Made by a program: the position numbers and the translations under genes. Below the pieces are notes generated by a model, which worked only from the letters and a program-made list of their open reading frames with translations, had not been told where the DNA came from and searched no databases. Positions 1-64,000 of a DNA stretch of 64,000 bases are shown piece after piece; the first letter of the stretch is position 1, and each line of letters starts with the position of its first letter. The DNA comes from Cyanophora paradoxa CCMP329 (taxonomy: Eukaryota; Plantae; Glaucophyta): contig QPMI01000222.1 of NCBI GenBank assembly GCA_004431415.1, positions 1-64,000 of the forward strand, written 5' to 3'.

Positions 1-315
1 CCCCCCCCTCCCAGTACCCTTGCAATGTGTACAAGTACCCCCTTGCACCTCCGCGCGCCGCGCGGCCCGGACTCGCCGCACTTGCACAGGGCCGGGCCCG
101 GGGCGCGGTCTGCTAGTGTATACGTACACAAATAGCACGAATCTTTCTCCTTCGAATCAGGCTCCCGGCCTTCGAAGAGGGCATAGAACAGAAAGCAATC
201 TCGCACAGGCTTAATGCCTGCAGGACTCTAGGAGCATTGTCAAGCTCCAAAAAGCCGCCAAAAAAACTGATGGTGACACGGCGCTCATCTGCCAGTTGTA
301 GCGATGATCTCCATT

Positions 316-1081
316 CTAGTACATGCGGAACAAAAGATAGCCAACTATCAGCAGCAGGCCAAGGGCGACTGGGAACGAGAAGAGCGGCTTGAGGGCCGGC
401 GGCGCCTTAGCCTTGAGCCTCATTAAAGCGAGGTGCAGCGTGTCTATAAGTCGATCGACTGGATCGAGTTTCGCCTGCGCGACCGGAGATAGCCTCTTTA
501 AGGCACGCGCGGGTGCATGGAGGCGCCGGCCTAGATGCGAGTGCAATCACCTTTGCGATGTCTCTCTCCTCAGCGATGCGGTTCTTCTCCTTAGCGATGA
601 GGTTCTTCTCCTCAGCGATGCGGTTCTTCTCCTTAGTGATGAGGTTCTTCTCCGCGTCCTTCTTCGCGAGAAGCTCGTCCTTCTTCGCGAAAAGTGTGAT
701 GATTCCGGCCTCGTCGCCGGCAGAGTAGAGCTTCCTGACAAGCTCCACCTGACGGCGCGCGGCACGGCCGCGGGCGTAAGGCACGGCTACGGATGCACAA
801 CCGATACACAAAGCTGCACGCGCACCTCGGCATCTGCAGTCTCGAGTCGCCGCTCGATCCAGATGCGCACACGATGAACTGCCGCTGACCTCTCGCGGCG
901 CTGAGCTCCAAGTCGACGAGGCGCGCACACTCGAGCTCTGCGCCGCCCACACCACCGGCGCTCCACGCCAAACTGGTGAGAGGGTGATCAACGAACGGTG
1001 CCAAGATGCAAGAGAGTGGCATAATTGCCCGAATCCGAACCGTGGCGCGCGGAGAATCACGCCTCCAACGAATGCGTCCAT
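316..1081 (-). CDS. Plastid-targeted coiled-coil tail-anchored protein, copy 1 (small indels: pseudogene or read errors)
   Basis: Same 4-exon structure as 7535-8331, but with several small indels relative to copies 2 and 3. Confidence 0.55.
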
Positions 1082-1647
1082 CTGACAACCACACTGGCGG
1101 AGAGATCGGAGGCTTCGCCTGCTGTTGTCACTCGGGTACTCGCGCTAGCGCTAGTGCGCGCTGACTTGGCTTCGTAATGAAACGTCGGTTGTTGAAAACT
1201 GGGGGGCGGGAGGGGGGGGTAGATATAGATGTGCCCTGCCGGATGAACCAGGCTGCATCGCTTCGTTCGCAGCTGCGTCACTTCGTTTAATGATCAGCAA
1301 TCCAAAAGCAATAAACACTAGCTATAGCTGCTCGCGAAGCCGATACAAACTTTAATCGATATCCAGCAAGGCAATGATCGACGCTGCGGCAGCAATGACG
1401 TCACCGCGTCATAACCGCAACATGCCGTACCCAGACGCCGCGGCGCAGCGCAACCACGGCGAGTTCAATCTGGGTACAGCTGTGTATTTGCTTCGAGCAT
1501 CACAACCTCGCTTTGGTGGCCAGCCGGCTGGCCGCTGACAAGCGCTGAAGATCAAGGCCGCCTTGCCCCGGCTCGCCTTCGGCCCGTGCGGGGCTGTGCC
1601 GCTCCTTGAGCTAAGCCTGCAGTCGGCCTGGAGTCGCGCAGGGAGAC

Positions 1648-3304
1648 ATGGATGAAGAAAGGTGAGCTCAGGAGCGCCTCTAGGCATCCGCCCTTAGCGG
1701 GACACACCCGCTGCTGTTTTAGTCGTTGACCGGCTCTGCCTTGCCGCGCCGCAGCTCGTCGGTGGCACCGGAGAAGGTGCGCCAGGGCGCTTGCTGTATA
1801 GACGCAGTTCCATCTGGACCCGGCCGCTACCCGGAAGACCTAGCTAGATGCTCACGCCCGCCCCGCGCGATAAGCCGGTCCTCGTTAGGCTTGAACGCGT
1901 CCTGCGCAGGTGCGAGTCGTGGTGCGCATCCGGCCGCTGAATCCGGTGGAGGCGGCCCGCGGGGACCCGTGCGTGGTCCAGGCAGATGGCGGGCGCAGCG
2001 TGCAGGCGCGGGCGCCCCTCCCGCGGAGCGCCCCGCCGGCGCTGAGGCCGCGCAGATCATGCAGGTGACAGACGACGGCTACTTTGACGGCTTCAACGCG
2101 ACTTCGTTCAAATTCAGCGCGGTCTTCGGTCCCTCCGTCGCCCAGGCGCGCCCAGCCGCCTTCGCCTCCGCATCCGCCCCGCGGCGCTGCTTTCGGTCCG
2201 ACCCGCCCCGCAGGAGGAACTCTTCGACTCGTGCGGCGTCCAGCGGCTCATTATGTCCGCCGTGAACGGGTGCGGGGTCCCCGGCTGCGCCGTGCCGCGC
2301 GGCCGCTCGAATTTGATCCGACGCCGCGGCAGCTACTCGGCGACCGTCTTCGCGTTCGGGCAGACGGGAAGCGGGAAGACGTACTCCATGAGCGGCGCCG
2401 AGCACGTGATCCGTGCGCGGTAGCGTCGGCTTCGGGCGCCCGCCCGCCGCCCTCCGGCGCGGCTGAACGGCTGCCGCCCCTCGCAGTGAGCAAGAACTAC
2501 GCCGGGGCGGACGCAAGGGACGGCATCATACCCCGCTCCATGCAGTTCCTCTACCAGCAGCTCCAGCGCGAGGCCGAGGCGGGGTACGCGATTCGCGATT
2601 CGATCCGCATCGTACCCCCCGCCCGCCCGCGGACCGCCCGCCCGAGCCCCCTCCGCAGCGGCATGTTCAAGGTCCGCATGACGTACCTCGAGATCTATAA
2701 CGAGCAGGTACCCCTCCCCTTGCCGAGCCTGTACCCTTCCCGCGCCGGCGCGATTGGATGCGCAGGTCCGGGACCTCCTGAACCCCGGCGGGGGCGCCCT
2801 GGGGGTACGCTGGACGAGAAACAAGGCGCGCCGCGTACCCTTCGGCCCCTCGGGGGGTACGCCCTGCTCGGGAGAACGGCAAAGTGGAGAACGGGCTGGA
2901 GACCGGATCCATTAACAAGTCCCTCTTCACCCTCGGTGCCCGCCCGCCCGTCGCTCCGGATCCCTCCCTCCCGCCCTCTCTTCCCGCCTCACAAGCAACC
3001 CTCCGCCTCCTCCTTCCCACAGCCCCCCCCCCCCCCCCCCCCCCCCAGGCAAGGTGATCTCTTCGCTGGCGAGCAACGAGCGCCACATGCGCAACAGCAA
3101 TGCCCTCGTGCCCTTCCGCGAGAGTGTGTACCCCTCCTGCCCCTGCGCCTCCCCTCCCCTCAAAGCTGACCTTACTGCGCCCCAGGCAAGCTGACGAAGC
3201 TGCTCATCGACTCACTCGGAGGGAACTCGATGACTCTCATGGCGCGCCCCCCTCCACCCCGCTTCTTCCCCCCCCTTCTTTTTTTCGAACCTGGGTACGT
3301 GCAG
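1648..3304 (+). pseudogene. Truncated kinesin copy (5' part, internal deletion)
   Basis: Retains VRVVVRIRP, GQTGSGKT, YLEIYNEQ and SKLTKLL. Lacks ~480 bp including NKDSNRSH and DLAGSE, and stops matching after GGNSMTLM. Confidence 0.9.
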
Positions 3305-3936
3305 GTAGCTTCGTCGACTGGAGGTTCGCCCCGCCGCCGCCGCTGCTGCGTACCTGACCCGGCCGCCCCCGCTGGGCCCCGCCCCCGCACGGCCGCTGTC
3401 CGGAGCGAGCTGACGCCTCGGCTATGCGTATGTGCAGGCTATGCGCAGGGCCTGCCCGCCGCTGCCCTCGCCTGCACGCCCGCCTGGTGCCTCCGCTCGC
3501 GTCGCCACCCCACCCGTCCGCCTCGTCACCTCACCACCCCGCCCGCCTCGCTCGGCCGCCCGCCTTGCCTCTCTGCCCTCCCCAGCTCCCCTTCCTCCCC
3601 TTCCCCTCCCGGATTCCCCCCCCCCTCCCAGTACCCTGCAATGTGTACAAGTACCCCCCTTGCACCTCCGCGCGCCGCGCGGCCCGGACTCGCCGCACTT
3701 GCACAGGGCCGGGCCCGGGGCGCGGTCTGCTAGTGTATACGTACACAAAACTAGCACGAATCTTTCTCCTTCGAACTCAGGCTCCCGGCCTTCGAAGAGG
3801 CATAGAACAGAAAGCAATCTCGCACAGGCTTAAATGCCTGCAGGACTCTAGGAGCATTGTCAAGCTCCAAAAAGCCGCCAAAAAAACTGATGGTGACACC
3901 GGCGCTCATCTGCCAGTTGTAGCGATGATCTCCATT

Positions 3937-4691
3937 CTAGTACATGCGGAACAAAAGAATAAGCCAAACTATCAGCAGCAGGCCAAGGGCGACTGGGAAC
4001 GAGAAGAGCGGCTTGAGGGCCGGCGGCGCCTTAGCCTTGAGCCTCATTAAAGCGAGGTGCAGCGTGTCTATAAGTCGATCGACTGGATCGAGTTTCGCCT
4101 GCGCGACCGGAGATAGCCTCTTTAAGGCACGCGCGGGTGCATGGAGGCGCCGGCCTAGATGCGAGTGCAATCACCTTTGCGATGTCTCTCTCCTCAGCGA
4201 TGCGGTTCTTCTCCTCAGCGATGCGGTTCTTCTCCTTAGCGATGAGGTTCTTCTCCGCGTCCTTCTTCGCGAGAAGCTCGTCCTTCTTCGCGAAAAGTGT
4301 GATGATTCCGGCCTCGTCGCCGGCAGAGTAGAGCTTCCTGACAAGCTCCACCTGACGGCGCGCGGCACGGCCGCGGGCGTAAGGCACGGCTACGGATGCA
4401 CAACCGATACACAAAGCTGCACGCGCACCTCGGCATCTGCAGGTCTCGAGTCGCCGCTCGATCCAGATGCGCACACGATGAAATGCCGCTGACCTCTCGC
4501 GGCGGCTGAGCTCCCAAGTCGACGAGGCGCGCACACTCGAGCTCTGCGCCGCCCCACAGCCACCGGCGGCTCCACGCCAAAACTGGTGAGAGGGGTGATC
4601 AACGAACGGTGCCAAGATGCAGGAGAGTGGCATAATTGCCGAATCCGAACCGTGGCGCGCGGAGAATCACGCCTCCAACGAATGCGTCCAT
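3937..4691 (-). CDS. Plastid-targeted coiled-coil tail-anchored protein, copy 2
   Basis: ATG at 4691 (MDAFVGG), three GT-AG introns, IAxEKNR heptads, C-terminal hydrophobic helix, stop at 3937. Confidence 0.7.
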
Positions 4692-5251
4692 CTGACAACC
4701 ACACTGGATCGGAGGCTTCGCCTGCTGTTGTCACTCGGGTACTCGTGCTAGCGCTAGTGCGCGCTGACTTGGCTTCGTAATGAAACGTCGGTTGTTGAAA
4801 ACTGGGGGGCGGGAGGGGGGGGGTAGATATAGATGTGCCCTGCCGGATGAACCAGGCTGCATCGCTTCGTTCGCAGCTGCGTCACTTCGTTTAATGATCA
4901 GCAATCCAAAAGCAATAAACACTAGCTATAGCTGCTCGCGAAGCCGATACAAACTTTAATCGATATCCAGCAAGGCAATGATCGACGCTGCGGCAGCAAT
5001 GACGTCACCGCGTCATAACCGCAACATGCCGTACCCAGACCCCGCGGCGCAGCGCAACCACGGCGAGTTCAATCTGGGTACAGCTGTGTATTTGCTTCGA
5101 GCATCACAACCTCGCTTTGGTGACCAGCCGGCTGGCCGCTGACAAGCGCTGAAGATCAAGGCCGCCTTGCCCCGGCTCGCCTTCGGCCCGTGCGGGGCTG
5201 TGCCGCTCCTTGAGCTAAGCCTGCAGTCGGCCTGGAGTCGCAAAGGAAGAC

Positions 5252-6910
5252 ATGGATGAAGAAAGGTGAGCTCAGGAGCGCTTTTAGGCATCCGCCCTTA
5301 GCGGGACACACCCGCTGCTGTTTTAGTCGTTGACCGGCTCTGCCTTGCCGCGCCGCAGCTCGTCGGTGGCACCGGAGAAGGTGCGCCAGGGCGCTTGCTG
5401 TATCAGACGCAGTTCCATCTGGACCCGGCCCGCTTACCCGGAAGACCTAGCTAGATGCTCACACCCGCCCCGCGCGCTGAGCCGGTCCTCGTTAGGCTTG
5501 AACGCGTCCTGCGCAGGTGCGAGTCGTGGTGCGCATCCGGCCGCTGAATCCGGTGGAGGCGGCCCGCGGGGACCCGTGCGTGGTCCAGGCAGATGGCGGG
5601 CGCAGCGTGCAGGCGCGGGCGCCCCTCCCGCGGAGCGCCCCGCCGGCGCTGAGGCCGCGCAGATCATGCAGGTGACAGACGACGGCTACTTTGACGGCTT
5701 CAACGCGACTTCGTTCAAATTCAGCGCGGTCTTCGGCCCTCCGTCGCGCAGGCGCGCCCAGCCGCCTTCGCCTCGCGCTCGCCTCGGGCGCTGCTTTCGG
5801 TCCGACCCGCCCGCAGGAGGAACTCTTCGACTCGTGCGGCGTCCAGCGGCTCATTATGTCCGCCGTGAACGGGTGCGGGGTCCCCGGCTGCGCCGTGCCG
5901 CGCGGCCGCTCGAATTTGATCCGACGCCGCGGCAGCTACTCGGCGACCGTCTTCGCGTTCGGGCAGACGGGAAGCGGGAAGACGTACTCCATGAGCGGCG
6001 CCGAGCACGTGATCCGTGCGCGGTAGCGTCGGCTTCGGGCGCCCGCCCCGCCGCCCTCCGGCGCGGCTGAACGGCTGCCGCCCCTCGCAGTGAGCAAGAA
6101 CTACGCCGGGGCGGACGCAAGGGACGGCATCATACCCCGCTCCATGCAGTTCCTCTACCAGCAGCTCTAGCGCGAGGCCGAGGCGGGGTACGCGATTCGC
6201 GATTCGATCCGCATCGTACCCCCCGCCCGCCCGCGGACCGCCCGCCCGAGCCCCCTCCGCAGCGGCATGTTCAAGGTCCGCATGACGTACCTCGAGATCT
6301 ATAACGAGCAGGTACCCCTCCCCTTGCCGAGCCTGTACCCCTCCCGCGCCGGCGCGATTGGATGCGCAGGTCTGGGACCTCCTGAACCCCGGCGGGGGCG
6401 CCCTGGGGGTACGCTGGACGAGAAACAAGGCGCGCCGCGTACCCTTCGGCCCCTCGGGGGGTACGCCCTGCTCGGGAGAACGGCAAAGCGGAGAACGGGC
6501 TGGAGACCGGATCCATTAACAAGTCCCTCTTCACCCTCGGTGCCCGCCCGCCCGTCGCTCCCTCCCTCCCTCCCGCCCTCTCTTCCCGCCTCACAAGCAA
6601 CCCTCCGCCTCCTCCTTCCCACAGCCCCCCCCCCCCCCCCCCCCCCCCCCCCAGGCAAGGTGATCTCTTCGCTGGCGAGCAACGAGCGCCGCATGCGCAA
6701 CAGCGATGCCCTCGTGCCCTTCCGCGAGAGTGTGTACCCCTCCTGCCCCTGCGCCTCCCCTCCCCTCAAAGCTGACCTTACTGCGCCCCAGGCAAGCTGA
6801 CGAGGCTGCTCATCGACTCACTCGGAGGGAACTCGATGACTCTCATGGCGCGCCCCCCTCCACCCCGCTTCTTCCCCCCCCTTCTTTTTTTCGAACCTGG
6901 GTACGTGCAG
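5252..6910 (+). pseudogene. Truncated kinesin copy (5' part, same deletion, plus nonsense codon)
   Basis: Same deletion as copy 1, and CAG>TAG at 6168-6170 in the FLYQQLQ exon. Confidence 0.9.
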
Positions 6911-7534
6911 GTAGCTTCGTCGACTGGAGGTTCGCCCCGCCGCCGCCGCTGCTGCGTACCTGACCCGGCCGCCCCCGCTGGGCCCCGCCCCCGCACGGCC
7001 GCTGTCCGGGGCGAGCTGACGCCTCGGCTATGCGTATGTGCAGGCTATGCGCAGGGCCTGCCCGCCGCTGCCCTCGCCTGCACGCCCGCCTGGTGCCTCC
7101 GCTCGCGTCGCCACCCCACCCGTCCGCCTCGTCACCTCACCACCCCGCCCGCCTCGCTCGGCCGCCCGCCTTGCCTCTCTGCCCTCCCCAGCTCCCCTTC
7201 CCCTCCCGGATTCCCCCCCCCCCTCCCAGTACCCTGCAATGTGTACAAGTACCCCCCTTGCACCTCCGCGCGCCGCGCGGCCCGGACTCGCCGCACTTGC
7301 ACAGGGCCGGGCCCGGGGCGCGGTCTGCTAGTGTATACGTACACAAAACTAGCACGAATCTTTCTCCTTCGAACTCAGGCTCCCGGCCTTCGAAGAGGCA
7401 TAGAACAGAAAGCAATCTCGCACAGGCTTAAATGCCTGCAGGACTCTAGGAGCATTGTCAAGCTCCAAAAAGCCGCCAAAAAAACTGATGGTGACACCGG
7501 CGCTCATCTGCCAGTTGTAGCGATGATCTCCATT

Positions 7535-8331
7535 CTAGTACATGCGGAACAAAAGAATAAGCCAAACTATCAGCAGCAGGCCAAGGGCGACTGGGAACGA
7601 GAAGAGCGGCTTGAGGGCCGGCGGCGCCTTAGCCTTGAGCCTCATTAAAGCGAGGTGCAGCGTGTCTATAAGTCGATCGACTGGATCGAGTTTCGCCTGC
7701 GCGACCGGAGATAGCCTCTTTAAGGCACGCGCGGGTGCATGGAGGCGCCGGCCTAGATGCGAGTGCAATCACCTTTGCGATGTCTCTCTCCTCAGCGATG
7801 CGGTTCTTCTCCTTAGCGATGCGGTTCTTCTCCTTAGCGATGAGGTTCTTCTCCTCAGCGATGCGGTTCTTCTCCTTAGTGATGAGGTTCTTCTCCGCGT
7901 CCTTCTTCGCGAGAAGCTCGTCCTTCTTCGCGAAAAGTGTGATGATTCCGGCCTCGTCGCCGGCGGAGAAGAGCTTCCTGACAAGCTCCACCTGACGGCG
8001 CGCGGCACGGCCGCGGGCGTAAGGCACGGCTACGGATGCACAACCGATACACGAAGCTGCACGCGCACCTCGGCATCTGCAGGTCTCGAGTCGCCGCTCG
8101 ATCCAGATGCGCACACGATGAAATGCCTCTGACCTCTCGCGGCGGCTGAGCTCCCAAGTCGACGAGGCGCGCACACTCGAGCTCTGCGCCGCCCCACAGC
8201 CACCGGCGGCTCCACGCCAAAACTGGTGAGAGGGGTGATCAACGAGCGGTGCCAAGATGCAGGAGAGTGGCATAATTGCCGAATCCGAACCGTGGCGCGC
8301 GGAGAATCACGCCTCCAACGAATGCGTCCAT
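7535..8331 (-). CDS. Plastid-targeted coiled-coil tail-anchored protein, copy 3 (~191 aa)
   Basis: Exons 8331-8291, 8222-8069, 7991-7773 and 7696-7535 splice in frame (GT-AG). Protein: MDAFVGGVILRAPRFGVEPPVAVGRRRARVCAPRRLGSSAAARGQRHFIVCASG, then heptads, then FSFPVALGLLLIVWLILLFRMY*. Confidence 0.75.
7787..7895 (-). repeat. 21-bp coding minisatellite (I-A/T-K/E-E-K-N-R/L heptad)
   Basis: Units such as GCGATGCGGTTCTTCTCCTTA: 4 full units here, 3 in copy 1 (~565-655), 2 in copy 2 (~4190-4255). Confidence 0.9.
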
Positions 8332-8908
8332 CTGACAACCACACTGGCGGAGAGATCGGAGGCTTCGCCTGCTGTTGTCACTCGGGTACTCGCGCTAGCG
8401 CTAGTGCGCGCTGACTTGGCTTCGTAATGAAACGTCGGTTGTTGAAAACTGGGGGGCGGGAGGGGGGAGGGGTAGATATAGATGTGCCCTCCGGATGAAC
8501 CAGGCTGCATCGCTTCGTTCGCAGCTGCGTCACTTCGTTTAATGATCAGCAATCCAAAAGCAATAAACACTAGCTATAGCTGCTCGCGAAGCCGATACAA
8601 ACTTTAATCGATATCCAGCAAGGCAATGATCGACGCTGCGGCAGCAATGACGTCACCGCGTCATAACCGCAACATGCCGTACCCAGACCCCGCGGCGCAG
8701 CGCAACCACGGCGAGTTCAATCTGGGTACAGCTGTGTATCTGCTTCGAGCATCACAACCTCGCTTCGTTGACCAGCCGGCTGGCCGCTGGCACCACAATT
8801 GCAAGGGCTGAACATCAAGGCCGCCTGCCCCGGCTCCCTTCGGCCCGTGCGGAGCAGTGCCGCTCCTGGAGCTAAGCCTGCAGTCGGCCTGGAGTCGCGC
8901 AGGGAGAC

Positions 8909-11900
8909 ATGGATGAAGAAAGGTGAGCTCAGGAGCGCCTCTAGGCATCCGCCCTTAGCGGGACACACCCGCTGCTGTTTTAGTCGTTGACCGGCTCTGC
9001 CTTGCCGCGCCGCAGCTCGTCGGTGGCACCGGAGAAGGTGCGCCAGGGCGCTTGCTGTATTAGACGCAGTTCCATCTGGACCCGGCCCGCTCACCCGGAA
9101 GACCTAGCTAGATGCTCACGCCCGCCCCGCGCGCTGAGCCGGTCCTCGTCAGGCTTGAACGCGTCCTGCGCAGGTGCGAGTCGTGGTGCGCATCCGGCCG
9201 CTGAATCCGGTGGAGGCGGCCCGCGGGGACCCGTGCGTGGCCCAGGCAGATGGCGGGCGCAGCGTGCAGGCGCGGGCGCCCCTCCCGCGGAGCGCCCCGC
9301 CGGCGCTGAGGCCGCGCAGATCATGCAGGTGACGGACGACGGCTACTTTGACGGCTCCAACGCGACTTCGTTCAAATTCAGCGCGGTCTTCGGGCCCTCC
9401 GTCGCGCAGGCGCGCCCAGCCGCCTTCGCCCTCGCGCTCGCCTCGGGGCGCTGCTTTCGGTCCGACCCGCCCCGCAGGAGGAACTCTTCGACTCGTGCGG
9501 CGTCCAGCGGCTCATTATGTCCGCCGTGAACGGGTGCGGGGTCCCCGGCTGCGCCGTGCCGCGCGGCCGCTCGAATTTGATCCGACGCCGCGGCAGCTAC
9601 TCGGCGACCGTCTTCGCGTTCGGGCAGACGGGAAGCGGGAAGACGTACTCCATGAGCGGCGCCGAGCACGTGATCCGTGCGCGGTAGCGTCGGCTTCGGG
9701 CGCCCGCCCCGCCGCCCTCCGGCGCGGCTGAACGGCTGCCGCCCCTCGCAGTGAGCAAGAACTACGCCGGGGCGGACGCAAGGGACGGCATCATACCCCG
9801 CTCCATGCAGTTCCTCTACCAGCAGCTCCAGCGCGAGGCCGAGGCGGGGTACGCGATTCGCGATTCGATCCGCATCGTACCCCCCGCCCGCCCGCGGACC
9901 GCCCGCCCGAGCCCCCTCCGCAGCGGCATGTTCAAGGTCCGCATGACGTACCTCGAGATCTATAACGAGCAGGTACCCCTCCCCTTGCCGAGTCTGTACC
10001 CCTCCCGCCCCGGCGCGATTGGGTGCGCAGGTCCGGGACCTCCTGAACCCCGGCGGGGGCGCCCTGGGGGTACGCTGGACGAGAAACAAGGCGCGCCGCG
10101 TACCTCTCGGCCCCTCGCAGGGTACACCGTGCTTATGGGGGGTACAGGGCTTCCACGTGGACGCTGTCAACTTCACTGAGTGCCCCACGGTCAAGGAGGC
10201 GATGATGGCCGTCAAGAAGGGTACGCAGTTTCCTTCTCAACGATAAGCTGTACCCCCACCGTGCTCGCTCGCGCCTGACGGGGCCGGGCGGGGCGGGGGT
10301 ACAGGGCTCCAGGCGCGGCGGGTCGCGAGCCACGAGCTCAACAAGGATTCGAACCGTAGCCACTGCATGCTTACCGTCCACGTCGACAGGCAGGCCTTCG
10401 ACGACGTGCGCCGTACCCCCTTCCCTCTCGTCCCCTCCCCCTCCACCGCTCACGCCCCGTGTACCCAGGGCCGGCCCATCGTGACACACGGCAAGATCGC
10501 CTTCGTGGACCTCGCGGGTTCGAACCCCGCCGGGTCCCGCTCGCTGCCCTCCCCCCGCCTCACTCGGCCCCTTCCCCCCCCCCCCTCTCTCGTAGGCTCG
10601 GAGCGGCTCAAGGACAGCAAGGCCGAGAACGGGCTGGAAACCGGATCCATCAACAAGTCCCTCTTCACCCTCGGTGACCGCCCGCCCGCCCGCCCGCCCG
10701 CCCCTCCCTCTCTTCCCCGCCTCACACAAGCGATCCTCCGCCTCCTCCTTCCCCCCCCAGGCAAGGTGATCTCAACGCTCGCGAGCAACGAGCGCCGCAA
10801 CAGCGACGCCCTCGTGCCCTTCCGCGAGAGTGCGGCGTACCCCTCCCGCCCCTGCGCCGTATCCCCTCCCCTCCAAGCTGACCGGACCGACCGCCCCTAA
10901 GGCAAGCTGACGAAGCTGCTGATCGACTCACTCGGAGGGAACTCGATGACGCTCATGGCTCGCTCCCCCCCCCTCCCCCCCTCCCCCCCTCCCTTTCTTC
11001 CCCCCTCGAACCGGGGTGCGCGCAGGTCGTCTGCTGCTCGCCCTCCGTGGTGCACGCCAACGAGAGCCTGCGTTCGCTCCAGTTCGCCGCCCGCGCAGCC
11101 AACATCCGCAACCGGTGCGCACCCAGTCTAAAAATAGCCGGTCCGACTCGGAGTACGAAGCCGAACGACGCCCCCGGGCAGGCCGCGGGTGCTGCTGGAC
11201 GAGCGGGAGCAGCTGGTGGTCAACCTTCGCCACGAGATCGAGGCGCTCCGCCGCGAGAACGGCGACCTCCGCCGTGCGCACGTACCTCCCCCCACGTCCA
11301 TCCCTTCCAAGCCTCCCTCTGAGCGGCCTCGCTCGTCTGGCAGGCAAGCTCGACGAGATCATGAGCCTGCCCTACCCCCCGCGCATGCACACCGCCGGCG
11401 AGGCACGCGCGCACGCGTACCCCCCGGCGCGCCCGGCCATACGTCCCCTTCTGAACCCAGCGCAGGCCGAGCCACCGCAGGCCGCACCCTCCTTCGCTCC
11501 CTCCCCCAACTCGACCTACAAGCCCTCCTCCGCCTCCGCGGCGTACGCGCCCTACCCGTACCAGGCGTACCCCCCCGCGCCGGCATCCTCCTCCTCGTAT
11601 TCGGCGTCGCCCAAGGGGCGGGGCGGCGCCTCGCCTCGGGGCCGGGGCCGGGGCAAGCCGGCGCCCCGCGTCGGGGGCTGGACCCAGGGCCAGGAGGCCC
11701 TGCGCACCTCCTTGGAACAGTCCTACGGCGTACCCCTCCCCGGCCCCTCCCAGGGCTCCTCCTCCCCGCTCGCCGGGCGGCCCCCCCTGCCGGGCCCGAG
11801 CGGCGTCCCTATGGGCACCCGCGGCAGCTTCGGCTCGGCGCCCGGGGGTTTCGGGGCCACGGGCCAGAGCTGGGGCACGGCGCCCAGCCCCTCGCCGAGC

Positions 11901-13644
11901 CTCGGGGATCCCGGCGTACCCCCCGCCTCGAGCGGCAGCAGCAGCGGGGCCGGCGGCGGCATGTCGGCCTCGCAGCGCGTCGCGGCGGCGCGCGCCCGGG
12001 AGGCCGCTCTCATGCGGGAGCTGGATTCCCTCGTCGGGCCGGGCGGCGGAGCGGGCTCGGGGGCGGGGGGACCGCCCCTGGCCGCTCTCCCGGAGGGACC
12101 CCACGGCCTCGAGATGGAAGAGGAGGAGGGGGCGGCGGGAGGAGAGGAGGAAGGGGGGGAGGGGGGCCCCGCCTCCCCCGCCGCCCGCTGGGGCGGCCCG
12201 CCCCGGCCGTACCCGTACCCCTCCCCGAGCGCCGCCGCCGCCAACCCCGCCGCCGCCGTCCGGCGCTCGAACGGCAGCTCCGTCGCGTCCTCCATCGAGG
12301 TACCCCTCTCCTTCCCTTTCCCGTCTCGCGCTTCTACCCCGTACCCCGGACCGACCGGGGGGTACCGCATTGCAGGCGATGAAGGAGCGCGAGCGGGCGC
12401 TGGGGCGGCAGCTCAAGTCTCTGGGCAAGGGTCGGGGGGATGGCGGGTCGCCCCCCGCCTCCGGCCCCTCCTCCCCCTCCGCCCGGGGGGCCCCCGCCGC
12501 CCCCTTCGCCCCCGTCCCCGCCCCCGTCACCCCCGCCCCCGTCCTCCGCCCCGGCCCCTTCCCCGGCCCCGCCCCCGCCGCCCCGCCAGCCTTCGCTTCC
12601 CCTTACCCCCCGGCCCCGGTGCGCCCGCCGGTCGGTCGCGCCGCCCCCGCCCCCGCGCCCAGCCGACCTCGCGCAGCGTACCCCCCTCAGCATCCCGTCG
12701 CCGTCATGCCGTCCTACTTCGGCCCGCAGCCGGTGTACCCCGGGTGGGCCGCGCCCTCCCCCGTCTCCCGCCCCCCGCGCCCCTTTTCGAGCCCCACCCG
12801 TGCAGCGCCGCGCCGCCGTCGCCGCTGCGAATGGCGAGCCTCGCTGGAAAGGAGTCGAAGCGCGGGGCCAGGAAAGGAAAGGGCCCCGCCCCCGGCCAGG
12901 GCCCCAGAAAGAAGGTGCGCGCCGCGTACCCCCCCGTTTCCTGCCCGGTACCCCGTTCGAGCGCCGGCGCAGAGCCCGGCGCGCGGGGCTGGGGGCCCCG
13001 GTCCGGGGCGGCCCCTCTCGTTCCAGGAGCAGGTCGCCAGTCTCTCCCTCGTCGCCGGACGTGCGTACCCCCCTCATTCTTCCCCCCCCCCCCCCCCTTT
13101 TCTTCTTCCTGACCCGCCTCGCAGCGGGCGGCTTGCAGGTCCTGGATATGCGACAGGCCCCCGGGGGCCAGGCCCCGGCCTCCTTCCCGGCCTACCCGCC
13201 CGGCCCCGCCCCGGGCGGCGCCCCGGGCCCTGCCCCGCGGCCCCCTCCGAACCCGGCGTCCTTCCGCGGCGGGCCGCCGGCGCCGGCGCCGGCGATGCAG
13301 CCGCCCACTACCCTCTCCGTTCCCGCATTCCTCATGGGTGCGTGTACCCCCCTTGGCTGGCCACCCCCCAGCGGGCCGGAGGAGCGTCGCCGTCGCCGTC
13401 GGTCGAATCCGCGCCGCAGGGAACAGCCCGGACTACCTGACTCGGCACGAGCGGCTCATCGTCGACCTTCAGGTACATCTACGTACCCCGACCACGTGCT
13501 GAACGATGTACCCCCCTGACCGTCCGGCCCGCGGCGCAGGCGGCGCGGGTGCGGGAGCAGCAGGAGATGGTGGAGATGCGGCGGAAGATGAACGCCTGGC
13601 TCCAGGCCGCCGGTGTGGCGCCGGTGGCCCCCGGGCGGGGGTAG
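8909..13644 (+). CDS. KIF12: Kinesin, KIF12/kinesin-16-like, with long Pro/Gly/Ser-rich tail (~20 introns)
   Basis: Spliced motor: VRVVVRIRP, QEELFDSCGV, FAFGQTGSGKT, YLEIYNEQVRDLL, VRW-GFHV, SHELNKDSNRSH, GKIAFVDLAGSERLK, INKSLFTLGKVI, PFRESKLTKLLIDSLGG, ESLRSLQFAARAANIRNR, then coiled coil. Tail exons and subfamily are less certain. Confidence 0.88.
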
Positions 13645-14091
13645 ATATAGGCCTCCAACCTCCCCGCGATGTACCCGCCGTCGCGCTGTCTGAGCCTGTC
13701 TCATGCACCGTCTCTCATGATGATCATGATCACGCACGCCGCTGACGTGACAGTGGCGTCGTTTTGCACCCCACGCGACGGGCAGTATTATTGCCAGTAC
13801 TAGTATAGCGTCGGGCACGCGTGTCGAGCGAACTTACGGAAGCGACGTCGACGGTCGGACGACGGACGATTGATCAAAATCGCGACATCGATATCAACAA
13901 TTATACCGAGTTTATACGCAAGCTTGAATCGCGATTCGGAATTGGACGTCAATGTCTGAATTGCGATTGGTCAAAATTTGGAGCCTCCGTGACATGTAAC
14001 TTGATCAGTCTTGATGTAAGGCCGTATACCCCCTCGGCCAGCGAAGCGACAGGCCCGGCCGTCGCCGTCGAGCTCGTGATCGCTTCGCGTA

Positions 14092-14353
14092 CCGTGTGGC
14101 ACTAAATTACCGCGGCATAAATTACCGCGTTAGAAACTCCGGCCCGAGGGTGGCCAAAATACCGCGGTACCAAATTACCGCGTTTTAAAAAACTCGAGGC
14201 TTGTATGGGGCGGGTATTCGGGGGGGTACTGTATGGGGTGACTTCACAGAAGCGAATTACAGCGGGACCAAATTACCGCGTTTTAACAAATTCTCGACGC
14301 GGTAATTTGGTACCGCGGTAATTAAGTGGGCGCGGTATTATAGTGCCACACGG
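14092..14353. mobile_element. MITE, Tc1/mariner (pogo-like) type, 262 bp
   Basis: Perfect 13-bp TIR CCGTGTGGCACTA / TAGTGCCACACGG, extending to ~23 bp with 2 mismatches. Flanked by TA on both sides (14090-91, 14354-55). Many internal A(A/T)TACCGCG repeats in both orientations; no ORF. Confidence 0.85.
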
Positions 14354-14739
14354 TATTCGAATTCTGTACATGTTTCGTGCGCTGGCGCGCCGCGGCTCGT
14401 CTGTAGTGCTGAAGCGAAGGCTGAAGCGCTGGCAGCGCTGCACGCGTACCAGCTACCGCCGCCTACCGGTAGACTGCGGTAGTATACGTATCTGAGAAGA
14501 AATCTCCAAGTTCTGCAACTGCAAGTTCTGCCGCAGTGCAACTGCAGCAGCTGCCAGCTGCGCATGCGCAGGCTGCAGGCTGCAGCTACCGTAGTACCGC
14601 CTACAGCGCTGCGGCGTCAGCAGCTGAGCGCCAAGTCGCCGCCATCCCGCAGCTGGCAGAATCATCACAAAGTAATTGCTCCCATCTAGCCTAGGCCTAG
14701 GGCGTCACCCCGGCGACTTGCCGGCCAGCCAGCCGCGGG

Positions 14740-16609
14740 ATGGGCGGGGCTGCGAGCAACCCCGTCCAAAGGCTTCCAGCCGACGAGGGGCAGGCGCCGC
14801 GGCGGTCGGCGCGATGGGGCGGAAACCTGCGGAAAGCCTTCGGGCTCCCCGACCGGGACGAGTCGGCCTCCCTGCAGTTCGTCGACATGTCGGGAAAGCC
14901 GCGGCGCCTGCGCGTGCGGCGCGGCTTCGACGGCCGCCACCGCGTCGACTCTGGTGCGACCCGAGGCGGCCGGCCCGCCGCAGCGCCGCGCGGCCAACCG
15001 CGCCCCGCGCCCCGCAGGGACGTGGGGCGACTTGCTGGCGACCCTGGCGAGGGACCACGGCGTGAGCTTTGAGGCGATGGCGCGGGCGTGCACGAGTGTC
15101 GAGGCGGCCCGCGCTGTGCTCCTCTCCGGCATCTTCCAGCCGGCGGCCGCGGACGCCATGCCGGACCGGCCGTCGGCGCCGCTGGCCATGCGCCGCCTCC
15201 AGCGTGGGGCGCTCGAGGCGAGGCGGCCGGAGGCCGCGGCGGTGGTTGGGTGCGCCCCGCCCGCCCGGCCCGCGCTAAGCGTGGCGAGCGCGCCTCACCG
15301 CGCGCGCGCCGCGCCGCCGCCGCAGGCCGCCGCCGCCGCAGCCGCAGGAGCCCGCCAAGAAGGTCGAGCGGTTCGCGAGGCTCTCGGTCGCGCTTCCGCA
15401 CGAGCTCTCGGCGCCCTCCACTGCGCCCTCCACGGCGCGCTTCGACCCGGAGGTGGGTCCCGCCCCCCGCCCGCCCGCCCGCCCGCCCGCCCTTGGATCG
15501 TGGCCAAGGCCCCGCAGGCGGACGCCCGGAGGATCGTGGCCAAGTCTCGGACCTCAGTGCCGCTCGCGCCCAAGGCAATCCTGGTCTCGCGCTCGCCGAT
15601 GACCTTCTCCCGCCTCCCCGGCGAGATCGGGCCCGGACCCGGCTCCGAGGGCGGCTCGCCCATGTCCTGGGGCTGGGGCCCCGGCTCCGAGGCGGGGGAG
15701 GCCGGCGGCTCGCTCCGCGCCGGAGATGCCGGCGGCTCGCTCCGCGCCGGCTCGGTGTACGGCGGACGGGGCTCCCAGGTCGGGAGCCCCGCGTCGATCC
15801 TCGCGGCGGCCGGCGGGGTCGGAGGCGGCGGCGGGGTGCCGACGCCGCCGCAGGGGGAGCGCGGGGGCGGCCCGTCGGTGCGGACGCTGCGGCTCGCGGG
15901 ACGCCTCTCTTCGGGCAGCTCGCAGGCAGGCTCGCCCAACTCGGGGGCCGCCTGGGCGGCCGCCGGCGCCGGCGGCGGCGGCGGCTTCGGCGCCCTTGCT
16001 TCGTTCGTCATCGACGACGAGCTGCCCCGCTCGAGCTCCGGCGTCACATCGCCCCAGGGGCCCGCGCCCACCGCCCCCGGCAGCTCGGGGAGCCTCGGCG
16101 GCAGCCTCCGCGTCGCCGCGCCCCCCTCCAACGGGCTGGCCGGGCTCGCGGCCGCCGCGCTGGGGAGCCCCGACGCGGCCGAGGGCGAGGGGGGGTACAG
16201 GAACCGCGCGGCGTCGCTGCGGCTGCCGGCCGTCGCGGGGGGCGCCCTCGCCGCCGTCCGCTCGCTCTCGCACGAGAACATACCCCTGCTGGCGGTCCAG
16301 GCGGGGGAAGGAAGCCCGCGGCTGGTCGACGCCTCCGCCTCCGCCTCGCAACGCTCGATCACCTCCCTTCCGCTCCTCTCGCGGCCCTCGGCGGCACAGG
16401 CGCCGCCCTCTCCCGAGGGGCAGCGCTCCCGCTCAGAGGCCGATCTGGGCGGGCGCCGCCCCGGCTCCCGCTTCGGGGGCCTGGGCCTAGCGAACCTTGT
16501 GCCGGAGTCGCAGGCGGACGGCGGCGCCGCCCCCCCCGCCTCCGCCCCCAGCGCCGGCGGCGGCTTCCTCCTCCCCAAGCTGCCCCCGCAGCCGCGCCTG
16601 AGCTACTAG
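14740..16609 (+). CDS. Hypothetical Ser/Gly/Ala-rich protein with N-myristoylation motif
   Basis: Start MGGAAS (MGxxxS). Intron ~14954-15017 joins it to the long ORF ending at 16609. Further introns are likely. Confidence 0.55.
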
Positions 16610-17934
16610 CTTAACCGCGGCCGTAGTAGCCCGTGCAGACTACTTTCCCGCGCTTGTTTCTCTTCTTTCCAGCCCGGTACTACGGTAGTTTCAACAGTCA
16701 TCACTCGCGATCGCGATCACAGAGATCTTTCATTTCAGTGCCCTTTTCGCATTCTTACAAGTTGCAGCTCCGGCGCGCCATGTCGTATCCATGTCTGCGC
16801 GCTCGTTTCCTGTATCATTAAACTCGTCTTGTATTTGTAGGCAGGCGCCACCCACTGTGGGACAAACTATTTAGCGTATATTTTAGCATCCGCCATATTC
16901 TCGGGCGCTGTTTCGTGTATTGTACTACGGTAGCACATGCATCCCATCCTCCCCGATCCTTCACCGGACTCCGGGACCAGCAGTACTATAGCTAGTTGTG
17001 AGTTTTCTATGAAGCCCGCCATAACAGCCCGTCTTTCTGTTGAATCTATTAAACCCGCCACTGCAGCTGGGCTCTCCAGCGCGTGTGCAGGATCCCGGGG
17101 GCATGCGCATGTGCCGCGATCATGAGCGAGCAAACATGAACAAGGAGCGCGTGATTTCGAAGGTCACTGCGGGCCAGGCGGCCGGCCATGGCCCAGTGGC
17201 TTATAAGCTTGCATGCCGCGGCCGGCGCGAGCTCGCGAATCGCGATCGAGGCAGCAGCGGGCCGCGCCGGCCGGGCGGGGCCGGGACGCCCCTGCAGCTG
17301 ACCCATCCGGATCCCTCCCTCCCTCCCTCCCTCCGCGTCGACATGAACGTCAACGCCCGAGTTCAGCAGCTGAATTCAAATCGTATGTTCGGAAGCAGGG
17401 CGGCAGGGCGCCGCGCGAAGCTTAAGCGGGCTCGCGCGCGCGCGCGGGCCAGGGAGCCCAGGAGGGACGTACGCGTCAGGGCGCCGACGACATGGCCACG
17501 GGTCCATGGCCGGGCCACGGCCACGACCCGAGGACGACGCCGACTGGGCTAGACCGCCCAAGGGGCCGCGCGCCCCCGGGCCCGGCGCTAGCTATAGACC
17601 TCGACCGTCGGACGGATACCGAATTCGAGGCCATAGAGCGTCGCCGGCGCGCCGCGCGCGCGCATACGTCTGCTGTCCCGCCCGTCGTTTAGCAAGGGCG
17701 CCAGTCCCGGGCCCGAGCCCTGGCCGAAAGCTGCAGCGGCCGGCGCCTCCGATTCCGAACGATAAACCCCCGGGCGCGGGCGGCGCGGGCGGCGCGGCGG
17801 GGCGGAGGAGTTGAAACTACATTTAAAACAATTGTGCGAGATGTGGACTGGGCATGATGTGGGAGGAGCGCGGGAGGGTGGAGCGGCGTGCGGGGGGCGG
17901 CCGCGGCCGCGGGAGGCGCCTGAGGGGAGTCTAC

Positions 17935-18400
17935 TCACGAGGAGGGCGCATCCTCGGGCTTGTGCGTGGCTTTCCGGTACAGCTGGTAGAGCCCGGTGGC
18001 GCCGACGAACAGGTTGACGGTGAGCAGGTTGTAGTTGACGGGGATGATCTGCGTCGAGTAGCGCGCCCAGATGATGCCGGTGCTCGCCAGAGCGACCTGC
18101 TGCGGCGTCGACACTTTCTCCACAGGCCGGTTCAGGTCCGCCAGGCCGGCGATGACGAGCGCCCACTTCATGGCGGGCGCCCAGAAGAAGATCGTCCTCG
18201 GACCTGCGCGGGCCGCCGCAGCACACGCCGAGTCAGCCGTCGCGAACTGGCCGAAGGGATGGCTCGGGCCCGATGGGGCGCACGCGGCCGCCCGCGCGCG
18301 GCCGGGAACGGACTGGCAGGCGAGCCCGACACATGGCAGGAATCGACTCACCGGCCGGGTGCTCGAGGAACTGCTTCCACTTGCCGCTGATGGCCGCCAT
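17935..18400 (-). CDS. MPC2: Mitochondrial pyruvate carrier subunit 2
   Basis: MAAISGKWKQFLEHPAG|PRTIFFWAPAMKWALVIAGLADLNRPVEKVS...TGIIWARYSTQIIPVNYNLLTVNLFVG; one intron. Confidence 0.95.
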
Positions 18401-18518
18401 CGCTGCTCGGTGCCGCCTTCGCAGGAGTCGCGTACCCCTCAGTTTGCGGCGGCCTTCGTCTCCCAGCGCGAACGAGTCGTCGCGAGGTCGTTCAGCGCGA
18501 GGAGAGCGATCCAGCGGG
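18401..18518. promoter_or_regulatory. Putative bidirectional promoter MPC2 / Nei
   Basis: 118 bp between divergent ATGs. Confidence 0.6.
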
Positions 18519-20910
18519 ATGGTTGAAGGGTCCGCTCCGTCTCTCCGTCCTGCCGTCCCGCTAGCGCTCGCCGCTGCTCGAGAAGACTGGCTGAATCCGA
18601 TTCGCTCGCAGAAATTCGATGTGCGTGATAAAGCCCCACAGCAACGGCCCCGCCGTGCAGCGCGCGCTGGGCGCCGGCGTCGCGTGCTCCCCGCGTGCCG
18701 CGACGAACGGCGCCCTGGCGCACCGGGGCCGGATAGCGCGTTCATGATTTAATAGAAAGCTGATGGGCATCGCACACGATCGCAGCCACCGGCTGGCGAA
18801 GGCGCACCGCGAGAAGCTCGTCGGGAAGCTTTTCAAGGCGACCTCGCCGAACGGCCGCTTCGCCGAGGGCGCCAGGCAAATCGATGGGAAGGCAAGCGCC
18901 CCGGATTCGCTTTCGGCCCTCGTACGCGCGTGCGGCGTGACGCGCCGGCAGGTGCTGGAGGGCATCGAGCCGCACGGGAAGAATCTGTTCTACTTCTTCC
19001 GCGGGAAGGCCGACGCGAAGCCCGTCGTCGTGCACATCCATTTCGGTGCGCTCGCTTCGCGCCGCGCCTCTGCCGCGCCCCCGTCGCGCCGCCCACGCAC
19101 CCGCCCGTGCACGTAGGCATGTCAGGCCGCTTCGTGGTGCCTCCAAGATCTGACCAAGCTAAGGGGATAAGCGGCCGCCGCCTGAACGCGTCAGCGCAGG
19201 TGAACGCGCCGCCGGGGCCAGAGGTAAAGCCGACGACGCGGCTGCGGCTCGAAGGCGCAGACGTCGTCGCCGACCTCTCCGCAATGACCTGCCAGCACGG
19301 CGGGCCCGGTGCGCCCGTACCCCCCTGCCCCCCTCCCGCCAAGAGATCGCGCGCATGTACCCCCGCCGAGGTCGGTCACTCGCCCCTCCAGAGTTCTACG
19401 AGGAGCAGCGGAGGAGGCTGGGGCCCGACCCCCTTCGCGACGACGGTACCTCCCTAGAAGGCGCCGGCCTCGCCGTACCCCCCTCACGGGTACCGGCGCG
19501 TCGCAGCGGACAAGGAGCTTCTTTGGGACCGCATGCGCTCCGCCCGGGGCGCCCCCGTCGGGAAGGCCCGTACCCGCCCCCCTCCACTTCCCCCCCGCTC
19601 ATTCCTGAGTCGCGTACCCCCAGGTCATTATGGATCAGTCATGCGTGGCGGGTATCGGAAACATCTACCGCGCAGAGATCCTGCTCGTCGCCGGTTCGCG
19701 TACCCCCCCCCCCCAACCCCTCGCTCCTTTTGACTTTTGCTCCCAGGGGTACATCCGGACCAGAAGGCTACTACTGTACCCCGGGAAGCCTTTGAGCGAA
19801 TCTGGGACGCCTCCTGCCGCCTCCTCCGGGTACGCGATTCCCGTCCTATCCTCCCTCTCCCCCTCCCCCTCCAAGCCTTCGACCTCATACCTTCCTCCCC
19901 CGGGCAGCTCGGCGTCATCGCGGGGTACGTATTCGAATCGATTTGCTTCTTTTGCCTGTTCTTACCCTGATCCCGCCCCGCCCCGCCCCGCCCCGCCCCG
20001 CCCCGCCCCGCCCCGCCCTCGCTCTGACCCCCTCAGGGCCATTATCACTCGGTGCGGGGCCCCCCCTCCCCCGCCCCCCCCACCTCCTACCGCCCCAGCC
20101 AACCGTCCGGCAGGGACCCCCGCGAGCTGGGAAAGACGTTGCGCCAGGTTCGCCCGGGCCGGGTTCGGCGCTGGCCGCAGAGCGCTAGCGAGCGAGCTGA
20201 CAAGCGCAGCTGCGGGGCCCCGAGCGGCGCTACGTGTACAACCACGCCGCCTGCGGCCGCTGCGGGGGACCCGTGCGCCCTTTGAGAAGAGAATGCGTAC
20301 CCGTCTTTCTCGCCCGGCGTGAACCCTCGCCCCGCCTTCCGGCAGGTGACGACGTGGCCGATCGCGGGGCGCACGGCCTACGCCTGCGCCCGCTGCCAGG
20401 TGCGTCGAGCTGCGTGTACCCGTCCCAGAACGATTTGATCTGATCCCTCCCTTCCCGCGCAGCCGCTGGACCCGGCGGAGGCGGCGGGGACGGCCAAGAA
20501 GGCCGCCGCGCACGCCCCGCGGGCCCGCGGGCGACGGCAGTCGAAGAAGGAGGGGAAGGAGGCCGGCGGGGAGGGGGAGGGGGATGAGGCCGATTCGGAG
20601 GCGAGCCCCGCCCCTTCTCCTCCGCCGCCGCCGCCGCCAGCGCCTCCGGAGCTAGACTACCCCGGCCTAGGCCCCGGCCTAGAGGGCTTGCACCCCCTCC
20701 TCTCATCCCCTCCGCTCCCGCTAGCGTCTGAGCGCCTCTCATCGGGGGCCGCCGCCGCCGCCGCCGCCGCCGCCAAGCTAGAGTACCCCGGCCTAGTTCT
20801 AGGCCCGGGTGGCCTGGGACCTCCCGGGTACCCCCAGCGCCTCCGGTCGGCCCGGCCCGGGGCTAGAGTGGCCCCGCCCCCTTCGCTCCTGCGAACCTCT
20901 TAGCGCCTCT

Positions 20911-20944
<34 letters not shown>

Positions 20945-23190
20945 TCCTCCTCCTCCTCCGGGCCCGGGGTCCGGGCCCTTGGGGCTGGCTCTGACGGGCG
21001 GGGCGGGCGGGGCGGGCAGGGCGGGTCCGGGGGCGAAGAGGAGGGCCCCTTCGGGGGGCGGGAGGGGGACCCCGACGCGCGCGCCGCCGCCGAGGGCCTC
21101 TTCATCCGGTGCGCCCCCGGCCCGGCCCCGGCCCCCGCGGAATCCATAGATTCCCCATATAATCCTAGCTCGGGCCTCCATAGATGCACTCTAGAGACGC
21201 AGCGGCCCCGGCCCCGGCCCCGGCCCCGGCCCCGCCCCGCCCCGCCCCGCCCCGCCCGGCTTTGGAATCCATTAACTCCCTGGCGTCTCTTCGCATCCTC
21301 CGCTTTCTCCCGGCCCCTCTCTAGATCGGCGCCCCGGCCTCCATAGACTCTAAGAGGCGCGGCGCCATCGCCGTCGCCTACGCCGGCGCCTGTCCTGTTC
21401 TGTTCTGACCGGCTCCATAGATTTCCATAGATTTCAGAGGCCCCTAGCCTGCGCCCTGTTCTGTCCTGTTCTGTTCTGTTCTGACCGGGGCGGCAGGGCG
21501 GGGCTCGAGGTGCACGCGGACGCCAACACGGGCGACGGCCGCCCCTTCGAGGCGCGGAGCCTCCCCGACATCCCCAGGCTCGATGGGGAGGAGGCGGAGA
21601 AGCTGAAGAAGGAGGAGGAGGAGGTGAGCGCTGCCGTGTGGCGGGCTAGGCGGGTTCGTGTGTTTGGGCCGGTCTGGGCTGAAGCACTGGCCGGGGGGTG
21701 GGGCGGCAGGAGGCGGGGGAGCCGACCACGCCGCGGGCGGCGGGGCGGGCGGCCCCCGGGGCGGAGGCGGCTGCCGCGGCGGCCCCGCCGCGCACGCGCG
21801 CCCGGGCGCGGCGCGCCGGCGCCGGCAATGCGGCGTCCCCAGAGGAGGAGGGCCGCCGGCGACGGGTCAAGGAGGAGGAGGAGGAGGAGAAGGAGGAGGA
21901 GAAGGAGGAGGAGGGCGGGAAACCGGTCGCGAGGGGCCGCGGGGGCGCAGGAGGCGCTTCCAAGCGGCGGGCGCGGGCGAAGGGCGTGGAGGACGACCGC
22001 GAGGCGGGGGAGGGGGAGGCGGGGGAGAATTCGAAGAGGCCCAGGACCAGGATTCAAGGAAAAAGCAGATCATGAAGCTGAAGGATTTATTAAATCAAGC
22101 TATAAGTCAGGATTAACAGGACGTCGGCCAAGGGCCGCGGGGCCGGGGCCGGGGGAGGCTGCAGCTGGGCGGCCGAGATTTTAGGTGAAAGGGCAGTGGA
22201 GAGCACTAGGCGTGCCCGCGGAGGCGGGCGGTGTCCCCTCTAGCCGTCCCGGAGATCGCGCAGCGCGCGAACACGGACCGTGGCCTGGTCGGTTCCCCGA
22301 CCAAGGGCCGCGGGGCCGGGGCCGGGGGAGGCTGCGGCTGGGCGGCCGAGATTTTAGGTGAAAGGGCAGTGGAGAGCACTAGGCGTGCCCGCGGAGGCGG
22401 GCGGTGTCCCCTCTAGCCGTCCCGGAGATCGCGCAGCGCGCGAACACGGACCGTGGCCTGGTCGGTTCCCCGACCAAGGGCCGTCGACCAAGGGCCGGGG
22501 GAGGCTGCGGCTGGGCGGCGGGCGACGGCGACGGCGGCTCCCACTGCGCCGACGGCGGCCCCGCGGTGCGCCCCTTCGGGCCTGGGCTTCCGAATTGAAA
22601 GAGAACGCGAGGAGCAAGAGCTTTATAATTAGGAGATCTAAATTAAATGAGATCTAAATTAAAGAAGATCTCTGTAAAGGCTTTAGGAGGAGCAAGAGCT
22701 TTAAATCTAAATTAAAGGAGATCTCTGTGAAGGCTAATGATCAGCCACTGACAGCCCATATTGAGAGAGAAAGCGAGGAATTCGAAGAGGAGACCTAGAT
22801 CTAAAGGCGATTTGAAGGCTCATGATCGGACCATGATCGGCCGCGGTGCGCCCCTTCGGGCCTGGGCTTCCGAATTGAAAGAGAACGCGAGGAGCAAAGA
22901 GACCTGGATCTAGAGGCGATCTCTTTGAAAGGCTTACGATCAGCCACTGACATGTACAGATCTAGAGTTTGAAAGAGAAAGAGGCGAAGAAGATACCTAG
23001 CTATAGATGTAAAGGCTCATGGTCAGCGTCTCATGATCGGATCATGATCGGCCCCTGATCATGACTCAATAATTTGGGCGCGCGCGTTCGAATTCGTGCG
23101 CAGGCCCAGGCCCGCTTCCGGGCGCTGCTGGAGGAGGAGGGGAAGGAGGCCGCCATCCTCGGCCTCCTCGCGCCCCGCCCCCGCCCCTGA
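18519..23190 (+). CDS. Fpg/Nei family DNA glycosylase with Val N-terminus and acidic C-terminal extension
   Basis: MVEG|NSI|HRLAKAHREKLVGK...SPNGRFAEGA, HGKNLF, HFGMSG, H2TH MDQSCVAGIGNIYRAEIL, zinc finger YVYNHAACGRCG...YACARCQ. Exons after 20600 and the stop at 23188-23190 are less certain. Confidence 0.85.
22128..22515. repeat. 173-bp tandem repeat (~2.2 copies)
   Basis: CCAAGGGCCG at 22128, 22301 and 22474, with near-identical intervening sequence. Confidence 0.95.
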
Positions 23191-23587
23191 GCAGTTGCAA
23201 TTGTCTTCCTTCTTGTAATTATAATTAGTTATGGACTTCGAATTCCTTATATTAGTTGACGCTGGGACTTATATAGTTCTTCCTTATATAATTAGTTATG
23301 GACTTCGAATTCGGGCGCTCCTGGACCCCCGCCCCTGATCAGGTGTCTTCCTTATAACTAGTTATGGATCGGACTTCGAATTCCTTAGTTGACGTTGGAA
23401 AGGCTCGAAATTAATCTCGGCCTCCTGGCTCTCCTCGGCTGTCCTCGGCCTCCTGGCGCCCCGCCCCCGCCCCTGATCGTGATCAGGTATCCTCCTTAGT
23501 TATGGACTTCGAATTCGAATTCCTTAGTTCGTTGGGAAAGCCTTTTAAGCTCGAAAGCAATCTAGATACGGCCATCCTCGGGCTCCT

Positions 23588-23595
<8 letters not shown>
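23150..23595. repeat. Degenerate ~140-150 bp tandem repeats of the last-exon end, stop codon and 3' UTR
   Basis: CGCCCCTGA ends at 23190, 23338 and 23476. TAGTTATGGA(CTTCGAATTC) recurs, and GCCATCCTCGG recurs at ~23571. Confidence 0.8.
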
Positions 23596-23623
<28 letters not shown>

Positions 23624-24736
23624 ACTTGCGCCGCGCTACTAGGCTAGTGCTAGTGTCTCATGATCAGGCGCCGGCTTCACTGCCAGGCTGACTATAGCAC
23701 TGTGACATGAACGGCAGCAGCAGCCGCTCAGCTGCCGCTGAGCCTGCCCGGCGGCCAGCTTGAGCTCCAGCTGCAGGCTGTCAATGATCAATATTCATGT
23801 ATCGTGCCAACGTGGCACGGCCGCGCTGGTCGACGAGCCTCCGAGGCTCGTGATATCGATCAGTCAGATCTATAGCCGCTGAGCAATCCCGTACCATAGT
23901 ACCGACTGACAATATTAATGAAAGCGCTAGCCGGCGGCGCTACGGCAGTTGCGCAAGAAAATATTAAGATTAATTCATGATTGAAGTGAAGGACGCCATG
24001 TGACCAAAATTGAAGTGAAGGACGCCCGCAGTGAGATCAGTATTTAGTGACCATGACACGCGCGCGGCATGTCGACGTCATGATCATCATCGGAGTCATG
24101 GAATCGGAAGTTCAAAACCAGCTGATCGCTAACTGAACAGGATGAACAGGATTAGAAAGCACGTTGAATATTCTACTTTGCGTGACTGCCATGGCAAGCT
24201 TTACGCCTTGTTTGGATACTACAGCTACGTATACATGAAACTCGATCTCGCCGAGTCGGAGCTCGGGGCTGTAGTACAGTGAAGTGTGCATTGCCGGCTG
24301 GGTGCGGGGCCGCCGGGGCTCCACGAAAAATCGAAGAACAGCGGGTACCGACGCAAGTGCTAATTATAAGCAGCTAGAGGCTGCAGCTGCAGCTGCGTCG
24401 ATGTCGCGGGGCATGGCCCGCCAAAATCGCCGGCGAACTGGCATCGACACTATAGCTAATGATGTATACGCGACATGAAATCTGGAAAGGGACCCCTCTA
24501 GCTAAAACTACCCATGCGCTGCTGCTAGCTATCGCACGTGTACACGTGCACGCGGCGCGCCAACGGCGGCGCCGCGTACTCTGTACCGTACCCTACCAAG
24601 ACTTGCGAGAATAAAACGGAAGAGAAGAATCTACAGCTTCGCGGGCCGCGCGGAGCACTCCCGTGCCGATCGCGAGGTTCGCCGGCTCGTCGATGCGTCG
24701 GAGCAATCACAGCCGCGCGCGGGCCCGCCCCGCCCC

Positions 24737-27700
24737 TCACCTGCGAGTGCGAGGCGAAATCAAAAATTTCCAAGGTCACGTTGGTCAGAAGGGGAAATGT
24801 AAAGGTGGGGGCGGGTGGCAATCCAGCTTCCTACAGCTTACGGTCTTCCCAACTGCTTCGATTCCTACATTACAGCTACAGACACGCGCACTTTGCGGGG
24901 GCGAGGACGATGGCAGAGTTGGCGTCCATCTCGTTAAAGAGGGAGATCTAGAAGGGAGATGCTTTATTCCTATGGATACGTCTATAAAAGAAGCTGAAGA
25001 AAGTATACACAACGATGCGTTCCTAAAGCTTCTTAAAGCTTCCGAAAGCTTCTTTTAGCGCACTTTGCGGGGGCGAGGACGATGGCCGAGTTGGCGTCCA
25101 TCTCGTAGACGGCGCGCACGGCCGGCGCCTCCGCCAGCGGCACCACCTGCGCCGCCGCGGGGGCGAGGCTCGGCACGAGGAGAAGAAAGACTTTGAGGGA
25201 TCGGGGCTAAATTTTAGGTGAGAAAGGCAGAACTAGTGGAGAGCGCTAGGCGCGCCCGCGGAGGCGGAAGCGCCCTTCTAGGGGCCGGGGCGCACGTCGT
25301 AGGGGGAGTGCATGCCGGTGTCGACGAGGCGGCGCCACTTGCCCTCCGGCAGCCGCACCTGCGGACCAGACGCGTCAGGCGGACAGCTGCAAGCCTGAGG
25401 CCTGAGGGCGTCGTGGCGGCCCCGCCACCGATCCATCTCTAGAGCCCCCTCTCCCGGGCGGGTCGGAGTCGCAGCTGCAGGGCGGCTGCAGGCCCGAGGG
25501 CGCGGCGGCGGCCCCGCCACTCTTCCACCTCGACGGCACGTGCCGCGCCCCGCGTCCAAGGCAGGCTCTCTCATCTCTGCCCTCTGATCGCCCTCTCCGG
25601 CGGGGAGGCGCCGAGCCGCGGCCCAAGCCTAAGCCCTCTCATCTCATCTCCGCCCTCAAATCCCTCTGAAAAGGCGCACGGCGATATCTAATAGAAACAT
25701 ATAATTATGAGGGCGGCACCCCATGGGCCACTTCCTCTTGTATAAATTCAATCTCTGCCCTCTACTTGCCCTCTCGCCCCCCACACGTGGCGCCCTAAGC
25801 TTAAGCCCTCTCACCCCCCGCCCTCTCATTGCCTTCTCCGCCCTCTGAAAAGGCGCACGGCGATGTCGACGTGGTCGGCGTTGAAGGCGACGTAGAGCCT
25901 GTCCCCGGAGGCCTGCGCGGGGGGTACAGCGGCGTCGGAGATCCAGAGGCCCGGCGCGGGGCGGGGCGGGGCGGGGCGGGGCGGGGCGGGCGGGGCGGGC
26001 GGGCGGGGCGGGGCGGGGCGGGGCGGGCGGGCGGGGCGGCGCGGGCGGGCGGGGCGGGGCGGGCGGGCGGGGCGGGGGGCTCAGCGCGGTCGAAGTCTAA
26101 AGTGCTGAGCGCTAAAGGTGCTAAGGGAATGGGCGTGGCGCGGCGCCTGGCGTGGCGCGGGGGCAGGCGCTAAAAGCTTTAGTATGCTGAGCGAGCTCTG
26201 TTGAGCCAAGCTTGGCTTAAGTGTGTGAGGAGGGCGCAAAGGGGCTTCAGCTTGGTCGCACGCACCTCGTCCTTCAGGGTACAAGCGAGGAACTTGGACT
26301 CGGGGCCTGCGGGGCCGGGGCGGAGCTCAGCGGGGGGCGGGGCGGGGCGGGGCGGGGCGGGGCGGGGCGGAGACGTGCGAAGTCTAGTCCAATCTAGAGA
26401 TCTCTTCGAGATGGGAAGAGCGGGGCGGAAGGCGGGGGGCGGGGCGGACCCCACTGGGGGGCGGCGGGGTCGGCCGCCCCGTGCCACGTTGCCTCCTGCA
26501 AAGAGGCCGCGTCAGAGAGGGAGGGTCGACGCAGAGATTAAAGGGGGAGGTCTAAAGGGCCGAGAAAGCAGCAACTTCTTTTTATAAAGCAAGGGCCGAG
26601 AGGTCTATAAGAGCTGTTCTTTTTGCAAGGACGCCGCGTCAGAGAGGGAGGGAGGGCCGACGCAGAAATCAGAGGAAGGGGATCTAGAGGGCCGAGCGAG
26701 GGCTGCTCTTTTTATAAAAGCAGGAGCTGGTGTCTGAGTTCGCTAAGTTATGAAGCCCTGGAACGTTCTAAGAGTCCCGAGAGACGGGACGGGGCTGGGC
26801 TGGACTGGGCGGGGTGGGGAGGGGCGGAGGCTCTCAAGGGTCACTGTAAATGCTGGGGCGGACGGGGTACGCTTAAAGCCGCTATCAAGGCCGCGGGGCG
26901 GGGCGGGGCGAGCGGGGCGGGGCGGGCCTGGAAGACCGTGTCGAGGGTGAGGACGGAGTGAGGATAGAGGGTGATAGGATAGAGGCGAGGGAATTAGATT
27001 TTGAATGCTAGGGCCGGCGGTGCGCTTTAAAGCCGCTTCAAATTCAAGGCCGACCGAAGCCCGATAGGGCGGGGCGCTTCAGAGCCGCTCCGGATCCAAT
27101 GCTAGGGCCAAGGCCCCAAGGCGGGGCGGGGCGGGCGGGCCTGGAAGAATGTGTTTAGGGTGAGGACGGGGTGCGCCCGCCGCAGCGCCAGCACGCCCCG
27201 CGCGAAGTGGTACACGTCGCTCTGAGAAGAGGAGTAAGAAGAGGTGAGGGAGAGAGGAGGGGAGAGGAGGGGAGGGGGCACCTTGGAGCCGCGGACGGCG
27301 GCGAGCTTGTCCCACAGGAACCAGTTCAGCTCGTTGTCCTGCGGGGGGTACGGAGGAGTCAGAGGCCGGAGCGAGGGAGCGGAGCGGGCGGGGCAGAGGG
27401 AGGAGGCGAGCGAGAGGAGGGCGGGCGCCTGGCTCCATGCTCTCTCTCCAAATGACCTTAAAGGTCGCTGTAGCTAGGGCTTGCGGGACGGGGCGGGGCG
27501 GGAGGAGAAGAGAGAGCGCCTGTTGCTAGCTAGCGCTAGCGCGGCCTTCTAAACTCGCGGGGCGGGAGGAGAAGGGAGGGCGGGCGCCTGTTGCTAGCGC
27601 TAGCGCGGCCCTCTATAACTTCCAAGCTTCAGCAGAGGAGAAGGGAGGGCGGGCGCCTGGTTACAGCGGCCTTTAGGTTTTTAGCGCTAGCGCGGCCCTC

Positions 27701-28788
27701 TATAACTTCCAAGCTTCAGCAGAGGAGAAGGGAGGGCGGGCGCCTGGCCCCATGCTCAATCTCTAGGCGGCCTAACGTGCTCGTTCGTTCTAAGCTTCGG
27801 AGGAGAAGGGAGGGCGGGCGTGTGCGCCTGGTTCCAGGTGTTGTTGTTGCCGGACTTGGTGTGCCCGTACTCGTCCCCCATCAGCAGCATCGGCACCCCT
27901 GCTCAGATCAGATCAGATCAGATCAGATCAGAAGACGAGGGCGGCTTAGGTCCCTTGCGGGCGTGGCGGAGGTGCTAAGAGAAGCGGTGGCGCCCCCCGT
28001 GCTCTCGCTCTCTCGCGAACGCAAAGTGCGCTAATTATAACGCCCGGGGCGACGGGGGCGACGACGTACCCCGGGAGACGGCGAGGGCAAGGAGGAGGTT
28101 CTTGATCTGCGGAAGGAGGGGGTAAGCCGAGGGGGCGGGAGCGGGAGCGGGGGCGAGGCGGGAGGCGGAGGGCGAAGGGGCGTGCCTGGCGCTCGCGGAG
28201 GGTGAGGACGCCGACGGCCTGCGAGGCGTGCACGTGCAGCAGCGCCTCCCGCGTCACCGGGCCCTGCGCGCGCCGCGAAGCGGAGGAGATAATTATGGCG
28301 CTGGCTGACGTATGGGGCTGGCAGAGGAGATAAGTGTGGCGCTGGCGGGGCTGCGGCCTGGAACTATGGCGCTGGCTATGGAGCGGAGAAGGGCGGGGGC
28401 GGGGCGGGCCCGACCTCGTAGCCGCAGTTCCAGGAGAAGTTCTGGTCGTTCCCGTCCGCGTTGTTCTCCCCGTTCATCTCGTTGTGCTGCGCCCGCGCGC
28501 GTGAGTCCGAGGCCCCGACGTTTCTAGTTTTAGAAGGCGGCCGGAGCGGCCGGGGCTGGGCCCGGGGCTGGGCTGGCTCAGAGCTTTGAAGGAACCGGAG
28601 GGGAAACCTATCGGAGAGGCGCGGCGAGAGAGCAGGGGCCCGATGGCCTGCCTTGGCGGGAAACTAGGCGGGGGAAAGGGGCCAGGCGCGGGAAAGGCGG
28701 GGGAAAGGGGGCGTGCCTTGGAGTCGTAGGAGACGAGGTCGCGGAGGGAGAAGCCGTCGTGCGCCGTCACGAAGTTCACGCTGCACGG

Positions 28789-28823
<35 letters not shown>

Positions 28824-31800
28824 CACAAGTTAGAAGGTCGAAGTTCGACTCCTAGCTTCCTTGGCGAGAGGGCGGGCGCGGCGCGGCGCGGCACCTGAAG
28901 AGGGGCGAGTCGCGGTGCGAGTGCGGCTGGAGGCGCTGCGGGGCGAGAGGCTCGGTCCGATGGGACGGGGGCCGGGAGGGAGGGGCAGGGAAGGGGGGAG
29001 GAGGGATGGGATGGGTACCTGGCCCATCTCCTGGTACTTCTTCTGGACCGAGCTGAGCTGGTACAGGTCCGAGCTGCGCCGTCCCGCTCAGATCAGATCA
29101 GATCAGATCAGATCAGATCTGATCTGATCTGAGCGTAGAGGGGCGCGCGCGCCTGCCGGCGAGGCGGGTGGCCATGGGGCCGTTGGCGCCCGTCCCTTTG
29201 ATGAAGTTGCGCACTGCGCGGGGGCGAGTGAGCGAGGTTAGCGGGTGGCTTGGAGGCGGGCGCCGCCCGGCCGGCCGGCCTCTCTCGCTGGGTCCTGAGG
29301 GGGGACGCTAGCTAGCTAGCTAGCTAGCTAGCTAGGCTAGGCTAGGCTAGGCTCTGCTGCGCACTGCGCGGGGCGCACGGGGGCGCATAAGAAGAAGCTT
29401 AAGGTCAGGAGCGAAGGCTGTAGGGCGAGACCGCCCGGACCCCCTCCCGCGGGGTCCCGGAGAAAGCGCCGGGCTCGCTAGTTAGCTAGCTAGCTAGCCC
29501 ACAGCATGTCTGTCTGTCTGTCAGGAGAGCTCTGCGGCACCCCAGCTAACCGCCAAGCTAGCTGGCTAGCTAGCTGGCTAGCACCCCCAAGTCTCGCGGA
29601 GTCCCGGAGAAAGCGCGGGTCCGGGGACGGGGCCGCACTGGTGTCGCGGTAGTGGTCGTTCCACTCGAGCCAGCGCGCCCCGTACCAGAACGTCCCCTGC
29701 GCAGGCGAGGGAGGCCAAGCGCGTTTGTTTGGGAGGGCGAGCGCAGCGTAGGAGCAGCCTTAAGAAAGGGCGCCGGGCGTCTAGGAGGGCGCTGGTCGGT
29801 CGTTTCGTCGGCCCGGCGCGTTTGTTTGTTTTGTTTGTTTGGGAGGGCGCGGGAGCGGGAAGGGACGAGCGGACGGTCTTCATGAGGCCGTCGGCGTCCC
29901 ACGGCTCCGCGATCAGCCACTTGTCCTGCAGAGAAAGAAGGAAGGATTACTTTAGGCTTAGCTTCAGAGGCGCGCGGTGAGGGACGCGGGCGGCATCCGT
30001 CAGAGGCGCCGGGAGGCGTTAGACACCCCACCCCGTCCGGCCTCGCTCGTGATAAAACGTTCGCTTCAGATAACGTCGATAACAACCCCTCTCAGTCCTA
30101 GAATCGGGCACGGATGCACGGGCGGACGGACGGACGGGCCTTCAGATCCGGGGTGGAGAACTCCTCGGTATATTAGCGAGCGTTGTTTAATATAAACCTC
30201 ATTCGTCTCACTTATATATAAGTATTCGAATATTCGCTATATTCGCTATAACCCCTCTCAGGATTGAGGATCCCGGGCCTTCAAATCCGGCGTGGAGAAC
30301 TCCGGAGAGGGAGGGAGGGAGCGTTGCTTTAATTTTAGAAGTAGTTTAGGTTTGTTTAACATACACCTCAATCGCTTAAAGCATCACTTATACTTAGGCT
30401 TCAACCAACGTCCATCCCAACCCCTCTCAGGATCACGAACCTTCAAATCCGGCGTGGAGAACTCCTCGGTGATGCGCTTCAGGACGGGGGGCTCCTCGAG
30501 GGGCCGCCCGTCGGGCCCGCGCCCGAGGATGGGCGCCAGGTCGAAGCGGAAGCCGTCCACGCCCATCTCCAGCGCCCAGTGCCTGGGGGGGAGGGGGCGG
30601 GGCGAGATGTGAGGTAGTATTTATGAGAGAGGGAGGGAGGAAGGGATGGAAGGAGACAGCAGGCGAGCTAGCTTAGAGAGGGAACGGCATTTTGAGCTGT
30701 CAACGATGGAATCTAATCTGTCGGTGTGTCTCCAGCGCCCAGTGCTTGGGACACGGCGAGAGGGAGAGAACGAGATGCGAGATATTGGAGTCTAATCCGA
30801 TGGTCTGTCTTTGGGTTCTGCGTCGCGCGGAGTCGCAGATCATGAAGGTAAACCGAAAGGAGCTAAAACTGATAAAGGTAAAGGATAGAGAAGGTGCCGG
30901 TCTCCCAGTCGGATCGGTGGCCTCCCATCTTTAGACCTCGAGCCTTTATATTATGTGGGATGGGGGAGGCTCGGGCACCGGAGGGAGTCGCTGGAGGGGA
31001 GGGGAGGGTGGAGCGAGGTGTGAGGGAGCGAGGGAAGGAGATGGTGAGGCGGGCTAGCTTATAAAATTAGAAAGAGAACGGGATTTCGAATGTCAACGTT
31101 GTTAACGTTAACGTTCTAAGGCGGTCGTACGTGAGATGGGAGGGGATCGAGAACGCACCGGAGGGAGTCGCAGATCATGTCGGCGGCGACGGGGCCGTTG
31201 CAGTTCACCGTGTTCCCGCACCCTGCGCGCCGCGGGGCGGAGTCAGGTGAGCAGCGAAGCGAGGGAGCTGGGGAGAGAGCAGCGCGCCGGTGTAGTTGCA
31301 GTGGTATCCCTCGGAAAGGATGTAGTACTGCGGGGGGGTCAGCGAGCGTTGGTGCAGCGGCGCGTCGAGCAAGTCCTTCTCTCAGCGCGGCGCTCTCGAG
31401 GGCGCGGGGCGGGGCGGGGCAACAGCGGGGACGGGGGCGGGCCTGGGAGCGGGCGAGGGTCTCGAAAGACGTCCCCGAGGCGTGGTTGTACACCTGCGCG
31501 GGAGGCCCGGCCCTCAGCTGGAGGGCAAAGCGGGGGAGGAGGGGGGGGGGCGGAGGGGCGGGGGGGGGGGGGCGCACGACGTCAAGGATGACCTGGATGC
31601 CGGCGCGGTGCAGCTCCCGCACCTGCCGCGCCCCCCCGTTCAAGAACAAGTCAGGCGCGGCGGGGGGAAAAGGGGCCTCTCAGAGAAACGGGCTCAAGTT
31701 CTTCTAAGGTAAGAAAGCGCTGAAGGGCGCGCTTAAGCGTTTGTTATACCTCAAGGGCGCTTTCTAATAAGGCCTTAAGTGATTCTAAGATAAAAAGGGC

Positions 31801-34800
31801 GCACCATCTCCTTGAACTCGCGGACGGCGTGCCCGCGCCGCGAGGCGAAGCGCGACATCGGCGCGAAGAAGTTCTCCGTGCTTCAGGAGAAGGGGCGGAA
31901 GACATCAGATCAGATCAGATCGGATCTGAGAGGATCGGACCGGCCGGCTCACCAGTAGCCCCAGTAGTTGTAGAGCTGCTGGCCCGTGACCGGGTGCACC
32001 TGCGCTCACGCAAAACACATCGTCGAGTCAGCGCGGGGCGGAAGGGCGGCGCGGCGCGGCGGCGCCCGGAGAAGAAAAAGCGCGCGCCTTGGCGCAGTCG
32101 GTCTCGTCAAACTCGAAGGTCGGGAGGAGCTCGATGGCCGTCACGCCTGCGCCGGAGAAGAATATAAGAGGCGGGGGCTCAGCGCTAGATAGACAGATAG
32201 TTAGCTAGCCAAGCTCTGGGGCGGGGCGGACCGAGGTCCTTGAGGTGGGGGATGCGCTCGATGACGCCCAGGTACGTGCCCCGCTTCGCCTCCTGAGCGA
32301 GAGAACAGACGAAAGTGAGCGAAGTTGAACGAAGAAAGTGAGCAAAGAAAGCGAGCGATGAGATATAGCGGTAGAGTTGAGGTTAGGCTCTGCCCTGTCG
32401 GGCGAGCCTGGCACGCCTAAGATTAATACCCAAGGCCGCGCACACACCTTCATGGACTCGTCGGCGGCGGTGAAGCCGCGGACGTGCATCTCGTAGATCA
32501 CCAGGTCCTTCTGAGCGATCTGAGGGCGGGCGGTTAGTTAGGAGGAGGGAGGAGGGAGGGAGGGAGGGCGGGAGGGAGGGGTTACCTTTGGGGCGGAGAC
32601 GCCCTGCCAGTCGAAGTCGCTGCCGGCGCCCTGCGCCCGTGTGTGTGTGAGAGAAAGCCGGGGAGCAGCTGGAGAGCCGCCAGAGCCGAGTAGCCGGGGA
32701 GAGCAAGTGTGAGCCCCCGCGTGCGAGAGAGCCTAGACCGCGCATGTCCGAGCCTAGCTGCAAGCTTAGCTAGCGCCCGTGAGGGAGGGCCGGGCTCGCT
32801 TCCCTAGGCCGGGAGGCTGCTTCACTCTCTAGCTAGCTATATATAGCCAAGGCAAGCCGCGCACCGCGACCTCGACGAAGTACCGCTAGAGCTGAACAAC
32901 GGGGAGAGCTGGAAGGCCTTCTTTCTTAAGCTTCTTTTATAAGCTTCTAGATCTTGATCTTTATGATCTTAATCAACTCTGTTCGTCCCGGGCGGCTGGC
33001 GCACCGCGACCTCGACGAAGCAGCGGGGGGAGGTGTACGGGTGCAGCACGGGGAGCTCCGGCGCCGCCCCCGACGCCTGCCCAGCGAACGAGTGAGAAGC
33101 AAGAAGCTAAGTTAGAGGGCTAGGGGGCGGAGGCGGGCGGGGCGGGGCGGGGGCGGGGCCGAGCGGGCCTGAGAGACGAGGCGACGAGTGCCCCAGCCCG
33201 AGGCCGGCGGCGTGTCCAGCAGCCGCGCGTACGGGTCCGGCACGGGGTACTTGAACGTCGACGGCACGTACGCGTACAGCAGCACCTGGGGTCAGGTGAG
33301 CGGGGGCGGAGATGGCTGAGGTGGCTGAGGTGGCTGAGGTGGCTCGGGCGGCCCCGCGGACCTTGCCCTTGGGAAGGGGTACGCCCTTGCAGAGGACGTG
33401 CCACGTGCCGCCGCCGGCCGCGTCCTCAGCTGCGGCGCGCGCGCAGTCAGTCAGCCGGCCAGCCGAACGGCGGCGAAGACGTAGCCTTAGATGGAAGCAC
33501 TATAGAACACACGACGACAGCGGAAGAGCAGGAAGAGCAGTCGATGGGTGATGAAACCCAGTCTGGGGAGGGCGGGGCGGGGCGGGGTAAAGCGCGCACT
33601 GAAGTGCTTCTTGGGGTCCAGGTCGATGACGTAGTCGGGGGGGCACCTGCCGACGAAAGAAAAAAGAGCGATGAGAAGGCGGGAGGAGGGGTAGGGCAGG
33701 GAAGGGGCCTGGTGCCGGGGGGGGAAGGGGGAGGGGGGTACCGGACATCGTCGTCGAGGGAGTCGGCCGAGGTGTCCTCGGCGTAGAGCAGCAGCGAGAG
33801 GCTCGAGACCCGCTCGTCCGTCCGCACCTGCGGGGGTGCGGGGTGAGGGAGGGAGGGGAGGGAGGGGCGAGATAGGGGGCGGAGGGGGCGAGAGGGGTGG
33901 GCGGCTCCGGCATGGGATTCGACAGGTGGAGCGAGTGAGGGAGAGGCGGAATGGGATGGGATGGGATGGGATAGCCGGAGGCGCGAGGGCGGAGTGATGT
34001 GGGTAGGGGCGGGATAGAGGGCGGAGGAGGCGAGAGGGGAGGTGGCGGCGTGAGGGGAGGCGGAGTGGAATGGGATGGGATGGGATAGCGTGTACGGTGG
34101 GCGTGGATAGATGGGGGTAGAGCGGCGGCATGTCCTCGGCGCGCACGCGCGGCACAGGGGTACAGCGCGCGGAGATTGGGGTACAGCGCACCGCAAAGTT
34201 GATGCCCTCGCCGCGGGGCAGCACAGAGGCCCCCAGCGGGCGCGCCGTCCCCGGCTCGATCGCCCCGATCTGAGGGGGGGGGGATTGAGGGGGGGGGGGG
34301 AATGCGAAGGGGGGATACGGGGTGCGCGCGCCTCCTTGGCGGCCTTGCGAGGCCCCTCGAGATCCAGCCCGGGTAGGATCTCGGGCGCCTCCACGGGTAC
34401 TGCGAACGCGCGGGTCGGGATATTACCGGGGGGGGGGGGGGAAAGGAGCATAGACGACCGCGTACCCTCGCCGTCGGGGGTCGTGACGACGCGAATGTTG
34501 TTCTGGTTGCCGGCCGCATCCGTCTCGTTCGGCTGCGGCGAAACCTCAACGGGGGGCTACCGCAGCCCGCAGGGGGGTACAGCCACCTGCAGAATGTCGA
34601 TGCACCACTGGCCGTCCACGACGAACTGACGGGAGGGGGTTACACGATTCACGGGATGGGGATACGTGATTCTGAGAAAGAGAGGCGTGCCTTGAAACGG
34701 TGTACGCCGGGCGGGAGGCGCATGGTGCGCTTGAAGAGGCGGGGGGTATTGGGGTCGGGGAGGAGGGGTACGCGCTCGTCCCACTGCGCCGCAAAATCTC

Positions 34801-35661
34801 TTGGTGAGCCGCACGCGCGTAGGGGCAAAGGGGCGCGGCGCGGCGCGGGGGCGGGGCGGGGGACGACGCGGCGGGGGTACCTTGACGGTCGTGAAGGTGC
34901 CGACGAGGTAGACGTTGTACCCCCCGTGGTGCCACTCGAATGTCTCGAGGACGCCGAGGCTCGGGTCTGGCCCGGCGTACGTTTCGATGGGCGGGAGCTC
35001 GATGGGCGGGGGCGGCGCGGGGGGCAGCTGCGGCGAGAACTTGGGCGAGAGCATCGGCGGCGGGAGGGAGTGGCCCGCAGGCGAAGGCTTGCCCCCGGCT
35101 GGCGCCTGGGGCCGGCCCGGGGGCGAGCCCGAAGGTCCGGTCAAGGCAACGCTCGGGGGCGACGCCACGCTGTGGGACGGCATCTGAGGCGAGCGACCGG
35201 TCGGCCCGGGCGGCACGACGGCGGCCAGGGACGGGGAGATCGAAGGGACGACTTGCTGGCGCGGCGGTGTCTGCAGCCGCTGCGCAACGGGCGCGGGCGG
35301 GGCGGCCGCTCTCCCGGCGGGCTTCAGCCGGAACTCTGCGCGCGCGCGCGGTCAATCCAACGCCCCCGACTGTGCCCATGCGCGCAGCACTCCTAGGCCC
35401 TATCGCTCCGAGTCGCCGAGTGACCGGACCACTGCGCGCGCATGGTGCGGGGCCGCGCGCGGGGCGGGGCCCAACGCGCGCAGGGATCATCGCACCGTTC
35501 TGCCCAGCGTTCGCCTTCTTGAGGCGCGCAGCCGCCAGCTGTGTGTTGATCTCCTCGGTCCACTTGTCGTACGTGGACTTGGGGATCTTGCCCATGTCGA
35601 GCATGCTCTTCAGGCTCTCCTGGCGCGCCAGGAGCTCGACCTCTACCTCGTCGATGTCCAT
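24737..35661 (-). CDS. ISA: Isoamylase-type debranching enzyme (GH13_11) with N-terminal SHOCT-like helix, Pro-rich linker and AMPKbeta-type CBM48; ~40 exons
   Basis: Spliced motifs GINFAV, DPYAR, LVIYEMHVRGFT, RGTYLG, GVTAIELLP, NYWGY, ILDVVYNH, NYTGCGNTVN, GVDGFRFDLA, LIAEPWD, EWND, NFVTAHDGFSLRDLVSY, SWNCG, GVPMLLMGDE, LYVAFN. Catalytic D/E/D intact. Confidence 0.95.
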
Positions 35662-35782
35662 TTCTCGCGCTGCTCTCTCCGGCAACCCAAGCGGCGAGTT
35701 GTGGTGGCTTTGGCGCGTACCCGTCCGACAGCTGTCAAGTCAGCAGTTCCTCCGGGCAGCGCGAAACAGCTCACCGGGCGCG

Positions 35783-36137
35783 ATGGATGAGGAGGTACCG
35801 GGCGTCGAGTCGGGCGAGGTCCCGATGTACGCCCCGCCGGCGCCAGCAGAGCGTCGCCCACGCTCGATCCGGCCGGACGTGCCGCTGCGGAGCGATCTGA
35901 ACATGAAGTGGTGCTCCACGCGTGGCGAATGGGTGCGCTCCGCCTTATGTGGCGACCGACCTTGCCGCCGCCCGCGCTCACCCACGCGGCCTCTCCGCCG
36001 CGCAGGTGTGGCTGGGGAAGTCGTTCCACGAGTGGAGCTCGCACGCGAGGCGCGATCCTTCCAGCTGGAGCGCCCGGGCGGCGTATGAGGCCTTCCAGAA
36101 GGCGAAGGCAGCCGGCTACGACATCCCCTACGTGTGA
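35783..36137 (+). CDS. Hypothetical ~93 aa Trp-rich protein
   Basis: MDEEVPGVESGEVPMY...KWCSTRGEW|VWLGKSFHEWSSH...GYDIPYV*. GT-AG intron 35932-36005; divergent from ISA (121 bp). Confidence 0.6.
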
Positions 36138-36564
36138 GGCTGCGGCTCCCTGCAGCTCGTCGACATCTCTAGCTCAGTGCTCAGCACATTCGAGCGAATC
36201 AAGCGCGCTTCGCGGCTCCCAGCTCTCGGCGAATTCGGCAGTCTAGATCAGTTCTTAGCGGGACAGCTTAAACAGCGTATCGTAGGCAGGCAGTTTGCAG
36301 GTACTCTTTAAGGCACGTAGAATTCCTGGTGGATCAGAGATGATCGTTTCCGCGGCCGTCGCCCGTCTTGGGAGCGCAGGGGCGCTCAGCGGCTGCTCGC
36401 GCTTCGCTTGAGGGTGACTTCTTGGGCGGGGAGCTGGGTGGCAGCGCATAGGACTTCAATATTACGTCGCATAGTCAAACAGGACAATGCGCATCGATAT
36501 CGGAGGAGGGACGTGGGGGCGGGGGACCGGGGGAGTTGCGGGTGAAGCAGGGGCAGCGCCGGGC

Positions 36565-37164
36565 TTAGGACTGCTGGAGGAGGGGCAGAAGGCGCACGAC
36601 GTGGTCGTACACGCCGATGGCGCCGATGACCTGCCGCCCCGCTTCGGCTCGGATCGCGGGCTGCGCAGTCGAGGGCCCTGCGCGTGGGCAGCGCACGCGT
36701 ACGCACCGCGACGACGCCTGCGGGGAACAAGCTCTTGGCCTTCGCGGCGCGGGCGCCCATGCCTCCGGCGAGCATGAGCGAGATGCCTGCGGGTGGCGCA
36801 TCGACGTCAGCGCGTGCGCTGTCGAACACACATTCGGCTCTGCCCCGCCACCCCAGCGCGCGCGTACCGGCGCCGAGCACATGCCCAGTACGCGCAAGCG
36901 GGGTCTCTGCGATGAGCCAGCCCGCGGCAAGCATGATGGAGCCAGTGCCGCTGCGTACGCGGTTGCCGGCGTTTGTGCAGGCCGCGCAGGGGACCGAACG
37001 CGGCGCGCCCACCCGCCGGCGATTAGCGACGCTTTCGAGCCCTTCCGCAAATATCCCACGAGCCCGCCTGCGAGTCGAGGTCGCGTCGGCCGAGCGAAGA
37101 CCGAAGGGAGCGCGTGCGGCGGACCGAGAATTGTGATGATTCCCCGAATGTACGCAGGCTCCAT
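36565..37164 (-). CDS. TMEM14/FAX family small membrane protein
   Basis: Spliced GIITILGGLVGYLRKGSKASLIAGG...GISLMLAGGMGARAAKAKSLFPAGVVA|VIGAIG matches the TMEM14 pattern GGxxGYxxKGSxxSLxAG and the xPAG motif. 5' end uncertain. Confidence 0.8.
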   Translation of the reverse strand: MEPAYIRGIITILGPPHALPSVFARPTRPRLAGGLVGYLRKGSKASLIAGGWARRVRSPARPAQTPATAYAAALAPSCLPRAGSSQRPRLRVLGMCSAPVRARWGGGAEPNVCSTAHALTSMRHPQASRSCSPEAWAPAPRRPRACSPQASSRCVRVRCPRAGPSTAQPAIRAEAGRQVIGAIGVYDHVVRLLPLLQQS

Positions 37165-37299
37165 CCCGAATGCTCAAACGTCGACAAGGCGAGGAATTGC
37201 AGGTTGCCGCTAGCGCTGAGGCCGCCGCTGAGGTCACTGGGTGGGTCGGGGTCAAGCTGTGCGGGATACCGCAAATTACACAAGCCTCCGTGGAAAGCG

Positions 37300-40200
37300 A
37301 TGAGCGGCGCGGGGCAAGGCCGCCGAGCGTCGCCGACGGAGCGCGGTGCGATGCCGCAGCGCCGCTCGCCCGCCGCGAGCGCGCCGACCGAGCGCGTTTC
37401 GCAGACCGTGGTCTTGCCGGCGATCGTCCCTTTCAAGAAGAGCCGCGGGGTGGCTACGGGTGCGAACGACGACTCCGCGCATGCCCGGTCCAAGCGCGCG
37501 CTGAGCGTTGGGCCGCAGACTGCTCGGCGACCCGGGCGCCCCGCCGCTTTACGACGCGCCGCCCTGGAGCCGGCCGCGCGACTACGAAGCAAGCGAAGCA
37601 TGGTATCAGCGCAGCGGCGGCCTCCCCAGCGCACCTGGCGGCCCGAATGACTGGTTCGATGATCGCGCCGGCGGCTGGCGCTCGGCGGATTGGCACGCGC
37701 GGCCACTCGGGCAGCCTGGATGGTCCGAACACGAGGAGGAGCTTTGGAATTTACGACCGGGCGGCGGGCTCTTGGGCGACCCGCCCGAGCACTTCGCGCT
37801 GCCGGCCCAGCCGCCGCCCGGCCCCGAGCCGCCGCCGCCGCCGCAGTCGCAGCCGGCGCCGCAGCTGTCTCCGCAGTCGTCGGCGGAGAGCCGAGCGCAG
37901 GAGCTGAAGCGTAGCATGCTGGAGAACATGCGGCGCCGCAAGCTCGGCAAGGAGGCCTCGCGCAGCTCGCCCCCCTCGGTGGGCCCCGGTCCGCGCTCGC
38001 CCCCCCTCCTCGCCCGATCCCCCGCCGAGCCCTCGACCGTCCGGTCCCCTCCCACACCCGTACCCGGCTCCGGGGTTCCCCCCCGCTCGCCCCGGCTCCG
38101 CCCAGAGGCTGCCCGCTGCCCCCCGCCGGCCGTCGGGCCCCGCCCGTCCTCCCCGCTCCGCGCGGTGAGTTCCTCTCATGTCCGAGCCGCGCCGACGGCT
38201 CACAGGCGTACCCCCGCAGGCGCCGGACGAGGGCGGCGGGCCGTCCCCGGTACCCGGGGGGATCCCGGAGGAGCAACGCAGGCCCGGATCTTCGGCCTCT
38301 ACCCCCCCAAAGCGCGCCTCGTCCTCTCCCCGGCCCCCAGAAGACGCTGGGAAGGGAGAGGCGAAGTCCGGTCGAGGGGGAGGCCGGCCGTCGCCGCAGC
38401 CGTCGCCGCCGCCGCAGCCGCCGCCTCAGCCGCCGCCTGTCGTGCCGCAGCCGCCGCCCCCCGAGCCGCAGCCGGTGCGCTTTCCCCCCTCTTTCTTCTG
38501 CTCGCACCGCGCGCCGACGAGGGCGCTCGGATTCAGATTCAGGCGCGTTCGCCTCAGACTTCGTCCGTGGGCGCTCAGATTCAGATTCAGATTCAGGCGC
38601 GGCCGCCCTCGGACGACGAGGCCGAGGGCGGGGGCGGGAGTGCCGCCCTTCGCTCGGCTCCGAGGCGGACGGGATCGCCCAAATCGTCCTCAATGGCCCG
38701 GGTAGACGAGAGCGAGGGGTACGCTTCTTTCCAGGCCGAACCCGCCCCGCCCCGCCCCGCCCCGCCCCGCCCCGCGCGGGCCGACCGACTGGCCTCGCTG
38801 TCTCCCGCGCAGGCTAGAGCCTGGGGAAATCTCGCCGGAGGATAGCTTTCCCGGGGTCGCCGGCGCCGGCAGCGGGTGCGCGCGCCTCCGTGTACCCCCC
38901 TGGGCCCTCCCCTACCCGGCGCGCTCACTCAGCGAACCCAGGGGCGAGGACGGGGGCCGCTCGCGGGAGGTCCGGGGTACAGCCGCGGGTCGGCACAGCG
39001 ACCTGGTGCGGTTCCTGTACCCCCTCCTCACTTTCTCCCCTCCCTTTCCGCCCTCCGACGCCCTTCGCAGTACTCCCCCGAGAGGGATACCGCTCCGCCC
39101 GGTCCGGCCGGGGGAAACGCCCTCCAGCCGCTACCCCCCGCGCCTGCGCCCCTTCCCCAAGCTGGGGACGGGTCGCGCGGGCCGGGGCCGGGCCCGGCGG
39201 TCTCGGCGGACGGAGACAAGGCCCTGTCCGCCTCGGCCTCCCCCCCGGCACCCGAAGCCGTACCCCCCGGGGGCCCGCCCCGGGCCTCCGGGCAGCCGCC
39301 GTGGGCCCGCAAGGGGCCGGCGTGGGTACCCCCCTTCCTCGCCCGGCGGGGCCCTCTGATTCCGACCCGCCCCGGCCCCCCGCTGGACATTTTCGAGACT
39401 TCCCCGCCGCGGGCCGAGCCGGTACCCCCGGCCGCCCCGTCCGCACCAGAGCCCCCTGTACCCCGGCCCGCCGCCCCTTCGCTCGCCGCTCGCGAGGAGC
39501 CCCCGCCCCGGGACCGGACTCCATCTTCCCCTCTCCCGAGGCCGGCTTCTCGGGAGCAAACGCCGTCCCCCCCTCTGGGGGGGTACCCAACACCGGCCCC
39601 GCACACGCCTTCGCCGCCCCTCAGGCCCTCGGAGGGGGGGTACCCGGCCATCGCGCCCCACACGCCCTCCCCCCCCAAGAGCTCGGAGAAGCGGACCCCC
39701 GCTTCTCCTCCGGATCCTCCCCCTCTGGAGAAGCCGGCGGCCGCCGCTGCGCCTTCGGTGACCGCTCCCCTCTCTGCGGCGTCTGAGCCGTCTGAGCCGT
39801 CTGAGCCGGAGCAGCCGGTGGAGAAGCAGGCGGCGGGGGCTTCCGCACCGTCGTCGACGCCCGCCGCTGCGCCTTCCGCGAGTGTTCCGCCTGCGGCCCC
39901 GGCGGCGGCTCCCCTCGCCCCCGCCTCCGTGGCGGTTTCTGAGCCGTCTAAGCCGCCGTCTGAGCCCTCTCGCCCCTCCCCGACGCCGCCCGCCGCTGCG
40001 CCGCCCTCGCGGGCCCCCACTGCGGCCCCGGCGGCGGCCGCGCCAGCCCCCGCGGCGTCTGAGCCGTCTGAGCCGTCTGAGCCCTCTCGCCCCTCCCCGC
40101 GGGGCCTCATCCCCCTGGGGGAGCTCAAGCGCGTCTTCCCCCCTCCCGAGCCGAGGGCCCCGGGGCGCGCCTCTCCGCCCCCCGCGGCCCCGGCGGCCCC

Positions 40201-43200
40201 GGCGGCCGCGGCTTTGGATACGGCTGCTTCCGCCTCCCACTCGGCGGCGACGGCGGCGCCGGCAACGACGCCCAAGGCTGCGGCCCCGGCGGCCCCGGCG
40301 GCCGTGGATGAGGCTGCGGATGCTTCTGCTTCTTCTTCTCTCTCGGCGGCGACGGCGGCGCCCACGGCCCCGGCAGCCGCGGTCGCACAGACGGCGGCGG
40401 CGACGGCGGCGACGGCGGCGACGGTGGCGGCTCCGGGGCAGACCCCGGCGGCCACTGCGGAAGCCGAGAAGCAAAGACGAGCGGCGGCCGGGCCTACGGC
40501 GGAGGCGGCGGCGGCTGCGGCTGCGGCCGCTCCGAAGACCGCCCCGGCGACCGCTGCGGAGACCGAGAAGAGGACACACGCAGCGCCGGGGCCTGCGGGG
40601 CCTGCGGGTTCTGCTGGGCGGCCGGCTGGCGCCCCGGCCCCCGCCCCTGCGGCGTCGGCGGCACCGGCGGCGTCGTCGGCGGCGATAGTGGCGGCGATCC
40701 ACACGGCGGCGGCTCGGACACCTAAGACCACCGCGGAAATCGAGGAGGGACACCAGATGGCGGCGGCGGGAGGACCTGCGGGGCGGGCGGGGCCCGCATC
40801 TGCTCCCCCGGCCCTGGCACCGGCGCCGCCGGCACCGGCTCTCGCAGCGGACACAGGGACGGCTCGGCAGCTTTCGCAGTCGGGTGCCGATGCGGCGCCG
40901 GCGCCGGCGCCGGCACCGGTTCCCGCAGCGGACACAGCGACGGTTCGGCAGTCTCCGCCGTCGGGGGCCGATGCTGGCCCGAAGGCGGCGGCAAAGGACG
41001 CTTCACCTGCCCCCGGACCTTCCCTCGTGCAGCCTTCGCAGTCGGGGGCCGACGCCGGCTCCAAGGCGGGTTCACCCGCGTCGGCGCCGGCGCCGGTCCC
41101 AGCCCCGGCCCCGGCCCCCGCCCCGCCGGCTCCGGCCCCCGCCCTGTCCCCGCCGACAGGCCCAGCGCCCGCCCGCAGCGCCGCCGACTTCAGCTCCGGC
41201 CCAAGCGCCGCCGGCCGCCGCTCCGGCCGCCCAGTCTCGTCCTCGACGCGCTCGCCGCCCCAGCGGCGCCGCCTGAGGCGGGGGCGTCCCCTGCCGCGTC
41301 GGCCGTCCCGTCGGCGCCACCAGTGCCGGCTCCGACCCCGGCGCCCGCGCCGCCATCAGCCGCGCCGTCCGCCCCGCTGCAGCCTTCGATACCGGCCCGG
41401 CGGTGCCCGCGCCCCCTTCCGCGCCCCCTGTTCCGCGTGCTCTTGCGGAGCCCGGGACGGCTCCGGCCTCTGTGGCGGCGGAAGCCTCTCGGGCCTCGGC
41501 ACCACCAGCGGGCGCGGCCTCCCGCCCGCCGCCGCCCCGCCGCCCCTGCCGAGCTGGCCCGGCCCGCGGCGGCCCTCCCGCCCGTCTCGGCGCCTTCGAG
41601 AGGGCGCCCCGCGTCCCCTGCTCCGAAAGCCGCGGCCTCTATCCCGCCCGCCACGTCTGCCCCGCCGGCGCCAGCGCCGTCGTCTGCCCCACCCGAAGCA
41701 GCAGCAGCAGAAGCAGCAGCGACCGCCGCCTCTTCCTCCGCCGCGCCCTCTCTTCCATCCGCCGCGCCCGAAGCAGCAGCAGGAGCAGAAGCAGCGGCGA
41801 CCGCCGCCACCCCTTCCGCCGCTACTCCGGCCCCCGAAGCAGGGACGGCGACGACGGCAGGAAAGGCGGCGGCAGCGCCGGCGGCTGTGGCAGCGGCGCC
41901 GGCGGCTGTGGCAGCGGCGGCTGTGGCAGCGGCGTCGGCTGCTGTGGCAGCGGCGCCGGCTGCTGTGGCAGCGGCGCCGGCTGCTGTGGCAGCGACGCCG
42001 GCTGCTGTGGCAGCGGCGCCGGCGGCTGTGGCAGCGGCGCCGCGGCTGCGGCAGCGGCGCCGGCTGTGCAGCGGCGCGGCTGTGGCAGCGGCGCCGGCGG
42101 CTGTGGCAGCGGCGCCGGCGGCTGTGGCAGCGGCGCCGGCTGTGGCAGCGGCGCCGGCGGCTGTGGAGCGGCGCCGGCGGCTGTGGCAGCGGCGCCGGCG
42201 GCTGTGGCAGCGGCGCCGGATGCTGTGGCAGCGGCGCCGGCGGCTGTGGCAGCGGCGCCGGCGGCTGCGGCAGCGCGGCTGGCGCGCGCGGCTGTGGCAG
42301 CGGCGCCGGCGGCTGTGGCAGCGGCGCCGGCGGCTGTGGCAGCGGCGCCGGATGCTGTGGCAGCGGCGCCGGCGGCTGTGGCAGCGGCGCCGGCGGCTGT
42401 GGCAGCGGCGCCGGCGGCTGTGGCAGCGGCGCCGGCGGCTGTGGCAGCGGCGCCGGCAGAGCCAAAGCCGACCGAGGCAAAGCCGGCAGAGCCCGCCCAA
42501 GCCGGCCCCGAGCCGCTGGCGCCCGCCGCGGCGGCACTGGCCACCGTCGCCGCCGCACCGGTAGAGCCGGCGGCAGCCCAGTCCGCGGCTTCCGCCGCCG
42601 CCGCCGCCCCGTCAAGGCTTCCCCCGCGGCGGCCCAGTCCGAATCAGCTGCCCCGGCTCAGGCGCCCGCACCCTCCTCCGGGCCGAGGCGCAACCCCTCC
42701 CACCCGTCCCGCCCGCCTCCGACGCGGCCCCTGCCGCCTCCCCTCGCCCCTACCCTACCCCTACCCCTACCCTTACCCCTACCCCTACCCCTACCCCTAC
42801 CCGTACCCCGCCGACGGCGCCGCCGACGCTGCCTCCTACGTGACGTCGTACCCCCCCTACTACGCCTACGCCGTCGCCGTTGCCACCACAGCCGCCGGCG
42901 CCGCCACCACAGCCGCCGGCGACGCGGAGTACTACCACGCGCCGCTACCCCCCGGCTCCAGGACCCCCCCTTGGATCCGGGACATGCAGGGGGGTACGCC
43001 GGCTGGGGCGGCGGGTGCGGAGCGGGCCGCGGCGCCGGCGTCGGTCGCGGCGCCGGCTGTCTCTGTGGCGCCGCCCGCGGAGGCTACCAGGGCCGGGAAG
43101 CCGACCCCGGCCCCGGCCCCGGCCCCGACCCCGGCCGCGGCTCCGCCCGTGCGGCGGACCCCGGCCCGGCTCCGCCCCGCGCGCCTACGGCATCGACGCC

Positions 43201-46200
43201 GGAGCGCGCCGGCCGCGAGCGGCGCTGGGACCGCGACGAATGGGGCCGCCCCCGCCGCCCTCCCCTCCCGTCCCAACGCACCCGCCCCGGCCCCTCCGCC
43301 CCCTCCTCGTCCTTCTCCTCTGCCCCCGCCGCCTCCTCCTCCTCCAGAACCGGCCTCGTACCCCTGGACCGCCTGAAGTCCCTCTTCCAGGCGTGGACGC
43401 CACCCCCGGACCGCGCACCCGGGCCCGCCCCCGGGCCCGGACCAGAGGCCGGGCCCGCCCGGGGCGCCTCTTCGGAGAGGGGGAAGGAGAGCCGGGAGGC
43501 GGCGCCGGCCCGAGCCCCTCCCTCCTCCTCCTCCCCCCCCTCCTCCTCCTCGACGCCACCGGAGGCCGCCGCGGAGAAGGGGGGTACAGGGGCGGCGGCC
43601 CGGGAGGAGCCCCCGCCGTCCCGGGCGCCTTCCTCCAAGGCGGCCGAGGCCGCCGCCGCCTCAGCCAAGGCGCCCGACGGCGCCTCCGCCGCCGCCGTCG
43701 CCGCCGCCGCCGGCCCTCCTCTCGCTCGCCCGGCGCGCCGCCCCGGCGTCGTCCTTCCCCCCTCGGAGAAGGTGCAAGCGCCGACCGCTGCGGCGAAATC
43801 GGCCGCCAAGCCGCCGCCGGCGGAGCCGCCGGCGCCCGCCCCCAAGCCGGCGGGGGCGTCGGCGGCGGCCCCGTCCTCAAAGGCGGGGGGTACGTCCGCC
43901 GAGGAGCCGGCCATCAAGCCATTGGCGGCTTTAAGCCGTCAAGCCGGAGCGGCCACAAAGCCGCCTACGACGACGTCGTCGGCGGCGGCGGAGAGGCCGG
44001 CGGCAGCACCGGCCGAGAAACCGGCGGCAGCGCCTCCAGGGGCAAAGGCGCCAGCGGCTGCGGCGGCCGGCGCTCCCGGCGCGCCGAAGGATACCGCGTA
44101 CCCCGGCCTGATCCCCCTCGAGGTCCCCCTCCCCCCCGCTTTTGTCTCGTACCCGCGTACCCCCCTGATGCCCTGTCGCAGGACATGAAGCGCTGCTTCC
44201 GAGCGCTGGGCCCGGCACGGCGCGCCCCGCCGGCCGCCGCGCCCGCCGCGTCCGCCCCGGCCGCCCCTCGGCCGGCGCCTACGCCGAGGCCTCTCCGAGT
44301 TCGTCCAAAGCGCTAGCGCCCCAGAAGGAGCCCGCCCGCCCTCCCGCCAAAGCCGCGGCGGCCGTGGCCGCTCCCGCGCGCCCCGCCCCCGCCGAGCCCT
44401 CCTCCCGCGGCCCCGCGGCGCCAGCCAAGAAGCCGCCGCCCGCCCCGATCGTCGTACCCGTCCTCCCGCCCGAGCCCGTCGAGCCGTGGCTTGAGCACCT
44501 ACCCCCCCACGCGCCCCCCCTGAAGCCATCGAGCCCGCCCCCCCTCCCTCGTCGGCCCCCTCCAGTTCCAGGGTACGCTTTTCGTTTCTGTTTCGAGTGG
44601 TTGCCCGCCGCCGATCTCACGTAACCCCCTCCCTTTTTCCCGCAGCCCGGCGGCTGGACGGGCTGGCTCGAGATCGATCCGAACTCGATGGACGGCGATC
44701 TCATACCCCCCACGGCGAGCTTTCTTTATCTATTACCCGCCCGGGCGAGCTGTCTTTGGCTGACGCGGCCCCGCAGGAGGCTGCCGAACCTGCCGCAGCC
44801 GCGCCGCCTCCGCCCGCGGCGGCAGCACCCTCAGCGAAGCCCGCCGCGCCGCCGCCCGCACCTGCGGCGCCTCAGAAGCCGGTGGCGCCGGCGTCGGTAG
44901 CCGCAGCGGCGCCGAAACCGGCACCCGCACCAGCGCAGGCGTCGGCGGCCGCAGCCGCGGCGAAAACAGCACCTGCACCAGTGGCCGCGCCGGCGGCCGC
45001 AGTTGCGGCGAAACCGGCCGCAGCGAAACCGGCGGCCGCACCAGCGCAGGCGCCGGCGGCCGCAGCGGCGCCGAAACCGGCGGCCGCACCAGTGCAGGCG
45101 CCGGCGGCTGCAGCGGCGCAAAAGATGGCTTCGGCAGCTGCGCCGAAGCCGGCAACCGCAGCGACGCAAAAGACGGCTTCGGCAGCTGCGCCGAAGCCTG
45201 CGGCTGCTGCAGTGCAGGCTCGAGCCGCTGCAGCGGCGAAGACGTCGGACTCCTCCGCAGAAAACGCGGCGCTGGCGGCGGCGGCGGCGGCGAGGCTTCT
45301 CGAGTCGATCGCGCTGCAGGTGCCGGCAGCCGCAGCGGCGAAGGCGCCGGAACCCGCCACGGCAGTGGGAGAGGCGGCTTTGGCCGCGGTGGCGCCGGTG
45401 TCGGCCGCGAAGGCAACGCCAGCGCCGGCCGCTGCCGCTGCGGCGGGCAAGGCGGCGGGGGCGGCGGCGGCGATCCAACCGACCTCTACCCAGCCCCCTC
45501 GCCGGCGGGCGCCAAGGCCGGGCCGGCAGCCGCCTCCGCAAAGGCGTCTGCCGCCAGCCCCGCGGCTTCGAAGGAGGCGAGAAGGGGATGGGTCCCCGGC
45601 GGCCGCGCGGACAGGGCGGCGGCCACCGCCCGGGCCCCCGCCTCGGGGCCGGGCCCGGGCCCGCCCGCGCGCGCGAGCGCTCGCCGGCCCCGCGGGGGCG
45701 CGCCGGCAGCCCCCCGGGACGCTCCAAGGGTCTGCCGAGGAGCCGGAGCCGGAGCCGTAGCCGCCGCCGGAGCCGTAGCCCTAGCCGTAGCCGGCGGCGG
45801 AGCCGTAGCTTGAGCCGGAGCCGAGGCCGGGGCCGGCGGAGCCGGAGCCCGAGCAGGAGCCGGAGGCGCCTCAGCAGGTCCGCCCCCCCTTCTTTTTCTT
45901 TCTTAATTCTTTTTCCTTCTTTCGTTCCTCTTCTTTCCTCTTCTGCGTTCCCCTGTCCTGACCCGACCCGACCCGGCCTTGGCTCCCGCAGCCGCAGCCG
46001 CAGCCGGAGCCCGAGCCGGGGCCGGGGCCGGGCGTCCGGCGTTCGCTACGGGCGGCGAGACCGCAGCTCCCCGCGCTCCGCGGTACCCCGCCGGCGAACG
46101 CCCTCCCGGTGCCCTCTCCCTCCTCCCCCCCCCCTCCGTCCCTCGACGCTCACGCGTACCCCCCTTCTGTCCACTCAGGCGATCGCGCTCCCCTTCCCCC

Positions 46201-47156
46201 ACCCCGAAGCGGTGCGTGCCCCCCCTTCCCTGTGCAGGGGTACTGGGCGCCGCGTGATTCGATCTGTTTCGACGCCCGCAGCCGCCGGCGCTCGCCTACC
46301 CCTCCCTCCCGCCGCCCCTCCTCCTCCTCCTCCTCTTCGTACCGTTCCAAGAGTTCCTCCCCCCCACCCGCGGCCGCCGCCACCGCCCTCTCCGTCGTAC
46401 CCCCACCCCAACAGCGCGGGGCGGTGTCCGAACCCCCCACGCCCGTTGCCGCCGCCTCGCAGACCTCTTCCCTCGCCCTCCCCGCGCCCGAGTGGGCGGC
46501 GGGGTCCGCCGTACCCGTCGCGGTGGCCGTGCACGTACCCCAGCGGAGCGACGCCTGCATCCAGACAGACCCGGTCGACCTCGTACCCCTCCTCCCCTCC
46601 AGGGCAACGTGCGCGCTCCAGCCCGCATCGCGTCGGCTGTACCCCCCGCCAACAGCCGTACCCCCAGGGCGGACGCGTGCGTGGGGCCGGGGGGCCCCGG
46701 GGAGATCCGGAGGGATACCCTTGTGGCCCGGGCCCAGCGGTGCCTCGCCCTCCTGGACGACCGCATCCGGGTACCCCCCCGTTTGCCCCCCCCCCCTTTT
46801 GTCTTCGTTCGCTGACTCGAGGAATCGCTCAGCACCCGAGCACCGCGCCCCTCCTGCGGGCCGGGCCGCCCCGACCCCCGCGCTACGTCCCGCCGCCCCG
46901 GCCGCCCGCGCCCCGGCCCGCCCCGCCCGCAGCCCGCATCCAGCTCCCATCGGGGCCCCTTCTCGACCTGTGCGCACGCATGCGGCCCCCTACCCGCCCG
47001 CCACCATGGCGTCTCTTTGCTCTCTCTGACCGAGCCCGCTGTGGCCGGCGCCGCATGCGCAGGAGCCGGGGCGTGCCGGCGCCGCTGCCCTTCCAGGACT
47101 TTCTTTCCGAGATGCTCTCCAGGCAGCTCGGCGGCGGCGGCCCGACGCCCGCCTAG
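37300..47156 (+). CDS. Giant Ala/Pro-rich intrinsically disordered protein (frameshifts in repeats are probably assembly errors)
   Basis: MSGAGQGRRASPTER|DRG...GGYG|LLGDPG spliced start. Consistent Ala/Pro-coding frames across 38.9-45.6 kb, repeated GL(I/V)PLxx(L/M)KxxF motif, last exon FQDFLSEMLSRQL...*. Could be two genes. Confidence 0.55.
41870..42455 (+). repeat. 21-bp coding minisatellite GCGGCGCCGGCGGCTGTGGCA (AAPAAVA)n
   Basis: Directly visible tandem array of ~28 units with occasional indels. Confidence 0.95.
42751..42808 (+). repeat. (TACCCC)n hexamer repeat, likely encoding (YP)n
   Basis: TACCCCTACCCC... about 9 units. Confidence 0.85.
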
Positions 47157-48033
47157 ATGTCGATCTAGCTTTAGCTGCAGGGCGCGGCGCCTGCGCCTGC
47201 CACTCTGATCATGGGCTCGAGAGCCGTCTTTTGCAATTGGCTGGGCTTGAGCTCGACGCACATCTGGAGCCTCGGAAAGGCGTACCTGTCGCGGTACCCG
47301 TACCCTAGCAGCGGGATGAATTGTGGGGTACAGGCCTAGGGGGAGCATTGCCGGGCATGCGAACCGTTCAGTTTGCAGAGGAGATTAATATTGTGAGCTT
47401 GAGCTTGAGGTTGCCCCGTGCGTTCATGCGGCCTGCTGCAGCCTGCAGCCTGATCATGCAGCCTGCTGCGCCGCCGGTGCGTCCATGATCATGCAGCCTG
47501 CTGGCCCGATCGATGCAGGGGCACGAGCGCTGCAAGCCCGGGCTACTAGGCTAGACTAGCGGAATTCGAAGGCAGCAGCGCCGGCAGCACTCTCGTTCGA
47601 ACGCGGCTCGCCGACACTCTCTCTGCAGGGGTACTGGGCGCCTCGTGATTCGATTTGTTTTGACGTCGACGCCCGCAGCCGCCGGCCCGGCGCTCGCCTA
47701 CCCCATACCGTCCTCACCGTCGAACCCACCTTCTAAGAATCCCATCCATCTTCGCGAGTGCTCTGTACATGTGGAGTCCCGTGCGTGCCCTCCCCCCCCC
47801 TCCTCCCTTGTACTGCATCGCGGAGTACAGGCCACATGTACTGCATCGGCCTGTACTCCGAGGCCTCCCCCCCCCCTCCCCTCTTGTACCCCCATGCTTG
47901 GCCTCGCATCGCGCTACGCGCTTGCCCTAACACAGCGACCACTAGTACTATATATGGGCGACTACGCAGCGGCCGGTCCCGTTTTCCTATACTGCAGCGC
48001 CGGCTCCAGCGGGCCCAGTGCTGTTTTGATTTT

Positions 48034-49106
48034 TTAAATTTCGGGAGCGGGCGCCGCTGCGGGTGGGTTCAGAGGGGCGCGGGGGCTTTCCAGGCTCCCG
48101 CGGGCGGCCGAGCTCGAGGCCCCGGGCCCCGGGGCGGTCCCCTGCCCGCCGGCGCCGGCCTGCGCGCTGGGCGGCGCCTTCGCGCCGCGCCCGGGGCCCG
48201 GGGTCGGGAGGTCCGCCCCGTTCGTCTGCCCGTTCGTCTTAGAGAGGACGAGACTCGAGAGCCGTGGGGGTACGTATACGGCGCACGTGGGCCATGAACT
48301 GCATGAACGCCGAATCGAGGCGCCGGTCGCTCTCCAGGGACAGGGCGGGGTACTGCGTGCTCGGGATCTGGATCTCGAGGCGGCTGGATCGCCTTGCATG
48401 AAAGAGTCAGCTCTAGGGGGGCCGGGGCGCCGAAGCCGGGCACGCGCGCGGACCAGCTGGGGATCAGATCGAAGAAAATCTTCATGACGAACAGGGAGAT
48501 GGCGAGGGTCATCTCGATGCAGATCGGAATCATGATAGGCCTGCGGTCGGGCGCGCTTCAGCGGCGACGGGAAGCGGCGGGATTGGAGCTCCGGGCGCAC
48601 AGCGCGCGGATCCCGATGCTGTATGTGAGGAGCAGGATGAGCCTGATATGCAGCGCGCAGTCAAGAGCGGGATCAGCAAGCGGGGCCCCGTGAGAGGGAG
48701 CACACCCGCTGATATACACGCACAGCCACCAGAAGCTCATGTCCTGCGACGGAGGCGCTCGTAATCAGGCGCAATACAGCTGCAGGACTCGGGGCGGCTG
48801 TTCGGCGCGCGCAAGGCGCACGGAACAACTTCGCGTTGTTGCCGTCTTGTACACCTTCGAATTCGATCGAGTACACACGCATTTGTACACAGTGATCGAG
48901 GAGAACAGAACAGGGCATACCTGTGGCAGCAGCGCTGAGGCCAGGACCTGCGGGCGGAGCACGCGCCCCGCGGCCGATCACTCGGACGATGGCCCCGCGC
49001 GCGAGCCGCCGAGGGGGTGGCGAGAAAGGAAAGCGCTAGCGCGCACCGCGCCACCGACATAGCCAATCGTATCGTACGTCGGATTCGCACAGGCGGACTG
49101 CGTCAT
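48034..49106 (-). CDS. Hypothetical membrane protein
   Basis: Spliceable exons with hydrophobic stretches (SFWWLCVYISG, LILLLTYSIGI, IMIPICIEMTLAISLFVMKIFF) and a low-complexity tail ending PAPEI*. Confidence 0.55.
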
Positions 49107-49460
49107 GGAGATTCGCACGCCACTCGCAGCCCTCGGCTTCGCATACGCCCTTGAACTTTCTGCTACGAGGGGCCTCACGCGACGGGCCCTGCAGCCTCCA
49201 GCACACCGATCAACTGCAGTGAAGAGACGCGCGCCTGCTCTGTCACGTGCTCTGCTCGATCGAATATGTACGTAACGCTGACGCGCTGTTGGGCTGCTCT
49301 GAAGCTGCTTTCCGGCTGGCCGCTGTCGCCTTTTGGGGGGTACGCGGTTTGGGAGGCCTTGATCCCCCCCCTCGAACGGCTAACTAGCGCGGCCGCCCCG
49401 CACGTCTGGACAGCCCGTACGAGCCTCTTCTGCAGTCAGCTAGCAGCCGCGGTCGAAGGC

Positions 49461-51516
49461 ATGGCCGCGGTTGCCCCCGCTCAGCAGGTGCGTCAAGTTC
49501 CGGATTGGTCACTCGAGCTGCGGGCGAAGGAAGCCTCGGACGACGCCTTACACAGGCGGATTAAGCGTTCATATCTTTGATCTATAGTTCTGGTGCCAAA
49601 TTGGTGCCAAACTCGCCTTCCCGGACACGCCCATCCTTCGGTCGCTCCACGCTGCACGTTCAACTTCGGGGCCCCGGCGCCTCCCCGGTCGCCCGCTCAG
49701 CTTTGGCTTCTCACGCTCTTTCTTCTACCTCAGATTGTATCTCTGCACGCGCATGTACCGGAGCTGGGGCGCGCGATGCTGGGGCCGGAGACGGAGCCGG
49801 AGCCGGCGCCCTCCGCCCCCCCCGTGGCTGGCCAGGCCGGAGTAAAGGAGGAGGAGGAGGAGGCCGGCGGCGGCTCGCAGGGAGATGCCGGGTTCCTGCA
49901 CCTCCTCGCGTTACACTGCGACAAACTCTTGAAGCAGAGCGGTGCGCTAACGCTCGGCCGTCCCCCGAGCGCCCCGCCCCGAGCTCGAGCGCGCCGTGCC
50001 GCGCCGCATCCGCAGGCCCCGCGGAGGTCCGCCGCCCCTCGCGCAAGCGGACGCGCGCGGAGGAGCCGCTGCCGCCCGAAGACGCGGGGGACGAAGCGGA
50101 CGGGGCCGGCCCGCCCTCCCTCGCCTCCGTCTCGAGCATCGCGAGCTCTAACACGTCGTCCTCCGCCTCCTCCTCCGCCTCCTCCGCCTCCGCTGCCTCC
50201 GCCAGCGTACCCCCCGGGGACGAGGACCCGTACGAGTTCATCCTGAGGGAGACGCAGCCGCCCGAGGAGATTCGGAGGGATGGCCTCCCGGCCGCCTCCC
50301 GCCGCCTCCCGCCCCTCCCCGGCGCCCCCTCCGCCCAGGGCGGCGCCGCCCTCGCCTACGGCGGCAAGGTTCGTCGACTATCCCTGTACCCCTTCCTGAA
50401 GGTTTCTCCCGCCGACGCGAAACTGCCCCGCCAGGATTCGAAGGACGAGTTTTTTAGGCAGCCGTTCATGTGCGAGCGGCCCGTCTGCCCGCAGCTCCCC
50501 GAGGAGATGAGGCGCGCCCGTACCCCTGCGCCCCCCTTTCCTCACCCTCTGACCGTATGCCTCCCAGGAGCCGCCTCGACGCGGGCGACGTCGTCGTCAA
50601 GTGCACGAGGTCCGACCCTGTACCCCCCCCCCGCTCTGCACGGGTTCTGACGCCGTACCCCCCGCCAGCTCGTGGGGACGGGACCCCCGCGTGGTGGCGA
50701 ACAGGCGGCACCACCTCACGATCCGCATCTTCCAGGGGTACACACCGCCCCGCCCCGCCCCGCACCCCGCTTGCTCACCCCCCCACTTCGTTCGCAGGGC
50801 GCAGCCGCTGGGGCTCGCCCCCTTCGTCCGCTACGTACGGCTGCAGCCGTACATGAGCCCTCGGGCCTGCCCCGCCTTCCGCCGGATCGACACCTCGGGG
50901 GCAAGCGAGCCCCCAGAAGACCCCTCCCCTTCCCTCCCTCCCTTTCTTCCACGCTGATCATCGCCCCCTCCTTCCTTTCACCCTTCCTTCCTCCGCCCAG
51001 TTCAAGCCGGCGAAGTGCGCGCGGGTGCTGGAGTTCCGCGCTGACGAGAATGACTCCTCCGTCGTCCGCGCCAAGGTCTCCGCTCCCCAGCTCTTCTGCT
51101 CCGCTCTCATCTTCTTCTTCGCTTCCCCGCATGCAGGTGCAGACGATGCTGAAGGAGACGGACCTGGCCGCGTGGGACATCGAGGCCTTGTGCTTTCAGG
51201 CCCGCCGCCGGCGCCCGCGCCCTGCCCTAGGCCTAGGCGCTGAGCTCTCTCTCTCTCTCTTCCCCCCCCCCCCCCCCCCCCCCCCCCCTCAGGTCGGCCT
51301 CTTCGCGCGGGAGGGCGGCACGGTGCGGCTCCTCGGCTGGGCGATGACCGAGCCCTTCACGTCGTGCTCCAAGCAGGCCGTCAAGGAGAAGCAGGCGAGC
51401 GAGCGAGCGAGCGAGCCGAAGGCCCCGAAGCTGAGCCGAGCTGAGCTGAGCTGAGCTGAGGGGCGCAGGCGCGGAACTACCAGCCGGCCGACGAAGACGG
51501 CGACGAGGACTCGTAG
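49461..51516 (+). CDS. Hypothetical protein (multi-exon)
   Basis: Exons with coding-like codon usage: DEDPYEFILRET, DSKDEFFRQPFMCERP, VQTMLKETDLAAWDIEALCFQ, VGLFAREGGTVRLLGWAMTEPFTSCSK, ...DEDS*. Confidence 0.6.
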
Positions 51517-51759
51517 CCAGCGGCAGCGGCCCTATAGCTAGCTGGCCGCGGGCCGCGGGCCGGCCCGGGGTCCGAGGAATCCCGCCCTGCGCATGCGCAA
51601 GGAGACCGGCCCGCGGCCGGCCCCGCCCGGCCCCGCCCCGCGCGTTTTTAAGTGCTTTTTAGTTCCCCTTTTAGTTAGCGAGTTTTCGGCAGGGCAAGAA
51701 TACACGGCAAGCTTTTTCGCGTCGCGTAAGAAGAGATATAGAAATGGCTGGCGGGCCCG

Positions 51760-53243
51760 CTACCGGGCGGGGGCGTCGGCTGCGGGGGCGGGGACGGAGG
51801 CGAGGCGCTGGCGGGGGTGCGGCCGCCGCAGGAGGTCCTCGATGACGGCGTTCACCTCGGCCGGCTGCTCTACCGAAAGCACGTGCCCGCACCCGGGGAA
51901 CTCCTGCAGGGGGGGTTAGGGGGGGGAGAGGGGGAGAGCTGGGGGGTACAGGCTCGCCATGAAGCGGATGCCGGGGGAGCCGGCCTCGGCGAGGGCGCGG
52001 CCGCGGTCCGCGGGTATCATACGGTCCTCTAGGGACGTCGCGCAGACCACGGGAAGGCCGCAGGCCCCCAGCGCCCTCAGCCGCTCGTCGCTCACCCAGT
52101 GCGTCGCCTGGGTACAGGCGGATCGGATCGGATCGGATGGGTACAGGCACGAAAAGGAGGGGGTACGGGACGCGCCACGGCCTTGATTTGGTCCAGGAAG
52201 GCGCTCACGGAGCAGCGCGGGCCCTCGGTGTTGCGCTTCAGGTGCCACTGCGGAGCGGGCGAGGAGCCGGCGGTTCGAATCCGGAGAGAGGAGTAATGCT
52301 GGGGCGGCTCACCGCAACGAGCTCCTTGACCCGCTCGGGGTTTGCGTACGTTCGCTGCGGGTACATGATTTTGGCGGGGGTACGCCTCGAGGGTAGGGGC
52401 GCACCTTCCCGTAGTGAAAGTCGACGGCCAGCTGTGCCCTCGCGAGGCTGATGGGCACACGCGCGTCAGTGTCGGGGGGTACAGGTGTGCGAAAACGTCC
52501 GCACTTGTCCTTCTGCGTGAAGATTTTGCAGAGCTCGAAGACCGCGGAGGCCTGCGGATCGGAGAGGGGCCGGATCGAATCAGGGGCCGCGTCGAGTTCT
52601 CGTGGCGGGGCGGGCGCGCGTTGCTCGTGAAGAAGCCCCTGGCGCTCGTGTTGATGAGCATGACGCCCCGGAAGAGCTGCGGATCCTGGCAGGCGAGCTC
52701 GAGGGCGGTCATGCCGCCCATCGAGACGCCGACGAGCACGGCGTCGTCCCACTGCAGGTGCTTCAGCGCCCGCCGCAGGTCATCCGCCATCAGCGACGTG
52801 CTGCACGGGCGGCCGGCGGGCAGAATGAGAGAGGAATGGGCGCGAAGCGAACTCCGGAGCGCCGCGCGCACGTCAAGCGGGCGCGGCTGGACTCTGATTC
52901 GCCGATGCCCCTGTTCTCCATGCACAGCAGCGCGTAGCCTTTCTCGACGAAGTCGCGGATTTGGAACTCCCATCCTCCTATTGTTGAACCGAGGCCCATC
53001 GCGAAGGCTGCGGGGGGCCACGTACGTTTCATGAGCAGCGGGCGCTCAGTTGGCGGCGGCGCTCCGCGCACCGACTCTGTGCTGAGAGCCAGGATTGCCG
53101 TAGAGCTCGAAGTACACCTTGGTACCATCTTGACCGACAACATGGAAAATGCGGGCGGGATGCACTCCTTCGACGTGCACGTAGCGGCGCTCATGGTGCA
53201 CTTCGCTCTCGAATAGCACGATCTGCGACGCATCGACATCCAT
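51760..53243 (-). CDS. Alpha/beta-fold hydrolase
   Basis: MGLG oxyanion region, ENRGIGES, MADDL, nucleophile elbow GVSMGG, EDRMIP (Asp), GCGH...EQP (His). Confidence 0.92.
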
Positions 53244-53751
53244 GCTCGGCGCCGGCGACCTCGCTCCCGCTCTTGCCCCTCCGGCTGACCCGCTCCCGCT
53301 CTCGCCTCCGCACGGCTACCAAACACTAGTACGGCTCGCTGACGGAGCCTCGGAGAAACCGCGCACGTAAAGACGGAGCTCGAGCTTCTCACGCAGGTCG
53401 CTGTATTACGTACCCCCGACGGGAAAGGCTTAGGGTTCGCGCTCAGATCCCGCGGCTAGGGCAAGAAGAGCAGTTGGAATAGGAAGCTGAAGGCAGCTGC
53501 ATCGCCCACTGCCAGACGACGTTCTCCGCTTTGAGAAGCGTTACGACGTGAGTTCAGCATCCGCATTGCGGAGCTCCTCGTGAGCTAGCGATCGTCGCCA
53601 TCCGGCTCGGCTAGCTCCGGTCAGTTGGGCCTCGGCTAAGCTTGCAGCATCATTTGCAGCTTGAGCCGACCAAAAGGAGAGCCGGGCGTCTCCGGGCCTC
53701 CGTGTTTGTATTCGTGGGGCCTGGTCCGGACGACCAAGCAGAGCGCCAGCA

Positions 53752-56535
53752 ATGCTCGCGGGAGGTCAGCTCTTGGTGAACAACACCCCGGGGATCTTCC
53801 GCAATGGCCCAGGGCCCCCGCCGTCGCCCGGCCACTTCGCTCCTGTGCAGAACGGGCCCCTTGCTGAGCGAGCGCCTACGCGGGAGGCCGCGGCCAGCCG
53901 CCTTGCGCGCCCGCGCCATTCCGTCAACTCGGGCGTCCGAATGGCGTCCTCCTCCATCAACGACGTTGTGGATCGCTCCAGGGCAAGCGCATGGAATTTG
54001 ATCGCCCGAGTCGGCAGCGGGCGCGCCATTCGAAAGTTGATGCGTGCGGGACGCGCAGGCTCTGCAGTTCTGGGGCGCGGTGCTCTCCGTCTCCGCGGTC
54101 GCTTCCGTCGTGTTCGCCATAGTAAACCTGGAAGTGCGCTGGAACCGCCCCGACGACGAGCCGGCCTCGCGCGCCTGCGACGCGCTGAAGGCGCTCGTCT
54201 CTGCCCTCGTCCTCACCTCCGGTACCCCCCTTACCCTCTCCCCCCTCCCCGCCTCCCCGCGCTCTTCGATGGAACCCCCGTCTAACAACGCGCGGGCTTC
54301 CCCGTGCCCAGAGGTCGCTCTGTTCCTGTACTACCGGGCTGACCTCCAGCTGAACATCGCCCGCTCGCTCCTCCCCGAGTCCGCCACCCTCCTCACCGCC
54401 GGCGGCCTCGTACCCCTCCTCGTCGAGGCCCTCGTCCTCGCCGTCCACGGTACCCCCCTCCGATCCCGCCCCGCCCCGCCCCGCCTTTTTCGGCCCCCCG
54501 CCCAGACGCCCCGCCCCGCCCCGGCAGCGCCGCCGCGGGTCTTCCTGGTGGGCTCCGAGTCCTACAACCTCGAGAACCTCCTCACCGTGCTCATGTGAGC
54601 GGCTCACGCGAGCGCCTCGGGAGCGAACGAGCGCCGACCGCCGGCCCTCCTGAATCCTGTACCCCCCCACCACAGGGTCCTGCGGCTCCACCTGGTCTTC
54701 CGGGCCGTGGCCTCGAAGTCATCCCTCCTCTCCCCAGCCGGGCGCATGATCACGGCCCTCACCAACTCCGAGGTCCGCGTGCCGTACCCCCCCCTTCCCC
54801 CCCCCCGGGCTTCTGATCCCCTCCGCTCCCCCGTCTTCAGGTGACTCCGCCGCTGATCCTGAAGACGGCGCTGTTCCAGCACCCCCTCCGCTCCCTGGTC
54901 GTCGTCTTCGCTGCCCTCGTCTCCTCCGCTTCCTACTGCGTCTTCGTCTTCGAGCGGCGCGCACGTACCCCCCCTCGACCCTCCCCCCCCTTCTCCGAAC
55001 CCCCCGCAGGTGGTCCGCCCTCGTGACTCCTTCCCCGCTCGACGACGATCGGATGCACTTCGCGAACATCATGTGGATGACCATGGTTCGAATCCGGGCG
55101 GGCCGCACGGCCGCCGCCCGCTCAATCCCCCGGCTCCCGCCCAGATAACCATCTTCACTGTCGGCTACGGCGACGTGTACCCCCTCACGCAGTGCTTCCC
55201 GCCCCCCTCCCAACATCTTTCCTTTCTACCCCTCACTTTCGCCGCAGCGAGGGGCGCGTCGTCGCCATCCTCGCATCTTTCTCAGGGGCCATCTGCACGG
55301 TGAACCCCGGCTCGAATCCGGGCGGGGTCCGTTTCGTCTTCCCTGCTTCTCTCACACTGGTGCCCGTACCCATACCAGGCCCTCCTCATCGCGGTGGTGC
55401 ACGGGCAGCTCCAGCTGACCCAATTGGAGGCGCGCCGTACCCCCTTCCCCTCCCCGGGTCTCTCTGATACCGTACCCCCAGGTCCGAATCGTGACGTTCC
55501 TCTCGAAGGACAAGTACCGGCGGGAGGTTCGGCACGCCGCCGCCTCCTGGTAGCCCCCCTCTCCAAAGCCCCCCTCCTTACCGCCTCCTGACTTCCGTTC
55601 GCGCAGCGTGCAGTGCGCGTGGCGCTGGCACAGGCACAGGCACCGGCGGTGGGCGGGGCGGTCGGAGGTGCCCCGGCAGGGCCCCCACGAGGGCAAGGTG
55701 ACGCCGGTCGGGTCCGACGAGGTGAGTTTCGTCCTACAACCGCGGTTCGAATCCCGCCGTGTCCAATTCACTTCGCAGTCTGCGTCTCGCCCGGGGAGCG
55801 GGGGTATGCTAACGGACGCTCGATTCTTCGCCGCGCTGAGGCGCTGGCGCGCCCTCAAGCGGTGCACACACGTACCCCTGCATGCCCGTTTGGGCTGCTT
55901 CTGACTCGTTCGGGGGGTACAGGAAGCTCGGACACATGCTCAACGATGACGAAATGCAGTACAAGGTTCTCCTTGAGCAGGTGCCCCCTTGTGATGAGCT
56001 CCTGTACCCCTCGAAATCGAGCCTGGGGTCGGGGTTGCAGATCTTTTCGGGGATCCAGAGCATCACGCAGCGGCTGGACCTGATCGGCGTACCCCGCGAG
56101 GACCCGAAGGCGTCCGTGCTCCCCGGGGGTACCCGGGCCGTGACGCGGCGTCAGTCCAGCGCCTCTCTCGTGGCCGGATCCGTCCACCGGCCCCCGCTCG
56201 GCGTTGATCAGGCGACCGGGCCGGCCGGCGCCGCCCCCGAGGGCAACGTTAACCCCCTGCACCGCTTGAGCTTCTTCGAATCGGCGCGCGGGGGCGAGCG
56301 TTCGCCCCAGCTGTACCCCCTCCCCGAGCGCCCCGAGGTCCGTTCCCTGTCGCTGGACTCGGGCGGCGTGGCCCCGTCGGCCCCCGCGGCCGGGCCCGCC
56401 CCCGTCCCCATCTCGGCCCGGGCGGCCGCCGGCGCCGCTGCCGCACCCGAGCCCCGTCCATCCCTTTCCGTTGTTTCCATTTTCGACCCTACCCGCGCCG
56501 ATAAGGGCCCAGCGGCCCCAAAGGAAGCAGCATAG
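53752..56535 (+). CDS. SK/KCNN-like Ca2+/calmodulin-gated K+ channel
   Basis: Six TM segments, S4 LMVLRLHLVFR, LILKT, FER, pore WMTMITIFTVGYGDVYP, S6 GAICTGLLIAVV, then QLTQLE and CaM-binding-like HAAASCVQCAWR. Confidence 0.88.
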
Positions 56536-57311
56536 CGATTCATGGAAATTGGGAAGCTTTTTTTCAAGTTTGAATTGGACCCCGCGTGTTCTGACTGCTT
56601 ACATACTGCACTGTGTAATGTCTGCGGCATATCATCCGATGATCCGTGTGCAAGAGTTCTTCTAGTACTAGTAGATTCTCTTCTACTAGGCTAGCGTTCG
56701 AATTCTTCTGGATTCTCGATAGATACCATATTATCGTATGCCATGATGTATTTATTGTTCGTATAATCGTGTCCCAGAGTCTGTGTCTATATGCGCACTG
56801 CAGCCTGCAGCTGCGGCACCGAACGCAGAGCTTCATGATTAAATCATGATCGATATATATCGATATTCAATGCATATGATTCGATGATCATGATCATGAT
56901 CATGATGACCAGCTGCGCATGCAGGCCTCAAAAGTGTCTTCATAATTAATTTGCCGGCCCTGCAATGCTGTGGCCCGGGGCCAGCTGCAGCTTTAGGTCA
57001 CTGAAAAGTGTCTTTCTTCGTACTACGGTATGTCTCTTGATCTCTGCTGGATGAAACGATGCGCTCGCATTATGGAGACAAATACAAGTATGATCTGATA
57101 AGAACATCCGGGATATTGTACAGATAGCCATAATTAAGATATAGCTGACACTGAAAGCATCTCCAACTAGCTGGGCTCAAGCGTCGCGATGCATGCGCAG
57201 CTGCCTGCGGCTGCAGCTGGCGCGAGCTGAACGTTGGGAATCCATGGCCATCAGCGCCCGCTACGATGTCGGGGCAGAATTGAAGGGAGCGCTGCAGCGC
57301 GTCGGCACGCC

Positions 57312-57743
57312 TCAAAAGAGACCGAGACTGCGCCGTTCGCAGTAGAATTCGTTGCTAGCGCGTCGTCCCGTCAGCTGTGCACGCGGCAGATCTAGACCGG
57401 CCGCGCCGACGTGGCTAGGCGTCGTCAGGCGAGCTGCTTCAGGACGTCACCTCCCGTGGCCTCCATTCACCAGGAGGTGCATGAACTCCCTGCGAGGCGG
57501 TGCGGTCAGTGCTGCGGGCAACGGTCAGGTCGTGGCTCTGGAGGTCCCGCACCGCTCCTTCTGCTCTATGCTGCTCTTGATCTGCTCCAGCACGGACGGG
57601 TTGGCGTGGGCGCGGCCCTTGATGAGCGACTCCTGCCGCCGGAGCGCCTTGATCTCCCTCCTAAGTCGGCTCTCTGTCGAAGAGCGCGGTGCGTGCAAGT
57701 GCTGGGAGCTGGACAGCCCGGTCGCTCCCGCCGCCGTGGCCAT
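57312..57743 (-). CDS. Small hypothetical coiled-coil protein
   Basis: MATAAG...RLRREIKALRRQE...LEQIKSSIEQKER|EFMHLLVNGG; divergent from COA6. 3' end uncertain. Confidence 0.4.
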
Positions 57744-57798
57744 TTTCAGGCTACCAACGCGGGTTACCGAAATTGACTGCCGAACACGGGTACCTAAA

Positions 57799-58272
57799 AT
57801 GTCGGAGGCGAGGAGCGACCGGGGCGGGCGCCAGCGCTGCTGGGAAGGTCGGTTCGGCCTCGGTCGTCGCTCCGCTCGCCTCTGACCTTCTGCGCTGGCG
57901 TCGCGTCGGCGAACCAGCGCGCGACAAGTACTTCGCGTGCCTGACTGAGCAAGAGGCGCTGGCCCCGGAGAGCGAGCGCCTCAAAGTACAGGAGCGGCTT
58001 CGCGGCGACCCAAACTCGCCTTGCGGGAAGCTGCGAGAGGAGTTCGAGAAGCTGTGCCTACCGTCATGGGTGCGCACGCGCCCCGTGCCGCGCGCCGCGC
58101 GCCGCGCGTTGAACGAGGGGTGCAGTCGGTGCACTTTGAGAAGCAGCGGGAGGCGCAGCTGAAGAAAGCCGCATTCGACGAGTTCGTCCGGAAGCAGAAC
58201 GAGGAGATTGCGAGGCGGGCGTTCATTCGGGACTCCCAGCCACAGTCTCAGGGCGCGAGCGACCCGAAGTGA
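57799..58272 (+). CDS. COA6: Cytochrome c oxidase assembly factor 6 (COX6B family)
   Basis: RQRCWE|ARDKYFAC (CX9C) ... CGKLREEFEKLC (CX10C) LPSW|SVHFEKQR; two introns. Confidence 0.88.
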
Positions 58273-58920
58273 TGCATCCTGCCTGGCCGATTCCCGTCCG
58301 CGATTTGGATCGGCGGTGCGCGGCGATGCTCGCTCGACGCCGCACGCTTCGGCGCGGTACTAACTGTCTGGTCCCGCAGGCAGCGGCAGTGGGCACGACG
58401 TGTTCTTAAGCCTATCGGCGCGTCGTAAGCTACCCGCGGTCCGTCCCTTCGCACGAGCTGGTGTTCCAGTCAGACAGTCAGCAGGGCAGCACCTGGAAGT
58501 GCCTGTAGATCGGCCAGCCGTGTCGGCCTCGTCGCCCTGGCAGCCGCAGCTGAAGCCGGCGAGCCCCCTCTAAGGCTCGAGCCCAGCGTTAGCTATAGGT
58601 GATGCGCGCGGGCTCCAGCAAGGCATCTTGGAGTTTCCAAGTTTTGTGGTGAGCGATCGTTGCAGCTGCCGCCGCCGATCAACGGTTAGTTGTGACATGT
58701 GCATTAGCGGCAGTCTTGAATGCATATGACTCGTCATCGATTAGCACTGAGGCATGTGCAGCTTCAAATTCCAAGTGCTCCCCAGCCATCTGATGATCAT
58801 CGGGTAGAGAATTCGAATATAATAGACCCTGCGCATGCTCGGCCTTCTCGGCCATCTGATCATCATAGCGCGCGGGAATGCATGCTCTGTGACACGCCGC
58901 GTGAACATGACGGCTGCGGC

Positions 58921-58924
<4 letters not shown>

Positions 58925-58988
<64 letters not shown>
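58925..58988. repeat. (AT)n microsatellite
   Basis: About 32 perfect AT units. Confidence 0.98.
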
Positions 58989-58992
<4 letters not shown>

Positions 58993-59644
58993 CGCGTACG
59001 GCTGCGCATGCGCGCGGCCGCTATGGCTAGCAGCACTAAGCTTAAGCCAATTAGCTCAGCGGCTTGCTAGCTATATCATGCATAGGCTGGCACTCGCACA
59101 GGGCGCGCGCACGCGCGCGCTCGCTCTGGTGCGCCGCGCGCAGCAGCGCCGGCGCCAGCTGCAGCGCCAGCGCGCGCTGCGCCGCGGCGCAACGCCAGCA
59201 GCGCTATAGCTATATGCATATGGGGCTAGCGCTACCGGTAGCGCTCCTCGCTTCGGGTACGTATACGATATATATACCGTAGTACCGGTATTATATTACC
59301 GGATCGCTAGCGCCCCATCTCCCGCCGAGATCGATCGCGATGTCCTCCGGACCCTCGATATCGATCATGATCCGATGATCATGATCTGCATGCCATGATG
59401 ATCATCAGACCGATCGCGCTTATCGAAGATCATCAGACCGCGCTTACCGTACTACGGAGCCTTACGCACGCTTACGCCGCCTTACGGTGTGCAACTACAG
59501 TGCAACTGTGCAAGGTCAAACAGGCAAGCGAAGCGACCAGACCCCGCAGACCTTGCGGGTTTTTCCCCCCTGTTACGATACTTGTGTACCCCCCTTTGCG
59601 TCGAGACAAAGCCGGGCCCCCATCGCGGGGCGCAGCAGCGAACA

Positions 59645-61303
59645 ATGTCCGATTGCAGGCTCAACTTCAGGGCGCGACACGGGTCGACCGCCTTCGGCGA
59701 GAACGTCTGCGTCCTCGGCAGCTGCGACGTGCGTTTGGGTCGCGGCCCCGTGTTTCCGAACCAAATGCCGCCGCAGGGCCTCGGAAACTGGGCGGCGGAT
59801 CATACGGTTCCGCTTCACACAACACCGACCACGTTCCCGAGATGGGAAGGCACGTAGGGGCAAAGGGTCGCGTCCCCGGGACCAGTGCACCGGAGAGGCC
59901 ACAGGCGCCTTCGCGGCATCATAGGCTCGATATACTCACGCAATGCTCGAACGGCCGTCTGCGCGTGCCGCTGCTGATGCCGCCCGCGTTACGCAGGAAG
60001 TGCTTTCGTCCACCCATCCATTCGACAGATCGAATTCAAGCTAGTTACGATGAAAGAAGGCCAACCTTCCTCAATCAAGTGGGAGACCTTCGCCGGTGCG
60101 CCGCCACCCACTTGTTTAGAAGTGACCGGCGTCGGTCGCGGACCGTCCGGCCTTTTCGCCTCACGCCGCACGCTTCGCAGGCAATCGATTTCTTGATATA
60201 CCAGCGGGAACAACAGAGATGACAGTTTCTCTTGACTGGGACAAGCGGGACACGCTTTTTATTGAGGAGCGGAGGACAAACATCGCTGCGCCCATGCATC
60301 AGGCCCCCGGCGGCATTCCGGCTTATGGAGCGGCGCTGTACAGTGCAAATAGCGCCCCTCCAGCAGTCCCTGTCATCACGCAGCACGATTACAGCTATGA
60401 CAACAGCACGTTCGATCCGCCGGCAGCGGACGCGTCATCGGCCCGGCCGCGCTCTCTCAACAGCCTGCAACCCGTCATACCTGGTTTCTCGCAGCCTTCG
60501 CAGCCACAGCCGCAGCCGCAGGCAGCGCCGATTCCCGTCGCTCCGATGCAGCTCCCATACACTGGCCGTCTCGGCGTGCCGAGGAGAGTTCGGTCTTACT
60601 CGGCTTTCGGAAACCGATATCCCCTCAGCCTTGATCCCATCATAGAGTGAGTTCGATCTTCTGCCGTCCCGAGCAACCTTATTCCGTTGTTCTCGTCTCA
60701 CGCGCAAGCGCAGAGAACCAAACGCACATCCGCCGCCCCAGGAGGACGTCTATAACTATCCTGTTCGTCCGAAGAGGCGCGCCCCGTCTCCGCAGCTGCG
60801 GTACTCCGTCGATCCTGGTGCGTGGCGCTGGCTGTCACTTGGCCCGTGTCGCGCGCTGACGGGCCCGCCTCGCAGCGAGCGGCTTCGGGACGCATGGATA
60901 CACGTGCTCGGCTTCGGCGGAGTCCAGCAGCGCGCGTGTGCGCGTGAGCAGCCCAGGACGAAGCTGGAGCGGGAACCCGGACGACGAGCCGATGAGCGCC
61001 GGCGCGCGGAATCAAAACGGCGTCTTCTCCCGCGTGGACAGCGACGAATCGAACGACCCGGCCGCCGTGCAGACGCTCGCGCAAAGGCCGCACAGGGGAG
61101 GCCCGACCTGCTCGGAACACGGGCAGGAGTGTCCTCGGGGCTGCGCCCGCCGCGGGGCCGGATCGCCCCCTCAGGAGGAGGCGGAACAGGAGCGTGAACA
61201 GGCGCTGCGGCCTCCCCCCCCGGCCCCTGCGCGAGTCTTCTCGGGCTCCAGCGAGCGGTCCTGCGCCCGGGACCTCGGCTGTGCCGCCTCCTCTCTAGCA
61301 TAG
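59645..61303 (+). CDS. CBM20 starch-binding domain protein with disordered C-terminus
   Basis: LNFRARHGSTAFGENVCVLGSCD|GLGNW...LHTTPTTFPRWEG...EFKLV...KWETFAG|NRFLDIP...LDW fits the CBM20 consensus. No catalytic domain follows. Confidence 0.8.
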
Positions 61304-61505
61304 TTCCCGCCTCCTCCCATATCATCCTTTCTGGGCGGCCCGTCCGCCCTTCCGGAGTAATTTTCCTTTTTATCGCCCCCTTTCCTTTCGAATTCCTGCT
61401 CTGCCTCCGAGGCTCTCACTCCACACATCCGCCCACAATCTCTCCTCCGCCTCCCCCGTCCCCCGAAGCCCCCCCCCTCTCCGTGTTCCGTCCTGTTCAG
61501 TGTTT

Positions 61506-61588
61506 GAAGCGAATCCAACTAGTGATTTTTCAGGCGGCGGGCCGGTTAAGCGAATCCATGTTGTGATTTTTCAGGCGGCGGGGCGGTT
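61506..61588. repeat. ~41-bp tandem duplication spanning the stop codon of the coiled-coil gene
   Basis: AAGCGAATCCA...GTGATTTTTCAGGCGGCGGG occurs twice. Confidence 0.85.
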
Positions 61589-64000
61589 CTCGCCTGTGGG
61601 GCGCAGCGGGGCGCGCGCGGGCGGGGGCGCCATTTGGCCCGGGGCCGCGGGCGCGGCCTTGGCCGCCTTCTGCTGGAGCTCCTCGGCGATCCACGCCGGC
61701 GCGCTCGCCGTCGGCTTGCGGTCGAAGTCCAGCGCGGAGAAGCGCGGCTGCGCCGCGTTCTCGTCGCCCCCGGCCGCCCCCTGCAGCTGCGAAGAGGGGG
61801 AGCCCGCTCAGCGCCCGCCCGCAGCGACCTGCGCCACCGCCCTCCTTACCTTCGCATACTTTTCCAGCTCGCGCTCGCGCTTGTCCCGCCGCGCCCGCTC
61901 CGCCAGCTTCGCTGCGGCGAAACGTAAGAAGGCAGCCCCGAGAGGACCGGCGCCCTCGGGAGGGCGTACCCCGGAGCTGCTGGATCTCGTAGTCCCGGAG
62001 CTGCAGCTCGCGCCGCAGCCGGTCTGCCTCCCCCTCTCGCTCCCCCTCGGGACCGCCGGCCGGCGAGGCCGGCGGCGGCGGCGCACCCGCACCCGCAAGC
62101 TGCCCGCGCGCCTCGTCCCGCTCCCGCCGGTACCGCGCCGCCTGCTGCTCGGCCTTCCGCAGGGACGCCTTTGCCTCGAGCTCCCACTCCGCCCGCGCCG
62201 CCGCCAGGTCGGGGACCGGGGCCGCCGGGCCACCGGGGCGGCAGCCGCCGCCGACGCCGACGCGGCCTCCTCCTCGAGCGCGCGGGCCCGCCCCTCGAGG
62301 GCCTCGGCGCGCGCCGCCGCCTCGCGGGCGGCGCGCTCGGCCCCCGCGAGGCGCCGGCGGAGCTCGTCGGCCTCGGCGGCGGCTGCGGCGGCGTCGCGCT
62401 CGTGGCGCTCGGCGGCCCCCGGGCCTCCTCCCGCATGGTCTCCAGCTCGAGCAGCAGGTCCTGCTGGGCCTCCCGCAGCCGCTCCACCTCCTCCTCGTCG
62501 TACCCCTCCTCCGCCGGCCGCGCCGCCGCGACCGCGGCCGCGCCGCCCTCGGCGGAGGCCGCGGCCGCCGCCGCGGCCGCCTCCTCGGCGAGCCGACGCT
62601 CGGCCTCGGCGACCCGCAGGGCCTCCCGCGCGTCGGCCAGCTGGCGGCGCAGCTCGTCGGCCTCCTCCGCCGCCTCGCGCCGCGCCCGCTCCGCCCGCTG
62701 CGCCTCGCGCCGCAGCGCCGCCGCCTCCTCGCCGGCGGCCTCCGCGGCGCGCTCGGCGCCCTCGCGCCCCCGGGCGAGCTCGGCCGAGGCGGCCTCCCAC
62801 TCGGCCTTCTCCTCCGCGTGCGCGAACTCGAGCTCCGTCAGCTGCCCGCACACCGCCTCGTGCTGCCTCTCCAGCTCCCGCGCCCCGCGCGCCTCCGACC
62901 GCGCCGCCTCCGCCTCCGACCGGGCCGCCTCCAGCTCCCCGCGGGCCGCCTCCAGCTCGGCGCGGGCCGCCTCGAGCTCGGCGCGGGCCTCCCCCGCCGC
63001 CGCCTCCGCCGCGCCGCGCGCCTCGGCCAGCGCGGCGTTCGCCTGGCGCAGCGCCTCCAGCTCGGCCTCGGCCGCCGCCGCCGCCGCCTGGCGCGCCTTC
63101 GCTTCGCCCTTGGCGGCCCCGCGCTGGGATGCCTCGGCGGAGCGGAGCGCCTCCCGCTCCGCCGCCGCCAGCTGCTTCCTCAGCTCCTTCACCTGAGGGG
63201 CGGGCCGTCAGCGCGGGGCGGGGCGGGGGCCAGGGACGCGGCTCCTCTGACCTCGCGCTCGAGCTGGGCCTTCTCGCCCTGCGCCTGCGTCTTCTCCTGG
63301 AGGGCGGCGCGCAGCTTGTCCTGGACCTCCTGCGCCTTCCCGCGCTCCTTCGCCACCGCCTTCGCCTCCCGCTCCGCCGTCGCCAGCGCCGCGTCCGCCT
63401 CCCGCCGCGTCGACGCCGCCTTGTTCAGCTCGCGCCGCAGCCCCGCCGCCTCCTCGCGCGCCGCCTCAGCCTCCCGCTCGCGCTCCGCGAGCGCGCCGCG
63501 CGCCGCCTCCGCCTCCGCCTCCGCCGCGGCGGCGCGCGCCTCGGCCGCCTCCGCGCGGGACTCGGCGGCGGCGAGGGCCCCGCGGAGCTCCTCGAGGGCC
63601 CCCGCAGAGACGCCGCCTCGGCCGCCGCCGCCTCGGCCCGCTCGAGGGCCGCGGCAGCCGCCGCCTCGGCCCGCGCGAGCTGCGCGCCGTGCGACCCGAG
63701 CTGCAGCTGCGCCTCCCGCAGGTCCCCCAGCATCGCGTCCCGCCCGGCCGCCGCCGCCTCCCGCTCTGCCTCGGCCGCCTCCGCCCGCGCCTCGGCCGCC
63801 GCCGCCGCCTCGCGGGCCGCCCGCAGCGCGGCGGCGCCCTCGCTGAGGTCGCGGAGGAGGCGCGAGCGCTCCTCCTCGAGCTCCTCGGCGCGGGCGAGGC
63901 CGGAGTGCAGCTCGGCGTCGGCGCACTCGACCTCGCGGAGCCGCGCGAGCAGCTGCGCGGCGGCGCCCCGCTGCACGACCAGCTCCGCCTCCGCCTCCGC
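61571..64000 (-). CDS. Long coiled-coil protein (3' part; 5' end outside window)
   Basis: Glu/Ala/Arg heptad-rich frames (63192-61846 and others). Last exon LQGAAGGDENAAQPRFSALDFD...ENRPAA*. Confidence 0.75.

Follow-up and report, generated by a model that had tools for sequence, protein, structure and literature searches.

The long introns of the isoamylase (ISA) gene of Cyanophora paradoxa CCMP329 have probably grown by repeated local DNA duplications across one splice junction. In the analysed window (64,000 nt, positions 1 to 64,000 of contig QPMI01000222.1) the own splice junction was found copied inside 8 of the 11 ISA introns longer than 320 nt (I2, I12, I13, I15, I23, I25, I28 and I30; such internal copies are hereafter called ghosts), and in these introns it matched the interior far better than did 58 junctions of other introns. 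The best-kept tracts touched the copied junction in 10 of 11 cases (P ~1e-7 under random placement). Since the 29 ISA introns shorter than 240 nt yielded junction ghosts at chance level (2 of 58 tests, 1.7 expected), extra length and ghosts go together.

Gene model and junction copies

The ISA coding region, which includes a coiled-coil and starch-binding part at the N-terminus, was located by tblastn against P0002. Its curated model of 41 exons, separated by 40 introns, reads through to the stop; translation of the exon-edge model reaches the isoamylase C-terminus with no stop on the way. Between 25064 and 30582 the summed exon lengths equal the corresponding pieces of two spliced RNA contigs (X15 and X16), which also back the joints 25064/24740 and 31159/30582. 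The exon edges of I2 lie outside this stretch and were set by homology, while above 33285 the model is defined solely by coding score. The region and the eight introns are:

24737 to 35661, reverse strand: ISA coding region
24741 to 25063, reverse strand: intron I30, 323 nt
25359 to 25858, reverse strand: intron I28, 500 nt
26496 to 27140, reverse strand: intron I25, 645 nt
27339 to 27827, reverse strand: intron I23, 489 nt
29214 to 29638, reverse strand: intron I15, 425 nt
29926 to 30440, reverse strand: intron I13, 515 nt
30583 to 31158, reverse strand: intron I12, 576 nt
32631 to 33004, reverse strand: intron I2, 374 nt

All 12 repeat pairs listed by an earlier, sequence-only reading of this DNA were recovered at the coordinates given there, and its main claim, that the long introns are made of repeated local copies of their own junctions with very different ages, was borne out. 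The majority of copies are genuine tandem duplications (127-213 nt) whose start lies 0-43 nt within the exon, with homology over the whole unit (60-77% identity) in I12, I13, I15, I23, I25 and I28. The reading's tandem copying of single units applies to these, but not to three events (I30, I2 and an array in the neighbouring Nei gene), in which a new spacer without homology to the flanks lies between junction duplications of 22-49 nt. The copied tracts include 43 exon letters in I30, 33 in I25, 25 in I13, 16 in I2, 13 (donor) and 17 (acceptor) in I12, 9 in I23, and 6 each in I28 and I15.

Among the tandem cases, the donor tract of I28 (25841-25864) is identical to its ghost (25662-25685, 24/24), and homology extends over the whole 179-nt unit (25751-25867 against 25573-25688, 68%, z 12.4). 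Both ends of I25 are copied: the donor side (27133-27173, 33 exon nt) matches a ghost at 26920-26960 (36/41, unit 213 nt), and the acceptor side (26497-26525) one at 26624-26652 (27/29, unit 127-131 nt), where the acceptor AG is now AA. This second repeat (26506/26633) had been read as an exon-edge copy; it exists, but its tract reaches only to the acceptor, with no exon letters in it. The array of I23, in units of 64-87 nt, runs from 9 nt within the exon to 2 nt short of the acceptor and contains four ghost copies of a GC-type donor. Approximately 2.8 units of 147 nt cover 29208-29619 in I15, ending 6 nt within the downstream exon, with an intact ghost acceptor (29358-29373; pair 29208/29358, 16/16); an internal pair (29448-29469 and 29595-29616, 21/22), also taken for a junction copy (29601/29454), is real but entirely intronic. 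The real donor tract of I13 (30419-30465) has ghosts at 30250-30303 and 30084-30164, the triplet 30084/30250/30419 sharing 12 to 15 exact letters plus an exon-end block of 26-31 nt; the copies are arranged as A' B A B A, with unrelated sequence after them, and both ghost donors are GC, not GT. In I12 the donor tract (31155-31171) recurs at 30975-30991 (17/17) and the acceptor tract (30566-30587) at 30729-30750 (21/22, CAG changed to CAA), while the spacers 30588-30728 and 30992-31154 are mutually homologous (z 10.1). The third I12 copy claimed earlier turned out to be real and exon-only (30829-30844 against 31164-31179, 16/16), and a loose end of an RNA contig joins 30583 to 31161 onward.

The spacer-type events are differently built. 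The real donor tract of I30 (25058-25106, 43 exon and 6 intron nt) matches its ghost (24886-24934) at 48 of 49 positions, with the ghost donor GTGCGC intact, and the AT-rich spacer between them (24935-25057, 123 nt) has no homology to either flank (z 2.3 and 0.4) and no excess of 10-mers shared with the surrounding 6 kb. The donor tract of I2 (32999-33020, 16 exon and 6 intron nt) recurs at 32859-32880 (22/22, offset 140), and neither flank contains a clear homologue of the spacer 32881-32998; judging by its flanking AG and GT, this ghost could form an in-frame 21-nt exon. The corresponding features of the Nei gene, together with an element shared by the two genes, are:

22125 to 22519, forward strand: Nei array, 173-nt unit in 2.28 copies, acceptor position putative
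22561 to 23103, forward strand: Nei intron, donor tract with ghost
25204 to 25267, no strand assigned: dispersed element of ~60 nt within ISA intron I29

The array has the layout A (49 nt), B (124 nt), A, B, A', with the last A continuing into exon-like sequence; its two full units are the same but for 2 letters, which fall in A, and the spacers are identical. In the Nei intron the donor tract (22561-22617) is identical to its ghost (22841-22897, 57/57, z 24.8), within a 280-nt higher-order unit composed of 83-114 nt sub-units. The dispersed element recurs in both Nei-array spacers (22171-22227 and 22344-22400) at 80-82% identity and in the same genomic orientation; it gave no Rfam match and no fold signal, and the 25060-25259 bin shows raised k-mer depth.

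Assembly error is unlikely to lie behind the junction copies, because contigs of the DNA runs X1 and X4 carry the structures of I30, I28, I13 and the acceptor side of I12 without differences from the window (X4 covers 24886-25086 in I30; contigs of both runs span 29365-30859, thus covering I13). The two runs are filed under different studies, and either may be the sample behind the window assembly; in each of fourteen runs, 93% or more of the sampled words were present. Long reads with short-read correction underlie the reference (PMC6704402), and short-read contigs break at the microsatellites present in several introns, yet given these matches we attach practically no weight to the idea that the repeat-rich introns are an assembly or polishing artefact.

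Proposed route of intron growth and the fate of ghost sites

We propose two forms of growth, read as insertion or duplication on grounds of parsimony. In one, a segment of 127-213 nt, reaching from 0-43 nt within the exon into the intron, would be duplicated in tandem; in the other, some 120 nt of new DNA would be inserted, flanked by a junction duplication of 22-49 nt, and the unit so formed could then multiply if the two junction copies underwent unequal exchange. Both I13 and the Nei array start and finish with a junction copy, as unequal exchange predicts. Both forms may go back to a staggered double-strand break that was filled in and rejoined, with or without captured filler DNA, a route with the caveat that known fill-in duplications measure tens of bases, not 130-210. 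Such events would be tolerated because splicing keeps to the outermost site, so that the extra copy and the spacer leave with the intron.

We further infer a selective filter, under which ghost donors, being downstream of the used donor, would remain intact, and ghost acceptors, which lie upstream and so would be encountered before the used acceptor, would often be disabled. Checked site by site, all 12 ghost donors have GT or GC in the same context, and spare splice sites do arise, in agreement with the sequence-only reading; of the three ghost acceptors, one keeps AG and the other two have each lost it by an identical G-to-A change. The RNA contigs between 25064 and 30582 use the outer sites only (I2 and the donor side of I12 lie outside, and rare ghost use would escape contigs).

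Decay along the copies is uneven: identity by unit position is 91% in the first 20 nt beside the exon-side breakpoint and then falls to ~57%. This peak, like the 48/49 match in I30 beside an unalignable spacer, is unlike a single duplication followed by uniform decay, and since constraint acting on the real copy can account for no more than a two-fold difference, the scheme also needs gene conversion or a later, second event. The better preservation of junction tracts relative to the remaining unit would also be expected if ghosts were kept for a function, either recursive splicing of over-long introns at AG/GY or U1 retention against premature cleavage. All 12 ghost donors are still donor-like, and the ghosts split the long introns into ~165-nt segments, which are as long as the mid-length ISA introns (114-182 nt) and well above the mean intron length of the Cyanophora genome (86 nt, PMC6704402). 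The ghosts of I13, I23 and I25 have the recursive layout, AG followed by GT or GC; those of I30, I28, I2 and I12 lack it, as the exon end there is not AG and recursion is impossible. No intermediate of stepwise splicing appears in the RNA contigs, in which such a product would not be visible anyway. As the conserved tracts (16-57 nt) are far longer than a U1 site, with ends resembling copy boundaries, and the ghost acceptors are disabled rather than kept, we regard a retained function as very unlikely.

Unit size and source of the added DNA

Unit length is 165 +/- 21 nt (n = 13). Of the 10 nearest offsets, 7 fall within 140-180 nt (P ~3e-5 against random placement), which upholds the clustering reported by the sequence-only reading. 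By length, the 40 ISA introns form three classes (60-97, 114-182 and 323-645 nt), and a single intron lies between 183 and 322 nt. The gene shows weak GC autocorrelation along its length (0.08-0.10 at lag ~167), and donors in its compact parts are spaced 145 +/- 19 nt apart. Other tandem periods in the window are 41, 81 and 129 nt, and elsewhere in it one direct-repeat pair lies 98 nt apart.

The same reading took the copied unit to be one nucleosome repeat or Okazaki fragment, with breaks or nicks in adjacent linkers, or mis-joined lagging-strand pieces, leading to chromatin-sized intron growth. The clustered offsets and length classes speak for it, as do the lack of small-unit junction ghosts in short introns, the near-equal geometry of the two youngest events (49 + 123 nt and 49 + 124 nt) and the fact that tandem duplications from paired nicks are already known (PMC8355091). 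Yet those youngest events (I30 and the Nei array) consist of an insertion plus a 49-nt duplication, not of 172 contiguous copied bases, GC autocorrelation is weak, and a chromatin-sized step would fit the offset cluster but not the units of 64-87 nt (I23), 127, 213 and 280 nt, nor the other spacings in the window. Moreover, gene geometry can give a similar figure, given the donor-to-donor spacing of the compact parts. We thus rate this origin of the unit as improbable. Tolerance alone fails to explain a preferred 165-nt step, because smaller units would be tolerable as well. Tentatively, and as something we consider possible though rather unlikely, a size-specific, transposon-free process may add steps of ~165 nt at junctions, set by chromatin or the lagging strand, with the ghost junctions held near the sequence of the real ones by gene conversion or selection.

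If the spacers were small mobile elements (Introner- or MITE-like) inserted at junctions with target duplication, the duplication-spacer-duplication layout of three events would follow; the recurrence in I29 of the ~60-nt element from the Nei-array spacer, and a 21-nt motif common to the I30 and I2 spacers (in opposite orientation), point the same way. Against this, the ISA spacers have no extended match elsewhere in the 64-kb window (the ~60-nt stretch common to the Nei-array spacer and I29 excepted), so no transposon is implied, and their k-mer depth sits at the single-copy baseline (in the few microsatellite-free bins). Searches within the window brought up no multi-copy near-identical family apart from that element, in keeping with the transposon-free growth claimed earlier. 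No terminal inverted repeats were noticed by eye at the I30 spacer ends, the flanking duplications are variable in length (16-57 nt) where those of Introners measure 3-9 nt (PMC9860276), and whole-unit homology to the adjoining intron marks most events as local copying. A mobile origin of the spacers is, in our opinion, extremely unlikely, and we retain local duplication across the junction.

Relation to known systems

The earlier suggestion that such a system has never been described is too strong, given the boundary-spanning repeats of human F7 (PMC1557585) and the intron sequence derived from tandem duplication (PMC3265369). The repeat of F7 intron 7 crosses the exon boundary, its units beginning in the exon, so that the real donor is followed by identical pseudo-donors; the most upstream donor alone is used and the extra copies are silent (PMC1557585). 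Here, too, the repeat unit at the intron edge includes exon letters and the splice site, the pseudo-sites keep the consensus (all 12 donors, one of three acceptors), and the RNA contigs between 25064 and 30582 use only the outermost site. Whereas F7 involves one locus and a 37-bp unit (PMC1557585), here at least 9 introns of two neighbouring genes are affected, with units of 127-213 nt, acceptor-side copies and, in some events, new spacers.

There is a likeness to the AGGT tandem-duplication origin of introns, shown experimentally (PMC3265369) and represented by the potato RdRp case (PMC4974935), in that splice signals are duplicated locally and splicing then takes out the DNA that they enclose; but there a new intron arises within an exon, while in ISA existing introns were lengthened, and every intron with such an event, in ISA as in Nei, would be there even if the extra unit were not. 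Fill-in of staggered breaks by Pol alpha-primase produces tandem duplications of overhang size, their length being the distance between offset nicks (PMC8355091), and the junction duplications flanking spacers here (16-57 nt) are similar in size to the 43-nt overhangs of that experiment. That work concerned engineered breaks in mouse and human cells (PMC8355091), and units of 130-210 nt and captured spacers of ~120 nt exceed it. Introners likewise add intron sequence to the genes of aquatic protists, and the preference of some for nucleosome linkers (PMC9860276) echoes the size argument; they form multi-copy families with target duplications of 3-9 nt and often inverted ends, and create new introns (PMC9860276), unlike the Cyanophora spacers, which are single in the window (that of the Nei array excepted), have long flanking duplications and lie in pre-existing introns.

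The class of mechanism (boundary-spanning repeats, staggered-break fill-in) is therefore known; what is new is density and step size, as intron growth by junction copying is unusually dense in this ISA gene and has a preferred step. If the size-specific process were real, intron length in Cyanophora would be quantised, and the spare donors would be more than debris.

The isoamylase gene and its exon model

The minus-strand interval 24737-35661 was resolved as one gene (isoamylase, hereafter ISA). Conserved isoamylase motifs are present in its exons, which align along P0002, an isoamylase-like protein of 955 residues; one exon matches, at 100%, the 292-residue EukProt Cyanophora paradoxa model tig00000955_g5785.t1. 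The exon model was obtained as a path of coding score and splice sites, followed by curation against homologues, and the joined coding sequence was translated as a reading-frame check, with no stop found before the C-terminus. Two spliced RNA contigs (from runs X15 and X16) placed on 24860-30859 have piece and gap lengths that sum exactly to model exons 25064-30582, and their loose ends support the joints 25064|24740 and 31159|30582; the exons at 31159-33285 are based on homology, and those above 33285 on the coding model only. Splicing of the last intron brings the stop codon together (AA|G TGA; 24737-24740 and 25064-25065), so that the final exon is almost wholly 3' untranslated.

Of the 30 donors modelled in introns 24741-33168, nine have GC instead of GT, most of them after AG (e.g., AG|GCCCGC, AG|GCGCGC, AG|GCACGC), and five of the nine fall in the part of the gene confirmed by RNA contigs. 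GC donors usually account for roughly 1% in eukaryotes, and their share in ISA is far above this level. The genome as a whole has 67.6% GC and 9.2 introns per gene, and its introns average 86 bp (PMC6704402). Grouped by length, the ISA introns comprise 18 of 60-97 nt, 10 of 114-182 nt, one of 230 nt and 11 of 323-645 nt. The public 292-residue model of this gene reads into retained intron sequence and reaches an early stop inside intron I13; automatic prediction seems to have been misled by the long introns that carry junction copies.

Copies of splice junctions inside the long introns

The sequence-only reading had listed repeat pairs in which an exon edge and its splice site recur within the adjoining intron, and all 12 pairs were recovered (identities 36/41 to 57/57). 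We searched each junction (up to 40 exon and 30 intron letters) against intron interiors, and term a copy of an intron's own donor or acceptor inside that intron a ghost. In eight numbered ISA introns (I2, I12, I13, I15, I23, I25, I28 and I30) the own junction scored 16-43.5, against a mean of 8-10, never above 23, for the junctions of other introns. Across the 40 introns of the whole ISA model, ghosts occur in 8 of the 11 that exceed 320 nt. Of the other three, intron 34191-33828 holds an internal tandem array that stops 3 nt away from the acceptor, I27 consists of a GGGGC microsatellite, and in intron 35495-35099 the search found nothing. The 29 introns under 240 nt gave 2 hits in 58 junction searches, where the same test leads one to expect 1.7; thus, ghosts and extra length go together. 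Moreover, all but one of the 11 best-kept tracts reach the junction that was copied (~1e-7 under random placement).

The copies are also present in DNA contigs: those from runs X1 and X4 (from different studies, either of which may be the source sample) are identical to the window across I30, I28, I13 and the acceptor side of I12, and at least 93% of sampled words were present in 14 runs. A comparison of the two DNA runs gave no difference that could indicate strain polymorphism. The roughly dozen events in this one gene are of mixed age, with copies from 98-100% identical to barely recognisable.

The ratio of donor-side to acceptor-side events is about nine to four. Ghost donors are found downstream of the donor in use, and all 12 still have GT or GC in the same context; ghost acceptors are found upstream of the acceptor in use and would be encountered before it, and in two of three CAG has become CAA. 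The splicing outcome is known for most ISA events, and over the RNA-covered stretch 24860-30859 the contigs use the outer sites only. This agrees with human F7 intron 7, in which the first unit of a repeat crosses the exon boundary and the pseudo-donors were shown experimentally to be silent (PMC1557585). The I2 ghost (32865-32885) lies between AG and GT as a predicted in-frame 21-nt exon repeating seven protein residues, and a naive gene finder picked it up. With its naturally occurring rows of identical donors and acceptors in tandem, the locus could be used to test site choice by a spliceosome tuned to introns of ~86 nt.

Forms of duplication and a possible route

Self-alignment of each long intron told the kinds of event apart. 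I12, I13, I15, I23, I25, I28 and an intron of the neighbouring plus-strand gene (Nei) are tandem duplications, homologous over the whole unit (60-77% identity), that begin 0-33 letters inside the exon and reach into the intron. In I30 and I2 the junction copies are separated by a spacer of ~120 nt, beyond which stands a near-perfect junction tract (48/49 and 22/22, respectively). The Nei array (22125-22519) has a 173-nt unit in the layout A B A B A', where A is 49 nt and B 124 nt; as its first piece is the junction piece and not the spacer, it is not a plain duplication of one contiguous segment. Insertion of a spacer, with 49 nt duplicated at its flanks, and subsequent unequal exchange can give this layout. 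I13 is laid out similarly (A' B A B A, with unrelated sequence beyond).

Self-alignment gave no match between the I30 spacer and either of its flanks, nor any clear homology between the I2 spacer and the sequence beside it. The possibility that the I30 spacer was pieced together from nearby sequence was rejected (with the 3 kb on each side it shares no more 10-mers than expected), as was the idea of a spacer as a decayed exon copy, since homology to the exon-side flank was lacking. A transposon origin fared no better: searches of the spacers against the window and each other gave only a 21-nt motif and an element of ~60 nt. Apart from the Nei-array spacer, none has another copy within the window; their k-mer depth equals the single-copy baseline in the few microsatellite-free bins, and no inverted ends were noticed by eye in the I30 spacer. 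Repeats noted in the window include the following.

24935-25057 (I30) and 32881-32998 (I2): unrelated spacers sharing the 21-nt AT-rich motif (20/21) in opposite orientation
25204-25267 (ISA intron I29), 22171-22227 and 22344-22400 (Nei-array spacers): the ~60-nt element, 80-82% identical, in one genomic orientation, so that one gene has it in sense and the other in antisense
27903-27927, 29088-29132 and 31905-31929 (three ISA introns): partly palindromic TCAGA microsatellite with very high genome-wide k-mer depth
565-9900: gene of ~3.6 kb in three tandem copies, containing a coding repeat of 21 nt whose copy number varies
41875-42457: long, apparently coding 21-nt minisatellite that dominates a naive offset histogram of the window and needs masking

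The palindromes AGATCT, TCTAGA and AAGCTT recur in the AT-rich cores of many ISA introns, in which arrays of (GGGGC)n and (CTAG)n are frequent as well. The bin holding the ~60-nt element has raised k-mer depth, to which a neighbouring microsatellite may contribute; the element has no Rfam match and folds no better than shuffled sequence. Intronic RNA genes were likewise set aside, the Rfam search over 21500-36000 giving only below-threshold, microsatellite-like miRNA hits.

We infer a route in which offset nicks at breaks, filled in and rejoined, would leave tandem duplications of overhang length; such a duplication, of 43 nt, has been shown (PMC8355091). The junction duplications of 16-57 nt around a spacer would suit the size of an overhang, provided that the filled ends had trapped filler DNA between them. 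Whole-unit copies of 130-210 nt would require nicks at that distance from each other, or else unequal exchange among junction copies already present. From the exon-side breakpoint, identity in successive 20-nt bins falls from 91 to 78 and 70, then to ~57% (random ~40% with the same aligner). This gradient is owed partly to the way in which the events were found and partly to constraint on the real copy, but neither accounts for the 48/49 tract of I30 beside an unalignable spacer. Gene conversion from the real junction and younger short-patch copying are candidates for the well-kept tracts, and selection for working ghosts is a weaker one.

Size of the step and place among known systems

The copied unit measures 165 +/- 21 nt (n = 13). 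The clustering of offsets claimed by the sequence-only reading was borne out, seven of the ten nearest offsets falling in 140-180 nt (~3e-5 against random placement in the same introns). Small-unit junction copies were not found in the short introns, though they would be tolerated there; therefore, the preference for a 165-nt step is real in ISA, but it is unexplained. The same reading took the unit for one nucleosome repeat or Okazaki fragment, and its interpretation as a whole is only partly supported, while the observation is confirmed. Against nucleosomes or Okazaki fragments as the source of the step, GC periodicity (used as a nucleosome proxy) gave an autocorrelation of only 0.08-0.10 at a lag of ~167, and the compact donor-to-donor spacing in ISA is itself 145 +/- 19 nt. 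Units of 64-87, 127, 213 and 280 nt are also present, and elsewhere in the window tandem periods of 41, 81 and 129 nt occur together with one direct-repeat pair 98 nt apart.

Intron lengthening by duplications that cross a junction has precedents, in F7 and in the model of intron origin by tandem duplication (PMC3265369), and ISA is a dense, multi-age example of this route. The ISA events lack the defining features of Introners (PMC9860276). None of the papers searched describes junction-duplication intron growth in Cyanophora. Transposon-free intron growth is rarely seen in action. If the 165-nt step were genome-wide and equal to nucleosome spacing, it would tie chromatin or replication structure directly to gene architecture; otherwise, ISA would remain a clear example of local duplication that is tolerated, though an ordinary one.
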